A stretch of DNA of 63,863 nucleotides, filler included, from Octopus bimaculoides (Eukaryota): NCBI RefSeq assembly GCF_001194135.2. It is 6 parts of 6 records of this genome, joined end to end, with 100 filler letters (N's around TTAATTAATTAA, not from the genome) between each part and the next. Parts side by side here need not be neighbours in the genome. Positions count along the whole stretch, not along the records: positions 14,334 to 42,477 come from NC_068999.1; 5 more parts are not named here. The stretch is one strand, 5' to 3'. The translations under genes were made by a program, and so were the position numbers. Below are positions 1 to 63,863 of the stretch, one piece after another; the stretch's first letter is position 1; every line of letters starts with the position of its first letter. Below the pieces are notes generated by a model. The model searched no databases and was not told where the DNA came from. It worked only from the letters and a program-made list of their open reading frames with translations.

Positions 1-363
1 TAAATGGTCAATTTCGGGCATTTTCGACCATGAGGAATCCATTGTTGCGACTCCCAGATTGCTATCTTGTAAGTTGTGGACACTTAGTAAACCATTAGCA
101 TCTGGTTTACATCGAATTACTGTAACATAGGTTATCTCCCTTGTGTTTATGTAAAATCTCGTGCTTAATCCCCCCCCACCCCAAGATAATGCAAAAATTC
201 ACCCTTTAGGAAGCAAAAAAATCAAAAAATAATTGGCCGATTCCGGGAATTTTCAACCATGAGGAATCCATTGGTGCAACTCCCAGATTGCTATCTTGTA
301 AGGTGTGGATTTCTATAGATGCAACACACACGCTCGCAAACTCAGATTTACCATATGTACTGA
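1..363 (-). mobile_element. 5' terminal part of a non-autonomous Helitron-like element (runs off the left edge)
   Basis: Minus strand starts A^TCAGTACATATGGTAAATCTG, similar to the TC 5' end at 41536 (TCTACTACATATGTGGAAATCTG). An internal ~60-bp block is duplicated (21-80 vs ~250-310). Confidence 0.45.
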
Positions 364-884
364 TAATAATTAATTCCTTTGTATGCATATAATTATGTAT
401 ATAAATGTATAGATATGTATTTATGCATATTTATGTATATGTAAAAGTGTGTATATATGTATGTATTTATATTTACAACTTAACCTTATGAACTTTCAAC
501 ACTATGACGAAGCCCAGAGGCACACCCAAGTACCTTAATCTTATCTACCAAATACTTCAGTTCACTGAAGGGATGGAAGTAAAGTGGGGTACTATGACTT
601 CTTGGCTGAAATAGCTGTAAGAGACTATTCTACTTTCTATGTCCTACGTTATATATTTTAATAATTACTGGTATTTTTATATATGTAAAGCATAATATGT
701 TATACATGTATGTATACTGTAAAAATTGTTTGTTTGAAAAATAAATAAATAGACATAATATAACGTCTAAAAGTTGATGAATATCACCTCGTGATCCCCT
801 CCATTTATTTATTGCTATATATATATGTGTGTGTGTGTGTGTGTATACACATACACACACACACACATACAGTGGGCTTCTTTC

Positions 885-1025
885 AGTTTCTATCTACCAA
901 ATCCACTCAAAAGGCTTTGGTCAGCCAGAATCTATAGAAGACACTTGCCTAAGGTGCCATGCAGTGGGACTGAACCTGCAACCATGCGGTTAGGAAGCAA
1001 GCTTCTTACTACACAGCCATGGCTG
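885..1025 (-). mobile_element. SINE family A fragment (tRNA-like head, CCTTGGGCAAG CORE-like box)
   Basis: Reverse complement matches the fuller copy at 47848-48217. Further degenerate copies at about 2135, 3725, 11930, 24660, 27985, 29015, 38300, 40635, 46510 and 56005. Confidence 0.75.
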
Positions 1026-1406
1026 CGCATGCTTTTGTCTCTTTGTTTTTACATTGCATGATAGTTGTAAATGAGCATGTTAATTTTCTAAGCAGGCTGT
1101 TCTGTTGATCGGATCAACTGGAACCCTTGTCATTGTAATCGACAGAGTACCAGTTGTTTTTTGTGTTGAGGACCCCATGTGGAAGGTAGAGTTAGACACA
1201 AAGGCCCACACCAGAGAGAGTTATGATGATAATGATGAGAATTATACACAAGAGCAGTTATTTATAGAAATCAAACCTGTTTTTTAAAACATGGTCTTCA
1301 GTCAAAAAATAAAAGAGAGAAACTTAGTTTCACCCCTAAAAATTGACATAGACAGCTAATTTATTATTAACAGTACTGTTAATTTCAAATTGCAAAGGAA
1401 ACTTAC

Positions 1407-1569
1407 TTCAAGAAGTTGATCACCAACATACAAGTCATGTTCTACGGCTAAACTATTTTCACTTATAGATGAAACAAAAATGCCTCCAGATTTCAAGGCT
1501 TCGATTTTGAAGCCAACAGGTTCTGAAGACATTTCAATGCTCATACTTCGTGTATCACCTGGTTTAGGT
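1407..1569 (-). CDS. DLG5: Internal coding exon, N-terminal two-thirds of a PDZ domain (DLG5 PDZ3-like)
   Basis: Acceptor tttctgtttcag, donor GAA|gtaagt. Peptide (K)PKPGDTRSMSIEMSSEPVGFKIEALKSGGIFVSSISENSLAVEHDLYVGDQLLE has PDZ hallmarks (xGF loop, GIFVSS, GDQLLE). The phase-2 start fits exon 3122-3236. DLG5 is assigned from recalled similarity to SEPLGISI..GGIYVSKV..GDQLLE. Confidence 0.85.
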
Positions 1570-3121
1570 CTGAAACAGAAATGCAAATTCTTTTTATGGT
1601 AGAACAAGGACAGCATAATAAAACTACGAAGAAAAGCTATAGCTTTTAACATTTCCATCGGATAAGAAAATTTTTCATAAAAATTTTCATCATATTTTCT
1701 GAAGACAATCTTATAATAATATTTTCTTAATCTACAGAATTTACCTACAGCTAATTGTTTTAAACTCCAAACCATGTTTTTTTTTTTTTAATATCTCCCA
1801 ACAATGTATTTCCTTATTATTTGTTTATGTAAGTAATAAGAAACTGGAAACTATCATGATCTGTTTGTAAGTGTGTTTGTGTATGTGTGTGTGTGACACA
1901 CATTTAAGTGTAAAATATCATACATACTCATACTTAATAAGCCTCTTTACTGAGCTGCCCCAGAAAAAGAATGAACTTATATAAACAAAAAAATATTTTG
2001 ACATTTAAAATGAACAACTGAAAATAATTTTTATGAAACTGTACTTTATAGCTAACTGTGTTTAGAAATTTTGTACATAAACTTCTATTTTATATGTCAG
2101 CAATTTTTTGCTTGAAATTATTTCAATTACATTGGGTACAGGGATGGCTTCAGGTTCAGTTCAACTGCAAACTAACCAAAACCTTGTGAGTGGATTTGGT
2201 AGATGGAAACTGAAAGGACATTGCACGTGCATGTGTGTTCTGATATCAGGCCACTTGTGAAGTCTGTCATGAATGTTACTAGTAACATGGAATCCAGTAC
2301 AACCTGTTGCATGGTCAGATCGTTGGCAACTAAACTAGCACCTCCACTAGGCTTGCCTTGTGAAAAGGGTTGCTAGGAACCCAGCAGGGCTAAAAACAAG
2401 ACCTGTCAAAAGTATGAATGAACCTAGTGTAGGTTCAATAGCTATCTAGCAATAACATGGGCACTCAGAAGTTCTATGTTGGTGTCTGACATGCTGGAAG
2501 ATCACTGGGAGTGAGGGTTTATTAAAGCTTGTCTCTAGAACTTGCTTTAAACCCAGGTGTTGTTTGCTCTGATAATTGGTCATTGAGTCCTCTGTGATAG
2601 TTGGCAATTGATGGCAAGACAGGCTCTATCCCAAAGCATATATGCATGTGACCGGGACCACATATGAACTTATATTTCCACTAAAACTCCAAGCAACTTG
2701 TTGGTTGGAGCTGGCACAATCAACCCCAGGTGAATGTCACCACAAGTAAGTAGTAGGTGTGTGTACATGCACATGCATGAGACTATTTTTGCATGTATTT
2801 CTCTATCTTGACATTACATAAAAGTTGTAAATGAGTGACACTGTCATATAAATGATGTCCCTTGCTTCCAATCTTCTGTGTAAACATGTCTAGCCATAAA
2901 ATATCTGTATCAATGAATACTGCCAATACTACACAAGCATGGAAAAGCAGATGTTAAAACGATGATGATATGAAGTACTGAACAGGAATTACTCACATCC
3001 AAACAGCAAATACAAATATAAACAAATATTTAATGTTTGTGCCCAGGTTAACTAGCAAAGAAAAAAAGAAACATAATATATTATCCTTCCTTTGATGAGA
3101 TGATTAAAAACATTTCCTTAC

Positions 3122-3236
3122 TTTCTTCCTTGTTTCGAATGGACCCAAAAATTAGATAAAGGTGGCACTAGAGAAGGTGTGGAACTTCGTTCCAAAGGAA
3201 ACATCACAGGTGACATTGGACTGCTGCGTTCTGATA
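3122..3236 (-). CDS. DLG5: Internal coding exon (Ser/Pro-rich linker before the PDZ)
   Basis: Acceptor ttcttgtag, donor AA|gtaagg. Reads (V)SERSSPMSPVMFPLERSSTPSLVPPLSNFWVHSKQGR(K). Phase 1 in, phase 2 out, matching both neighbours. Confidence 0.8.
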
Positions 3237-4261
3237 CTACAAGAATAATTTAACATAGAGTTAATTAGGCAATATTACATAATAAAATACTAAATTATCT
3301 AAACTCAATACAATTCACTAAGTAACCAATAATATTGTTAACCCTTGTGGTACTAACTCACCTGGAAATGATCTGGTTCTGATACAAACTTCCTGTTTTA
3401 TAGATCTTAACTAAAACCTTCCATCAAAATTTCATGTGAATTTATATTTTGAACACAAACTTAATAATGAATTTCCTTTTTTTGTTTTTGCTGAAGTCTT
3501 TATTTTCAAGATTAATTGAAACAAAAGAAGTGTATTTAAGCAAGGGTTAAATCAAATATTAACAAATCTGATGTGTGATTAATGAATAATCAAAGGTAGA
3601 GATAGGGTGTGTATATGGGGGGGGGGGTTATAAAATATGGGAGATTCATCATGTAATATCATTTCCTATAACTAAGCAGCCGACAATGAAATCAGCATGG
3701 TGTCAATTCCCAATATGTATACAGGCATAGTTGTGTGGTTAAGAAGCTTGCTTCCCAACAATGTGGACTTGGGTTCAGATTTACAACGTAGCACCTTGGG
3801 CAAGTGTCTTCTATAGTCTCAGGCCAACCTAAGGCTTGTGAGTGGATCTGATATAGGGAAACTGAAAGAAGCCCATTGTGTATGGTGTGTGTGTGTGCAT
3901 GTATATTGTTATATTTGGGGATGGTCATTTTTTTTTATGCCAATTAACCATATATACTATATACTTGCTCTTCACTTCAGCTTTATTATTATTATTATTA
4001 TTATTTTAGTGTTCTTTGTCTGAAATCATTCATCAATACATCTTGTGACCTCTTCAGTGACTCTCCACCCTAAGTGTCTCTTCCTGTACTGTTTAGTTCA
4101 TCTTTGTATATGTATGTGTGTATGTATGTATATATATGAATATGTGTGTATGTATGTATATATATGAATATGTGTGTATGTGTGTGTGTGTGTGTGTGTG
4201 TATTTTTATAAATATGTCATCATCATCATTCAACATCCATCTTCCAAGCTGGCGTGGTTTT

Positions 4262-4562
4262 TGTTGTGGCGAAAGTACAACACCCTCTGATAAGAAGAGA
4301 CAGGACCACAACAGATTAATAGTAGCAGTCTGACGTAGTCAGCAGTTCGTAGTTTCGTTTTCTAAGTTCAAGTACAGTTTACAGTTTCAGTTAGTGTGTT
4401 GGAAATATCAATGATTGGTTCATAAAAGATTGTTGGTTCGTTACGTGTTTGTTACTGCCGCTGTTTCTATTTTGTATTCTTATAATGCTGTTACAAGGTA
4501 TTCTTTATCTAACACCGACAATATCAACTATACTACGATATTGGAGGTGTAAGGATATAACA
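4262..4562 (+). repeat. 5' LTR of the Gypsy element
   Basis: TGTTGTGGC...GGATATAACA, collinear with 8694-8976. Confidence 0.9.
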
Positions 4563-4613
4563 TCTGTTGACAAGGATTTTTCAAAGCTTACATAGATTAT
4601 TTGACCATTTGTG

Positions 4614-4780
4614 CCCGTGCTGGTGGCACGTAAAAAGTATCCACTACACTCTCAGAGTGGTTGGTGTTAGGAAGGGCATCCAGCTGCAGAAACATTGCCA
4701 GATTAGATTGCCAGCCCCAGTCAAAACGTCCAACCCATGCCAGCATGGAAAACGGACGTCAAGCGATGATGATGATGATG
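4614..4780 (+). mobile_element. RTE-type 3' tail with (GAT)n end, inserted in the Gypsy leader
   Basis: ggtggcacgtaaaaag...gttaggaagggcatccagctg...ccaacccatgccagcatggaaaacggacg..gatgatgatg, the same family as 36570-36855 and 53985-54215. Confidence 0.85.
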
Positions 4781-5705
4781 GAGAACCTATTAGCTGCAGT
4801 AATACAGCTTCAAGAGAAGCAACAGGAACAACTACAGGAGTTGCAGAAGCAAATATTACAACAACAACAGTTAATTGAATTACAGTTAAGGAAGTCTGAA
4901 AATTCAGTAATTTTGTTTCCACCAGATGGCGTGGCAAACTTGATTTCAGAATTCACTTATAATCTGGAGGAGGGTATTACATTTCCTGTGTACTGTAGAA
5001 GGTATGAAGAAACTTTTAACAAAGATTGCGAGTCATGGCTGGATGAGGAGAAAGTGAGGCTATTAATACGCATGATAGCTCCAGCTGAGCATGAATACTA
5101 CTGTAACTTTATATTGCCCAAAAAGTTGAGTGAGATTAATTTCTAAGAAATTATTGAATTACTATCAAAGATCTTTTGTGACAAAAGTTTGTTATTTAAC
5201 ACTCAAATGGAGTGTTGGAGCTTAACAAAAAATGACGATGATGACTTTATTACATATGCTGGAGTAGTCAACCGTATGTGTGAAGACTTTAAACTTCAGG
5301 AACTCACTCAGAGTATGTTTAAATCCCTTATCTTCATACAAGGCCTTACGGCAACTGAAGATAGAGAAAATGTGGGCAAGGATTCTCTCAAAATGGAGCA
5401 AGCGAATCAAGACATAACTCTACAGACCATTGCAGAAGAATGTCAAACAATGGTAAAACTGAAGCACAACATGAAAAAAAGTCAAGATGTGTCAACCCAG
5501 AAAGTACAACCAAAAAAGAGTGCCAGGCCCCAATCTATGTTATAGATGTGGAGGCCTACACTTTAGAAAAGAGTGTCTGTTTAAAAACCAAAGATGCTAT
5601 AGTTGTCAGAAACTTGGTCACAAGAGCTCACACTGCCGGACAAGATTACGAGAGTTGAATGCAAAAATTTCTAAGGTGCTTTCAGCAGAAAGTGATTACA
5701 ACACA
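4778..5705 (+). pseudogene. gag pseudogene of the Gypsy element
   Basis: MENLLAAVIQLQEKQQ...; ends with tandem CCHC knuckles CYRCGGLHFRKEC and CYSCQKLGHKSSHC. Contains a stop and a frameshift. Confidence 0.85.
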
Positions 5706-8601
5706 TAAACAAGAAAATTTATTCACGTAAAAATAAATGAGGTAAATATTAAACCACAGTTGGATATAGGTAGTGATATTTCAACCATAAATGCAGATAC
5801 ATGGAGGAAAATCAGGAAACTGAGGTTATGTAAAACAGAGAAAATTGTGCATGGCATGATGGTGATAAATTACATTCCATAGGCAAAATGTGTACAGATG
5901 TCACATTCCAAAGATAAACATGAAGCAAAAATATTCATTGTGGAGAATACAATCAATCTGTTTGGTACAGATTGGTTGGAGTTATTTGACTTATGACACC
6001 TTCCCATAAGTATCTATGGCAAAAACATAAATGGTTATCTCGTTAAAAATAAATTGCCTGAGGAATTGAAGAGAAAATTGAAAAAGATGTTTCCTCAAGT
6101 ACTACTGGAGGACTTAGGTCTATGTAAAAAGACTGAAGCCTGCTTTCAAGTAAATGAAAATGCTGTGCCTGTATTTAAATTTAACAGAAGAGTACCGTTT
6201 GTGGCAACTGAAATTGTAAATGAAGAATTGGACAGACTGGAAAAGAGTGGAATCATGAAAAAGGTGGATTACTCGAAGTGGGTTGTGCCCACAGTGTGCA
6301 TTAAAAAAATATAAGATTAGGCTGTGTGCCAATTTCTCTACAGGATTAAACGGCTGCTTAAAGGCATGCTATCTCTACTCCTGACTCTAGAGGACATTTT
6401 TGCAAAATTAAATGGTAGAAAAATTTTCTTCCAATTGCATCTGTCTGACGCTTATTTACAGATTAAAGTAAATGACAATAAATACACATAGAAGATTGTA
6501 CAGACATATCCGGTTACTTTTTGGATTAAAGGTTACACTGGCAATATTTCAGGAAATCATGGACACTGTCATCTGATTGTGAATTTGTAATCCCTTATTT
6601 GGATGATATATTGATTAAGAGTAATTCGCACGAACAGTATGTGGAGCATATAAAAGCCTTGTTCAAGAAAATTAAAGAGTATGGGGTTCACTTTGAGTGA
6701 AGAAAAATGTGAATTCTTTTTGTCTCAAATTAGGTACTTAGGGCAAATAATTGATAAAAATGGTAGACAGCCTGATGCAATAAAGAATATGCCTGCTCCA
6801 ACAAATATACCAACATTACAAGCATTTCTTGGGCTGCCAAACTACTACCAAAACTACATTCCTAACATGCACAAATTAGGAGCTCCATTGAATGACTTAT
6901 TAAAAAAGGAAGTAAAGTGAAATTGGTTAGTTAAACGCCGCAATGTGTGTGAAGAATTAAAAAAAATTTTAATAGCAGATTTGTCTCTAGTGCATTTGAT
7001 CCTGAAATAGATGTTGTAGCATCTGGCGCTTCAGAATACAGAATAGGAGCAGTTTTGCTATACAAATGTAAAGATGGAATTATGAAACCAGTGAATCATG
7101 TTTTGTGCTCAATAACAACAGTAGAGAAAAAAATGCAAATAGAAAAAGAAGCCCTATTGATTATCTTTGTTGTAAAAAAATTTCACAGGTTTCTACATGG
7201 TAGAAGTTTTCTGTTACAAACAGATCATCAACCATTGCTATCAATTTATGGGTCAAAGAAAGGGTTACCTACCCATAAAGGGTTATGAACCGACTACAAT
7301 GTTGGGGTATAATATTACTAAATTACAATTTCAAAATGCAATATATTCCATTGAAAAAATTGGTCATGTGGACTGTCTATCGAGACTAATTTTCCCAAAA
7401 ATACAGAACCACTAGAAGATACTGTGATAGCTGCACTGCAGACAGAAAATGGAATAAAATGTATTATGACTAATGTTATCCAAGAACTGCCAGTGACTGC
7501 ACAGGATATAAGAATGCAATCTGTAGGCAATGATTATATTACAAAAATGAAAGAAGCTTTAAAAAATAAGCAGAATATGAATACAAATTCGAGTAGTTTC
7601 TCAATATGCAATGATATTCTGATGTATGTGCAAAGAGCTGTGGGACCAACTACATTACAAAAACATGTATAGCAGTTCAACAGCGGACACCCAGGAATGT
7701 CGAGGATGAAAGCTCTGATGGAGAGCTACATCTATTGGCTGACTTTGAACCAGGATATCGAAAATTTGGTGAGAACTTGTTGAGGTTGCATGCTTGCGGC
7801 CAAAGCCCTGCCAGTAAAGTATCAATCGTGGCCGGAGACTGAGAACCCATGGTCTAGGTTACATATCCACTATGCCAGACTGGTGAACAGTGCTTACTAT
7901 CAAATCATTGTAGACAACTGTACAAAGTAGCCAGAGGTACACAAATGCAATAAACCAACTGCTAAGACAACTATAAAGTTCCTCTATGAATTATTTACAT
8001 GATATGGTGTTCCTGACATGTTAATTTCTGGTAAGGGAATGCAATTCTTGAGATAAAATGCATGTGATAAAGCATATTTTCACTCCACCCTATCACCCGA
8101 GGTCAAATGGGCAGGTAGAAAGATTTGTGGACATGTTCAAAAGAGTGTTAAGAAAAGCTAGAAATGAATTATGTAATGCTGAAGCACTAGATTAACCCCC
8201 AATCCAAGTACAAATTCAGGAAAGTCACCCACAGAGTTGATGTTCATGAGAAGAATAAAATCAATTTTGAAAAGTTATTGCCAGACAAAAAAAAAAAATG
8301 TAAAGGAAATACGAACTATTTCAAAGTAGGAGATAAAATGCATTTTAAAACCTACAGAAATGGTAAAGAAGGCTGGGAGGATGGCCTTGTAACCAAAAAA
8401 ATAGGAAGTATGATGTATGAAATTAAAGGACCACACTGGGAACAAAGGAGACACATAAATCAAGTAAAGAAGAGACATACCAAAGAACAGAGAGAAATTC
8501 CTTTGGAAGTATTTTTTTATGTAGTCAATGTCCCAGCACCAAAAGTAATGGAGTCCCATAGAATGAACATGAGAAAAATGGAAGCAGACCGAACACCTTG
8601 A
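5706..8601 (+). pseudogene. pol pseudogene (protease, RT, RNase H, integrase)
   Basis: Protease-like QLDIGSDIST (~5760); RT YLDDILI (~6597) and EKCEFFLSQIRYLGQII; RNase H EKEALLIIFVVKKFHRFLHGRSFLLQTDHQPL; integrase zinc region GHPGMSRMKALMESYIYW (~7686). Many stops and frameshifts. Confidence 0.88.
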
Positions 8602-8693
8602 GATAAGGCCCAAGCGAAAAAGATACTAAAAAATAATAATAATAAATAAAATTTCTTTATTCCTTCAGAACTCAAAATCTCAAAAAAGGAAGA

Positions 8694-8976
8694 TGCCGTG
8701 GCAAGAGTACAACACCTTCTGATGAGAATAGACAGGACCACTACATATAAATGGTAGCGGTCTGATGTAGTTGGCAATTCATAGTTTGGTTTTCGAAGTC
8801 CAGGTATAGTTTACAGTTCGAGTCAGTGTGTTGGAAATACTGATTGTTGGTTTGTTACATGTTTGTTACTGCCGCTGTTTCTATTTTGTATTCTGATAAC
8901 ACTGTTACAGTGTATTCTTTATCCAATGTTAACAATATCAAGCGTACTACGATATTGGAGACATAAGGATATAACA
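8694..8976 (+). repeat. 3' LTR of the Gypsy element
   Basis: TGCCGTGGC...GGATATAACA, preceded by the polypurine tract. Confidence 0.9.
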
Positions 8977-9293
8977 GTTTTATGTGTGTGTGCATGTATT
9001 TTTGAGTGGACCCCTGTCATGACATGATGGTTGTAAACAAGGATTACAGTCATACAAGCGATGTTATTCATTTCTAATCTTCTGTGAAAAACATGTCTGG
9101 CCATGGAAAATATTACCTTGCTTGGAAACAGGTGAGGGTTGGCAACAGGAAAAACATCTAACCATACAAAATAAACTCTGTCTGATTCATGGAACACATG
9201 GAAAAGTGGATCTTAAAACAATGTTGATGATGATGAAGATGATGTACTGCAGCAGAAATCTCAAAGAAACAGAGAAGTTTATGATTTCCTTAC

Positions 9294-9501
9294 CAACTTC
9301 AAATGAACTTGTAGAAATTCGTCCCACAGAAGATTTCGTTACTACGCTGGTATTGGATGGAATACGTATTCGTTCATGACCATGTTTTGGAAATGTAGAG
9401 CATCCACTGAACTCCTGAATCTCACGAGAATGTAATGGATAGCGTTGAAGCCGATTGTATGGAAAGTCTTCATTGTGTGATGGAGTATTGTTATTGGTGC
9501 T
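9294..9501 (-). CDS. DLG5: Internal coding exon containing a STFPK..ERIRIPS motif
   Basis: Acceptor ttcctgatctttcag, donor G|gtaagg. Reads STNNNTPSHNEDFPYNRLQRYPLHSREIQEFSGCSTFPKHGHERIRIPSNTSVVTKSSVGRISTSSFEV. Phase 0 in, phase 1 out. ERIRIPS recalls ERIKIPS upstream of vertebrate DLG5 PDZ3 (from memory). Confidence 0.82.
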
Positions 9502-10166
9502 CTGAAAGATCAGGAAAAAGAAAAAAACGTTAAAATAATGAAAAAACAAAAACGTATACCATAATCAAACTTTCTTTTTATCTCATCACTGCACCATCCT
9601 TCAACCATTTTATATACATTTGCTAGTGACATTTAAACCCTGGGTATGTCTTGAAGACAGTGTAGTCTTGTAAATGAGACCACTGTCCAGTTTGTGTTTT
9701 TGTAACATTGACGTATACTAACAACTATTACAGCCTTTCTGCACTCTTTCTCCCTCACTTTGACCAAGTAGATAAAACAATTAGCATCAACTACACTTAT
9801 ATACACACACATCTATACATGTAAACATTTCATGTGTGCTACAGATATTAATATGGGTTACATGGCTTTTACAGATTCTGCAGTTTAAATAGCAATCTTT
9901 AAACAGGTTAAAGCAAACTTTGCTTTGTTGCTACCTACCCAACAAAGCTTACTACATACCTAGATAATGGTTTACTACAGAGATAACAGGCCTCAAGACC
10001 TATACAGAAGAGTAAAAGGAAGTGATAATATTTATACCTTTTTTTGTTCAAAATCAAAATTCACAATTAGCACAATGGACTCTGTTCATTTGCAGCTTAT
10101 AATCTTCCTGAAGAAATCAAAATATTGACTGACATAGTTACTAGATTTATGAAGAAATCAACTTAC

Positions 10167-10419
10167 AGGTTGTGATGATGTGGGTGACATACTAGAACGG
10201 AAGTCTATACTGCGCAAATGGTAGGGTGTACGGTCAGCTTCCATCTCAGGAATTGAAGTATTGATATAAGATTGAGAGCTATGCCGAGGAGACACCGAAT
10301 GAGTGTTGGATCCAAGAGTTGAAGAACTTGTGTTTACTGGTCCATTGCTTGAATGACTGGGTACTTGGTAGATTGAACTTTGGTTTGGTTGTCGAAGTAA
10401 TGTGGTCTGACCAGCAACA
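10167..10419 (-). CDS. DLG5: Internal coding exon (Ser-rich disordered region)
   Basis: Acceptor ttattttttag (alternative CAG at 10409-10407), donor CCT|gtaagt, phase 0 matching the next exon. Reads VAGQTTLLRQPNQSSIYQVPSHSS...MSPTSSQP. Confidence 0.75.
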
Positions 10420-12306
10420 CTAAAAAATAATGAGATCCAGAAAGGCTTATGTAAATGATTAAAAAAAACAATTAATATTTGATTTACAGATACAAAGTAT
10501 TTGGAATTTTTATTATGTTGTACTTGATAAGATAAAGGCAGGGAAGGAATAACACCAACTGATGCCAAGGCAAAATCTGTCATCACTGATATAGAAAAAG
10601 TGATTGAAAAATTAGTGATGTTGCATTTAGCTGATTGGTTGAATAAAATTTCTTTATGTGCAACAGAAGCAATATTAGTTTAAAATAGCAGTCTGTGTTA
10701 TCACACCTAAAGGAGATATATCATGGAAAGTCAAGTAAGGGAAGTATGAATGCAAAAAGAAGATTAAGAAAGTTCTTGAAAGATGAACAGGCTAAAATAT
10801 CTTGTCCAAGTTCAGGGTGGAGATGATGGGTGGAAAAGACTGTAAAAGGTCTGGTGGGTCCCTTAAGGCACAAGGGATTCAGTTTACAGTAAAACATAGA
10901 TTAGAGAAGGTGATACGTGATAGGCTTATGTAACAGGCTTTTGGTTGGGTTCAATCTGACAATCTAGCAACAGAGACATATGCATCATTCCAAATATGAA
11001 GGTAACAGGCTTTCATTTCTGTTGTTGTTCAAAACAATATTTGTTAGAGTGAAGAAATAGACTTACCATGAAATATAAATGGAAACTGAGACCAAGCAAG
11101 TGTATAGTTTGGGAAGTGTTATATTGTTAAATATTGCTCAAACTCTTATTTATGACAGATGGATAGATTAATAGGTAACTTTTAAAAATGTGAGTAAATA
11201 CATCATTTTACATCCCTGTAAAATGAACAAAACACTGGAGAATCAACTTAAAATTGAAACTTGAAGTACCCACATTTCCTCTTTTTAAAATTTGTTCATC
11301 TTAAGAAGTACTTTCAATATACAAGTTTCTAAGAATAAGTTTGTGTTAATCATTGAGTAAAATAAGCTGATGTGCAAGGCACCAAAGGCATTATTTTTAT
11401 ATTTTTCTTTCAAATAGCTTAATTAAAGAAGAACGGGTCAATGAATCCCTTATTAGGATCTGCAAAATTGGTAAAATTATCCTCAGATACAAGACTTGGC
11501 CCTGAGCACAACAGAGTGAACTTCACTAAATATACTCAAGAAACCATATCGTAATGACTGGGTGACTAAGTCTAATTCAAGAATAGGAACAGTGTCCCAA
11601 ATGGACAGTCATGCAGTTTCTATCCACCAAGCTTCACTCACAAGGGTTTGATTGACCTGATGTTAGTGTATAAGACAATTGTGCTAGGTGATATGCATTG
11701 TTATTGAACCCAAAATCATGTAGCTGCAAAGTAAACTTCTTAATTTCATGACTATGTTTGTGTCCATTGGGAGGGAAAGTGGGAATAGATAATAGTATAA
11801 TCAATTTAGGCATCAATGTTGCTGGATTTGACAGAAGGGAGTCTTCGCTTTCAACAACATATTCTTGTGTTTGCTGAGAATAGAGAAAATTGTGAAAGTA
11901 GGAAATTTAGAAATATTTCTGTCTGACTCTCAGCTGCATGGTTTTGGGTTCAGTCCCACTGCATGCCACCTTGGCCAAATGTTTTCTACTATAGTCCTAG
12001 CTGGCCACTTGTGAGTGAATTCGCTAGACAGAAACTGAAAGTTGTCTGTCATATATAGATCGGAAGAGNNNNNNNNNNNNNNNNNNNNNNNNNNNNNNNN
12101 NNNNNNNNNNNNNNNNNNNNNNNNNNNNNNNNNNNATGAAAGTATATTTGTGTATGAGTGTGTGCATACATGTATTATTGTCTCCTTGTTTTGACATTAT
12201 ATGATAGTTGTGAGTGAGGGACATCATTATACAAGTGGTGTCCATTTTCAGTCTTACATGAAAACATGTCCGGTTGGAGTATCAATCTATAGAAAATCTG
12301 CCTCAA

Positions 12307-14233
12307 CCCCTTACTTGGCAAAGACGAGTTAACTTGTCTTCACCCAATTTGTCTTTTACAGAGTGCGATGAGTAAACTCATCCAAAACATATAATTTCAA
12401 AAACAGCCACAGATGAGTTCATACGTCAATTCTCGTTTTTTTTTTTTTTTTTTAAATACAAATTATGCTCAGATGTTGAGCTCAGAAGATGACAATGAGT
12501 ATGAACCTTCTATTAGAAGCTTGGATACATGAGATGAGAGTGCAAGCTTGTCTGATAATGGCTATTCTCTCTCAAGGGAGGATGAGGAGGATGGACAAAT
12601 TTAGTGTTGATGTGGTGTCAGAAGAAAGCATGCTTCCTCCACCATCATGCTTCTTAGTCACTGGAGATCCTGGAATATCAATTTATCAAGACACAGCTGA
12701 TATGATTCCTTTGGATATTTTGTCTTTTTTGTGACAGCAGAATTATTGATCGCGTTGTGAACGAAACTAATCGCTCTGTTGAACAAACTGGAAAAAGAGA
12801 CTATGTGGTGCCCTGTAACAAAGGCAGAAATTTGCGTGTGTTTCGCCTTGAAAGTACTTGGGGGTGTTGTGAAAATACCAGATCAAGAAATTAACTGGTT
12901 GAAAGATGAACTACTTCAAAGACCAATTTATCAGGAGCAGATCAATTTGAAATGCCATTAAAAGATAAAACAGTATCTTCTTCATTTTGTGAATAATGAA
13001 ACTTTTGATGCAGAAACACATCCCAACCCAAAATTGTATAAAGTTTATGATGTGCTTATGATGTTTAGAGAGAACTTTATAAAGTGTTATACCCCTAAGA
13101 TTTATCTATAGACAAAAGCCTTATGCTGTTCAAGGGAAGGTTAGGATGGGTGCAGTACATACCTCTAAAAAGGAGTGAAGTATTTTTTTTTTTGTGTGTG
13201 AAGCAAAGACTTGATATGTGTTGGCAAAGGAATACAGTTTGATTCAGAATATAGTGAATATCCCATGAGATCTCATGTTGTGTTGTTTCTGATGAAGCAT
13301 TTACTTGGTAAAGGTTACTGTGTTACTGTGGATAACTTTTACACTAGTCTGCAATTAGCTGATACTCTGGTTAATCACTACACTGATATTTACGGAACTC
13401 TCATTTGAATAGAAAGCAAGTGCCTGAACAGATGAAAAGGGCAAAATTGAAAAAAGGGGAAATTGCAGTATTCCAGAGAGGTAAGGTAATGACTCTTCGT
13501 TGGAAGGACAAAAAGGACATTGCAATGCTTTCAACCATTCACAACCCTGCTATGAAGGGCGTTGAGACAAGACAAGGGTCTGTGAAGAAACCAACAGTTG
13601 TATATAATTACAATTTTACAATGGGTGGAGTTGACAAGGTGGACTAACAACCAGTAGATTATCTCATCACAAGGAAACGGGGTAAGAAATATTACAAGAA
13701 AATCTTCCATTTGATGGATCTTGCAATATGGAATTCTTACTGAGGCAAGAAAAGAAGCCCTCACACACCTGAAATTTTGCATACAGATTATACAAGATAT
13801 CATCACAAAATATGGGGCAGATTTACAACCTACTAAAGTAAATAGGGAGACCTTCGACTTCACCAGGATGTTCGTGTTTTACACCAGGACATTTTCCAAT
13901 GGAAGTCCCAGCAAAGCAACAGAAAAGAAGACAAATTCAACAAGAAAATGTGCTTTGTGTTGCCTGAAATGTGACCATAGAGAGAAACCAGTCAGGAAGG
14001 AGTCACAATATATGTGTAAACTCTGTAACGTACCTTTATGTGCACTACCATGCTTTGAAAAATACCATACCAAATAATCATTCATAAAATGCCAGAGAAA
14101 GTAAGATGTATGGGAAGATGAGGTAAAATAAAAGATAAAATAAGTACAGTATTTTATTTACATTTACTTTCAGTATATATATATATATATATATATAAAG
14201 ATTTTTGAGAAGACATGCTAAAAAAATGAGTAA
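12307..14233 (+). mobile_element. piggyBac (PGBD4-like) transposon with a pseudogenised transposase; right end lost in a gap
   Basis: Left end TCAA|CCCC with palindromic subterminal motifs (gacgagttaacttgtc, gatgagtaaactcatc). Transposase pieces GYCVTVDNFYTSLQLADTL, RWKDKKDIAMLSTIH, YNFTMGGVDKVD and a C-terminal cysteine-rich domain CALC..MCKLCNVPLCALPCFEKYH. Confidence 0.9.
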
Positions 14234-14333
14234 NNNNNNNNNNNNNNNNNNNNNNNNNNNNNNNNNNNNNNNNNNNNTTAATTAATTAANNNNNNNNNNN
14301 NNNNNNNNNNNNNNNNNNNNNNNNNNNNNNNNN

Positions 14334-16468
14334 TATATAACGGAACGCTGAACTCCAGACTATCAACTTAAACAACATTTATACAGGTGGTAAATATATA
14401 CATCTTTAGCTCTTGTTGTTACAGCTTCTGTGTGTATGAGCATAGTTGTTGGGACGTTGTTATGTAGATGTAAGCGAGCTGTCGAGCGTAAGTCCGAAAG
14501 ATGGAGAGTGACAGCTAAACACGTCCATGCTCATGGCTGGCCGACCGAGAAAGAGATAGAATAGAAGCGGGAACGTTTGCTTGTTTAATTCCACGCATGC
14601 GTGAGACTACGCATGCGCACGGCGTTACTACAGGGCTCCCTTGCCAGTGCGAAAACGCACGATAATATGAAATCTGTTAGAACGACTGAGGCAGGATGGC
14701 CACTGAAAACCACCCACAAGATGTAGCAAAAAAACACACACAAAGAAAAATTAAAGAAATGAAATGTACACTCGTGTGATACATGCATGCAATGTACAAA
14801 GTGAAGGAATGAAAGAAAAACATGCAATATGGGCAGTAAATGCCACCTAGTAAAAAACAAATGAGACAATGAGAAAACAAATCGTGATGACTACTGTCCA
14901 GGAACTGGAATCACGGAATGTGAAAGTCTGAGTGTTTGTTTTTACTGAAAGGAAAAAAAACGTATGAGTGCACAAGTGTGTGTGAGAAAAAAACACAGAA
15001 CATAGTAAAAGTGTCTGTAGAGAAAAAATCCAGTTCGTACAAGAATCCCACAAGGAGATAGAATGTCCGTACTCAGGAAGTCGTGGTCAGTTGTGACCGG
15101 TTACCTGGTACGGAATATTCTATGAAAGTTACACAAGGAAAATTTGGTCTGTTGATCGTGAGTGGAAACGTCCACTCTAACAGAGTCGACAAAACCGAGT
15201 GTGTTGGTATGGTGTGTCCCTGGTGGTGGGGTTGCTGGCGCACGACATTGTGGTAGACAGTACATTGATGGTGAAGACGTCGGCGCAGGAACTGTAATAT
15301 AGCTGTGTTCTGTATGTGTGGTGGTAATGATCTGTTGAAACTTGGTGACGTCGGGGGGAATGCTTGTAGTTGGTAGTAGTAATTGTTGTNNNNNNNNNNN
15401 NNNNNNNNNNNNNNNNNNNNNNNNNNNNNNNNNNNNNNNNNNNNNNNNNNNNNNNNNNNNNNNNNNNNNNNNNNNNNNNNNNNNNNNNNNNNNNNNNNNN
15501 NNNNNNNNNNNNNNNNNNNNNNNNNNNNNNNNNNNNNNNNNNNNNNNNNNNNNNNNNNNNNGAATGCGACATATAAGAACATAATAAAAAACAGGCCGTC
15601 TATATGTATGTGAGATATCACAGCAGAAAGAAAGTCAGAACACGTGAGAGTTTTATACCAAGTTTTTTTGAGTACACAATTTGAAAGTCGCAGGCTGTAA
15701 TTCTTGTCTGTTTATCGTGAGTGGAAACAGCCACTCTAACAGAGGCGAGATAAAAAACCGCGCTTGTTGATGTTGGTAATACGTAGTAAGTCGTGTTGAC
15801 TATGGTTGGAGATGTTGGTGGCGTAGTAATCGTAGAATCGTGTTGGTCATGACGATGATGCTGGTTAGTAGTTCAGTCTCCATGGCCGCATTTGTTCTTT
15901 AGTCCGGTTCACCAGTTATAAGTTGGTAGTCCAGAGTCTATGCTGCGTTTTTCTTCGTCGGAGTCACCACTTTATAGAAAGTGGGTTATTGCAGCTCAGC
16001 GGGCTGCGTGTTCGAATCACGTCGGGGTCACCAGTATAGGAAAGTTGGTTATACATCATTAGATGTACACCTGACTTTCCTATATAAAATTGGTTATATA
16101 ACGGAACGCTGAACTCCAGACTATCAACTTAAACAACATTTATACAGGTGGTAAATATATACAACTTTAGCTCTTGTTGTTACAGCTTCTGTGTGTATGA
16201 GCATAGTTGTTGGGACGTTGTTATGTAGATGTAAGCGAGCTGTCGAGCGTAAGTCCGAAAGATGGAGAGTGACAGCTAAACACGTCCATGCTCTATTGCT
16301 GGGCAGCAAGAAAGAGACTGTCTCCAGAGTTGGAAATGTTGGAGACACTGCTTGACACGTCCATGCTCATGGCCGGCCGACCGAGAAAGAGATAGAATAG
16401 AAGCGGGAACGTTTGCTTGTTTAATTCCACGCATGCGTGAGACTACGCATGCGCACGGTGTTACTACA
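14334..16468 (-). mobile_element. Small, apparently non-autonomous LTR retrotransposon with a tRNA-Trp PBS (CsRn1-like priming)
   Basis: Near-identical direct repeats at 14334-14632 and ~16091-16468, starting TGTAGTAAC on the minus strand. PBS TGGTGACCCCGACGTGAT at 16033-16016. Purine-rich GGCAAGGGAG just before the 3' LTR. No gag or pol is visible, but a gap lies at 15390-15561. Confidence 0.82.
16002..16033 (-). other. Primer-binding site complementary to the mature tRNA-Trp(CCA) 3' end
   Basis: Plus strand GGCTGCGTGTTCGAATCACGTCGGGGTCACCA equals the recalled 3' end of metazoan tRNA-Trp, including CCA. Confidence 0.88.
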
Positions 16469-16800
16469 ACTCTAAGACCCTTTGATTCTAATCCTTGCTT
16501 CCACACCTGAAATTTCTCCTCTAGTTCTGATAGTGACTCAGCAATTAGAGCAAGGTCATCAGCATAGAGGATCTCCCAGGGCATCCNNNNNNNNNNGATA
16601 GTGACTCAGCAATTAGAGCAAGGTCATCAGCATAGAGGATCTCCCAGGGCATCCTGTCTTGAATTCCTCTGTTATTGCCTGGAGGACTATGATAAATAGG
16701 GTGGGGCTGAGGACTGAACCTTGGTGGACCCCTACCTCTACCTGCAATTCTTCACTGTACTCGTCGCCAACCCTCATCTTACTGTGATGGTAGACCTGAA
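16469..16800 (-). mobile_element. RTE-clade LINE reverse-transcriptase fragment
   Basis: KMRVGDEYSEELQVEVGVHQGSVLSPTLFIIVLQAITEEF and ILYADDLALIAESLSELEEKFQVWKQGLESKGLRV; cut by the LTR element. Confidence 0.88.
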
Positions 16801-18480
16801 GGTGCAAGGCTGTTGAGGAATTCACAGGGTAATGAACAGCATCATTGGTGTGGAGCACAGTATCAATTGACTTGTATGTGCGACGATTGCCAGGCAGTTG
16901 TTCCGGAAGGTAATTGTTTACACCATCGACTGCGACATTTTTTGGTGCCAGAATTGCACATTTTCTCAGGCTACAATGGCCTGTGAATTGTATGTTCAGT
17001 TGGGGGAAAACTCTTGCCAAAAGTTTGGGTATATTTGACATCAAATTGCCAAAGGGTAAACTAATCTTCCCCTTCTGATCAACAATTACAGCACCATTTC
17101 CAATATCCATTAATTGCCTGCAGAAGTTCTCCATGTGCACATCACCACCTAACTGCACTATCATGTGTGAAACTCGTGCGAGTTTCAACTTTCTAACCTT
17201 GCTCCAAAGGTATGAAGATTTGATGCTCGCATACTTCATCTGCTCTCGTCCACTTTGGAATGACTGGGAGTGTTTGTCGAAAGTTGCCTGCAAGGAGTAC
17301 TGTTAGGCTGCCCATTAGCCTGGAGTTGCACCTCATATCTTGAAGTAATCTGTCAAGACCCTCAAAAACCCCCTTATAACTCATTGTCGCTTTGTCCCAA
17401 ATGATCAATTTGCACTCAGTGGACGACTTTGAGATCAGGCACCTCGTCCATCCTCTCCAGAGCGCATTTCAAGCTATTCACATAGGTATGAGTTGAATGA
17501 AGCATTGTCTGGCCCATTGTCTGTCACCTCCCATAAAATACACCAGGACAAATTTCGACTCTGCATCTGGTAATGGTCATAGCCCCCCCCCCACTCGAAT
17601 TTGAAAGTTGAAAATTGACTTTGTCGGGTGAACTGTTCCTCTGCACCGAATGATGTCATCATGAAGGATGCATTGTATTTCCATATTTTATGGCAGAAAT
17701 TGATACCATTGGGAGTGTTTTGTAGAAGAAGCTGCAGTAATACGTCTGGTGGATCTTGCAGTCTGTCCAGCCTCACACTGCCTTTGAATCAGCACGTAGG
17801 AGTCTCATTTGGCCATTTTAGAGCCTTGCAATAAGAACAAACAGTATTCATTTTGCCAATAGTCACTTGACGATTCATTGTGGGAATAATAAAGTTCACA
17901 CTCACTGATGGTCGCTTTCAGAGGTCCTATTATCGATTTTTTTCAACAATCTAAGTATGTCACGAGGTTTTCAGACATGAGTGCTACTCACGTGTCAAAT
18001 AAAGTATAAAAGTAATATTGTCTGCAAAAATTAGAAATTGAACACACCAAAAAAATCAATATTCAAAGTAAACGAACATAAAGAACGAAATGGGTTATTT
18101 CCCCCTTGAGTATTTACAAAAAATATTATGCAGATGCTATGGGTTATTTCCCTTGGGTGTTTTAAAAAAATTGGTTATAAGCGGTAGATAAAAAAGTCCC
18201 TACCAGGGGCCATATTGATTTTTTCAACAATCTAAGTATGTCACGAGGTTTCCAGACATGAGTTCTACTCACGTGTCAAGTTTCATCAAATCAATAAAAC
18301 GACGTAGGAGGAGTTAGTTAAAAACGCCACAAACACACACCGATTTTCCACATATGTATACATAAAATATACTTTATTTAAATAAAAAAGTTTCCTTAGT
18401 TAAAAACGCCACAAACACACACCGATTTTCCACATATATATACATAAAATATACTTTATTTAAATAAAAAAGTTTCCTCA
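16801..18480 (-). mobile_element. Internally deleted Helitron (Rep N-terminus joined to a PIF1 helicase fragment)
   Basis: KYNASFMMTSFGAEE..FSTFK (Rep N-terminal), IIWDKATMSYKGVFEGLDRLLQDMR..LLAGNFRQTLPVIP and EFLNSLAPSGLP (helicase). Duplicated 5'-terminal region similar to 41380-41536. Confidence 0.85.
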
Positions 18481-18895
18481 AAATTAAACCTATTTATAGA
18501 AGACACACAAACATGTGCACACATATATACATACAATTCACCCACATACATACTCACACAAACACAAATATTTTACCCAAACATCCCCATAAACACTTCC
18601 AAACATTCACATACAAACATGCATATTGACCCTTACACTATAAAATACAATAAGTTTCTTCAAACTCAGTGGCTGCCCAAGCAGTTTTGAATGAATTGGT
18701 TTAGTTTTTGATATCTTCTGTTGCTAATGTGTAGAAAGCATGTTTTTTTCCTTTTTTTGAAAGACCATGTAAATTTTTTGAAAAGACTTCAGAGAAGCCA
18801 TCTTGAGCATGGGGCCCAATTAGGAGCGATCGGTACAATTGGCTCAACGCTAGCCCTGCATATGTGTGTGTGTGTGAGTGCGTGTGTGTGTGTGA

Positions 18896-18927
<32 letters not shown>

Positions 18928-19475
18928 TCATGCATGTGCATGCACACAAACTCCCACATGCACACATATATAGGTGGTGAATTAGTGGAATTGTCAGAAT
19001 ACTGGATAGAGCTGCATTGTAGTATCTGTTTGCTTCTCTGCTTTCTGAAAGTAATATCTGTGATGACACTGATACTAACCTGTACTGGCTTTGCTTTTAC
19101 CTTGAATAACACTAGTGATATGGAGAGATGGAAGGATAGTATGCATAGTTAACTGCTGGTCTTCCGTAAAAAAGAATCTTGCTAAAATCTGTATGTTAAG
19201 ATACGGATACATGGTCCACCTTGATTGATGTGTGTGTGTGTGTGTGTGTGTGCATGTGTATGTATGTATGTAACATGTATGCCTATAAAGACAGGCACAA
19301 ATACACATGTATATTAGAAAGAAAAGATTACAGATCAAAGAGTACTCAAGATGGACATGTAGAGTGGAATGATTTTTATTCAAAGCCCTGTCTTCATATG
19401 TTGGAGCTCTGAGTCTCATGTTGCAACTGAAGTCATTCAATAATAGCTATCTAAAGCTTGGTGTAGCAGCTTGTG

Positions 19476-19517
<42 letters not shown>

Positions 19518-22500
19518 AAATATACATATGTACCGACATACAAAAGTACATATGCATTTATAACATAAATGCATATTCAAATATAAGCATTGAAAGTAGA
19601 TGTAAAATGATGATGGTAATGATGGGGATTTCCATGCTGGCATGGGTTGGATGGGTGCTTAGTTTGAGTCAATTTATTGTCTTACATCTTTGATTGTAAA
19701 ACTGCATTGAAAATTATGAATCCTCATTTTCATTGTAAAAGCATTTTTATTATGACATTTAAATTCCTGCTGGCTCCTTGATCATTGTTTCAAGCATGCA
19801 TACATTTTCTGGGATCAAATACTTATTTTAATTCATAAGTTCGGACTCTGTATTTGTGAAGAAGCAGCAAGTATTATGTGTTCACAGGCTTGCTTCTTTA
19901 ATTTCTTTACGATTTTATTCCACCAGTTCTGATGAAGTGATAGAATAAAATCTTAAAGAAACCAATCACAAAATATATCTTTATCCATTTAAGTACTATA
20001 TTGGGTGTTATAGATCACAGGCAAGTGCACAATTCAGTTAAAAGCTCATGGTATTTGCTAATCACAAAAGGTTTAATTTTATGCTAACCTGAAGAATTGG
20101 CATATGTAAGAATGGTTAAGCTTTCCTTATTAAACCTAAGGCCTGTTGCTTTTCATTTTTGCTTCTCTGCCAATGTAACTGCAGGCAAACACTGTCAGTA
20201 TATTTAATCAGCAGTAAGGTCATTGACAATTACAATTGCTGCAGCTTGTGTCTTAGCTGACTGTATTCAATTGTATGATGAGTCTTGAAATTTCTAAGTA
20301 ACCATGACTAAATAGACACTTTGATATGGTGTCCATTTATTCCATGAAAGACTTTGCCTTGGCAACAAACACTGCCCCAGAAATTGCCATAACTTCTGAT
20401 CATTTTAATAAAAACCATTTATGCGACACTAAGATTTTCTAATTCTGGCAATTATTTTGTAAGTCCCAGATGAGGCTGTGAATTCTAAAATTTATTCTTT
20501 GCTTTATTATATTGTAAATTGTAGAGCTCGTCATGCTGTATGTTTCCATCAGAACAGTATTCTTCACATGTTCTAGTTTTCTGATTGTTCATAGTTTGCC
20601 ATTCAACTGCAATGTGTTCTTTCTCTTTACACAACAAAATTTATCCATTTTAGGTACTATTATTATGAGGTTTTAAATACATGTACAGCAGATGGTAAGT
20701 GGAAAGAGAAGTTGATGCAGGCTTAACATATACAGTGCAACTGTTATAGGTGTTGATTTATCGATGGATGCCCTCTCAATTTACCTCCCCCCCAACCTCA
20801 TACACTAACACACAGGACACATATACTGCATCTACATATATACACACAGATGCATGCAAATACACATACATATACACAGACATTCAGAGACGCATTTATA
20901 TATGCATACTTACAAACACATACATATGCATACATACACACAACATTAACGTCCATGTTCCATACTGGCATATATGTTTGTGAGAGCTTGACAGGCATCA
21001 TCACCCAGCTGGTAGTGCTACTTCAGGCTGATGACGAGCAAAGACTTAGAAACATATCCCTGAATGCAGGCAAGGCTGGGTGGAGGTGCTTGTCTCCCCC
21101 TCATAAACATAAGGACACAGGAAATGTGTCAAGGCTGATAGGAAGCGGTCCAGCTTCCTAGGGCTAAATAGCAGCAGTATGATTCCCTTATTGGGACTGT
21201 CACGTTAAGTTGACAGTATACAACTGCTTTAACATATAATGTCATTCAGGAAAAAGACTGTTCCAGAATAAATACAGAGATTCCCCTTGTTAGTGAATAC
21301 ATACACAAGATCAACACAAAGAAAGAATGGTGGAATATTCCCATCAAAACATCTGTCATGTAGCTCCTTCTTCAGAAGAATTTAAATAATTAATAACAGA
21401 AGAGAACATACATACATGCATGCATACATGCACACACACATACATACATAGACACATACATACATACATGCATACATAGATTTACATACACAAATGCATT
21501 CTTACACACAAACATACATGCAATCATACAAACAATGCATACATATACACATACATCCATATGCATTCACATGCATACACATTATTCTTTACCATACCAC
21601 ATTAGTATAATATTAATCTAGAGTGTATTTATAGCACCGTTATAATTTGCTAATGTACCACTGTGCAATCAAATGAATGAAACAAGGAATTTAAGGAAAT
21701 ATCATGCCATTTTAGTCAAACAATGATACATTTCCAAGAATGCACAATTTATACATTTGCAGTATTGGAAAATAAATAAATAATTAAACAAATAAAAAAA
21801 AACATAACTTTCTGATGGACGTATTTTTTGTCCTTGATATTTTGTCTATCATAGAGAATTCCTTCCTAAACAGCAAGTAGTGATTAATAATTAAGTTTTA
21901 ATACCAAGAAATGGAATGCTATGTGCATTTTTTCTGCAGTAAAAAACTTTGAATATGATTTGGCAACTGTTTGTTCTAATCTCTATGGATGATTTAGCAT
22001 TATGAATGTAAAGATTCTTTAGATTAAACAAACCTGAAATATTAAGAGAAATTGGAAATTTACAGTAGTTTTCAGGAATGTAGAATATTTAAATATTATC
22101 ATTGATGTGTCCTATAGATTGGTTTCTAGTGAAGCCTCTGTTATATTTATCATAAATATTTGTCTGTATTTAGTGGGTTCTTTCGTTTTTGTTGCTAACA
22201 AAATAGTTTTAATAATTCACCACTACCACCTCCTCTAAACCAGCTGGCTATCCCTGTTGTAATGAACATGATGTAGAAAAAGGTAGTATAGTAGCAGTAT
22301 AGTAGCAGTAATAATAGTATATTATAGGATAATGTAATAGGATGTACTTTCTAGGTATGGTAATAAATAATACATTTCAGCCTATTGAAATCACAATTTA
22401 GAGATGGTTATAGTAGTGATGGTAAAGATGGTGGTGTAATGGAGATAGTAGCAGTAGTGGTAGTAGTAATGGCAGTGGTGGTATATAGAGTAACTGCTAG

Positions 22501-22717
22501 TCTTTTTAGTGTTGTGATCTGTAATATTAGTATTAACAGTATTATTACCGGTACTGGGATAAGAAATAAAAAGATTGATTTAGTAAGACATAGAGACAGA
22601 ATAGTTTCATAGCTTCAATACCAGGTGGGGGAAAGATATATGTAGCCTCATAACCAGAAAGGGAGACAAATATAAGTTCAATATCAAGTAGAGGTGATAG
22701 AGGTTCAATAGTAGATA

Positions 22718-22753
<36 letters not shown>

Positions 22754-23028
22754 TTTATTTAAAAGCAGCAGAAATATAACAAAAGACTGTTACTCTGAGT
22801 TTCACGTTCCCGTTCATCGAACAGTTTTGTTAGAAATGGGAAAGGAATAACAATGCATTGTTATTCCTTTCCCATTTCTAACAAAACTGTCCGATGAACG
22901 GGAATGTGAAACTCAGAGTAACAGTCTTTTGTTATATTTTTGCTGCTTTTAAATAAAACATATTACTCTACCTCTGGTATTTGAGTACTCTTTTTTCCAC
23001 CTTGTTGCACATTTCATGTGCTTACACC

Positions 23029-23030
<2 letters not shown>
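22754..23030 (+). mobile_element. Penelope-like pLTR remnant with an inverted copy, inserted in (TA)n
   Basis: 204-bp palindrome (22754-22957) plus a tail shared with 36246-36470. Contains hammerhead motifs and is flanked by TA microsatellites. Confidence 0.7.
22886..22925 (+). ncRNA. Minimal type I hammerhead ribozyme motif
   Basis: ACTGT-CCGATGA-ACG GGAA TGT-GAAA-CTC A GAG-TA-ACAGT. Stems I, II and III all pair; predicted GUA cleavage after 22920. The core has C instead of U at position 4. Confidence 0.7.
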
Positions 23031-23065
<35 letters not shown>

Positions 23066-23074
23066 AAACATATA

Positions 23075-23580
23075 CTAGCAGAGGTACCCAACATAGCCCA
23101 GTATAACTCTCAATGTAGTAGTTATTGGAATGAACTGAAACACTCCGTCAAGCATGACTATAGAAGTAACAGTTTACCGGTGTTTGCCCTAAAGAGGGCC
23201 TTTGAACGTTCACTATGAAATATCTCTGTGGAGATGCTGCCAGCAAAGATGAATCCGATGGTAACAATTTTATCTTGGTGGCCCTGAAGAGAGCCTTGGA
23301 TCATTCACTCTTAAAAGTCTCAATGGTGGTGCTGCCAGCAAAGACGAATCCAGTAATAACAATTTATAGTTGGTGGCCCTGAAGAGCATCTTTTAATGTT
23401 CACTTTGAATTATCTCAGCAGTGGTGCTTCCAGCAAAGATGAATCAGATTGTAACAATTTAAACTTGGTGGCCCTGAAGAGGCCCTGGATCGTTCACTCT
23501 TAAAAGTCCCAGCGGTAGACCTGTCAGCAAAGATGACTCCTATTAGAGGTGGTGGCCCTTAAGAAGTCCTTCACATCACT
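23075..23580 (-). mobile_element. Helitron-like 3' end carrying a 95-bp tandem array
   Basis: Minus strand ends ...GGGTACCTCTGCTAG^T (CTAG 23075-23078) after a decayed hairpin. Array units start at 23186, 23281, 23376, 23471 and 23555. Confidence 0.5.
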
Positions 23581-23764
23581 TTGGTGTGTCATATTTGCTT
23601 TGCTTGTTATTTGAGATTGTAACCAAGAAAAACATGTAAAAGTCAGTGGCCACAAAAACGGCCTTGGCAAAACCATGCTGGAATATCAGAAAGATGTGTA
23701 AATAAGATGTAGGGAAAAGTAGATTAATTAAGATAAGACTACAGAACATTGATAGAAAAGTGCG

Positions 23765-24290
23765 AGATAGGTGAATAAGGAGGGTGGGTAAGCAGGGGGT
23801 TCATGTCATTTTTAGTCAAAAACTGTCTCACACTCAAAGTGGTGTGTGTAGGTGCATTATCATGATGAAACAACCACTCTCTACTTTGCCACAGGTGGTG
23901 GCATTTTCATCTCATTGCATTGCAAAAATGCTTCAGAACTGCCAAGTAAAATGTCTTGACCAGGAGGAATAAATTCTGTGTGGACAATTTCTTTCACATC
24001 GATGAAACAAACCAGTATTGTCTTGACATTGGACTTCACTTGATGTGCTTTTTTGAGGCATGGTGACATTGAATGCTTCCATTGACTTGATTGCTGCTTC
24101 GTTTCCCAATTGTAGCCATAGTAGCAGCTTTCATCACTAGCGGTAACCTTCAAAATAAGGTTGGGATCAACTTCCAACTGTTCTTTCAGTTCATGACATG
24201 CATTCAGTCATGACCGCTATTGATCTTTTGTGAGCGAGCAAGGCATAAATTTTGTTGCAATTCTTTTCATTCATAATTCCTTGCTCAAAA
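23765..24290 (-). mobile_element. mariner (DD34D-type) transposase fragment
   Basis: VTASDESCYYGYNWETKQQSSQWKHSMSPCLKKAHQVKSNVKTILVCFIDVKEIVHTEFIPPG. Confidence 0.85.
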
Positions 24291-24864
24291 TTCATTTTGG
24301 TTGGCCTGGGGCTGTAGTAGAAGACACTTGCTCAAACTGCCAGGGAGTAGGACTGAACCCAGAATCATGTGATCAGGAATCATCTTCATCCTCATTATTT
24401 TTTCATTCTTGCATGGGTCAGACAGAGTTTATTGAGGCAGATTTGTTTTTAAGGCTGGATGCTCTTCCTCTCACCATCTATCATCTGTTTCCAAGCAAGG
24501 CAATATTTCCCCTTGGCCAGACATATGTTTCACAGAAGAAAGATGAACAACATCGCTTCTATATCAGTTATACTTCTTTGAAGCCACCACATGATATAAA
24601 GACATGGATGCACACATACACAAACACAACCCCTCTCCTTGCCATTTATATATGAGAGGCTTCTTTCAGTGTTTGTCTATCAAATCCACTCTGGAGCTTT
24701 GGTTGGCCTGGGGCTATAAAGCTACCAGGGAGTAGGACTGAACCCGTCTACCAAATCCAACTGAAGCAAATTTCTTAACCAAACAGTCAACCTGTGGGAA
24801 CTAAAGTGTCTAATGTTTGCTCAGAGATTTGAAAACAATAGTCTTTAAGTCACTGGTTTGATTA

Positions 24865-26420
24865 CACTAGTCAACAAAAAAAATTTTTGAAATGGTGTTG
24901 AGACACCAAACATCATTTTTTTAGCTAATTTGAGGGCATTGAATCTGAGAATGACCTTACTTTTTCTTGGTTAGCTACCGTTTTTGCTGTACAGAAATGC
25001 CTCGTTTTTGGAAAAAAAAGCCTTTTTTTCATTTGTTTTCTGTATATTTGGTATTAATCGATGGCAATATTTCTCAAAGTAAAATCATAGAAACCTCTCA
25101 ATTCGTATTTAAACCAACAAATATTGGTTTGCTTATTGAGAAATACTATTTTTGCAGTAACAATCAGACCCTAAGTCTTTAAAAATAACACGATTGAATA
25201 TACCAAAGTATTTTCATCAAATCATTAAATAAACTAACAGCAGAAATAAAACCTTCATGAACATAAGAACTATGGTAAAAATTTTCTCTTTCTTGATTGT
25301 TTGTCATGTTCAATGTTATTTCAGTCCCTTTTGATACTCCAGCAGTAGTCAGCCATCATTCGTTTGTCCCACTGTCTCTGGTAGCGCTCTTCCATTGATT
25401 TGATATCCTGATGGAATCATTCTCCTTGCTCATCACTCACATCACTGCAATTATCCAGAAATTTATCTTGATGGCTATGTAAAAAATGAACCTTAATACT
25501 CATATTAGTGTCTATGTCTTGTAGACTTTTCAACAGCTTTTCCACTAACTCCTTGTAGTTTTCAACCTGGCAATTGCCTAAGAAGTTTTTCACCACGTCA
25601 ACAAATGATGTCCAAGCACGTAATTCCAAGTCATTCATTGAATTAACAAGTTCATCATCCTTAATGAGTTTCCTGATATCAGGACGATCAAACACTCCTG
25701 TTTTGAGTTTTTCAGTGCTAAGTCCTGGAAACGATTTACATATATACTCAAAACATTTACTTTTTTTGTCGAGTGATTTTACATACTGTTTCCTTTATTC
25801 CAATTTCATAGGGAGGGAAGATGATTTTTTTCATTCAGAACTAGTGTTGCACTAATAACGTTCTTTTCACTGACCTTCAACTCTTGAGGTGGCCAATCTT
25901 TCCTTTTCCAGTTCTCCTCTTTTGCTCTACTGTCCCACATACACAAAAACATGGAAATTTTGTGTAGCCACTTTGTTGACCAAGCAGGAAATTTACCATT
26001 TTCAAATCTACACATAACACCCATTTATGTTTGGTGTAGTCAATTTGTTCCATAACCTGTTTGATGGCATCATGTTTTACTTTCAGTGTTGTTGAATGAC
26101 CTGTAGGTATTGGTGCATACATGCTGGTATTATGGAGCAAAACACATTTCAAACTACATTTTAAACTATCAATGAACAATCTCCATTCATCAGGATCGTA
26201 TTTGCAGATGCCTAGTCGAAGAAGAATGTTCTCAACGTCATTGCAATGAACAAGATCCGTGTTCTCGTTAAAGAATGGTACAAATTTGGCATCCCTATTT
26301 CGATAGAACGTTACCTTTGTGCCTTTTGGTAACAGGTGCTTTCAGTTGAGTCTAGAGGCCCAAAGTTCTGCTGATTCTTTGCTTAGATTTAAGTCTCAAA
26401 CCAAATCATTCAGCTCATTT
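24865..26420 (-). mobile_element. Chapaev3-like (CMC) DNA transposon, truncated
   Basis: LFIDSLKCSLKCVLLHN, CVDLKMVNFLLGQQSGYTKFPCF and MSIKVHFLHSHQDKF..VSDEQGE motifs. Terminus TTA|CACTAGTCAACAAAA. Confidence 0.72.
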
Positions 26421-26424
26421 TTGG

Positions 26425-26730
26425 TTAAACAGACTTGAAATGTTCTTTCCATTGAGAGAGGATATTAGTTTTATCAGTGAACAGAGTCTGGCTATCAGAT
26501 GACAGAACCAGTGAGGACCCATATTCCACAGGACCGAAACCTTGTTTCAAACCTTCATAGAATGTTTTGGAATCCTTCCGATCTGCTGCACTTTGTAACT
26601 CTGCTGCTTTTTTTGACCACCATGCATCTTCCATCTCTCTGAGACTCCTTTGCACTTCCCTTTTGCATTTCTTATTGGCACACAATTTTGTGGATGAATT
26701 TTTGTCATCTAGCTATAATTTATGGCATTT
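26425..26730 (-). mobile_element. RTE/BovB-like LINE fragment (endonuclease-RT linker)
   Basis: WWSKKAAELQSAADRKDSKTFYEGLKQGFGP..TLFTDKTNILSQWKEHF. Confidence 0.78.
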
Positions 26731-26796
26731 GTGGATTTTAATTATAAGGAACAGTTTGATTATTTTTTTTTCATCAAACCAGTGTTGGTGTATCTA

Positions 26797-26828
<32 letters not shown>

Positions 26829-26890
26829 CATACATTGTTGGCAATGGTCTTCCTCGGTCACAAGTGGACGGCCATTATCATCATCATCAC

Positions 26891-26933
<43 letters not shown>

Positions 26934-27876
26934 TGTAAGTCATCTAAGAGTCCATAAGTTAAGAAAAAAATGCACTTGTATATCTGCCAATAGAGTGGGT
27001 ATATTATCTGAAATGTACAGTATTATATATCCATTATGGCTGATCTTATCAATTGGTTTCCCACTAGGGATTCAACGGAGTGTTAGGTAACAATCCAATT
27101 ATGTAACTCTATGCTCATCAGAGGTAGCTGATATGAAATGAAATATGGTGAAATATGTTGTTGGAGGTGAATAAACACATCTGGCTTGCAGTTGCTGCAA
27201 AAAATTATGGTGAAACAAAACAAGTACGAGATTAAGTTAAAAATTATGTCCCTTGGTACCAAACATCACCACTGAGGTGGTTATGTTGCAAGTTGGTAAG
27301 AGTTATCTTGAAGTGTTTGTGGGAAATGTATGCGTCCTTAAAGCTGATGTTCTTGTGGAAATAGAATATGTGTAATTGTACTATATGTATAACCTTTGCA
27401 AGGGGTGTGGGCATACACATCTGTGTTCATTAGTGTGTTTTCTTTCTTTTATGTATTGGATTATGGTCATCTTGTTTAGACCCTCCATCTTACTACAACA
27501 AATTATACTAAGCTATTAAACATACAAAACAGGACTCATTATCTTGTACACGGATGGCACTTCTTGACTAGATAAACATTGCAACAAAAGGCCACCTGAA
27601 CACTGTCTCTCTCTCTCTTTTTGTTTTTTCCTTTTATCTTTTACTCGTTTCACTTATTGGATTGAGGCCATACTGGGGTACTGCTTTGAAAAGTTGATTC
27701 AAATAAATTGGCCCCAGTAGTTACTTTTTTTATGCCTGATACTTATTCTATCATCTCTTTTGCTGAAATAGTATTAAGTTACAAAAATAACTAGTTGTCA
27801 AACAGTGGTGGGGAACAGATATAACACAAACACAAAGACACATGCACACACACATGCATGCACGCATGTATGTACG

Positions 27877-27983
<107 letters not shown>

Positions 27984-28604
27984 CAGGTTTCTTTCAGTTT
28001 CTGTCTACCAAATCTGTCAAAGCTTTGTAGATTTGGTTGTCTGAGGGCTGAAGCAGAAGAATGTTCCCCAAGGTGTCACAAAGTGGGACTGAATCTATAA
28101 CGACATGGTTGAGAAGCAAACTTTTTAACCACACAACCATACAAGTGCCTAACTCATCATATAGAACAGCAATATTATTTAATATTCTTTAGTATTAATT
28201 AATATGAATATTAACTTTAATATTCTCAGTCCCTACCACAACATGTGCACTCACCTTCAAACTCCCAGATGCATCTACAACACTCCAGAATTCTTTGGTA
28301 CCATTGTTTATGAGTGAAAACCAATCTATAACCGCAAAAAGTATCAGTTCAGGTTCTTAGACTTGAACAGCTAATTTTGCCAACAATGTCACTTGGAAAT
28401 GAATATTACTTTTTTCTGAAAATTGATGTTTGATCTCTTCAACCGTTTTTGTATAACAGTATTCTACTCCCTCTATCCTTTAATAGTAACTGTTCTTAAT
28501 GGTGGATAGGAAATGGTGTGGATACTTCATAAATTAGATACTGATCTGAATTTTAATTAAGCTATGTGAAGACACTTTCAAATTGGTAGTACACATTAAT
28601 GTAA

Positions 28605-28649
<45 letters not shown>

Positions 28650-29266
28650 TAACAATTACATCATGGAAGAGTCATAGTAATTTAAGAAGACACAAAACCT
28701 GCTAAATCTACTTTATGTTATTTCTTAAGGTGTCAACATTTTCTTGGCACATCTGAGACCTGATCACTGACTCAATTCTGCTGCAACTCTATTGAGTTGT
28801 CAGTGAATAGGTTGCAGATGTAGCAGAAAAATGTTGACACCTCTGGAAGTAGATAAAAAGTGAATTTGATGGATTTTGTTCATTAATGACTCCTCCATGG
28901 CGTAACTGCTTCAGTTTCAGTACATGATTTCTAGTCACTTGCCAGACAAGTACAATTCTTAAACATATTTTTATACAGAAACACATGCATGCACACACAC
29001 AAAAAAAAGATGCAGACATGGCTGAATGGTTCAGAAGTTCATTCCCCAACTGTGTGGTTTTAGGTTCAATCTCTGATTTTTAGGTTCATCACTTTGAGCA
29101 AGTGTCTTCTGCTATTAGCCAATGCTGCCCAAAATCTAGTGGGTGGAATTTGGGAAACAGAAACTGAAAGAAGTCTATTGTATGTGTGTGTATGGTGCAT
29201 ATCTATCTGTCTGCCTGTCTGTCTATGTATGTATGTATGTATCTCTCTCTCACTATCTATCAATAT

Positions 29267-29310
<44 letters not shown>

Positions 29311-30160
29311 TATATAAACATGTGTGTGTTTGTTTACATTTGCACTTCTCTAAAAATTGCTCTGCTAAGGGCAGGGACATTGTTACCATTATCCCTGTCA
29401 ACAAGTTAACTTTGAATGACGTTGAATAAAAAAAATTCTTACTTCAAAAGCAGGGAAGGTATGTTAATGACAGGAAGTGCATCTGGTTGTAAAACAATGC
29501 TTCAGTAATATATTTGTCTAACCGATGCTATCCACTTTCCCTACTGCCATGGGTTAAACTGGTGATCATGGCCTGAGTCAGTTCTTATTTAGGGTTACTG
29601 CTCCTCAAGACATCAAAGGATCACATCTTCGTATGCTATGTTTTTGAAATAGTTACTATGATGGATGATCTTACTAAGATCAACCTCTATGCACAGTGTA
29701 CTGGGAGCTTCTTATTGTCGGCCCACCACTAGTAATGTTGCCTTGTACCTTGCACAACTATGAGAGGATAAAAGAAGCAAGTGAAACAAAGTAATTGAGA
29801 TAAGAAAATAGTTGAGGAGAGGGTATTTGAAGAGAGACAGTAATAACAGATGTGTGTGTGTGTGCGTGTGTGTGTGTGCGTGTGTGTGTGTGCGTGTGTG
29901 TGTGTGNNNNNNNNNNNNNNNNNNNNNNNNNNNNNNNNNNNNNNNNNNNNNNNNNNNNNNNNNNNNNNNNNNNNNNNNNNNNNNNNNNNNNNNNNNNNNN
30001 NNNNNNNNNNNNNNNNNNNNNNNNNNNNNNNNNNNNNNNNNNNNNNNNNNNNNNNNNNNNNNNNNNNNNNNNNNNNNNNNNNNNNNNNNNNNNNNNNNNN
30101 NNNNNNNNNNNTGTGTGTGTGCGTGTGTGTGTGTGCGTGTGTGTGTGTGTGCGTGTGTGC

Positions 30161-30239
<79 letters not shown>

Positions 30240-30639
30240 ATAGTTATGGAATAAGTTAATGGTAAGTGAGAGTGATGGATGTCAAAATGTTGATAACTAA
30301 TGACCTGAAAGAGAGTGATAACTAGTAATACATTAGGCTGGTGGAAGGATGTGTTGGATATTGGATACCAACAGACCCAGAGATGGGAGAGAGAAAGCAA
30401 AAGTGAGAGGGACAGAGGTAGTTGGGACTGAAATGGACAGATCCAATGTTATTTTTCATTACATAGGCAGAATGACACAGTGAATAAGAGAGATAGTGAG
30501 TGATAGAGAGATGAGAGAGCATCAGTTGGTAGGGATGAGGCAGATAGAGACTTAACAGGTACTAAATGGATGAGAGACCTAGATATAGATATATATATAC
30601 CAATGTCACTATTACTGTTTTAATGTACATTTTGATGTA

Positions 30640-31100
30640 CTTGCATGGATGGTCAGATCTTTTTCTGCACATATTCTACTTATTAGCATAATCCGTCATC
30701 ATATACTTCATAAGGTGCAGTACTGAGATGAGTCTTTATCATTTTGTCCTATATCTTCCGGGGTCTCCCTCTTTCACTGGTTTTATCCACACACATCAAA
30801 TGCTTGTACTAGCACAGTCTTTTCTCTTGGATACTACATCTGATTCCTCTAGTGTCCAGTATTTGTTTTAGTCTATTTCTCTTTTGTCATTCCTGCACAC
30901 TTTTATTATACATCTAGTTGACCAAAATCACTTCATTACATTCTAGTCTTCATAAATTTCCTGCATGTCTTGCTATGAAACAACATTGCTTTGTGTACAT
31001 ACATCATACAATCTACCCTTCACTTCAAGGTAGAAGCCTTTGCTACTAATAGAGTTAATAGGTCTATGAACTTCTAAACCCATTCTTACCAATATGTCTC
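30640..31100 (-). mobile_element. Degraded RTE LINE ORF2 C-terminal fragment
   Basis: Minus-strand pieces read approximately LLVAKASTLxVKGRLYDVC and ERGRPRKI, with stops and frameshifts. Confidence 0.6.
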
Positions 31101-31128
31101 TATTTTCATAAGTTCAGAAATAAAATTT

Positions 31129-31186
<58 letters not shown>

Positions 31187-31665
31187 TGTGCGCGCGCGTG
31201 TGCCCATACCTATGTCCAACCCAGGATATTGAAAGCATTTGCATTGCATCCGCTTCAAAAGCTTAAGGGAGTGCACTTGCACCCCCTGCACCCCCTCTTC
31301 CTGAGCCTATGTCTACCGTACTGTATTGTAACAAGAGATATCAACTACTTCTGCACTTTTCAGATAGTTTATTTCACCTGTATTCCTACTACAAAATATG
31401 CTTACGCAACTGCCACATATGAAGTTTACCTTCACAGATCCCACACCCTTTGTGAACCCACAGCTAACACAAGGCACACTGGAATTTTTTTCTGAACATT
31501 GGGTCCTGTATTCACTTCTACTGACTAAAACTTTAGTGTTTGCTAGGTTTACTTTAAGGTTTTACAATTCTGAGTTCTGATCTGGATCTGAAATTTTTCC
31601 TAAATCTTCTGCATATTTTTTATCTATGTACATCTCTCTCTCTCTCTCTCTCTTACTCATTCACA

Positions 31666-31747
<82 letters not shown>

Positions 31748-31949
31748 TTATTTACATACAAATAAGTATAAAAATATAATAGTTTGGTCTGTGTTTGTAT
31801 ATAAAAATATTTATATACAAACACAGACCAAACAGACAAAAGGATTAATAAGCTTTGGTACTAAAAGACAGTCATATTTGACCCAATTTTACTTATCACT
31901 GCTCAGCGCTCTCCCTCTGTAATTATGTTGCTAATATTATCATGTATAT

Positions 31950-32165
31950 AAGGTGACAAGCTTGCAGAAACGTTAGCATGCCAGGCGAAATGGTATTTCG
32001 TTTGTCTTTATGTTCTGAGTTCAAATTCCACCGAGGTCGACTTTACCTTTCATCCTTTTGGAGTTGATAAATTAAGTACCAGTTGCGTACTGGGGTCGAT
32101 CTAATCGACTGGCCCCCTCTCCCAAAATTTCAAGCCTTGTGTCTAAAGCAGAAAAGAATATTATC
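31950..32165 (+). mobile_element. SINE family B monomer (~215 bp, tRNA-like head)
   Basis: aaggtgacaagcttgcagaaacgttagc..ttctgagttcaaattcc..gaggtcgacttt..aagtaccagttgcgtactggggtcgat; same family as the arrays at 45955 and 50515. Confidence 0.8.
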
Positions 32166-32606
32166 ATGTATATGAGGACATGCCTACACATCCCATTACA
32201 AATGTGTCTTTATAAACACATTTTAGTTCAACCTGTTACTGAGATTTGCAATTAAATGAACATTTTATTTTAATTACTAACACTAAACATTTTTGATTCC
32301 CTCAATCAAGGAATCTATTCATAGAAAGATATTTATACAGTACAAACAAGTTATTTCGTTGATATGGAACATATATTTATCTTGTTGCCTGGTTTCTCTG
32401 ATAATTCTCATTAGTAATTTTCATCAATGTTAACATACAAACTATTCAGCTAATGGTAAGTCATACGAGGACAATTTGCTAAATTGAATTGTCTCCGACT
32501 TGGTTTTTTCCAATCAGTTTCTAATTACTATGGCTGTATGTGTGTATGAATCCATGTAAAGTATAGAGAGATGGCATGTTATTATTCTATATATATATAT
32601 ATATAC

Positions 32607-32691
<85 letters not shown>

Positions 32692-33010
32692 TGTGTGTTT
32701 GTGTGTGTATGTCTTAAATTAGCCTTAAATTCAGAATCAGATTCCAGTATTTTTATATCATGTGCTAATTTGTATCGGCCATGCCTTACAGCAAGTTGAA
32801 GAGTGGTTTGTATATAAACAAGATTGTTTCTCATTGTGTATTTTTAATGACTAATATACATGTATACATTTCAACAATCTCGAGTTTTCTTCTGTAGAGA
32901 ACAAGGGATTTCCTTTAATATACAGGATTTGCTGTTTTTCAGAAAAACAAGAAAATAATAAGTAGGACAAGACTAACAGCTGCCACTAAAGTACAAGTTT
33001 TTCAAGGTCT

Positions 33011-33072
<62 letters not shown>

Positions 33073-33260
33073 NNNNNNNNNNNNNNNNNNNNNNNNNNNN
33101 NNNNNNNNNNNNNNNNNNNNNNNNNNNNNNNNNNNNNNNNNNNNNNNNNNNNNNNNNNNNNNNNNNNNNNNNNNNNNNNNNNNNNNNNNNNNNNNNNNNN
33201 NNNNNNNNNNNNNNNNNNNNNNNNNNNNNNNNNNNNNNNNNNNNNNNNNNNNNNNNNNNN

Positions 33261-33319
<59 letters not shown>

Positions 33320-34041
33320 CTCCCAGCTTTAGTGAAACACCATAAAAATTACATTGAAAATCAATTTGATGTTAGATAGCAGAAAGTTGCAATATAAGAT
33401 GCTGGTGTTGAATTTAATGGGAGGAATTTCAGGTGAGAAACAACAGAGACAGGAAGTGTTCATCTTTGAACAAATAAAATCATTTCTAGCTTGGAGAAAT
33501 ATTAAGTTAAGTCCTTCATATTTTCCATTTGGTTTTGATAGAAAAACCAAAATATTTAAATATTACTAAGTGCTCAAATAACTAACTATTGAGATCGTAT
33601 TATTACATAGAGGTGTCATTACTAATTGGTTAATTTTAGTAGAGAGATGAGTCATATGCTTCTACATCAATGGCTTCAACATCGTTTACTACAAACTTTA
33701 TATTAAGAAATAGAGATAAGGCATAAAGATTGCTTTCATATATTGTTAGTTCATTAAATTATCAGGTATGTACAGAAGAGGCAGCAACAAGAGAATGTAG
33801 GATACTAGTTATTGTTAGTTGAATACTATACTATTTTGGGTGGTGGTGGTGATGGGCAATAACTTAATATTTCAGAATGCTAACTAATTATTGTTAGTTA
33901 ATCAATGTACTATCTCAGTTGGCAGCAGTATAGAGGGATGTGGAAACAGAGGTAAATCAATAGACAGATAGACAGGAAGTTAGTTAGATATAAAGGCAGA
34001 TAGATAAATTGAAAGATTAAAAGATATTTAGAAAGATGAAG

Positions 34042-34119
<78 letters not shown>

Positions 34120-34823
34120 CATGACCATAGAATAGTAAAGTGACAGATGTAGAGATGTAGAGACAGAATTACTTAAATTGTACTTAAAAGTAAACAGGTG
34201 AAATGAACTAACAAATAACTGAAGACTGAGCTTTGTGGCTGGATAAATTACTAATGATTAATCTTAAGGGTTTTCAGATTTAAAAATCCATCATTAGACA
34301 CATTGTTTGTATGTTTTTTTTTCCATGAATAATCTGGCAAATCATGAAGTTAGGAGTTTGGACACTGCAACTGTTCAGGGATACAATATATACAGGGATA
34401 CTCACTCCACTAGTTACTATCACTCTATCCTGCATTTTATTATTACTATTTCTCTTCTTCTCCCCATCCCTCATCTTCTCTGTCATCTTCTTCTTCCTTT
34501 CCACCACCTCCTCCCTTACTTTAGTACTACTACTGCTGTCTAGAACAACAGATATGCAAACATTATAGACAATACAGATCACTACGACCATCAACAGGTC
34601 AATGTTAGGACACCCAACCAATTAACACTGCTACTATCATAGCACTCCTTCTTTGAACCCACAAGAGTTAACAGGTGAAACAGAGACAGGCAGAAACAAG
34701 AAAAATACCCCTGTTATTTGAATACTATACAAATATGTCTTTAAAAAGACTTTTNNNNNNNNNNNNNNNNNNNNNNNNNNNNNNNNNNNNNNNNNNNNNN
34801 NNNNNNNNNNNNNNNNNNNNNNN

Positions 34824-34869
<46 letters not shown>

Positions 34870-34879
34870 TATATACATA

Positions 34880-36128
34880 CAGGGACTGGAAACACCTTAA
34901 AATTTCAAACAAGTTTATTTTAATATGGGGTTGGACTGCCTTTGGCAGTAATTACATCTTGTATTCTATGAGGTATGGACTTATTGTTTCCAAAGGAATT
35001 TTTGTCCATTCTTCAGCTAAAACAGTCTCCAGTTCTTGTAGTGATGATGGTGGAGAATATTAACTCCTTACTTGTTTTTCTAAAATGCACCATAAAATGT
35101 TCAATAATATTGAGATCTGGGGTCTGTGGTGGCCAGATAAGATGTTCAACTTCACTAGAATGTTCCTCGTGCCATTCAGTAACAACTTTAGCCGTGTGAA
35201 TTGGTGCATTATCATCCTGAAAGATTGCGTTTCCCTCCAGAAACAGTTCTGCAACCGTAGGATGAATCTGATTAGATAAAATGCTTAAATAGTCTTGACT
35301 ATTAATTCTGCCATGAAGGAAAACTATTGGGTCAGCAGATTTCCAAGATAGAGCCCCCCAGATCATCACAAATCCTCCTCCATGTTTAACAGTTGGAAGA
35401 AGGCAGCCTGGGTCAAATGCTTCTTTTGGCTGTCTCCATATGTATACTCGGCTGGTGGTCGGAAATAGGGTAAAGGATGACTCGTCTGAGAAAATAACAT
35501 TCTTCCACTACTCCAGGGACCAATTCTGAAGGTTTTTACTCCACTCTAAATGCTCTGCAACACTTGTTTTTGAAAGCAGTAGTTTTCTGATTGCAACCCT
35601 CCTATGAAATCCAGCTTTGTGCAGCTCCTGGTGAACAGTTTTTGCAGAAACTTGGTTCTCGAGGTGGTCATTAAGCTTTGCAGTAATTTTGGGAGCTGTA
35701 CTTCTGTGATCATTTCTAACAATTCATGTAAGAGTCCAATGGTCCCTATTCGAAAGTTTTGGTTTTCTTCCGGAGTTTTGTTTTGATGAGGAGGTTTTTC
35801 CCTATTTCTCAAAGGCTGTCATTACTTTTGAGACAGTACTTCTTGATAAACCAAACATTTTGGCTGTTTTCATTATGCTAGTGCCTGCCATATGAGCACC
35901 AACAATTTGACCTCTTTGAAAGTCTGATAGATTTGTCATTTTAATGAATTTTAATTACCTTTTTCTGATGATATCTGAAAAGAAACATCAATTTTAGCAA
36001 AACATATCAAGCAACACTAATAATAAATAAAAAAACATAAAAATAAACAAGCTTTTGACAGTTTTATAGATATTTCAAAATTATGATGCTATGATGCTAG
36101 TTGTTTCCATTATTTTGTCCAATGCTTG
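34880..36128 (-). mobile_element. Tc1-family transposon, degraded
   Basis: TA-flanked. Transposase pieces MIWGALSW, FQDDNAPIHTAKVV and WPPQTPDLNIIEH. Right TIR gtttccattattttgtccaatgcttg; left TIR partly deleted. Confidence 0.88.
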
Positions 36129-36211
36129 TATATATATATATATATATATATACACAGGGGTTGAACAAAATAATGGAAACACCTAGCATCATAGCATCAT
36201 AATTTTTAAAT

Positions 36212-36245
<34 letters not shown>

Positions 36246-36470
36246 CTGGAGTAAGCACATAAATGTGAAACAAGGTGAAAAAAAAGAGTACTCAGATACC
36301 AGAGGTAGAGTAATATGCTCTATTCTAAAGCAGCAGAAATATAACAAAAGCTGTTACTCAGAATTTCACGTTCCCGTTTGCTGGACAGTTTTGTTAAAAC
36401 TCTCCGATGAACAGGTATGTGAAACTCTGAGTAACAGGTCTTGTCATATTTCTGCTGCTTTTAAATAAAG
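36246..36470 (-). mobile_element. Second Penelope-like pLTR/inverted-pLTR remnant in (TA)n
   Basis: Homologous to 22754-23030 in the opposite orientation, with two hammerhead-like arms. Confidence 0.7.
36399..36438 (+). ncRNA. Minimal hammerhead motif (stem I partly disrupted)
   Basis: ACTCT-CCGATGA-ACA GGTA TGT-GAAA-CTC T GAG-TA-ACAGG. Confidence 0.6.
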
Positions 36471-36503
<33 letters not shown>

Positions 36504-36569
36504 TTCCATTTCATTCTGGGTGCGTTGGTTTAGAATAGAATTTAAGTTTTTTAATAACAAATACTCGAG

Positions 36570-36855
36570 CGAGGTCGTTGCCAGTGCCGCTGGACTGGCT
36601 CCTGTGCAGGTGGCACATAAAAACACCATTTGAGTGTGGCCGTTGCCAGTACTGCCTGATTGGCCCTCGTGCCGGTGGCACGTAAAAGCACCCACTACAC
36701 TCTTGGACTGGTTGGCATTAAGAAGGGCATCCAGCTGTAAAAACTCAGATCAGATTGGAGCCTGGTGCAGCTATCTGGTTTGCCAGTCCTCAGTCAAATC
36801 GTCCAACCCATGCCAGCATGGAGAGCGGACATTAAACGATGATGATGATGATGAA
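36570..36855 (+). mobile_element. RTE LINE 3' UTR fragment with (GAT)n tail
   Basis: Two GCCAGT..ACTGGC / GGTGGCACRTAAAA.CACC modules, then ggcattaagaagggcatccagctgta..ttaaacgatgatgatg. Confidence 0.8.
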
Positions 36856-36913
36856 TAAAGTGTGGTTCTGCAATCTAGAGGTTTAAGGGCATCTGTACTT
36901 TCTGCTGTGCATG

Positions 36914-37034
<121 letters not shown>

Positions 37035-37739
37035 GAGAATTCTTTATCATTGACAGTGATGCACATGATGAGACAGTTCTAGTTCATCTTTCACAAAGCA
37101 AAGCAATACCAATATCACAATACCATTGTGAACAATAAAGAATACCAGTGCAATAATCAGTGGAACAATATTTTCAGAAAGTCACCTAAATTCCACATGC
37201 CTGCATAGCCTGAGATATTATGAAGCCAAGAAAGAACTTGCTAGCTACATGGATAGATGTAACAAGGCCATACTTGTGAGCTCCATATGGATAAAATTCA
37301 GAGATATGCTATCATATGCAAGCAAAAAACAAAAACTTAGACCTCAACCTCAGGTCACTCATTGTTGACACCCATCTCACTTCCTACCACCAACCATTTC
37401 TGCAACTAATCACCACTTACTCTCTTTCTTTCTCTCTCCCCCACTCTTCTTTCACCACTTTTTGCAATTGTTCATTTTATGTTTATCTTTCTATGCTTGC
37501 AGCATGAGCTGGATGCCCTTCTGGTAGCTAATTCTTGTTTATTTTTAAGTCAGGGACCTTTTATTCCATACAGCCTCAAAGGTTGGATGATTTATTGACA
37601 GGAGAAACTGACAACATGGCCTGCCACACTGTACAGATGTAAACAAGCACATGGACACATATGCACATGCACACACATACACACGGAGAGAACTTGTGGA
37701 AGAGGTAGACACAGGAAGAATTGTGGGTCTCATGGAGAC

Positions 37740-38270
37740 ATTGACTACTGATTGAGACTTTTGGTAATACACCATGCATGAGAAGGCATGTTGGGCCAAA
37801 TGGAAACATAGTCATGGCTGATTCTGGCGTCATATAACTGCTACCTATGCTGGTGGCACGTAAAAAGCACCTTTTGAGACAATATGGCCGATGCTGGCGC
37901 TGCGTATCTAGCACCCTTGCTGGTGACGTGTGAAAAGCACCTTTTGAGCATTGGCCCTCACAGAGGCAATGACAAATGACTGAGACCTTTGGCAATATAC
38001 TGTGCTTGAGCAGAAGACCCATTAAGCCAAGTGAAATCGTAGTTGAGGCAGGTATGAGTGTTATGCAACTGACACCTATGCCAGTGGCATTTAAAAGCAC
38101 TCGTTACACTCTTAGAGTGATTGGTGTTAGGAAGGGTATCCAGCCGTAGAGACCATGCCAAATCAGACTGGAGTCTGGTGCAGCCTTTCAGCTTACCAGC
38201 CCTGGTCAAGCTGTCTAACCCATGCCAGCATGGACAATGGACATCAAATGATGATGGTGATGATGATGAT
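37740..38270 (+). mobile_element. RTE 3' end with a duplicated ORF terminus and UTR modules
   Basis: Two decayed copies of the DLWQY.VLE.KT..AK* coding end (~37755, ~37983), then a standard tail ending in (GAT)n. Confidence 0.6.
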
Positions 38271-38984
38271 ATGATGGTTTTCTTACATGTTCCATCTACA
38301 AATCTACTTGCAAACCTTTGGTTGGCTCAGGGCTACAATAGAAAATAGCTGCCAAAAGTGCCATGTAATGGGACTGAAACTGAAATGATGTTGGTGGAAA
38401 TTGAACTTCTCAACCACACAACCATGCTTGCACCTTTATACATATGTACAAATCCAAGCATTACACACACACACACACACAAATGCACACATATGCACAT
38501 GCATATGTATGTGTATATCATGTTTAGCAGAACACAATGGGTTTTGTTTAGGATCTCACTAGTAGAGGGAAACTGAAGTGACAACTGGAAAGGAGTGAGT
38601 GAGAAATCAAACTTAGGTGAGGGGAAAGTGAAAGAAATGAACTTAGTGAAAGGCTTTGCAATGGCTGGAGTAGCAGGCATTTTTACCAATGCAAATTTTT
38701 GTTTCAAATTTGTGAGAAATATAATTTCTCTTAATTTCATAGTTATATTAAAAATGAAACAAAGAAAAAAATTGAAAACAAAACACTACAAGTTGATTTT
38801 AATTGATGGAAGTTCACATACACATTCACCCAACACTCCAAGTGACAGCTGTTTCCTTGATGGAATGCTTTTCTTTGACAATTCCAATTAACAAAGCACA
38901 GTGCTGGTTGTTTTAGAAAAGACATATAAACAAAAGAATGAAAATAGGTTAATGTTTGATATCAGACACCCCACCACCATTCAT

Positions 38985-39300
38985 GCACCACATAAAAAGC
39001 ACCCATACTGGCACCTGCACTGGTGCCATGTATGAACACCTGTGCAGGTGCCACATATAAAGCATCTGTTCTGGTGTTATGCAAAAAGCATTCATGCTGG
39101 TGCCACATGAAAAGCATCCAGTGCACTCTGAAAAAGGATTGGCATTAGGAAAGGCATCCAACCACAGAAAACATGTCAAAACAGGCAACTGGAGCCTGGT
39201 TTAGCTCTCTGTCTTGCCAGCTCCTGTCAAATCATCCAACCCATGCTAGCATGGAAAATAGATGTTAAATGTTGATGATGATGATGATGACGATGATGAT
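38985..39300 (+). mobile_element. RTE-type 3' tail with an expanded short hairpin array
   Basis: About five ggtgccacat.aaaagca.c-like units, then ggcattaggaaaggcatccaacc..gatgatgatg. Confidence 0.7.
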
Positions 39301-40463
39301 CCCCACCCCCACAAAACATACTGTTTATTTGTTCTATGAGTTTAGTGCTTCCTCCCTAATTTTATTTCCTCATAACTTTATGAAAAATGCATTATTTTTT
39401 AAATAAAACTTGTTTTTGAGGACGTAGATTATGATTATGTTGACAAAATTAATGATTTTTTTTTTAGTAGTTTCTGATCCTCCTCCCTATTTACAGCCTT
39501 GTTTCTTCATATCTCTCTTTGAAATGTATGTCTTTAAGTGAAATTTTGCTGAAAAATGTCTTTGTAGATGTACATTATGATAATGTTGATAAAATTTAGA
39601 AAATATGTATATTTAAAAGAAAAAAATTGGATCATTGTTTCTAACTCGAATTTACTACTGTTATATTCTGTAACTTCAGCATTTTTTGTTTTCTAAATTT
39701 TATCAACTTAATCATCATCTTCACTCATAAAATGTATTTCTGCAAAATTTCATAACATATGCATTTTAAAGAGAGTTGTCTTTGGAGGAAACGAAGTTGG
39801 GAGTAGAGGCACACACATACACATATGCACACATATATATGTATGTGTCTGTGTGTTTATGTATACATGCACTGGCATAACTACTCACTTCACATGTATA
39901 CATGCATTGAGACATACTACACTCACCATCTCATCTGACACCAACAAACACACCTTCAACTTATTACTGCTTTACACATTTCTTTATACCACATTTACAC
40001 ACTAAATACACCCTATTCAACATACTAATTGTATACATACATGTCATCGCATAACATATGATATAGCATATATGTACAAGCCTAACTACTAGGGTGTATG
40101 AGTGTGTGTGTATGTGTATTGTTTGTGCATTGTGAGTGAATGAATGAATACATACATATTGCTATATATAGGTGCAAACACATATATATACATTTACACT
40201 CTTAGCAGCATGTAATATATTGCAAGAATGACTGTTGAACACTGAGATACATGAACTTTATGTTCTTTGAAACACAATAGATGCTATTTAACCTTTATAC
40301 AAATGAAAACATTGCACATTTAACTACACTTCACTACGAACACACACATTCTCAAACATTGGTACCATGACCTCTGCTATTTTCCCTGACTTACTAGTTC
40401 TCTTCTCTTTTTTTTCACTCCTCTTTCATTCTTCTCTGCTTTCTGTTGCTTTCTTATTTTCTC

Positions 40464-40519
<56 letters not shown>

Positions 40520-40899
40520 TACTTATTCTCCTTTGCCCTTTGTCATTCTATCTCTTCATCCCTTTCTCTATTGGCAAGAAATCTTGAAATAAAACCGAAC
40601 AATTACATGCATACTACATTCACCACTTTACAGACATGGCTGTGTGGTAAGAAGCTTGCTTCTCAACCACATGGTTCTGGGATCAGTTCCACTGCATGGC
40701 ACTTTGGGCAAGTGTCTTCTATTATAGTCTTGGACCATCCAAAGCCTTGTGAGTGGATTTGGTAGAAGGAAAGGGAAAGAAGCCCATCATACATACATAC
40801 ATACATACGCACACACATACATATATATATTTATGTGTGTGTCTTTGTGTCTGCATTTGCCCCAACCTACTCAGACATTTCTTCACTTTCTGACAGGTA

Positions 40900-41345
40900 T
40901 TGACTGGATTTTCTGAATGTGTTAATGTGGATGTGAACAAACTGCATTGGGTCATCCAGATAATAACTGCAGGTTAATAGATAGAGATAGCATAGGTTGT
41001 CCACCAGTTTAAAATCAAGAACTATACAGACCACAAATTTGTAATCTGTACAGTTGAACTAAACAGGCATCATAAGTAGGGGCCTCATTATTGGAAGCTG
41101 AATGCATCACCGCTTAGTAAAGCAGGCATTGATGGACAGGAGGGGGTAATTGTCAACAACAGATGATGGTTCACCCTGAAAAGCATGACTGAAGTAGAAT
41201 TGATAAGGTTTAGTGAGGAAGTAGTGACGAGAACCCAGGTTCAAAAATTCCTCAAGACACCTGATGAAGGCTGGAGGGTATATCAGCTGAAACGTTGTGT
41301 TAACAACAAACAAGATGAGGACAAATATCTGTCAATAGTAAATAA
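40900..41345 (+). mobile_element. Penelope-like element 3' remnant (decayed GIY-YIG C-terminus plus pLTR)
   Basis: Frameshifted reading approximately CGCEQ-CIGSSR..IEIA.VVHQF..LLEAECI..GIDGQEGVIVNNR.WF resembles the end of a GIY-YIG domain; followed by a hammerhead motif. Confidence 0.5.
41257..41300 (+). ncRNA. Minimal hammerhead with a palindromic stem III (ACGT)
   Basis: ACAC-CTGATGA-A-GGCTGG agggtata TCAGCT-GAA-ACGT-T-GTGT; predicted GUU cleavage after 41296. Confidence 0.7.
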
Positions 41346-41379
41346 TGTAAATAATATATTAGTTATATGTAGTAGATAT

Positions 41380-41536
41380 TAGAATCCCTTACAGGGGCCT
41401 TATTATGTCACTAGTTTTCCAGACATGAGTTTTACTCACGTGTCAAGTTTCATCAAAATCAATAAAGTGATGTAGGAGGAGTTAAATAACAATGCCACAG
41501 ACAAACACACCCACAGATTTCCACATATGTAGTAGA
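41380..41536 (-). mobile_element. Non-autonomous Helitron 5' end
   Basis: A^TCTACTACATATGTGG start. Shares ccagacatgagt..tactcacgtgtcaagtttcatcaaa with 18251-18360, which flanks the coding Helitron. Confidence 0.65.
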
Positions 41537-41552
41537 TACACATACATGCATT

Positions 41553-41656
41553 GTCAGTGTGTCACACTTTGACCCCACCCTCTCTCACTATTCAATGACA
41601 CTTTCTTCTGCTGGGGTGAAAGTAGGCATACAGACGATGTGGGCAGTGGTGAAGAC

Positions 41657-41732
<76 letters not shown>

Positions 41733-42410
41733 GGAGAAAAAGAGAGACAAAGAAATTTAGGGAGAGTTCAAGATGTTTTATTAAAAGTAGTAGTGTTCAT
41801 GAGAGAAAGGAGTGAGTATGTGAGAGATAGAGGGAGGTGATGTATAACTTTCTTGGACAGAAACTCCTGTGGTCAGCATACTGAAACCACTACCGGACAC
41901 TGTCATTTTTGTTTTATCCTTTGCTTTCTTTAATATATACATATATAAATATATGCGTACACAAACACACACACACACATATAAAATACACTTTACTTGA
42001 AATACAGTTTCCTCAAAATTAAACGCCTTCTAACATTATCAATGCAAAAACTGATTTCTGTGTGTCAGTATGTCACACTTTGAACCCCTCTCCCACTATT
42101 CAATGACACTTCTGCATGCTCAGGTGAGAGTAATAGTAGGCAGAGAGATGGTGAGAACAGTGACAAAAAGAGAGAGAGAGAGGGGGAAGGGGGAGGGAGA
42201 AAAAGAGAGACAAAGAAATTTAGGGAGAGTTCATGATGGTGGCAATGGGGGTAGTAATAAAAGAGAGAAAGGAGTGGGTATGTGAGAGATAGAAGGGGAT
42301 GATGTACAACTTTCTTGGTCAGAAATTCCAGTGGTGAGCACACTGAAACAACTACTGGACACTATTATTTTTGTTTTATTTTTTACTTTCTTTAATACAC
42401 ACACACACAT
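41553..42410. repeat. Tandem duplication with a ~510-bp offset
   Basis: Units start gtcagtgtgtcacactttga (41553) and gtcagtatgtcacactttga (42064) and stay collinear through gagaaaggagtg.gtatgtgagagatag and tttctttaata. Confidence 0.85.
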
Positions 42411-42611
42411 ATATATATATGCATACATACATATACATATATACATGTTTATATATATATATATATATATAAACATGNNNNNNNNNNNNNNNNNNNNNNN
42501 NNNNNNNNNNNNNNNNNNNNNTTAATTAATTAANNNNNNNNNNNNNNNNNNNNNNNNNNNNNNNNNNNNNNNNNNNNATATATATATGGAGACAGACAGA
42601 CAGAGACAGAG

Positions 42612-42651
<40 letters not shown>

Positions 42652-42875
42652 TTGTGTCTGTCTCCCCCACCATCGCTTGACAACCAATGCTGGTGTATTT
42701 ACGTCCCTGTAACTTAGCGTTTCAGCAAAAGAATAAGTACTGGGCTTACAAAGAATAAGTTCTGAGGCCGATTTGTCCGACTAACGAACCCCATAAGGTG
42801 GTGCTCCAGCATGGCTGCATTCAAATGACTGAAACAATTAAAAGAATAAAAGAATATGTATTTATACACACACGC

Positions 42876-42954
<79 letters not shown>

Positions 42955-44650
42955 TACACACTGATATATATATATATANNNNNNNNNNNNNNNNNNNNNN
43001 NNNNNNNNNNNNNNNNNNNNNNNNNNNNNNNNNNNNNNNNNNNNNNNNNNNNNNNNNNNNNNNNNNNNNNNNNNNNNNNNNNNNNNNNNNNNNNNNNNNN
43101 NNNNNNNNNNNNNNNNNNNNNNNNNNNNNNNNNNNNNNNNNNNNNNNNNNNNNNNNNNNNNNNNNNNNNNNNNNNNNNNNNNNNNNNNNNNNNNNNNNNN
43201 NNNNNNNNNNNNNNNNNNNNNNNNNNNNNNNNNNNNNNNNNNNNNNNNNNNNNNNNNNNNNNNNNNNNNNNNNNNNNNNNNNNNNNNNNNNNNNNNNNNN
43301 NNNNNNNNNNNNNNNNNNNNNNNNNNNNNNNNNNNNNNNNNNNNNNNNNNNNNNNNNNNNNNNNNNNNNNNNNNNNNNNNNNNNNNNNNNNNNNNNNNNN
43401 NNNNNNNNNNNNNNNNNNNNNNNNNNNNNNNNNNNNNNNNNNATATATATATATATATAAATATATATGCATATGCATGTTATAGCAGAAACAGCTGTAA
43501 ATGAAGCCCATTACATAATTTCTTATTCCCTTGTTTATATAATCTCTTATGTATATATGTATATGCGTACGTGTGTGTGCGCGCGCGCTGAATTATTCAC
43601 TGAATTGCATGCATTAAATAGTTAATATCGATAGTTTAATCTAGGTAAACACTTCCTACCAAAACATATCCGACGGATTGGGCTTCTACACAGTTTTCAT
43701 TTCTTATATTTCACCCGGAAGGCTTTGGTCGACTCTAAATTATTGTAGTATTTCCTTAAAATACCTTGCAATGAGATTGAACTGGAAAAACCAGTGTTAT
43801 CTGTTTGAACTTCTAAACCACACTTACTGGCCAAGGTGTTAAATAAAGAGATATTAACACGTAAGTTATATTAGCAAAAAAGTTTTTTAAAAAGAGATGT
43901 TACGGAAGATAGCATAGAAGTTAAAAAGAGAGAAATTCAGCAAGATATTAACACATAAGTTAAGAACGATATTAACACGAGAGTTAAGAAGAGAGAAATT
44001 TAATGGGTTTTTATTTGGGATATTTTCTTTCTAAAATTCTCAGTTAAATCCCAACAGATTTTTTTATCACGTGAATAGAAAAAGAAATATGTTATGATCG
44101 AAGCTGTTATTGTTATAGTCCCTGGGAATTATGTTTCCTTTTATTAACCTTATCACCATTGTAAAATAGTATTTAATTATTTTTTTTTTACGTGAATGTA
44201 GTTTCTTCGTTATTTTTTTAAATTTATTTTTTAAAAATGCATTTCTTGTTTGTTATTGAGGACAAGGAGTCCTTACTTGAAAAATCGACTGATTAGAATG
44301 AGAGAAGGAGAAAAAGCAAGAGAATGAGTGAAAGGAGAGACGGAGAGAGGGGTAGACATTATATAGTAGATGTGTGACTGGAGAATATGATTGAAGGTAT
44401 GATGTGAGAGGAAAGATGAGCATTGTTTGGTAGGGGAGAGATAATAAAGGATGTGATATGATTGAAAAGAGAAGAGGAGAGACAGGCAGAGAGAACCAGA
44501 GGTGGAGAGAGAGAGAAAAAGAAAGAATGAGAGTGAGAGTTGACTGAGAAGACGCGATGGGAGGTGAGAGATAAATTTAGAATGTGAGAGAATGAAGAGA
44601 TGCACAGCTTGAAAAATAAAGAAGGAATCAGAATGTGAAAAAAGTGAGTA

Positions 44651-44708
<58 letters not shown>

Positions 44709-44798
44709 AGGAATGATTGAAGAAGAAAGTGATGAAGAGCATTTAATGCATTTCTCTTTTTCTAGAAGAAGAAGAAGAAGAAGAAGAAGAAGAAGAAG

Positions 44799-44844
<46 letters not shown>

Positions 44845-45211
44845 CAATTACAAGAAAAGCTTTTTGTTTTTTTCATATTAGATCCAAACATTGTTAATCC
44901 GTTCCGTTTTTGTTGTGATCTTTCAATGTATTTTGATCTGCCAGCTGTTACCTTGTATTTTAATTTATTTTCAATCATTATGGTTCTTCTAACATTTATA
45001 AAATACCAGTTCGTTTTTTGAAATCTTCACCACATAACAACATACATCTATTGTCAGCTGATTGTGATTGAATAGAAGGATAGAAACAAACAAACAAGCA
45101 AACAAAAGGAAGCTCGATGAAAGCAGAGCAGTAAAACTAGGGAAACAATAAAATACGATGTAGGAAGCAATGGCGGTAGTGGATTGGTAGACAGTGGTAT
45201 TTATTTATCAT

Positions 45212-45583
45212 GTGGAGGCGCAATGGCCCAGTGGTTAGGGCAGCGGACTCGCGGTCATAGGAGCGCGGTTTCGATTCCCAGACCGGGCGTTGTGAGTGTT
45301 TATTGAGCGAAAACACCTAAAGCTCCACGAGGCTCCGGCAGGGGATGGTGGCGAACCCTGCTGTACTCTTTCACCACAACTTTCTCTCACTGTTTCTGTT
45401 GTGCCTGTAATTCAAAGGGTCAGCCTTGTCACACTGTGTCACGCTGAATATCTCCGAGAACTACATTAAGGGTACACGTGTCTGTGGAGTGCTCAGCCAC
45501 TTGCGCGTTAATTTCACGAGCAGGCTGTTCCGTTGATCGGATCAACTGGAACCCGCCATGTCGTAAGCGACGGAGTGCCAACA
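45212..45583 (+). mobile_element. Full-length SINE family C (~370 bp, tRNA-derived head)
   Basis: A-box-like tggcccagtggttagg and B-box-like ggtttcgattccc; ends cgacggagtgccaaca. Inverted copy at 48901-49272; fragment at ~1075-1155. Confidence 0.85.
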
Positions 45584-45954
45584 ATTAATTATCATATATT
45601 TTTACCTGTCTCAGCCATTCGATTGCGGCCTTGCTGGGCCACCGCCTTCATGGTTTCTGTCGAACAAATCGGCCCCAGTGCTTAGCAAACCGCTAAGTTA
45701 CGGGCGCGTGTACAAACTAGCACCAGGCCCAAAATATGCATTCCATACCAATGCGCAATACACGAAAAAATCTGTGGAGAGAATTGATGGAATCGTTTTA
45801 CAGCCATTCTTTGCTTCTTTTCTTTTTCAATTGTATTACCTACATAGAACTGTGAGAATTAGAATTGTATTACTATCAAAGACTCACTTTTATTATGTAG
45901 CCCAAAAGAATATTGCTCTTGCTTTATACTCTAAACTAAACATTATTTATATAT

Positions 45955-46500
45955 ATGAACTGGCAGAATCGTTAACATGCCGGGCGAAATGCTTAGCGGT
46001 ATTTCATCTGCCGCAACGTTCTAAGGTCAAATTCCGCCGAGGTCGACTTTGCCTTTCATCCTTTCGGGGTCGATAAATTAAGTACCAGTGAAACGCCGGG
46101 GTCGATGTAATCGACTAGGTCTCCTCCCCGAAAATTTTAGACCTTGTGTCTGTAGTAGAAAGAATTATTTAAATAAGGTGGCGAGCTGGCAGAAACGTTA
46201 GCACACCGGGTGAAATGCTTAGCAGTATTTCGTCTGTCTTTATGTTCTGAGTTCAAATTCCGCCAAGGCCGATTTTGACTTTCACCGTTCCGGGGTCGAT
46301 AAACTAAGTACCAGTTGCGTACTGGGTCGATCTAACAGACTGGTCCCCTCCCCAAAAATTTCGGGCTTCGTACCTAGAGTAGAAAAGGTTATTTATATGT
46401 ATGAACTGGTAGAAACGTTAGCACGCAATGGCGTCGATATAATCAACTGGCCACCTCCCCAAAATTTTCAAGGCCTTGTGCCTAGGGTAGAAATAATTAT
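45955..46500 (+). repeat. Head-to-tail array of three SINE-B monomers
   Basis: Monomers at about 45955, 46175 and 46400 (the last internally deleted). Confidence 0.85.
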
Positions 46501-47341
46501 TTATATGTATAGGCGCAGGAGTGGCTGTGTGATAAGTAGCTTACTTACCAACCACATGGTTCCGGGTTCATTCCTACTGCGTGGCACCTTGGGCAAGTGT
46601 TTTCTACTATAGCCTCGGGCCGACCAAAGCCTTGTGAGTAGATTTGGTAGACGGAAACTGAAGGAAGCCTTTGCGATCGTGAGCCGATTACCCTAACCAC
46701 TAAGCTACGCGACTTCACTGGATCCTGTATCAATTGAATAACAAATTATATACGACAATTTATCATCCACAAACGTAATGATTAGACGCAGTGTCCAATA
46801 AGTGTTCTGAATAAGGATATCCATTGCTATATAGTTCACGCTATTGAACTCCGGGGCGATTAAAAACTTTACAAATAACTTTACAGCTAGAAACACTGCT
46901 TGAGAGTTAAGATTCTATATACAAGAAGAAACACTGTTAATAGGATTCGAACCGCCGTTCAATTTATTAGTGACCGGGTATTCAATAGACAGAAGCCATT
47001 TCTAACTTTCCTTCTAAAACATATATATTGTAAAATATAGGCTACAGTTAGGCTATCAAACAACTAATATACGTTGTCTAAAATCATAAACTTTTTATTT
47101 ATTCTTCATTAATAACATCAAGTGTAGATTGATTAAAAACGAGATGTTTAACATAGAAACACATTTTTGATTCCTCCATTCAAAAACGAATTTGTCTTTG
47201 AAGTCATCCACTCATTAGTTATACAACTACACAAGTTATGTACGACACTAAGATACTAAATACGTAATATTAACGATATCGTAGATCTAAGTCATCGAAT
47301 ATCTCTTTATACAATTATACAAACAACTTATTTGTCAGTAG

Positions 47342-47379
<38 letters not shown>

Positions 47380-47847
47380 TGCATGTGTGTTTATTTATTC
47401 ATCTCTCACTCTCTCTCTCTATAGAGAGAGAAAGATGAATATATATAATCATATATATATATATATATATACGTGTGTGTGTCGTTTATTCTGCATAGAT
47501 TACTACAAGGCCAGAAATTTCGGGGGAGGGGTTAAAATCGATTATATCGACTCCAAAGATGAAAGGTGGAATTTGATCTCAGAACGTAAAGACGGACGAA
47601 CTAACGTCAAGCATTTTGCCTGGTGCGGTAACGATTCTGCCAGCACGCTGCCTTGACGCATATACTAAAATATAAGTGTATAGGAACAAACAAAATTATA
47701 AAATACAACAAAAAAGAAAAGAATAATAGACATCGTTTCCAAATTCTTCTTCCTCTTATGCAAGGTCTACTGAAAATTTACTCTCGGACGCTAAAATTCA
47801 GGTATACTTAAAATAAGGTGCTAATTCTGATAATTTTTTTAATAATA

Positions 47848-48217
47848 AGGCGCAGGGTGGCTGTGTCCTAAGTAGCGTGCTTACCAACCACATGGTTTCG
47901 GGTTCAGTCCCACTGCGTGGCACCTTGGACAAGTATCTTCTACTATAGCCTCGGACCGACCAAAGCTTGTGAGTGGAATTGGTAGACGGAAATTGAAGGA
48001 AGCCCGTCGTATATATATATATGTGTGTGTGTGTGTATGTTTGTGTGTCTGTGTTTGTCCCCCACCATCGCTTGACAACAGATGCTGATGAGTTTACGTC
48101 CCCGTAATCCAGCGGTTCGGCAAAAGAAACTGATGGAATAAATACTAGGCTTACAAAGGATGAGTCCTGGGGTCGATTTGCTCGACTAAAGGCGGTGCTC
48201 CAACATGGCCGCAGTCA
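47848..48217 (+). mobile_element. Near full-length SINE family A
   Basis: aggcgcagggtggctgtgt..ggtttcgggttcagtccc..ccttggacaag..ggtagacggaaattga, an internal (TA/TG)n, then gtttgtcccccaccatcgcttgacaac..ggcggtgctccaacatggccgcagtcaa. Confidence 0.85.
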
Positions 48218-48463
48218 ANNNNNNNNNNAGAGAGTAAAGGTCAATATAACATGATCATGCGTGAGCACGTGTATATATGTGCGTATGTGTGTAGTGTGTT
48301 TGCTTGTTTGTAAGAGCGCATAACTAATAACAAAGAACTCAATACCAGGTTACAACTGATGTATATATAGGCATATACAAACATACAGATATACATACAT
48401 ATTTCTAAAAGTAAATATCGCTGGCTTGCCAGCTACCTACCTAACTAGATAGATAGATAGATG

Positions 48464-48525
<62 letters not shown>

Positions 48526-48900
48526 CCATACATACATACGCGCGCGCGCACACATACAAGCACATGTTTTTTTATATGTATGTATGTATAAGATTTTGTC
48601 CCTTCTTCGGTTGCTAAATGTCCTTTTAAATTTGAAATTTGATATGACATAGTATGTCATAAGTGCCTGTATATTGTCTTTATTGGCCTTTTGGTGGTAA
48701 AATAAGCGGATTAATCAACAGACTACAGTGTCTGCAAGTTGATGAGCACCTCATATTCCCCTCCATTTTCTTATTGCTATATATATATATATATATATAT
48801 CCACACTTATGAATGTAGTCATACATTTACTCACACAAACACACACGCAAAAACACACAGACTTATACAGGCATACATACATACATACATACATCGTGTC

Positions 48901-49272
48901 GTCGTGGCACTCCGTCGGTTACGACGACGAGGGTTCCAGTTGATCCGCTCAGCGGAACAGCCTGCTCGTGAAATTAACGTGCAAGTGGCTGAGTACTCTA
49001 CAGATACGTGTACCCTTAACGTAGTTCTCGGGGAGATTCATCATGGCACAGAATGTGATAAGGCTGTTCCCTTGAAATACAAGTACAACAGAAACAGGAA
49101 GAAAGAGTGAGAGAAAGAGTACAGCAGGGTTCGCTACCACACCCTGTCGGAGCCTTGTGGAGCTTTTAGGTGTTTTCGCTCAATAAACACTCGCAACACC
49201 CGGTCTGGGAATTGAAACCGCGATCCTACGACCGCGAGTCCGCTGCCCTAACCACTGGGCCATTCCGTCCCC
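48901..49272 (-). mobile_element. Full-length SINE family C, inverted relative to 45212-45583
   Basis: Reverse complement is collinear with 45212-45583. Confidence 0.85.
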
Positions 49273-49283
49273 GCATACATACA

Positions 49284-49319
<36 letters not shown>

Positions 49320-49445
49320 TATACAAGCAGGCAGATAGACAGACAGGCAGATAGACAGACAGGCAGATAGACAGACAGGCAGATACACAGACAGGCAGAT
49401 AGACAGACAAGCAGATAGACAGACAGGCAGATAGACAGACAGGCT
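49320..49445. repeat. 16-bp minisatellite (AGACAGGCAGATAGAC)n
   Basis: Directly visible, about seven units. Confidence 0.9.
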
Positions 49446-49738
49446 GCGAGGCAGACATACGTACACACACAAACATCAAAAAAAAAAGAGGCGGGACAAA
49501 TATCCTGAACAGCCAGGTGCATGAATGTTTATATAAGCTTTCATTAAACATACCGAAACCCTTAATTCAATTATCTGGGGATGGAATAGGGGTGTCATCG
49601 TTCAGGCATGTATATGTAGGTAAGTACCCGAATACGCATATGCGCATGTGCGCATGTGCGTGTGTGTGTGTGTGTGTGCGTGAGTGTGTGTGGTTTATAA
49701 GACCGTGCAAATAATTGCGTGTAGGTAATTATAAACAC

Positions 49739-49809
<71 letters not shown>

Positions 49810-49824
49810 GACCGACAGAGAGAC

Positions 49825-49905
<81 letters not shown>

Positions 49906-50514
49906 CAAAGAGGAATAGAGATAACGCGATATATGTTTATAAATATTAATCAATAATAATATAAATTTAAAAAAAAGAAAGAAAACTGTTCGAAAAATAG
50001 CGTTCATATCTGGAACGAGCAGAAAGAAGAGACGGACGGTAGTTCAAGTCAAATATATCTAAGACATGAACATTCAAAGAAGCAAGAAGCTTATCTGATG
50101 TTGATATGTGTTGAAAGCCTTAAATGTACACAGCGCTAGCTTTAGCTTTTCAACTCATATCAACGCAAAGTGTTTGATATTCGTGTCGATCGGCTAATAT
50201 TAAAGGACAACTTTTTAACACCATCAAAAAGTAAGGCTTCTGACATCATTTATTTATCTATTTATTTATTTGTTTATTTATTTATTTATTTGTTTGTTTA
50301 TGCATTTATTTATTTATTTATTTATTTATCGGGGTGGATTAACAGAATCAGTTAAGTGTTGAGTAAATTTCCTTGCGATATTTAGTTACACTTTTCTTTT
50401 AGTTTTGTGTTCAATTTCCACTCACACCTCCGGTTGTCAATTTTGACCGTCATTTCTTCTGCCCCAAATCTATGGTTTGGTGTCTATGATACATATTAAT
50501 ATTTCTACAAGCAG

Positions 50515-51410
50515 AAAGGCGGAAAGCTGGCAGAATCGTTAACACGTCGGACAAAATGCTTACCGGCATTTCGTCTCTCGTTACGTTCTGAGTTCAAATT
50601 CCGCTGAGGTCGATTTTGCCTTGCATCATTTCGGGGTCGATAAATTAAGTGCCAGTTACGCACTGGGGTCGATGTAATCGATTTAATCCTTTTATCTGCC
50701 CTTGTTTGTCCCCTCTATGTTTAGCCCCTTGTGGGCAATAAAGAAATAAGAATCGTTAGCACGTCGGACAAAATGCTTAGCGGCATTTCGTTCGTCTTAA
50801 CGTTCTAAGTGCAAATTCTGCCGTCGTCGAATTTGCCTTACATCACTTGGGGGTCGATAAAGTAAGTACCGGTTGAGCATTGGAGTCGATGTAAATGATT
50901 TACTCACGTCCTCCAAATTGCTGGCCTTGTACCAACATTTGAACTTAATATTTCCGCAAACCGTATACCAGCGAGCTGGCAGAATCATTAGCACAACGGG
51001 CAAAATGTTTAGCGGCATTTCGTCCGTCTTTACGTTCTGAGTTCAAATTCCGCCGAGGTCGACTTTGCACTTCATCCTCTCCAGATCGATTACATAAGTA
51101 CCAGTTTAACCCTCGGATCGATATATTCGACTTGCTCTTCCACTAAAGTTCCCGACCTGTGTCAAAATATCAAACCAATATTTCTATAAGTTTTCAAGCG
51201 GCAAGCTGGTAGAATCCTTACTGTGCAGGACATAAATATAAGCAGCGCTTTTCTTTGCCCTTTACGTTTTCAGTTCAAATACCGCCGAAGTGAACTTTGC
51301 TTGTCATCCTTTTGGGAGCGATAAAATAATTACAAGTAGAGCACTGAAGTTGATGTAATTGACGTCCTCTCTCCTCAGATTTACAGGCCTTGAGCCAAAA
51401 TGAAGACGAA
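50515..51410 (+). repeat. Head-to-tail array of four diverged SINE-B monomers
   Basis: Heads near 50515, 50750, 50970 and 51195, with a ~220-235 bp period. Confidence 0.8.
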
Positions 51411-51479
51411 TATTTATACAAGGCTTTCACACACCTGGGGTAAATGAACTAAAGTACGTATTGGAATCAATATGATATA

Positions 51480-51885
51480 GAAAATACCGTGATGACATTT
51501 TCGGTCAACCGCTTATGATGTGGGTGATATATTTAGTGTGAACTCCACAAAGTCTGCATCGATTGTTACATTTATGGCTTTTCCTGCACCTCTATCCCTT
51601 TTGTGCATCAGGTACTTGGTTGATATTTCCTGTTCCTGGATTGCAAACGCATACCCTTCAAAGTGGGAGGTAGTAATCCGGCTATTGGTCTATGATAAAC
51701 TGTTTTGATGATCGAAGTTATTAGCATCACGGAGCTTTCTACTAACATATCCATGCATAGTCTTCTGTTCATATAGGCTCATCCTTTCAGCTGAAGATGC
51801 GTTGCGGTAGAGTCGTGCGACTCCTTTGGGCATCTATTCTAGGTTATCAGATAAAGAGTGTTGCTCAAGGAGCTGTATTCATGTA
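51480..51885 (-). mobile_element. R4/Dong-like (RLE-type) non-LTR retrotransposon fragment
   Basis: MHGYVSRK..SHFEGYAFAIQEQEISTKYL then, after a frameshift, CNNRCRLCGVH..ITHIISG.PKM (CCHC finger preceding the RLE domain). Confidence 0.6.
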
Positions 51886-51915
51886 TGTATGTATGTACGT
51901 ACGTATGTATGTATA

Positions 51916-52127
51916 CATGAAGGAGTGCTGAAAAGTTCCTGGCTTTGGTAAAAGAAAATACACGATCAGTTAATTATGGCTTTATTCATCATATTCCCCT
52001 CTCAAATTCACACTTATTGCAGCGGTCATTCAGTTTTTCTAAGCCCCGTAAAAGAAATTAGAAGGTTGGACCTCCAACCAGATCTTTCGCGTCACCCCTA
52101 AAGCTAGGAACTTTCCAGCACCTTTCG
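51916..52127. mobile_element. mariner-derived MITE (~210 bp)
   Basis: TIRs gtgctgaaaagttcctggcttt and aaagctaggaactttccagcac; left TA site intact. Confidence 0.8.
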
Positions 52128-52194
52128 TTTGTTTGTTTGTTTTTTTCTCTCCTTTTTTTCTCTCTTTTTTTTTCTCTCCTTGTTTCTTTCTGTG

Positions 52195-52335
52195 TTCCTT
52201 TCTGTGGAAGAGCGTAGGCTCGATACGCTAAAGACTTTTTCACTTCCCGAGCATTATACTGATACTTCAGTTTGTTGTCTACACCACCTGTCTTCGTCTT
52301 TCGTATTTTTTGTGAATCCTCCCTATATATAAATA
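52195..52335 (+). mobile_element. Penelope-like pLTR remnant with a degenerate hammerhead
   Basis: CTGTGGA-A-GAGC GTAG GCTC-GATACG, followed by a pyrimidine-rich tail ending at tatatata. Confidence 0.45.
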
Positions 52336-52737
52336 CACATTTACTTTACTAAACTTATATTCGGGCTAAGCTCGAACAGCCCGAGTGCCAGAGTCTCCAC
52401 AGATACACACACACACACACANNNNNNNNNNNNNNNNNNNNNNNNNNNNNNNNNNNNNNNNNNNNNNNNNNNNNNNNNNNNNNNNNNNNNNNNNNNNNNN
52501 NNNNNNNNNNNNNNNNNNNNNNNNNNNNNNNNNNNNNNNNNNNNNNNNNNNNNNNNNNNNNNNNNNNNNNNNNNNNNNNNNNNNNNNNNNNNNNNNNNNN
52601 NNNNNNNNNNNNNNNNNNNNNNNNNNNNNNNNNNNNNNNNNNNNNNNNNNNNNNNNNNNNNNNNNNNNNNNNNNNNNNNNNNNNNNNNNNNNNNNNNNNN
52701 NNNNNNNNNNNNNNNNNNNNNNNNNNNNNNNNNNNNN

Positions 52738-53400
52738 GCTGAGGAAAACGACGCCCGAAACAATTGTCATACTTCAGACATCTTACAAGGACGCTGTGCC
52801 ATGACCAAAACACAAGTTTAAGAGTGGTTTCCACGCTTTAGAAATGGTCACTTGTCGCTGGAAGACCAACCTTGTTCAGGGCAATTGTCGACCTCCCGAT
52901 AGAATGAAAATTCATGAAAATTCATGAACTGCTCTTGGGGGACCGTCACTGAACAATTAACGAACTTATCGATATGACGGGTGTGTCCTGGAGCTCCTGC
53001 AAACGAATTTTGAGCGAGAAGTTGCGAATGAAAAGAATTGCAGCAAATCTGTGTCTCGCTTGCTCACGGAAGATCAAAGACAGTCACGACTGAATGCATG
53101 TTGTGAACTGAAAGAACAGTTGGAAATTGATCCGGACCTTTTTTCAAAGGTCCTCACTAGTGACGAAAGCTGGTGCTACAGAATTTGCAGATGTAGAAGA
53201 GGCGAAGAAAAAAAAAACAACGGAGGCGTTAAAGGGCATCACTTTACAAAAGTTCCAGCATTGCTTCGAACAGAGGAAAATGCTTCTGGAGCAATGCATT
53301 GCTTCAAATGGAGAATACTTTGAAGGCGATAAAATTGTAAACATGTAAAACTAAGTAGTAAGATATTGCAAAATTCCGGTTTCTTTTGGGTACCCCGTCA
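52738..53400 (+). mobile_element. mariner transposon, internally deleted
   Basis: ETIVILQTSYKDA.., VSRLLTEDQRQSRLNACCELKEQL..KVLTSDESWCY, ITLQKFQHCFEQ..GEYFEGD; ends ttccggtttcttttgggtaccccgtca|TA. Confidence 0.85.
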
Positions 53401-53749
53401 TACATATGTTCAATATCAGACTTCATTTTATTTCCTCGTATTTCCATGTCCTTGTATATCTGTCATTGCAGACGTTATCACTTTGTATTGGACGCTTTTC
53501 GCTGTGGACCGTTTTTCACTAATTGCTTTCCACACAAGGAAACTATTCTTGTTATGACTACGAAATACTTATCCATTTGATTGCTATATATACACATACA
53601 TACGGCGCTGATATACGCACATTATATACGCATACACACACATGCATATAAACTTACACCGGCACACATATGTACATAAACATGCATAAAGTTATACACA
53701 CACAAACGCGCGTGCATACACACACATGCATACATGCATATATATATAT

Positions 53750-53796
<47 letters not shown>

Positions 53797-53984
53797 TATA
53801 CATATGTATATATGTATATGAATACATATACATATGTATACATTTCAATATGCTTGTATATGTGTGCATATATATACATGCATGNNNNNNNNNNNNNNNN
53901 NNNNNNNNNNNNNNNNNNNNNNNNNNNNTTAATTAATTAANNNNNNNNNNNNNNNNNNNNNNNNNNNNNNNNNNNNNNNNNNNN

Positions 53985-54215
53985 TGGCACATAAAAGACA
54001 CCATTTCGAGCGTGGCCGTTTTCGTGCGGGTGACACGTAAAAGCACCAACTACACTCTCTGAGTGGTTGGCGTTAGGAAGGGCATCCAGCTGTAGAAACT
54101 CTGCCAAATCAGACTGGAGCCTGGTGTTGCCATCCGGTTTCACCAGTCCTCAGTCAAATCGTCCAACCCATGCTAGCATGGAAAGCGGACGTTAAACGAT
54201 GATGATGATGATGAT
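53985..54215 (+). mobile_element. RTE 3' tail, little diverged
   Basis: Nearly identical to 60800-61032. Confidence 0.85.
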
Positions 54216-55312
54216 GACTATTATTATTAGGTTTTCTTCTTGTTTCAGTTTTGCTTCCAATACTTGTTGAGTATCTACCCAGCTCCTTGGGCAAAGAAAC
54301 ACACTGCATACATTAATAGGCCATTGAAATAAACACACCAGATTGTTCATTTGCAAAATGAAGTAAAGTTATGCAGAAAAAAATTAAAATACATCATTAG
54401 CAGTTGTTCTCACATCGACAATGCTCTTCTCAATATGTGTGATCACCACCATCAGCACCACCATTACTATCATCATCATCAATATTATTTGTAGACACAT
54501 AAAATATATAGTCTTTGAGATAATAGATTTTCTATAATGTAAGACATTATAGATGCTCATTGTCTATAAATACTTGATTTTTGTCCCAACAGTTGTTCTG
54601 TTGCTCCTTTTCCATCTCAAATTGATGCTTATAATATCTAATATCAATTACATTGAAATCTTAACAGTTTATCCATAGTAGATTTTCCTACTTTAACAAT
54701 CAGATCACCATATGAAATTGAAATATTGCCATCATGTTAAGAATAAAAGTCTTGTTACTGATATGGTTTGTTCTTGTCACTGTCATGATTAAAAAGCTTC
54801 AAATAGGATTAACCTTGAAATGGGTAATTATTTGAAAGAAAAAATACCATCTTGTTTTCTTTTATAAATATTAAGAAACAATGTTTTTCCACTTATTTGA
54901 AAACTATAGTTTTTTTCCGTTCAATTTTTTTAAATATCCAATTTGGAACATAGCAAAAGATGAGAGCTACTTACTTTATGTAAAGAGGTTTATTTTTTTG
55001 TTGCAAGCTGAAAAGGTGGAGAAGAAGGGTAATGTGAATAATGATGATGATTATGCCAGCTGCAATGATGATGACAAACATAACAACTAGTTAAATAAGG
55101 ATAAGGAAGAGAAAATTTATTCTCCAAAATGCAAAAGTATACAATTAAAAGAATTTAATTCTGTTCACATATTTGTTTTGCAAGATTCTTGATGTGAAAT
55201 CGTGTGTTGAAACAGATACTGTTGTGCTCAGCGATGGTCATTTCTTGCTAATTGCATGCATGCACTATTTATTTGATTTTCAGTTAAGTTTTATTATAAT
55301 TATCTTTATTTT

Positions 55313-55476
55313 ATTTGTCTGTCAAAATTCTTTGGTCACACATACTGTGACCTCTTCAGTGACTTTATATCCAATATGTATCTCCTCTTGTCCTGCCTCA
55401 CAGAAATATGACACATGGGACCAAGAGCCACTGAAGAGGCCACAGAATATGTGAGGCAAGAACTTTGACAGACAAC
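55313..55476. repeat. Fold-back element with two hammerhead-like arms
   Basis: Arms 55313-55365 and 55423-55476 are imperfect reverse complements; a related partial copy lies at ~4015-4066. Confidence 0.7.
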
Positions 55477-55936
55477 GAAACTAAAAATAATAACAATAAT
55501 AATCCTTCCTGTAATAAGCACAAGGCCTGAAATTGTGATGGTGGGTGGGCCAAGTCAATTACATCAACTCCAGTACATAGCTGGTACTTATTTCATCAAC
55601 CCAGAAGGGATGAAAGGCAAAGTCAACCGCTGCAGAATTTGAACTCAGAATGCTGCTGCAGGCAAAATACTGGTAAACATTTTATCCAGCACATGATGTA
55701 CTATGAATATGAATATATTGTATGTACACAAATCTTTTACCTTTTACTTGTGCCATTAGACTGCAGCCCATGCTGGGGCTTCACCTGAAAAAATTTTAGT
55801 CAAATGAATCTACCCAAGTACTTATCTTTATAGTCTGGTACTTATTCTAGCATTTACATTTATATGTATATATATTTGGAGGTGGAGTGGACTGCTAAAT
55901 TACTGGTTGTGAAGCACTGATGGGGACAAGTACATG

Positions 55937-56007
<71 letters not shown>

Positions 56008-58829
56008 GGCTTCTTTCAGTTTCCATCTACCAAATCTGCTACTATAACCCAAGGCTATAGTAGAAGACACTTGCCTAAGGTGCTACACAGTGGAGCTGAA
56101 CCTGGAGTAATGTAGTTGAGAAGCAAACTTTTACCACATAACTATGCCTGTGTCTATGTTATTTCAGTACAAATATTCAGATGGTATATCAATTATCAAT
56201 TGCATAACTGTATAATATTTTATATATTGTATATATAAATATTCATATATTATATATTAACTCTGTCAGAAACATCTCTGGTTAGAACCAATATACAATA
56301 CAAGGAAGTTAATCAACATTACAGTCCCCAAATGATTGCTTCCTTTTACTCACTTATCTAGCTTATTTGTCTTTGTATCTTCTATCACCACTAAATCCTG
56401 TTTGAATTCTCTTCTAACTAGATGACTGTGTTGCCACTATTATTTAGACTATGATTGAATAACTGCAAAAATATTCACCTGAAATCATTGGCATCATATA
56501 AGCAGCATTCTACTATTACAAGACATGTGGGTGTATGTATATATGTCTATGTATATATTGTTGTGTCTAGGGAGTGTCGTTATGCCAATATTAATAACAT
56601 ATGCACTGTTGACGAATAAATCAAAAAGCAAAACAAACGACCAACTGTTTAATCAACAAGTTAAACAAACAAATAATCGATTAGTTAGTTGGATAGATAT
56701 TTAACCAGCTGACTAATAATAAAGGAGTGGACTTGAACCAGTGCATGTGTCTTTAATATTGTTATAATGACTCTCCCTAGATACAACAAAATTTGTTTCA
56801 ACTCACAAATTCGCATAAAGAATTTTGCAAACCAAATGCAAAAACAAAGTATACGTATATAGTTGAGTAAGATTCGAGTAATAACTTTGTAGATTGCTAT
56901 TATTTATCTCTGTATTTTATAAATGGTGTTAATGTACGTAAGATGTATACATATGTGCATATACAAAAGATAGGTTAGTAGAGTAAGAGGTTGGAATAAC
57001 CATCTGAGGAATAAGAGTATCTGTTATACTACCAGTGTAATTACCTATGTTAACCCTGGACATACATATGCAACCATAATAAATAATAATAATAATAATA
57101 ATAATAAATAATAAATAATGTATTGAATTAAAAAGTAATAATTGATATAAGTCAATTGTTGTTGATCAATATTTTTCCATTTTCTGTATACAAAAAGATA
57201 TATCCATGTAATATATTAAATTTACTCTGTATTTTGTTTACTTTAATTTCTGTCTTTAGAATTAGGTAATTACTAAGATGCATGTATGTGTATGTGTGTA
57301 TGTAAGACAAGATGGTTGTATGGGACTAATGTATGCATAGGGTGGTAAGGATTATCATTTCAAAGAAGAATTTAAAAACTAAATGGTAATAAATTAATTT
57401 TAAATAGTGACTTATTCTAGTTCTACAATGGGGCAGTTATTTTGATGTGGGGTGGAGGGCAAGGTAATTTGAGTTCCAAAAAGAAACAAGTAACAGTTGA
57501 TAGGTACTAAAATGGTCAGTCCTAACCATCTTATCGCTTTCCTATCTCTTAACACTTTGTTTTATTTTATTTTTCATTTTATTCTTAAGTCCATCTTCCT
57601 TATAATCTGATCTTTAGATAGAATAAAAACATTCATAGTCAACCTGACCCTTTTATTTTCTTTTGTCTACTTTTTTTATCTATGTATTTTGTATTTTGAT
57701 TGTAATTGTATCTTGTCTGTCATTATATCTATGGTCTTAATTTTGTCCATAAACTACTGGGAATGACGTATCAATCTGGATGTAGATTATCAAACTGAGT
57801 GAAATGGCAAAAGGACCTAACGAAGAACTTATTTAAACAATCACCTGAGAAGGTACATTCTACACCTTTGATGTAAGATAATGATTGCTTCCTTTGACCA
57901 TTGCATAAAAAGTATTAAGAAAGAATGTTATTTAGATATACTATTATTTTAGTTGTTTAAACTATTTTACACTTGCTTATACTTTTATATATTCAAAGTT
58001 CATAAATTTTCTTAATTAAATAATGAATCATATTCCTTTTGATAATATCAGTATGATTACAAAACTTTTTTGCAGACGATATTTTCTGTTTGGTTGACAT
58101 TAATTTTCAAATTACTGGAGTCCGTTGCTCTACTCATAGTCTAATAACTAATGTAATAATTATGATGCCACTAAAATCCTGCTATACTCTTGCTAATAGA
58201 GAAACAAAAGACTGCCATTTATATTCAGTCTAGTATAAGATTATAAAATAAAATTAACATAAAATGAAACAACAAAAAGAACACTAAATTTGGGCCCATT
58301 CCAACCAACCAACAAGGTAACTCTTAAAACACTAGGACAACAAAAGGGAATTTTATCAATCCTGTGAAGGACATGCACCAGATTATACCGGAAAAGGAAC
58401 ACATGTAACTACAAACATATTACAAGTAAAAGAGAAAAAGAGTAGAGTATCATCATCATCATCATCATTATCATCGTCATCACCATCATCATCATCATTT
58501 AACATCCCTTTTTCCATGCTTGCATGAGTTGGACATTTCAATGAGTCAGTGGACTATGTGGCCTGGATTCTGCAGCTGGTTACCCTTCCTAATGTCAGAC
58601 ACTCTACAGAGTGTACTGAGTACATTTCTCATGGCACCAGCATTAGTGAGGTCATCAAAACCCTTCAAATGAGTGGGTATAGTAATGAAGGATTTGAAAG
58701 TATGATAGTAGAACAAGAACAAAATGGTGATTGTCATATACAGTGGGTGTCAGTTTTTTTAGATCATTTGTGTGAATTTAGAAAAAGACCATAGCCCATC
58801 AAAGAAAAGCTGTAATTGTATACAAATTG

Positions 58830-59075
58830 GTACAAATAATCTTGATTGTGTTGGAAGCATTATCATACCTGAATCAGCTGATCTTTATCAACATTGGACA
58901 CAGTGCTAGTTATGGTGGACTTGAGAGATTGTATGATGCTATAGGAGAGTTCATTGACCTCTCTCTTGACTACACCCCATACATAATAACTCAATGGATT
59001 GAGGTTTTGCAAGCTAGAAAGTCATATGTCTGAGAGAACATGATCATGAAGGAGCTGGTACACTAATTAATTGAA
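58830..59075 (-). mobile_element. Tc1/mariner (maT-like) transposase C-terminal fragment
   Basis: HDHVLSDI*LSSLQNLNPLSYYVWGVVKREVNE..LKSTI, matching the WPPNSPDLNPLDYYVWG region. Confidence 0.65.
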
Positions 59076-59469
59076 ATAAGTTACGTATAGTATGATTTTG
59101 ACATAAATATTTCATTGCTATCTGTTATTTTTGATAACAACAAAAGATTTATATTAAAATCAAATCTATTATTTGTATTCATTATATCTATCTTGGGTAT
59201 GCATTACATGCCTTGCATTCATATAGGAAACATCATTAGTTAAGTTCTTCATTCTTAAATTGGCATAAGGGATCAACTTTGAAATGGTATGCAACTGACT
59301 AAATTGCTTACAGTAGGGTTTGATAATGGGATGTACAAAACATAAGGTAAGCTGTGTATAACATTTAGTTTAATATTTCTGCCATTTCTAACATTTGACT
59401 ACCCTAATAGCATCAATAATAATGATAATCAGTATGATTAATAGAAAAGAAAAATATGAAAATGTGTTT

Positions 59470-59550
<81 letters not shown>

Positions 59551-60607
59551 TTGCATATATATGTATATATGTGTGTGTATATGTGAGTGTATATGTTTGT
59601 GTGCCTGCGTATGTATATATGTGTGTGTGTGTATATATATATAAGTATATAAAGTATTATATACTATAATTCAGAGTCCATATGAGAACATTTGTATTTT
59701 ACATTCAAAGAATTTAATTATAACATTAAAAAACACAATTATTTCTTTTTGATATGAGCAAGTTCTGTATTTAATGGTCTATATTATCATATAGGCTTAC
59801 CAGCAAAGAGAAAAAGAAATTAAATTCCAAATTAATCTAACATTCAAACAAACAAAAAAATTACTATAAGCTGGCTTCAAAAATATGTAACATACAGTAA
59901 AAACCAACAAAACCCTACATTTAAAAGCAGCAAAATATGGAGGTAGAGAAAAAAAACAATCTTGTAATAGAAAAAGAAAGCAATAATTGGGTTTTTTTAA
60001 TGCATTTTTTTAAAACTCCATAGCACTTGTGTTTATAAATCTTGTTAATATGTTAATGTAAAAAGAGAAAGTTGTATAAACAGCAAAATTAAATAACAAC
60101 AATGATTACAATGCCTCCCCATCCCCCCCATATCACCATCACCACTACCACCACTGACACCAACATCAACTAATAAAAAGTTCTTGTGAGCTTTTTCTTA
60201 CATAGCTTGACAACCAGCCCAGTAAAAGAGATTTTTTTTTTAATGCTAGGCAACACTCATCTGTGAACTTGAGTTTTCTAAATTTGGAAACCTTGTACAC
60301 ACAGCACAAATGGGCTACCTATTAATATTTATATTAATTAAACTTCAAAAGTTTTATAGAAGGCTTTAATAAAAGTACATATTTTACTTTTAAGACTATT
60401 CTGGTCTTCAAAATTTTACTGTACTGTTTTTGCTCCAGACCATTGATAAGATATATATATTATACACACACACACACACACACACATATATACATATATC
60501 ATATATATGTATACATATATATATATCATATATATAGACATACATACATACTATATATATACATATATATTTTATATGTATGTATAAATAAATAAATATA
60601 TATATGG

Positions 60608-61032
60608 AAATGTGCTGTGCGTGAGAAGACCCGGCAAGCCAAGTGAGATCGTTGCCAGTGCCCCTGGACTGGCACTTGTGCAGGTGGCACATAAGATGTA
60701 CCATCCTGAGCGTGACCGTTGCCAGTACCGCCTGACTGGCCTTGTAGGGTTTTCGAGCGAGATCGTTGCCAGTGCCCCTGGACTGGCTCTTGTGCGGGTG
60801 GCACATAAAAGACACCATTTCGAGCGTGGCCGTTTTCGTGCGAGTGACACGTAAAAGCACCCACTACACTCTCTGAGTGGTTGGCGTTAGGAAGGGCATC
60901 CAGCTGTAGAAACTCTGCCAAATTAGATTGGAGCCTGATGTTGCCATCCGGTTTCACCAGTCCTCAGTCAAATCGTCCAACCCATGCTAGCTTGGAAAGC
61001 GGACGTTAAACGATGATGATGATGATGATGAC
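60608..61032 (+). mobile_element. RTE 3' end (ORF terminus, four UTR modules, (GAT)n)
   Basis: gctgtgcgtgagaagacccggcaagccaagtga encodes AVREKTRQAK*, followed by repeated gttgccagt..actggc modules. Confidence 0.85.
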
Positions 61033-61313
61033 NNNNNNNNNNNNNNNNNNNNNNNNNNNNNNNNNNNNNNNNNNNNTTAATTAATTAANNNNNNNNNNNN
61101 NNNNNNNNNNNNNNNNNNNNNNNNNNNNNNNNTATATATATATGTATATATACATATATGTATATGTATGTATATATGCATGCATGCATACTATAAATGT
61201 GGATACATACGTATGTGCATACATGCATACAGACACACACACACATACACACACATATATAATCGTATGCATATACATATGAGTTTGCGTGCGTGTGTGC
61301 GAATGTGTGCGAA

Positions 61314-61359
<46 letters not shown>

Positions 61360-61999
61360 TGCTTGTAAGTGCACGCTCTTGTGCGTGTGTGTGTTATTGA
61401 GCGTAAGTTGGCAACATTTAAGTGTTCATTATTATTACATTTTACAAACGCCGGATGGATGTTACGAAAGAAATTTGATTTCATTGCATGACTTCACAGA
61501 CGACTAGCCATCTGAAATGATAATTCATCGAAGTTGCAACAAATCGACGATTGTTCGAAAGCAATCGTCATTAGTTCATTGAGCTTTAAGGCCAAATTGC
61601 ACAGTTATAAAACGATTCAGTATAACTCTTTGTAAGGAGGGAATGCATTTAACGTTGTTGACTATGATTAGCTTATTCCTCATAGTACATTCTTTTGATT
61701 ATTTTTAACGTTATTTACTTTATTTTGGTTATTTTTATCACTTTACCTAAATAATGTCGTTATTGGGTATCTCTACAAGGGATACGATAATGAAACTCAT
61801 TCATATATTAGCAAAAGCTTATGCTCCTAAACGGGACAACTCGCTTCAGTTTACGGAGAATTTTCGATGGATTCTTCTAGAATTTAGATTGAAATTGAAT
61901 ATAGCTAAACAAATTGTACTTTAATCAGAATGATATCGTCCCTCCTAACTATTGGAATATTGGAGGTACTGTATTTGAATTATTTCCATATTGTATTAA

Positions 62000-62042
<43 letters not shown>

Positions 62043-63534
62043 TNNNNNNNNNNGTACGTATATATATGTATGTGTAAGCGAGTGAACGAAAACATGTATT
62101 TATAAATATGCGTGTATAATTAAATGATTAGTAGTTCTCTATAGAGTAATCAGATCTGATGCTTCTGTTTGAAGGGTACTTCAGTAGCTATATGTCCGTT
62201 AATTGATCAACGCATAGATCTATCGAACATTGGTTAAATCAGTAACACAATTATCTCGTTTCCCGATTTCACTGCAAGAACCTAAAGTCTGATAGACCTA
62301 AAGTCCAAAGCTAGATTTACTATATTAATATCAAAGAAATAATGCGATATATATATATATAAATATATATACATANNNNNNNNNNNNNNNNNNNNNNNNN
62401 NNNNNNNNNNNNNNNNNNNTTAATTAATTAANNNNNNNNNNNNNNNNNNNNNNNNNNNNNNNNNNNNNNNNNNNNATTATATCAGCAGTTACACAGGAAC
62501 ACCACCACCACTACAACAGCAGCAGAAGCAGCAGTAACATAGGCACACTACTACAATAGCAGCAGTACCACTATAGTACCACTTCAGCAGCAGCAGCAGT
62601 TAGAGTGGAACACTACAGCAGGATACACATCATCCATCACACACAACTACAGTGAAGGATTAAACAATGCAGGTAAGTCTCTCTCTCTCTCTCTCTCTTT
62701 ATTATCTTTTCATATTCATTATAACATTTATATTAAATAAATTTCTAGTGAAAGATAAGCTAAGGATAATATCTAAAATGTCTGCCATGTTGTATATATA
62801 TATATATATACACACACAGGGACTGGGACAGTGGATGATAGGGAGATCTCGCCATCACTTCCTCCATTAACAACAACAACAACAACAGCTGCAGTAGTCA
62901 TTGTAATTCAATTACTTCAATCTGGATTACGTCTTTTAATGTCAGAATCACACAAGACAACATTATACAAGAGATATTTAACTATATATATTGTTGTGGT
63001 ATATTTTATATACATTATTGGTCTAATATAGTCCTAAGTAAGTGTATGTATATTTATTTAGCAATCAGAAAACATTTATTGAAAACCAATAAGATTGGGT
63101 TTTAATAATGTATGTCAGTATAGTTTCTATCTATTTTCTTATAATAATTCACTAATTTAATCTTAAACATTCTCCACCATTTACAAATGCTAACAAATCA
63201 CTAAAATCCCTGTGTATAGATATTTATATGTATATGTATATATTAAACTGATAAGAGTACATATTAGACCTTGATGTATATATATATATATATATAAAGA
63301 AGTATTATTACCGTTATTTATAGTAATAATAAGGTGGCTAGCAAGTTCATGCCTTTACAGGCACAATATAAGGTAAATTGAGATTCAGTATGGTATATAA
63401 TACCACTTGTTAAATGTCTTTTGTATATTTCTATATACTTATATTAAACTTGGAATGTTTTATTGTTATTTTTATTATTATTATTATTATTTGTAGTAGT
63501 AGTAGTATCAAGATGGTGATAAATATAGTCATCA

Positions 63535-63863
63535 CCATTATCATCATCGTTTAATATACGTCTTCCATGCATGTATGGGTAGGACGGTTGACAGGAGCTG
63601 GCCAGGTAGAAGAGTACCCCAGGTATCTGTGTCTGTTTTGGCAGGGTTTTTACTACTGGATGCCCTTCCTTACCCCAGCCACTCTGACAACAAGAGATGT
63701 ATTTTGTAGATTTGTTGTATCTGAAGTCTTGTTTAATGTAAATATTCTGTGATGGTATTGGTTATCATCATCATCATCATCATCGTTTAACATCTGTTTT
63801 CCATGCTCGCATGGGTTGGACAGTTTGAGGTCTGGAGAGCCAGCGGCTGCACCAGGCTCCAAT
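63535..63863 (-). mobile_element. Two RTE-type 3' tails in the same orientation
   Basis: catcatcatcgtttaa..ccatgc..gggt.ggac at ~63537 and ~63770. Confidence 0.75.

What the first reader, a model, noticed from the sequence alone, without database searches (positions are those of the whole stretch)
15895..16033. Over-long tRNA-Trp primer site followed by two degenerate tandem copies
A normal PBS is about 18 nt because m1A58 stops reverse transcription. Here the match to mature tRNA-Trp (with CCA) is 32 nt (16002-16033), and weaker similarity (cagctcagcg vs cagatcagaa) reaches the anticodon stem, i.e. most of a 3' tRNA half. Two decayed units follow on the element strand: TGGTGACTCCGACG..AAAAACGCAGC (starting 15969) and TGGTGAACCGGAC (starting 15914), spaced 64 and 55 nt. 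This could record repeated read-through capture of the primer, a multi-site primer trap, or a target or sponge for 3' tRNA fragments. tRNA-Trp priming is known for CsRn1-clade Gypsy elements; I do not know of a stacked, extended PBS in them.
Basis: partly seen in the sequence, partly recalled or inferred. Interest (0 to 1): 0.75.

Follow-up and report, generated by a model that had tools for sequence, protein, structure and literature searches.

The report
Over-long, triplicated tRNA-Trp primer site
A small non-coding LTR retrotransposon on the minus strand has a primer site matching 32 (loosely 42) bases of tRNA-Trp instead of the usual 18, followed by two old decayed copies of the same module; this is an unusual variant of a known mechanism, not a new kind of system.

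Summary
Window 16002-16033 is identical to the last 29 nt of real eukaryotic tRNA-Trp(CCA) genes plus CCA. Similarity continues to 42 nt with 3 mismatches.

Two further same-strand copies start at 15969 and 15914, spaced 64 and 55 nt, and are significantly homologous to the first. Each unit is about 19 nt of presumed LTR terminus plus the primer binding site (PBS) plus remnants of the extension. They are therefore duplications of a U5-end/PBS module, not independent tRNA captures.

The context is an LTR retrotransposon on the minus strand:
- 5' LTR at 16468-16036, starting TG
- 3' LTR at 14632-14334, cut by the piece edge and about 1% diverged
- a purine-rich tract before the 3' LTR
- no gag/pol in the visible 1.2 kb of internal sequence
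- insertion into a LINE RT fragment

The units are about 11-15% diverged, so they predate this insertion.

Extended Trp PBSs of 30-39 nt also occur in unrelated elements, including an autonomous Ty3/Gypsy. Retroviral Trp PBSs stop at exactly 18 nt. None of the five metagenome loci with an extended PBS has stacked copies.

CsRn1 membership cannot be tested. No other copy of this family could be retrieved, and the host's own tRNA-Trp was not available.

The parts
16036..16468 (-). 5' LTR, about 433 nt. It starts TGTAGTAAC at 16468. The 3' end is inferred to abut the PBS and reads ...CCTATAC.
   Evidence: Direct repeat with 14334-14632. The repeat ends exactly at ...GTTACTACA on the + strand in both copies. 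The last 59 nt (16094-16036) cannot be confirmed as LTR, because the other copy is cut by the piece edge.
14334..14632 (-). 3' LTR, truncated by the edge of the piece at 14334.
   Evidence: 3 mismatches over about 299 aligned nt against the 5' LTR, plus one 75-nt indel.
16002..16033 (-). PBS unit U1: an exact 32-nt complement of tRNA-Trp(CCA) positions 45-76, including CCA.
   Evidence: Predicted duplex energy with the tRNA 3' end is -36.5 kcal/mol for 18 nt and -69.9 for 32 nt.
15992..16001 (-). Degenerate continuation of the tRNA complement into the anticodon stem and loop (7/10 matches in register).
   Evidence: 42-nt alignment with 3 mismatches. Not significant on its own out of register.
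16035..16084 (-). Hairpin at the LTR end, immediately upstream of the PBS. Its 3' arm is the TATAACCAACTTTCCTATA motif that recurs before each PBS copy.
   Evidence: Inverted repeat I1, 23-nt arms, 83% complementary, 4-nt loop. Present in both the MFE and centroid folds. It also produced a spurious weak mir-5 hit.
16054..16100 (-). U0: an additional copy of the TATAACCAA-TTT-TATA motif inside the LTR, without a PBS-like part.
   Evidence: U0 vs U1 score 24, p = 0.0025. U0 vs U2 p = 0.003.
15930..15989 (-). Unit U2: ATAACCCACTTTCTATAAAG + TGGTGACTCCGACG + AAGAAAA + ACGCAGC + ...TCTGGA. The PBS-like part is 15942-15969.
   Evidence: U1 vs U2 z = 12.3. The unit body aligns to the tRNA complement as far as index 44, with 0 of 3000 shuffles reaching the score. 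Its single mismatch in the first 14 nt is C-to-U, which keeps a G.U pair. Predicted duplex energy is -27.3 kcal/mol.
15875..15929 (-). Unit U3: CTACCAACTTATAAC + TGGTGAACCGGAC + ...GAACAAATGCGGCC. The PBS-like part is 15902-15914.
   Evidence: U1 vs U3 z = 6.6 and U2 vs U3 z = 6.4. nhmmer profile E = 3.6e-11 (self-inclusive). Duplex energy is only -17.1 kcal/mol, about the 1st percentile of random windows.
16113..16131 (-). 5' arm of a predicted long-range stem in the LTR.
   Evidence: Inverted repeat I5, 19 nt, 84% complementary with 15919-15937. It forms in both the MFE and centroid folds of 16140-15870 (z = -3.7). Whether it lies inside the transcript is unknown, because the transcription start is not mapped.
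15919..15937 (-). 3' arm of the same long-range stem. It overlaps the end of U2 and the LTR-terminus-like motif of U3.
14633..14645 (-). Polypurine-tract-like sequence GGCAAGGGAG, followed by CCC, immediately upstream of the 3' LTR.
   Evidence: Read directly. It is short and only moderately purine-rich.
14633..16035 (-). Internal region, about 1.4 kb including an assembly gap of N at 15390-15561. No gag or pol is visible.
   Evidence: No long ORF. No Pfam family reached a significant score in any of the three minus-strand frames on either side of the gap.
16469..16760 (-). Flanking LINE-type reverse-transcriptase fragment, interrupted by the element at 16468/16469.
   Evidence: Weak RVT_1 matches. 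The reading frame stops at profile position 186/205, exactly at the LTR boundary.

Best explanation
The region is the 5' leader of a small, apparently non-autonomous LTR retrotransposon on the minus strand. It is inserted into a LINE fragment.

U1 (16033-16002) is the working primer binding site for mature tRNA-Trp(CCA). It pairs with every tRNA nucleotide 3' of the anticodon stem: CCA, discriminator, acceptor 3' strand, the whole T arm and most of the variable loop, 32 nt in all. The canonical PBS pairs with only the 18 nt that end at m1A58.

The most likely reason for the extra length (inferred) concerns plus-strand strong-stop synthesis. In this family the reverse transcriptase copies the attached tRNA past position 58. 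The primer may be hypomodified at A58, or the enzyme may read through. The stop falls near the base of the anticodon stem. The genome-encoded PBS has co-adapted to that longer copy, which also gives a much stronger primer duplex. An earlier ancestor carried a complement reaching the anticodon loop (42-44 nt). That distal part is no longer maintained and is decaying.

U2 and U3 are old tandem duplications of a module made of about 19 nt of LTR terminus plus the already-extended PBS. They were inherited through many transposition cycles and have decayed. U2 could still pair with the tRNA 3' end through 14 bp. U3 probably cannot. Part of U2/U3 may be kept because it forms the 3' arm of a stem that encloses the PBS.

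Shown: the anatomy, the tRNA match, the homology of the units, their age relative to the LTRs, and the existence of extended Trp PBSs elsewhere. Inferred: the read-through mechanism, which unit is used for priming, and any role for U2/U3.
For: LTR-element anatomy:
- Direct repeats 14334-14632 and 16095-16468, about 1% diverged and ending in TG on the element strand.
- A purine-rich tract before the 3' LTR.
- The PBS begins where the 5' LTR should end.
- The insertion cuts an RT reading frame.
- No coding capacity in the visible internal sequence.

tRNA match:
- 32/32 exact and 39/42 overall against ARAGORN-confirmed tRNA-Trp genes.
- The three mismatches all fall in the distal 10 of 42 positions (p about 0.01 for that clustering, my calculation). 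This fits a maintained proximal block and an unmaintained distal block.

Units:
- Highly significant mutual homology that includes the non-tRNA motif.
- U2 and U3 keep remnants of the extension, ACGCAGC and ATGCGGCC. The extension therefore predates the duplications.
- Substitution divergence between units is about 11-15% plus 4-5 indel events, against about 1% between the LTRs. The units therefore predate this insertion.

Comparative evidence:
- An autonomous Ty3/Gypsy (L028/L091: LTR pair, DUF7041 gag, RVT_1, RT_RNaseH_2, Integrase_H2C2) has the same 32-nt Trp PBS.
- Other loci have runs of 30, 33, 36, 37 and 39 nt.
- Nine retrovirus-type leaders in IMG/VR stop at exactly 18 nt.

Literature:
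- m1A58 is needed for the plus-strand strong stop. Lentiviral genomes keep complementarity up to a second stop at position 54 (PMC8599865). Co-adaptation of PBS length to the RT stop therefore has a precedent.

Duplex energies are given and the leader fold.
Against: - No second copy of this family could be retrieved. Conservation of the extension and of U2/U3 across the family is inferred, not observed.
- The host's own tRNA-Trp and its modification state are unknown.
- If RT read through a modified m1A58, misincorporation opposite position 58 would be expected. The base there is correct in the window and in every extended PBS seen. This favours an unmodified primer, inheritance through the RNA template, or plain selection for pairing rather than read-through of m1A.
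- The end points of the extended PBSs vary (30-39 nt), so there is no single sharp stop.
- The inner end of the LTR is not verified, and the presumed terminus (..TATAC) is not the canonical CA.
- The 172-N gap could hide more internal sequence.
- The stem arm at 16113-16131 may lie upstream of the transcription start.
Confidence: 0.6

Rival explanations
1. Alternative or back-up priming sites. tRNA-Trp can anneal to U2 (and perhaps U3) as well as to U1. Each site carries its own LTR-terminus-like motif just upstream. Priming at U2 would therefore give progeny whose LTRs are 64 nt longer, still end in an integrase-recognisable sequence, and have U2 'refreshed' to a perfect PBS. On this view U0, inside the LTR, would be a unit absorbed in that way earlier.
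For: - U2 keeps 14 contiguous pairs with the tRNA 3' end including CCA. Its one change is C-to-U, which preserves a G.U pair. Predicted dG is -27.3 kcal/mol, equal to the 0.1st percentile of random windows.
- Every PBS-like copy is preceded by the same motif that precedes the real PBS.
- A motif copy without a PBS sits inside the LTR (U0).
- Functional PBSs as short as 10 nt exist, as in Ty1 (PMC3592414).
Against: - U2 and U3 have clearly decayed, with indels inside the T-arm part. This would not be expected if they were regularly re-copied from the primer.
- U3 pairs no better than random sequence.
- None of the five other extended-PBS loci checked shows stacking.
- No long-LTR variant could be looked for.
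Confidence: 0.12
2. Priming by a 3' tRNA half or long 3' fragment rather than by the whole tRNA. A pre-cleaved, unfolded 3' half of tRNA-Trp (anticodon loop to CCA) anneals over its full length. It is copied to its 5' end by run-off, which sets the PBS length at about 38-44 nt.
For: - Similarity in U1 reaches tRNA position 35.
- U2 aligns to index 44, with TCTGGA being the complement of the anticodon loop.
- Other loci reach 36, 37 and 39 nt, ending in the 3' strand of the anticodon stem.
- Priming by tRNA fragments is established for copia and Ty5. This point is from my own knowledge and was not checked here.
Against: - The exact block stops at 32 nt, at the base of the anticodon stem, in the window and in L028/L091, not in the anticodon loop.
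- The distal similarity is weak and not significant out of register.
- End points vary between loci.
- There are no small-RNA data.
Confidence: 0.12
3. Target or sponge for 3' tRNA fragments. The long and repeated complementarity is there to bind 3' tRFs or halves. The effect would be host silencing of the element, or titration of inhibitory tRFs by the element.
For: - 3' tRFs are known to bind PBSs and block LTR-element reverse transcription (Schorn et al. 2017, as summarised in PMC7773854).
- Three sites in 130 nt and a 32-nt perfect match would bind such RNAs strongly.
Against: - An element gains nothing from being a better target.
- A sponge would need conserved, well-matched sites, but U2 and U3 are decayed.
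- There are no expression or small-RNA data.
- Any PBS is automatically a tRF target, so this adds no explanation for the architecture.
Confidence: 0.05
4. Not a PBS at all. Instead, a retro-inserted tRNA-Trp 3' fragment (a 'tailless retropseudogene' or SINE-like sequence) that was then locally duplicated and happens to lie beside a repeat.
For: - The fragment carries CCA and covers a 3' tRNA half, as such retrocopies do.
- Similar CCA-bearing Trp fragments occur in contigs where no LTR element could be recognised (L124).
Against: - It sits exactly where the inner end of the 5' LTR should be, in the orientation required for priming.
- A purine tract lies at the matching place before the other LTR.
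- The same arrangement occurs in a complete Ty3/Gypsy.
- There is no tRNA-like head or full cloverleaf.
Confidence: 0.05

Closest known systems
CsRn1-clade and other tRNA-Trp-primed Ty3/Gypsy retrotransposons (CsRn1, PwRn1, Boudicca, GyRex2)
   Same: PBS complementary to the 3' end of tRNA-Trp, directly after the 5' LTR (PMC3630058, PMC2582038, PMC3587641).
   Different: The one PBS sequence quoted in the papers read is 16 nt (GyRex2: TGGTGACCCTGAAGTA, PMC3587641). Here the match is 32 nt exact. This element has no gag or pol, so the clade-defining CHCC Gag and GPY integrase motifs cannot be assessed. No stacked copies are described for these elements in the papers read.
Retroviral tRNA-Trp primer site with U5 hairpin and U5-leader stem (avian retrovirus type)
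   Same: Same primer and same first 18 nt. A hairpin lies just upstream in U5, and a predicted long-range stem brackets the PBS.
   Different: In nine IMG/VR contigs, whose leader layout I take to be the avian retrovirus type (they were not otherwise annotated), the match to the tRNA stops at exactly 18 nt. Here it continues for 14 more exact nt. The further tRNA contacts reported for retroviruses are short and non-contiguous (own knowledge).
Lentiviral complementarity up to the second RT stop (m5Um54)
   Same: The genome keeps complementarity to the primer beyond 18 nt, matched to where RT can stop on the tRNA (PMC8599865).
   Different: That extension is only about 4 nt, to position 55. Here it crosses the whole T arm and variable loop to position 45.
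Ty1 'extended PBS' (10-nt PBS plus boxes 0, 1 and 2.1)
   Same: Extra genome-tRNA pairing outside the core PBS, involving the T and D arms, helps priming (PMC3592414).
   Different: In Ty1 the contacts are separate short boxes. Here there is one continuous duplex.
Non-autonomous LTR elements (TRIM / LARD)
   Same: LTRs, PBS and PPT without coding capacity. Presumably mobilised in trans.
   Different: Its size of about 2.2 kb lies between the usual TRIM and LARD ranges. The partner element is unknown.
Tandem repeats in the untranslated regions of LTR retrotransposons
   Same: Short tandem arrays next to the LTR are common in LTR elements (own knowledge).
   Different: Here the repeated unit spans the LTR/PBS junction and contains the primer site itself.

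Membership tests
LTR retrotransposon (generic) | Two long direct terminal repeats | tested here: met
   14334-14632 and 16095-16468 have 3 mismatches in about 299 nt plus one 75-nt indel. One repeat is cut by the piece edge.
LTR retrotransposon (generic) | LTR termini 5'-TG...CA-3' | tested here: inconclusive
   Both copies start TGTAGTAAC. The inner end is inferred only from the PBS position and reads ..CCTATAC, not CA.
LTR retrotransposon (generic) | PBS complementary to a tRNA 3' end (with CCA) next to the 5' LTR | tested here: met
LTR retrotransposon (generic) | Polypurine tract just upstream of the 3' LTR | tested here: met
   GGCAAGGGAG, 3 nt before the LTR start. It is short.
LTR retrotransposon (generic) | Target-site duplication | not testable with these tools
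   The outer end of the 3' LTR lies outside the piece, and the source locus could not be retrieved.
Autonomous Ty3/Gypsy | gag and pol (PR-RT-RH-IN) reading frames | tested here: not met
   No long ORF and no significant Pfam hit in the visible internal sequence. A 172-N gap remains.
CsRn1 clade | tRNA-Trp PBS | tested here: met
   The clade definition is from PMC3630058 and PMC2582038.
CsRn1 clade | CHCC Gag motif and GPY motif in integrase | tested here: not met
   No gag or integrase is present in this copy. The partner element is unknown.
CsRn1 clade | 4-bp target-site duplication | not testable with these tools
   One flank lies outside the piece.
Canonical PBS | Complementarity ends 18 nt from the tRNA 3' end, at m1A58 | tested here: not met
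   The exact run is 32 nt. The control retroviral leaders have a run of 18.
tRNA gene, tRNA-derived SINE or tRNA retro-pseudogene | Cloverleaf or tRNA-like head with internal promoter boxes | tested here: not met
   ARAGORN finds no tRNA in the piece. There is no Rfam tRNA hit in 15700-16300 even at E up to 10. Only the 3' 42 nt are tRNA-like.
TRIM / LARD non-autonomous LTR elements | LTR-PBS-PPT-LTR without coding capacity | tested here: met
   The size class is intermediate, and the gap caveat applies.

The most novel reading that the evidence does not exclude
Over-long tRNA-Trp primer sites of 30-40 nt may be a widespread, unrecognised class among invertebrate LTR elements. That would mean the m1A58 'strong stop' rule does not hold for their primer or RT. 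Either the primer is tRNA-Trp unmodified at A58, or it is a 3' tRNA half, and it is copied to the base of, or into, the anticodon stem.

In this family the module of LTR terminus plus PBS has multiplied. Priming can then shift between units, which moves the LTR boundary by one unit and produces LTR-length variants.
Probability: 0.2. Interest if true: 0.7.

Novelty: new variant of a known kind. Interest (0 to 1): 0.45.

Why it matters
The 18-nt length of retroelement primer sites is normally explained by the m1A58 block on the tRNA.

A perfectly kept 32-nt site, found again in an unrelated autonomous Ty3/Gypsy and in several other contigs, suggests a different rule for some invertebrate elements. 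Their stop may lie at the base of the anticodon stem, or they may use a differently modified or cleaved primer.

This can be tested by sequencing reverse-transcription intermediates and by mapping tRNA-Trp modifications. It also bears on how strongly 3' tRNA fragments could target such elements.

The stacked decayed copies matter less. They show that a module spanning the LTR/PBS junction can duplicate and persist. They also make a checkable prediction: family members whose LTRs are one unit longer.

Tried and rejected
1. Retrieving the source locus or other family copies. Exact look-ups of four window ORFs found nothing. A homology search with eight concatenated ORF translations from the LTR, leader and internal region gave no hit at E <= 0.001. 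blastn of the element against the rest of the piece found no other copy. Family-level conservation could therefore not be tested.

2. Rfam search of 15700-16300 at E up to 10. There was no tRNA hit, only chance-level mir-5 and snoRNA matches caused by the U5 hairpin.

3. Looking for more units. An nhmmer profile built from U1-U3 finds nothing else in the piece; the next best hit has E = 2.3. By eye, CCCCGACGT at 15356-15348 and CCGACGTC..CACCA at about 15283-15262 looked like further decayed units, but they are not significant (score 18, within the null range). I dropped them.

4. Extension of U2 and U3 tails into the anticodon region. This is suggestive in register (TCTGGA, TGGAG) but not significant alone (p = 0.14-0.29).

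5. L030 and L070 share an LTR end but differ at PBS position 30. I considered this as evidence for re-copying from different tRNA isodecoders. I rejected it as too weak, because the two sequences diverge completely from that point on.

6. L124 (39-nt run). No Pfam domain and no LTR pair could be found, so it is counted only as 'PBS-like'.

7. Literature searches for stacked or multiple PBSs and for 'extended PBS' returned nothing relevant beyond Ty1 and lentiviruses. One search was swamped because 'PBS' also means phosphate-buffered saline.

8. From the retrovirus-type IMG/VR contigs I read only 45 nt at the primer site and nothing more.
Full report
**What is in the sequence**

The + strand at 16002-16033 reads ggctgcgtgttcgaatcacgtcggggtcacca. 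That is tRNA sense ending in CCA. On the minus strand it reads TGGTGACCCCGACGTGATTCGAACACGCAGCC.

To test it against real genes rather than memory, I scanned metagenome contigs with the 25 nt that cover the T arm and acceptor strand. About 100 hits were complete genes reading GACTCCGTGGCGCAACGGTAGCGCGTCTGACTCCAGATCAGAAGG[C/T]TGCGTGTTCGAATCACGTCGGGGTCA. ARAGORN calls them tRNA-Trp(cca).

The GGCT variant plus CCA matches the window over 32 of 32 nt. The best local alignment runs 42 nt with three mismatches, all in the distal ten positions (score 69; best null score 16.8 +/- 2.0). The 18-mer occurs once in the window, with none expected.

The reference genes are not from the host species, which I could not reach.

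**The stacked copies**

TGGTGACCCCGAC with at most two mismatches occurs three times in the whole 42.5 kb. All three are on the minus strand, at 16033, 15969 and 15914, against 0.19 expected. Spacings are 64 and 55 nt.

Read on the element strand, the units are:
- U1: TATAACCAACTTTCCTATAC-TGGTGACCCCGACGTGATTCGAACACGCAGCCCGCTGAGCTGCA
- U2: ATAACCCACTTTCTATAAAG-TGGTGACTCCGACGAAGAAAAACGCAGCATAGACTCTGGA
- U3: CTACCAACTTATAAC-TGGTGAACCGGACTAAAGAACAAATGCGGCC...

Pairwise alignments give z = 12.3 (U1/U2), 6.6 (U1/U3) and 6.4 (U2/U3), with no shuffle reaching the observed score. Two points follow.

First, each unit includes about 15-20 nt that is not tRNA-derived and matches the sequence just upstream of the real PBS. 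A further copy of that motif (U0) lies inside the LTR (p = 0.0025).

Second, U2 and U3 keep remnants of the part beyond nt 18 (ACGCAGC, ATGCGGCC). The PBS was therefore already over-long when the module duplicated.

A profile built from the three units finds no fourth unit in the piece. Tandem Repeats Finder misses the array.

**Context**

A direct repeat joins 14334-14632 to 16095-16468. The two copies differ by 3 mismatches in about 299 nt and by one 75-nt indel bounded by a 14-nt repeat.

On the + strand both copies end in ...GTTACTACA and then diverge. On the minus strand each therefore begins TGTAGTAAC. The left copy is cut by the edge of the piece.

On the minus strand the order is:
- 5' LTR, 16468 to about 16036
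- PBS at 16033
- about 1.4 kb of internal sequence, with an N gap at 15390-15561
- GGCAAGGGAG-CCC
- 3' LTR from 14632

The visible internal sequence has no long ORF and no significant Pfam hit in any minus-strand frame.

Outside the 5' LTR, a LINE-type RT reading frame stops exactly at the boundary (RVT_1 profile position 186 of 205). PIF1-helicase fragments lie beyond it.

This is therefore a recently inserted, apparently non-autonomous LTR retrotransposon nested among other transposon debris. The last 59 nt of the LTR and the target-site duplication cannot be verified from this piece.

**Age argument**

The LTRs differ by about 1%. U1 and U2 differ by about 11% in substitutions plus four indel events, and U1 and U3 by about 15% plus five. 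The duplications are therefore much older than this insertion and must have been carried by the lineage. That argues against 'unique to this copy', although I could not see another copy.

**Is an over-long Trp PBS unusual?**

Control: nine IMG/VR contigs carry the same 18-mer, several of them at position 102. I take these to be retrovirus-type leaders; I did not annotate them further. In all nine the match to the tRNA stops at exactly 18 nt (only 45 nt were read from each). None of the IMG/VR contigs contains the 25-nt T-arm stretch.

Extended cases: five metagenome hits were not tRNA genes but CCA-bearing complements in retroelement-like settings:
- L028 and L091: 32 nt. Both have an LTR pair about 4.9 kb apart, a DUF7041 gag starting about 90 nt downstream, RVT_1, RT_RNaseH_2 and Integrase_H2C2. 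This is an autonomous Ty3/Gypsy.
- L030: 37 nt.
- L039: 36 nt.
- L070: 30 nt.

A scan of prokaryote assemblies with the bare 18-mer is unbiased with respect to extension. It gave mostly chance or coding hits, plus alphaproteobacterial tRNA genes. It also gave a handful of contaminant-like PBS hits with runs of 18, 18, 20, 33 and 39 nt.

Extended Trp primer sites therefore recur in unrelated elements. None of the five metagenome loci has extra PBS-like copies.

In the papers I could search, the one Trp PBS sequence quoted is 16 nt (GyRex2, PMC3587641). The CsRn1-clade papers state only that the PBS is for tRNA-Trp, without giving a length in the text read (PMC3630058, PMC2582038). The only 'extended' cases found were the separate boxes of Ty1 (PMC3592414) and the four extra nucleotides in lentiviruses that reach a second RT stop at position 54 (PMC8599865).

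**How it most likely works**

Thirty-two nucleotides from the 3' end is tRNA position 45. That covers everything 3' of the anticodon stem. The window and L028/L091 end there, and L142 ends one nt further on. The others intrude 4-7 nt into the anticodon stem.

During plus-strand strong-stop synthesis the RT copies the primer that is still attached to minus-strand DNA, and the copy must then pair with the genome-derived PBS. I infer that in these elements the copy regularly runs past position 58 and ends near the base of the still-folded anticodon stem. The primer may lack m1A58, or the RT may read through. The genome-encoded PBS would then have co-adapted to that length, as proposed on a smaller scale for lentiviruses (PMC8599865).

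The perfect 32-nt block next to a 10-nt block with 30% mismatches fits a maintained segment beside an unmaintained one (p about 0.01 for all three mismatches falling distally, my calculation). The predicted duplex energy rises from -36.5 kcal/mol (18 nt) to -69.9 (32 nt). That could help a non-autonomous element compete for primer.

Against simple read-through of a modified base: the nucleotide opposite A58 is correct in every case.

**U2 and U3**

U2 still offers 14 contiguous pairs to the tRNA 3' end. Its one change, C to U, keeps a G.U pair, and the predicted energy is -27.3 kcal/mol. U3 is no better than random sequence (-17.1, against a 1st percentile of -16.6).

The leader RNA (16140-15870) folds better than shuffles (z = -3.7). 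The fold contains a hairpin at the LTR end and a 19-bp long-range stem, 16131-16113 with 15937-15919, that encloses U1 and U2. Its 3' arm is made of the U2/U3 junction, which may explain why that part persists. Whether the 5' arm is transcribed is unknown.

My best reading is that U2 and U3 are relics of old tandem duplication of a module made of LTR end plus PBS, with at most a structural or occasional back-up role.

The more interesting alternative is that priming can shift to U2 and move the LTR boundary by one unit. It is not excluded, and it makes a clear prediction for other family copies.

**Verdict**

The units are module duplications, not repeated captures of the primer. CsRn1 membership cannot be tested.

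This is a new variant of a known kind, of moderate interest. That interest comes mainly from the recurring 30-39-nt Trp primer sites, which question the generality of the m1A58 stop.

Noticed in passing
window 16280-16354: There is a 75-nt segment in the 5' LTR copy that is absent from the 3' LTR copy. It is bounded by a 14-nt direct repeat (acacgtccatgctc). This looks like a slippage deletion or duplication that arose after, or during, transposition.
   Followed up: partly
window 15123-15206 and 15682-15769: An internal block of about 72-85 nt is repeated at 78-81% identity on either side of the N gap. Each copy contains a small hairpin, GAGTGGAAAC..CCACTC. The internal region may be built of larger repeats of about 560 nt, which could explain the assembly gap.
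   Followed up: partly
window 15390-15561: A run of 172 N (assembly gap) lies inside the element. Its true size is unknown, so the length and coding status of the internal region are provisional.
   Followed up: no
window 16469-17776: This stretch holds nested transposon debris on the minus strand. A LINE-type RT fragment is cut by the LTR element, and it is fused or adjacent to PIF1-like helicase (Helitron-type) fragments.
   Followed up: partly
window 22748-22963: There is a near-perfect palindrome: two 108-nt arms, 95% complementary, with no spacer, flanked by AT dinucleotide runs.
   Followed up: no
window 23186-23540: There is a 95-nt tandem repeat of 3.7 copies, with 73% matches.
   Followed up: no
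window 18314-18478: There is an 82-nt tandem duplication of 2 copies at 98% identity.
   Followed up: no
window 35013-35369 and 23881-24177: Two ORF fragments look like Tc1/mariner-type transposase C-terminal parts. This is judged by eye from the translations and was not checked against Pfam.
   Followed up: no
window 36793-36867, 38205-38279, 39226-39300: There are three dispersed copies (76-79% identity) of a roughly 75-nt motif, GTCAA..CCAACCCATGCCAGCATGGA..., followed by GAT/ATG triplet runs. It is probably a short interspersed repeat family.
   Followed up: no
L003 and L005 (metagenome contigs): These contigs carry very dense tRNA gene clusters: 19-20 tRNA genes in 2.6-3.3 kb, including tRNA-Trp.
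   Followed up: no
L051 and L086: A tRNA-Trp 3' half (positions 45-73, no CCA) is followed by a T run like a pol III terminator, but it is joined upstream to unrelated sequence. ARAGORN, run on L051 only, calls no tRNA gene there. It could be a split or rearranged tRNA gene, or a tRNA-derived repeat.
   Followed up: no
L114, L117-L119, L125, L129, L137 (prokaryote assemblies): Probable bacterial tRNA genes with encoded CCA, several of them in alphaproteobacterial assemblies. They share their last 25-27 nt with eukaryotic tRNA-Trp. A PBS-style search therefore picks them up as false 'extended' matches.
   Followed up: partly
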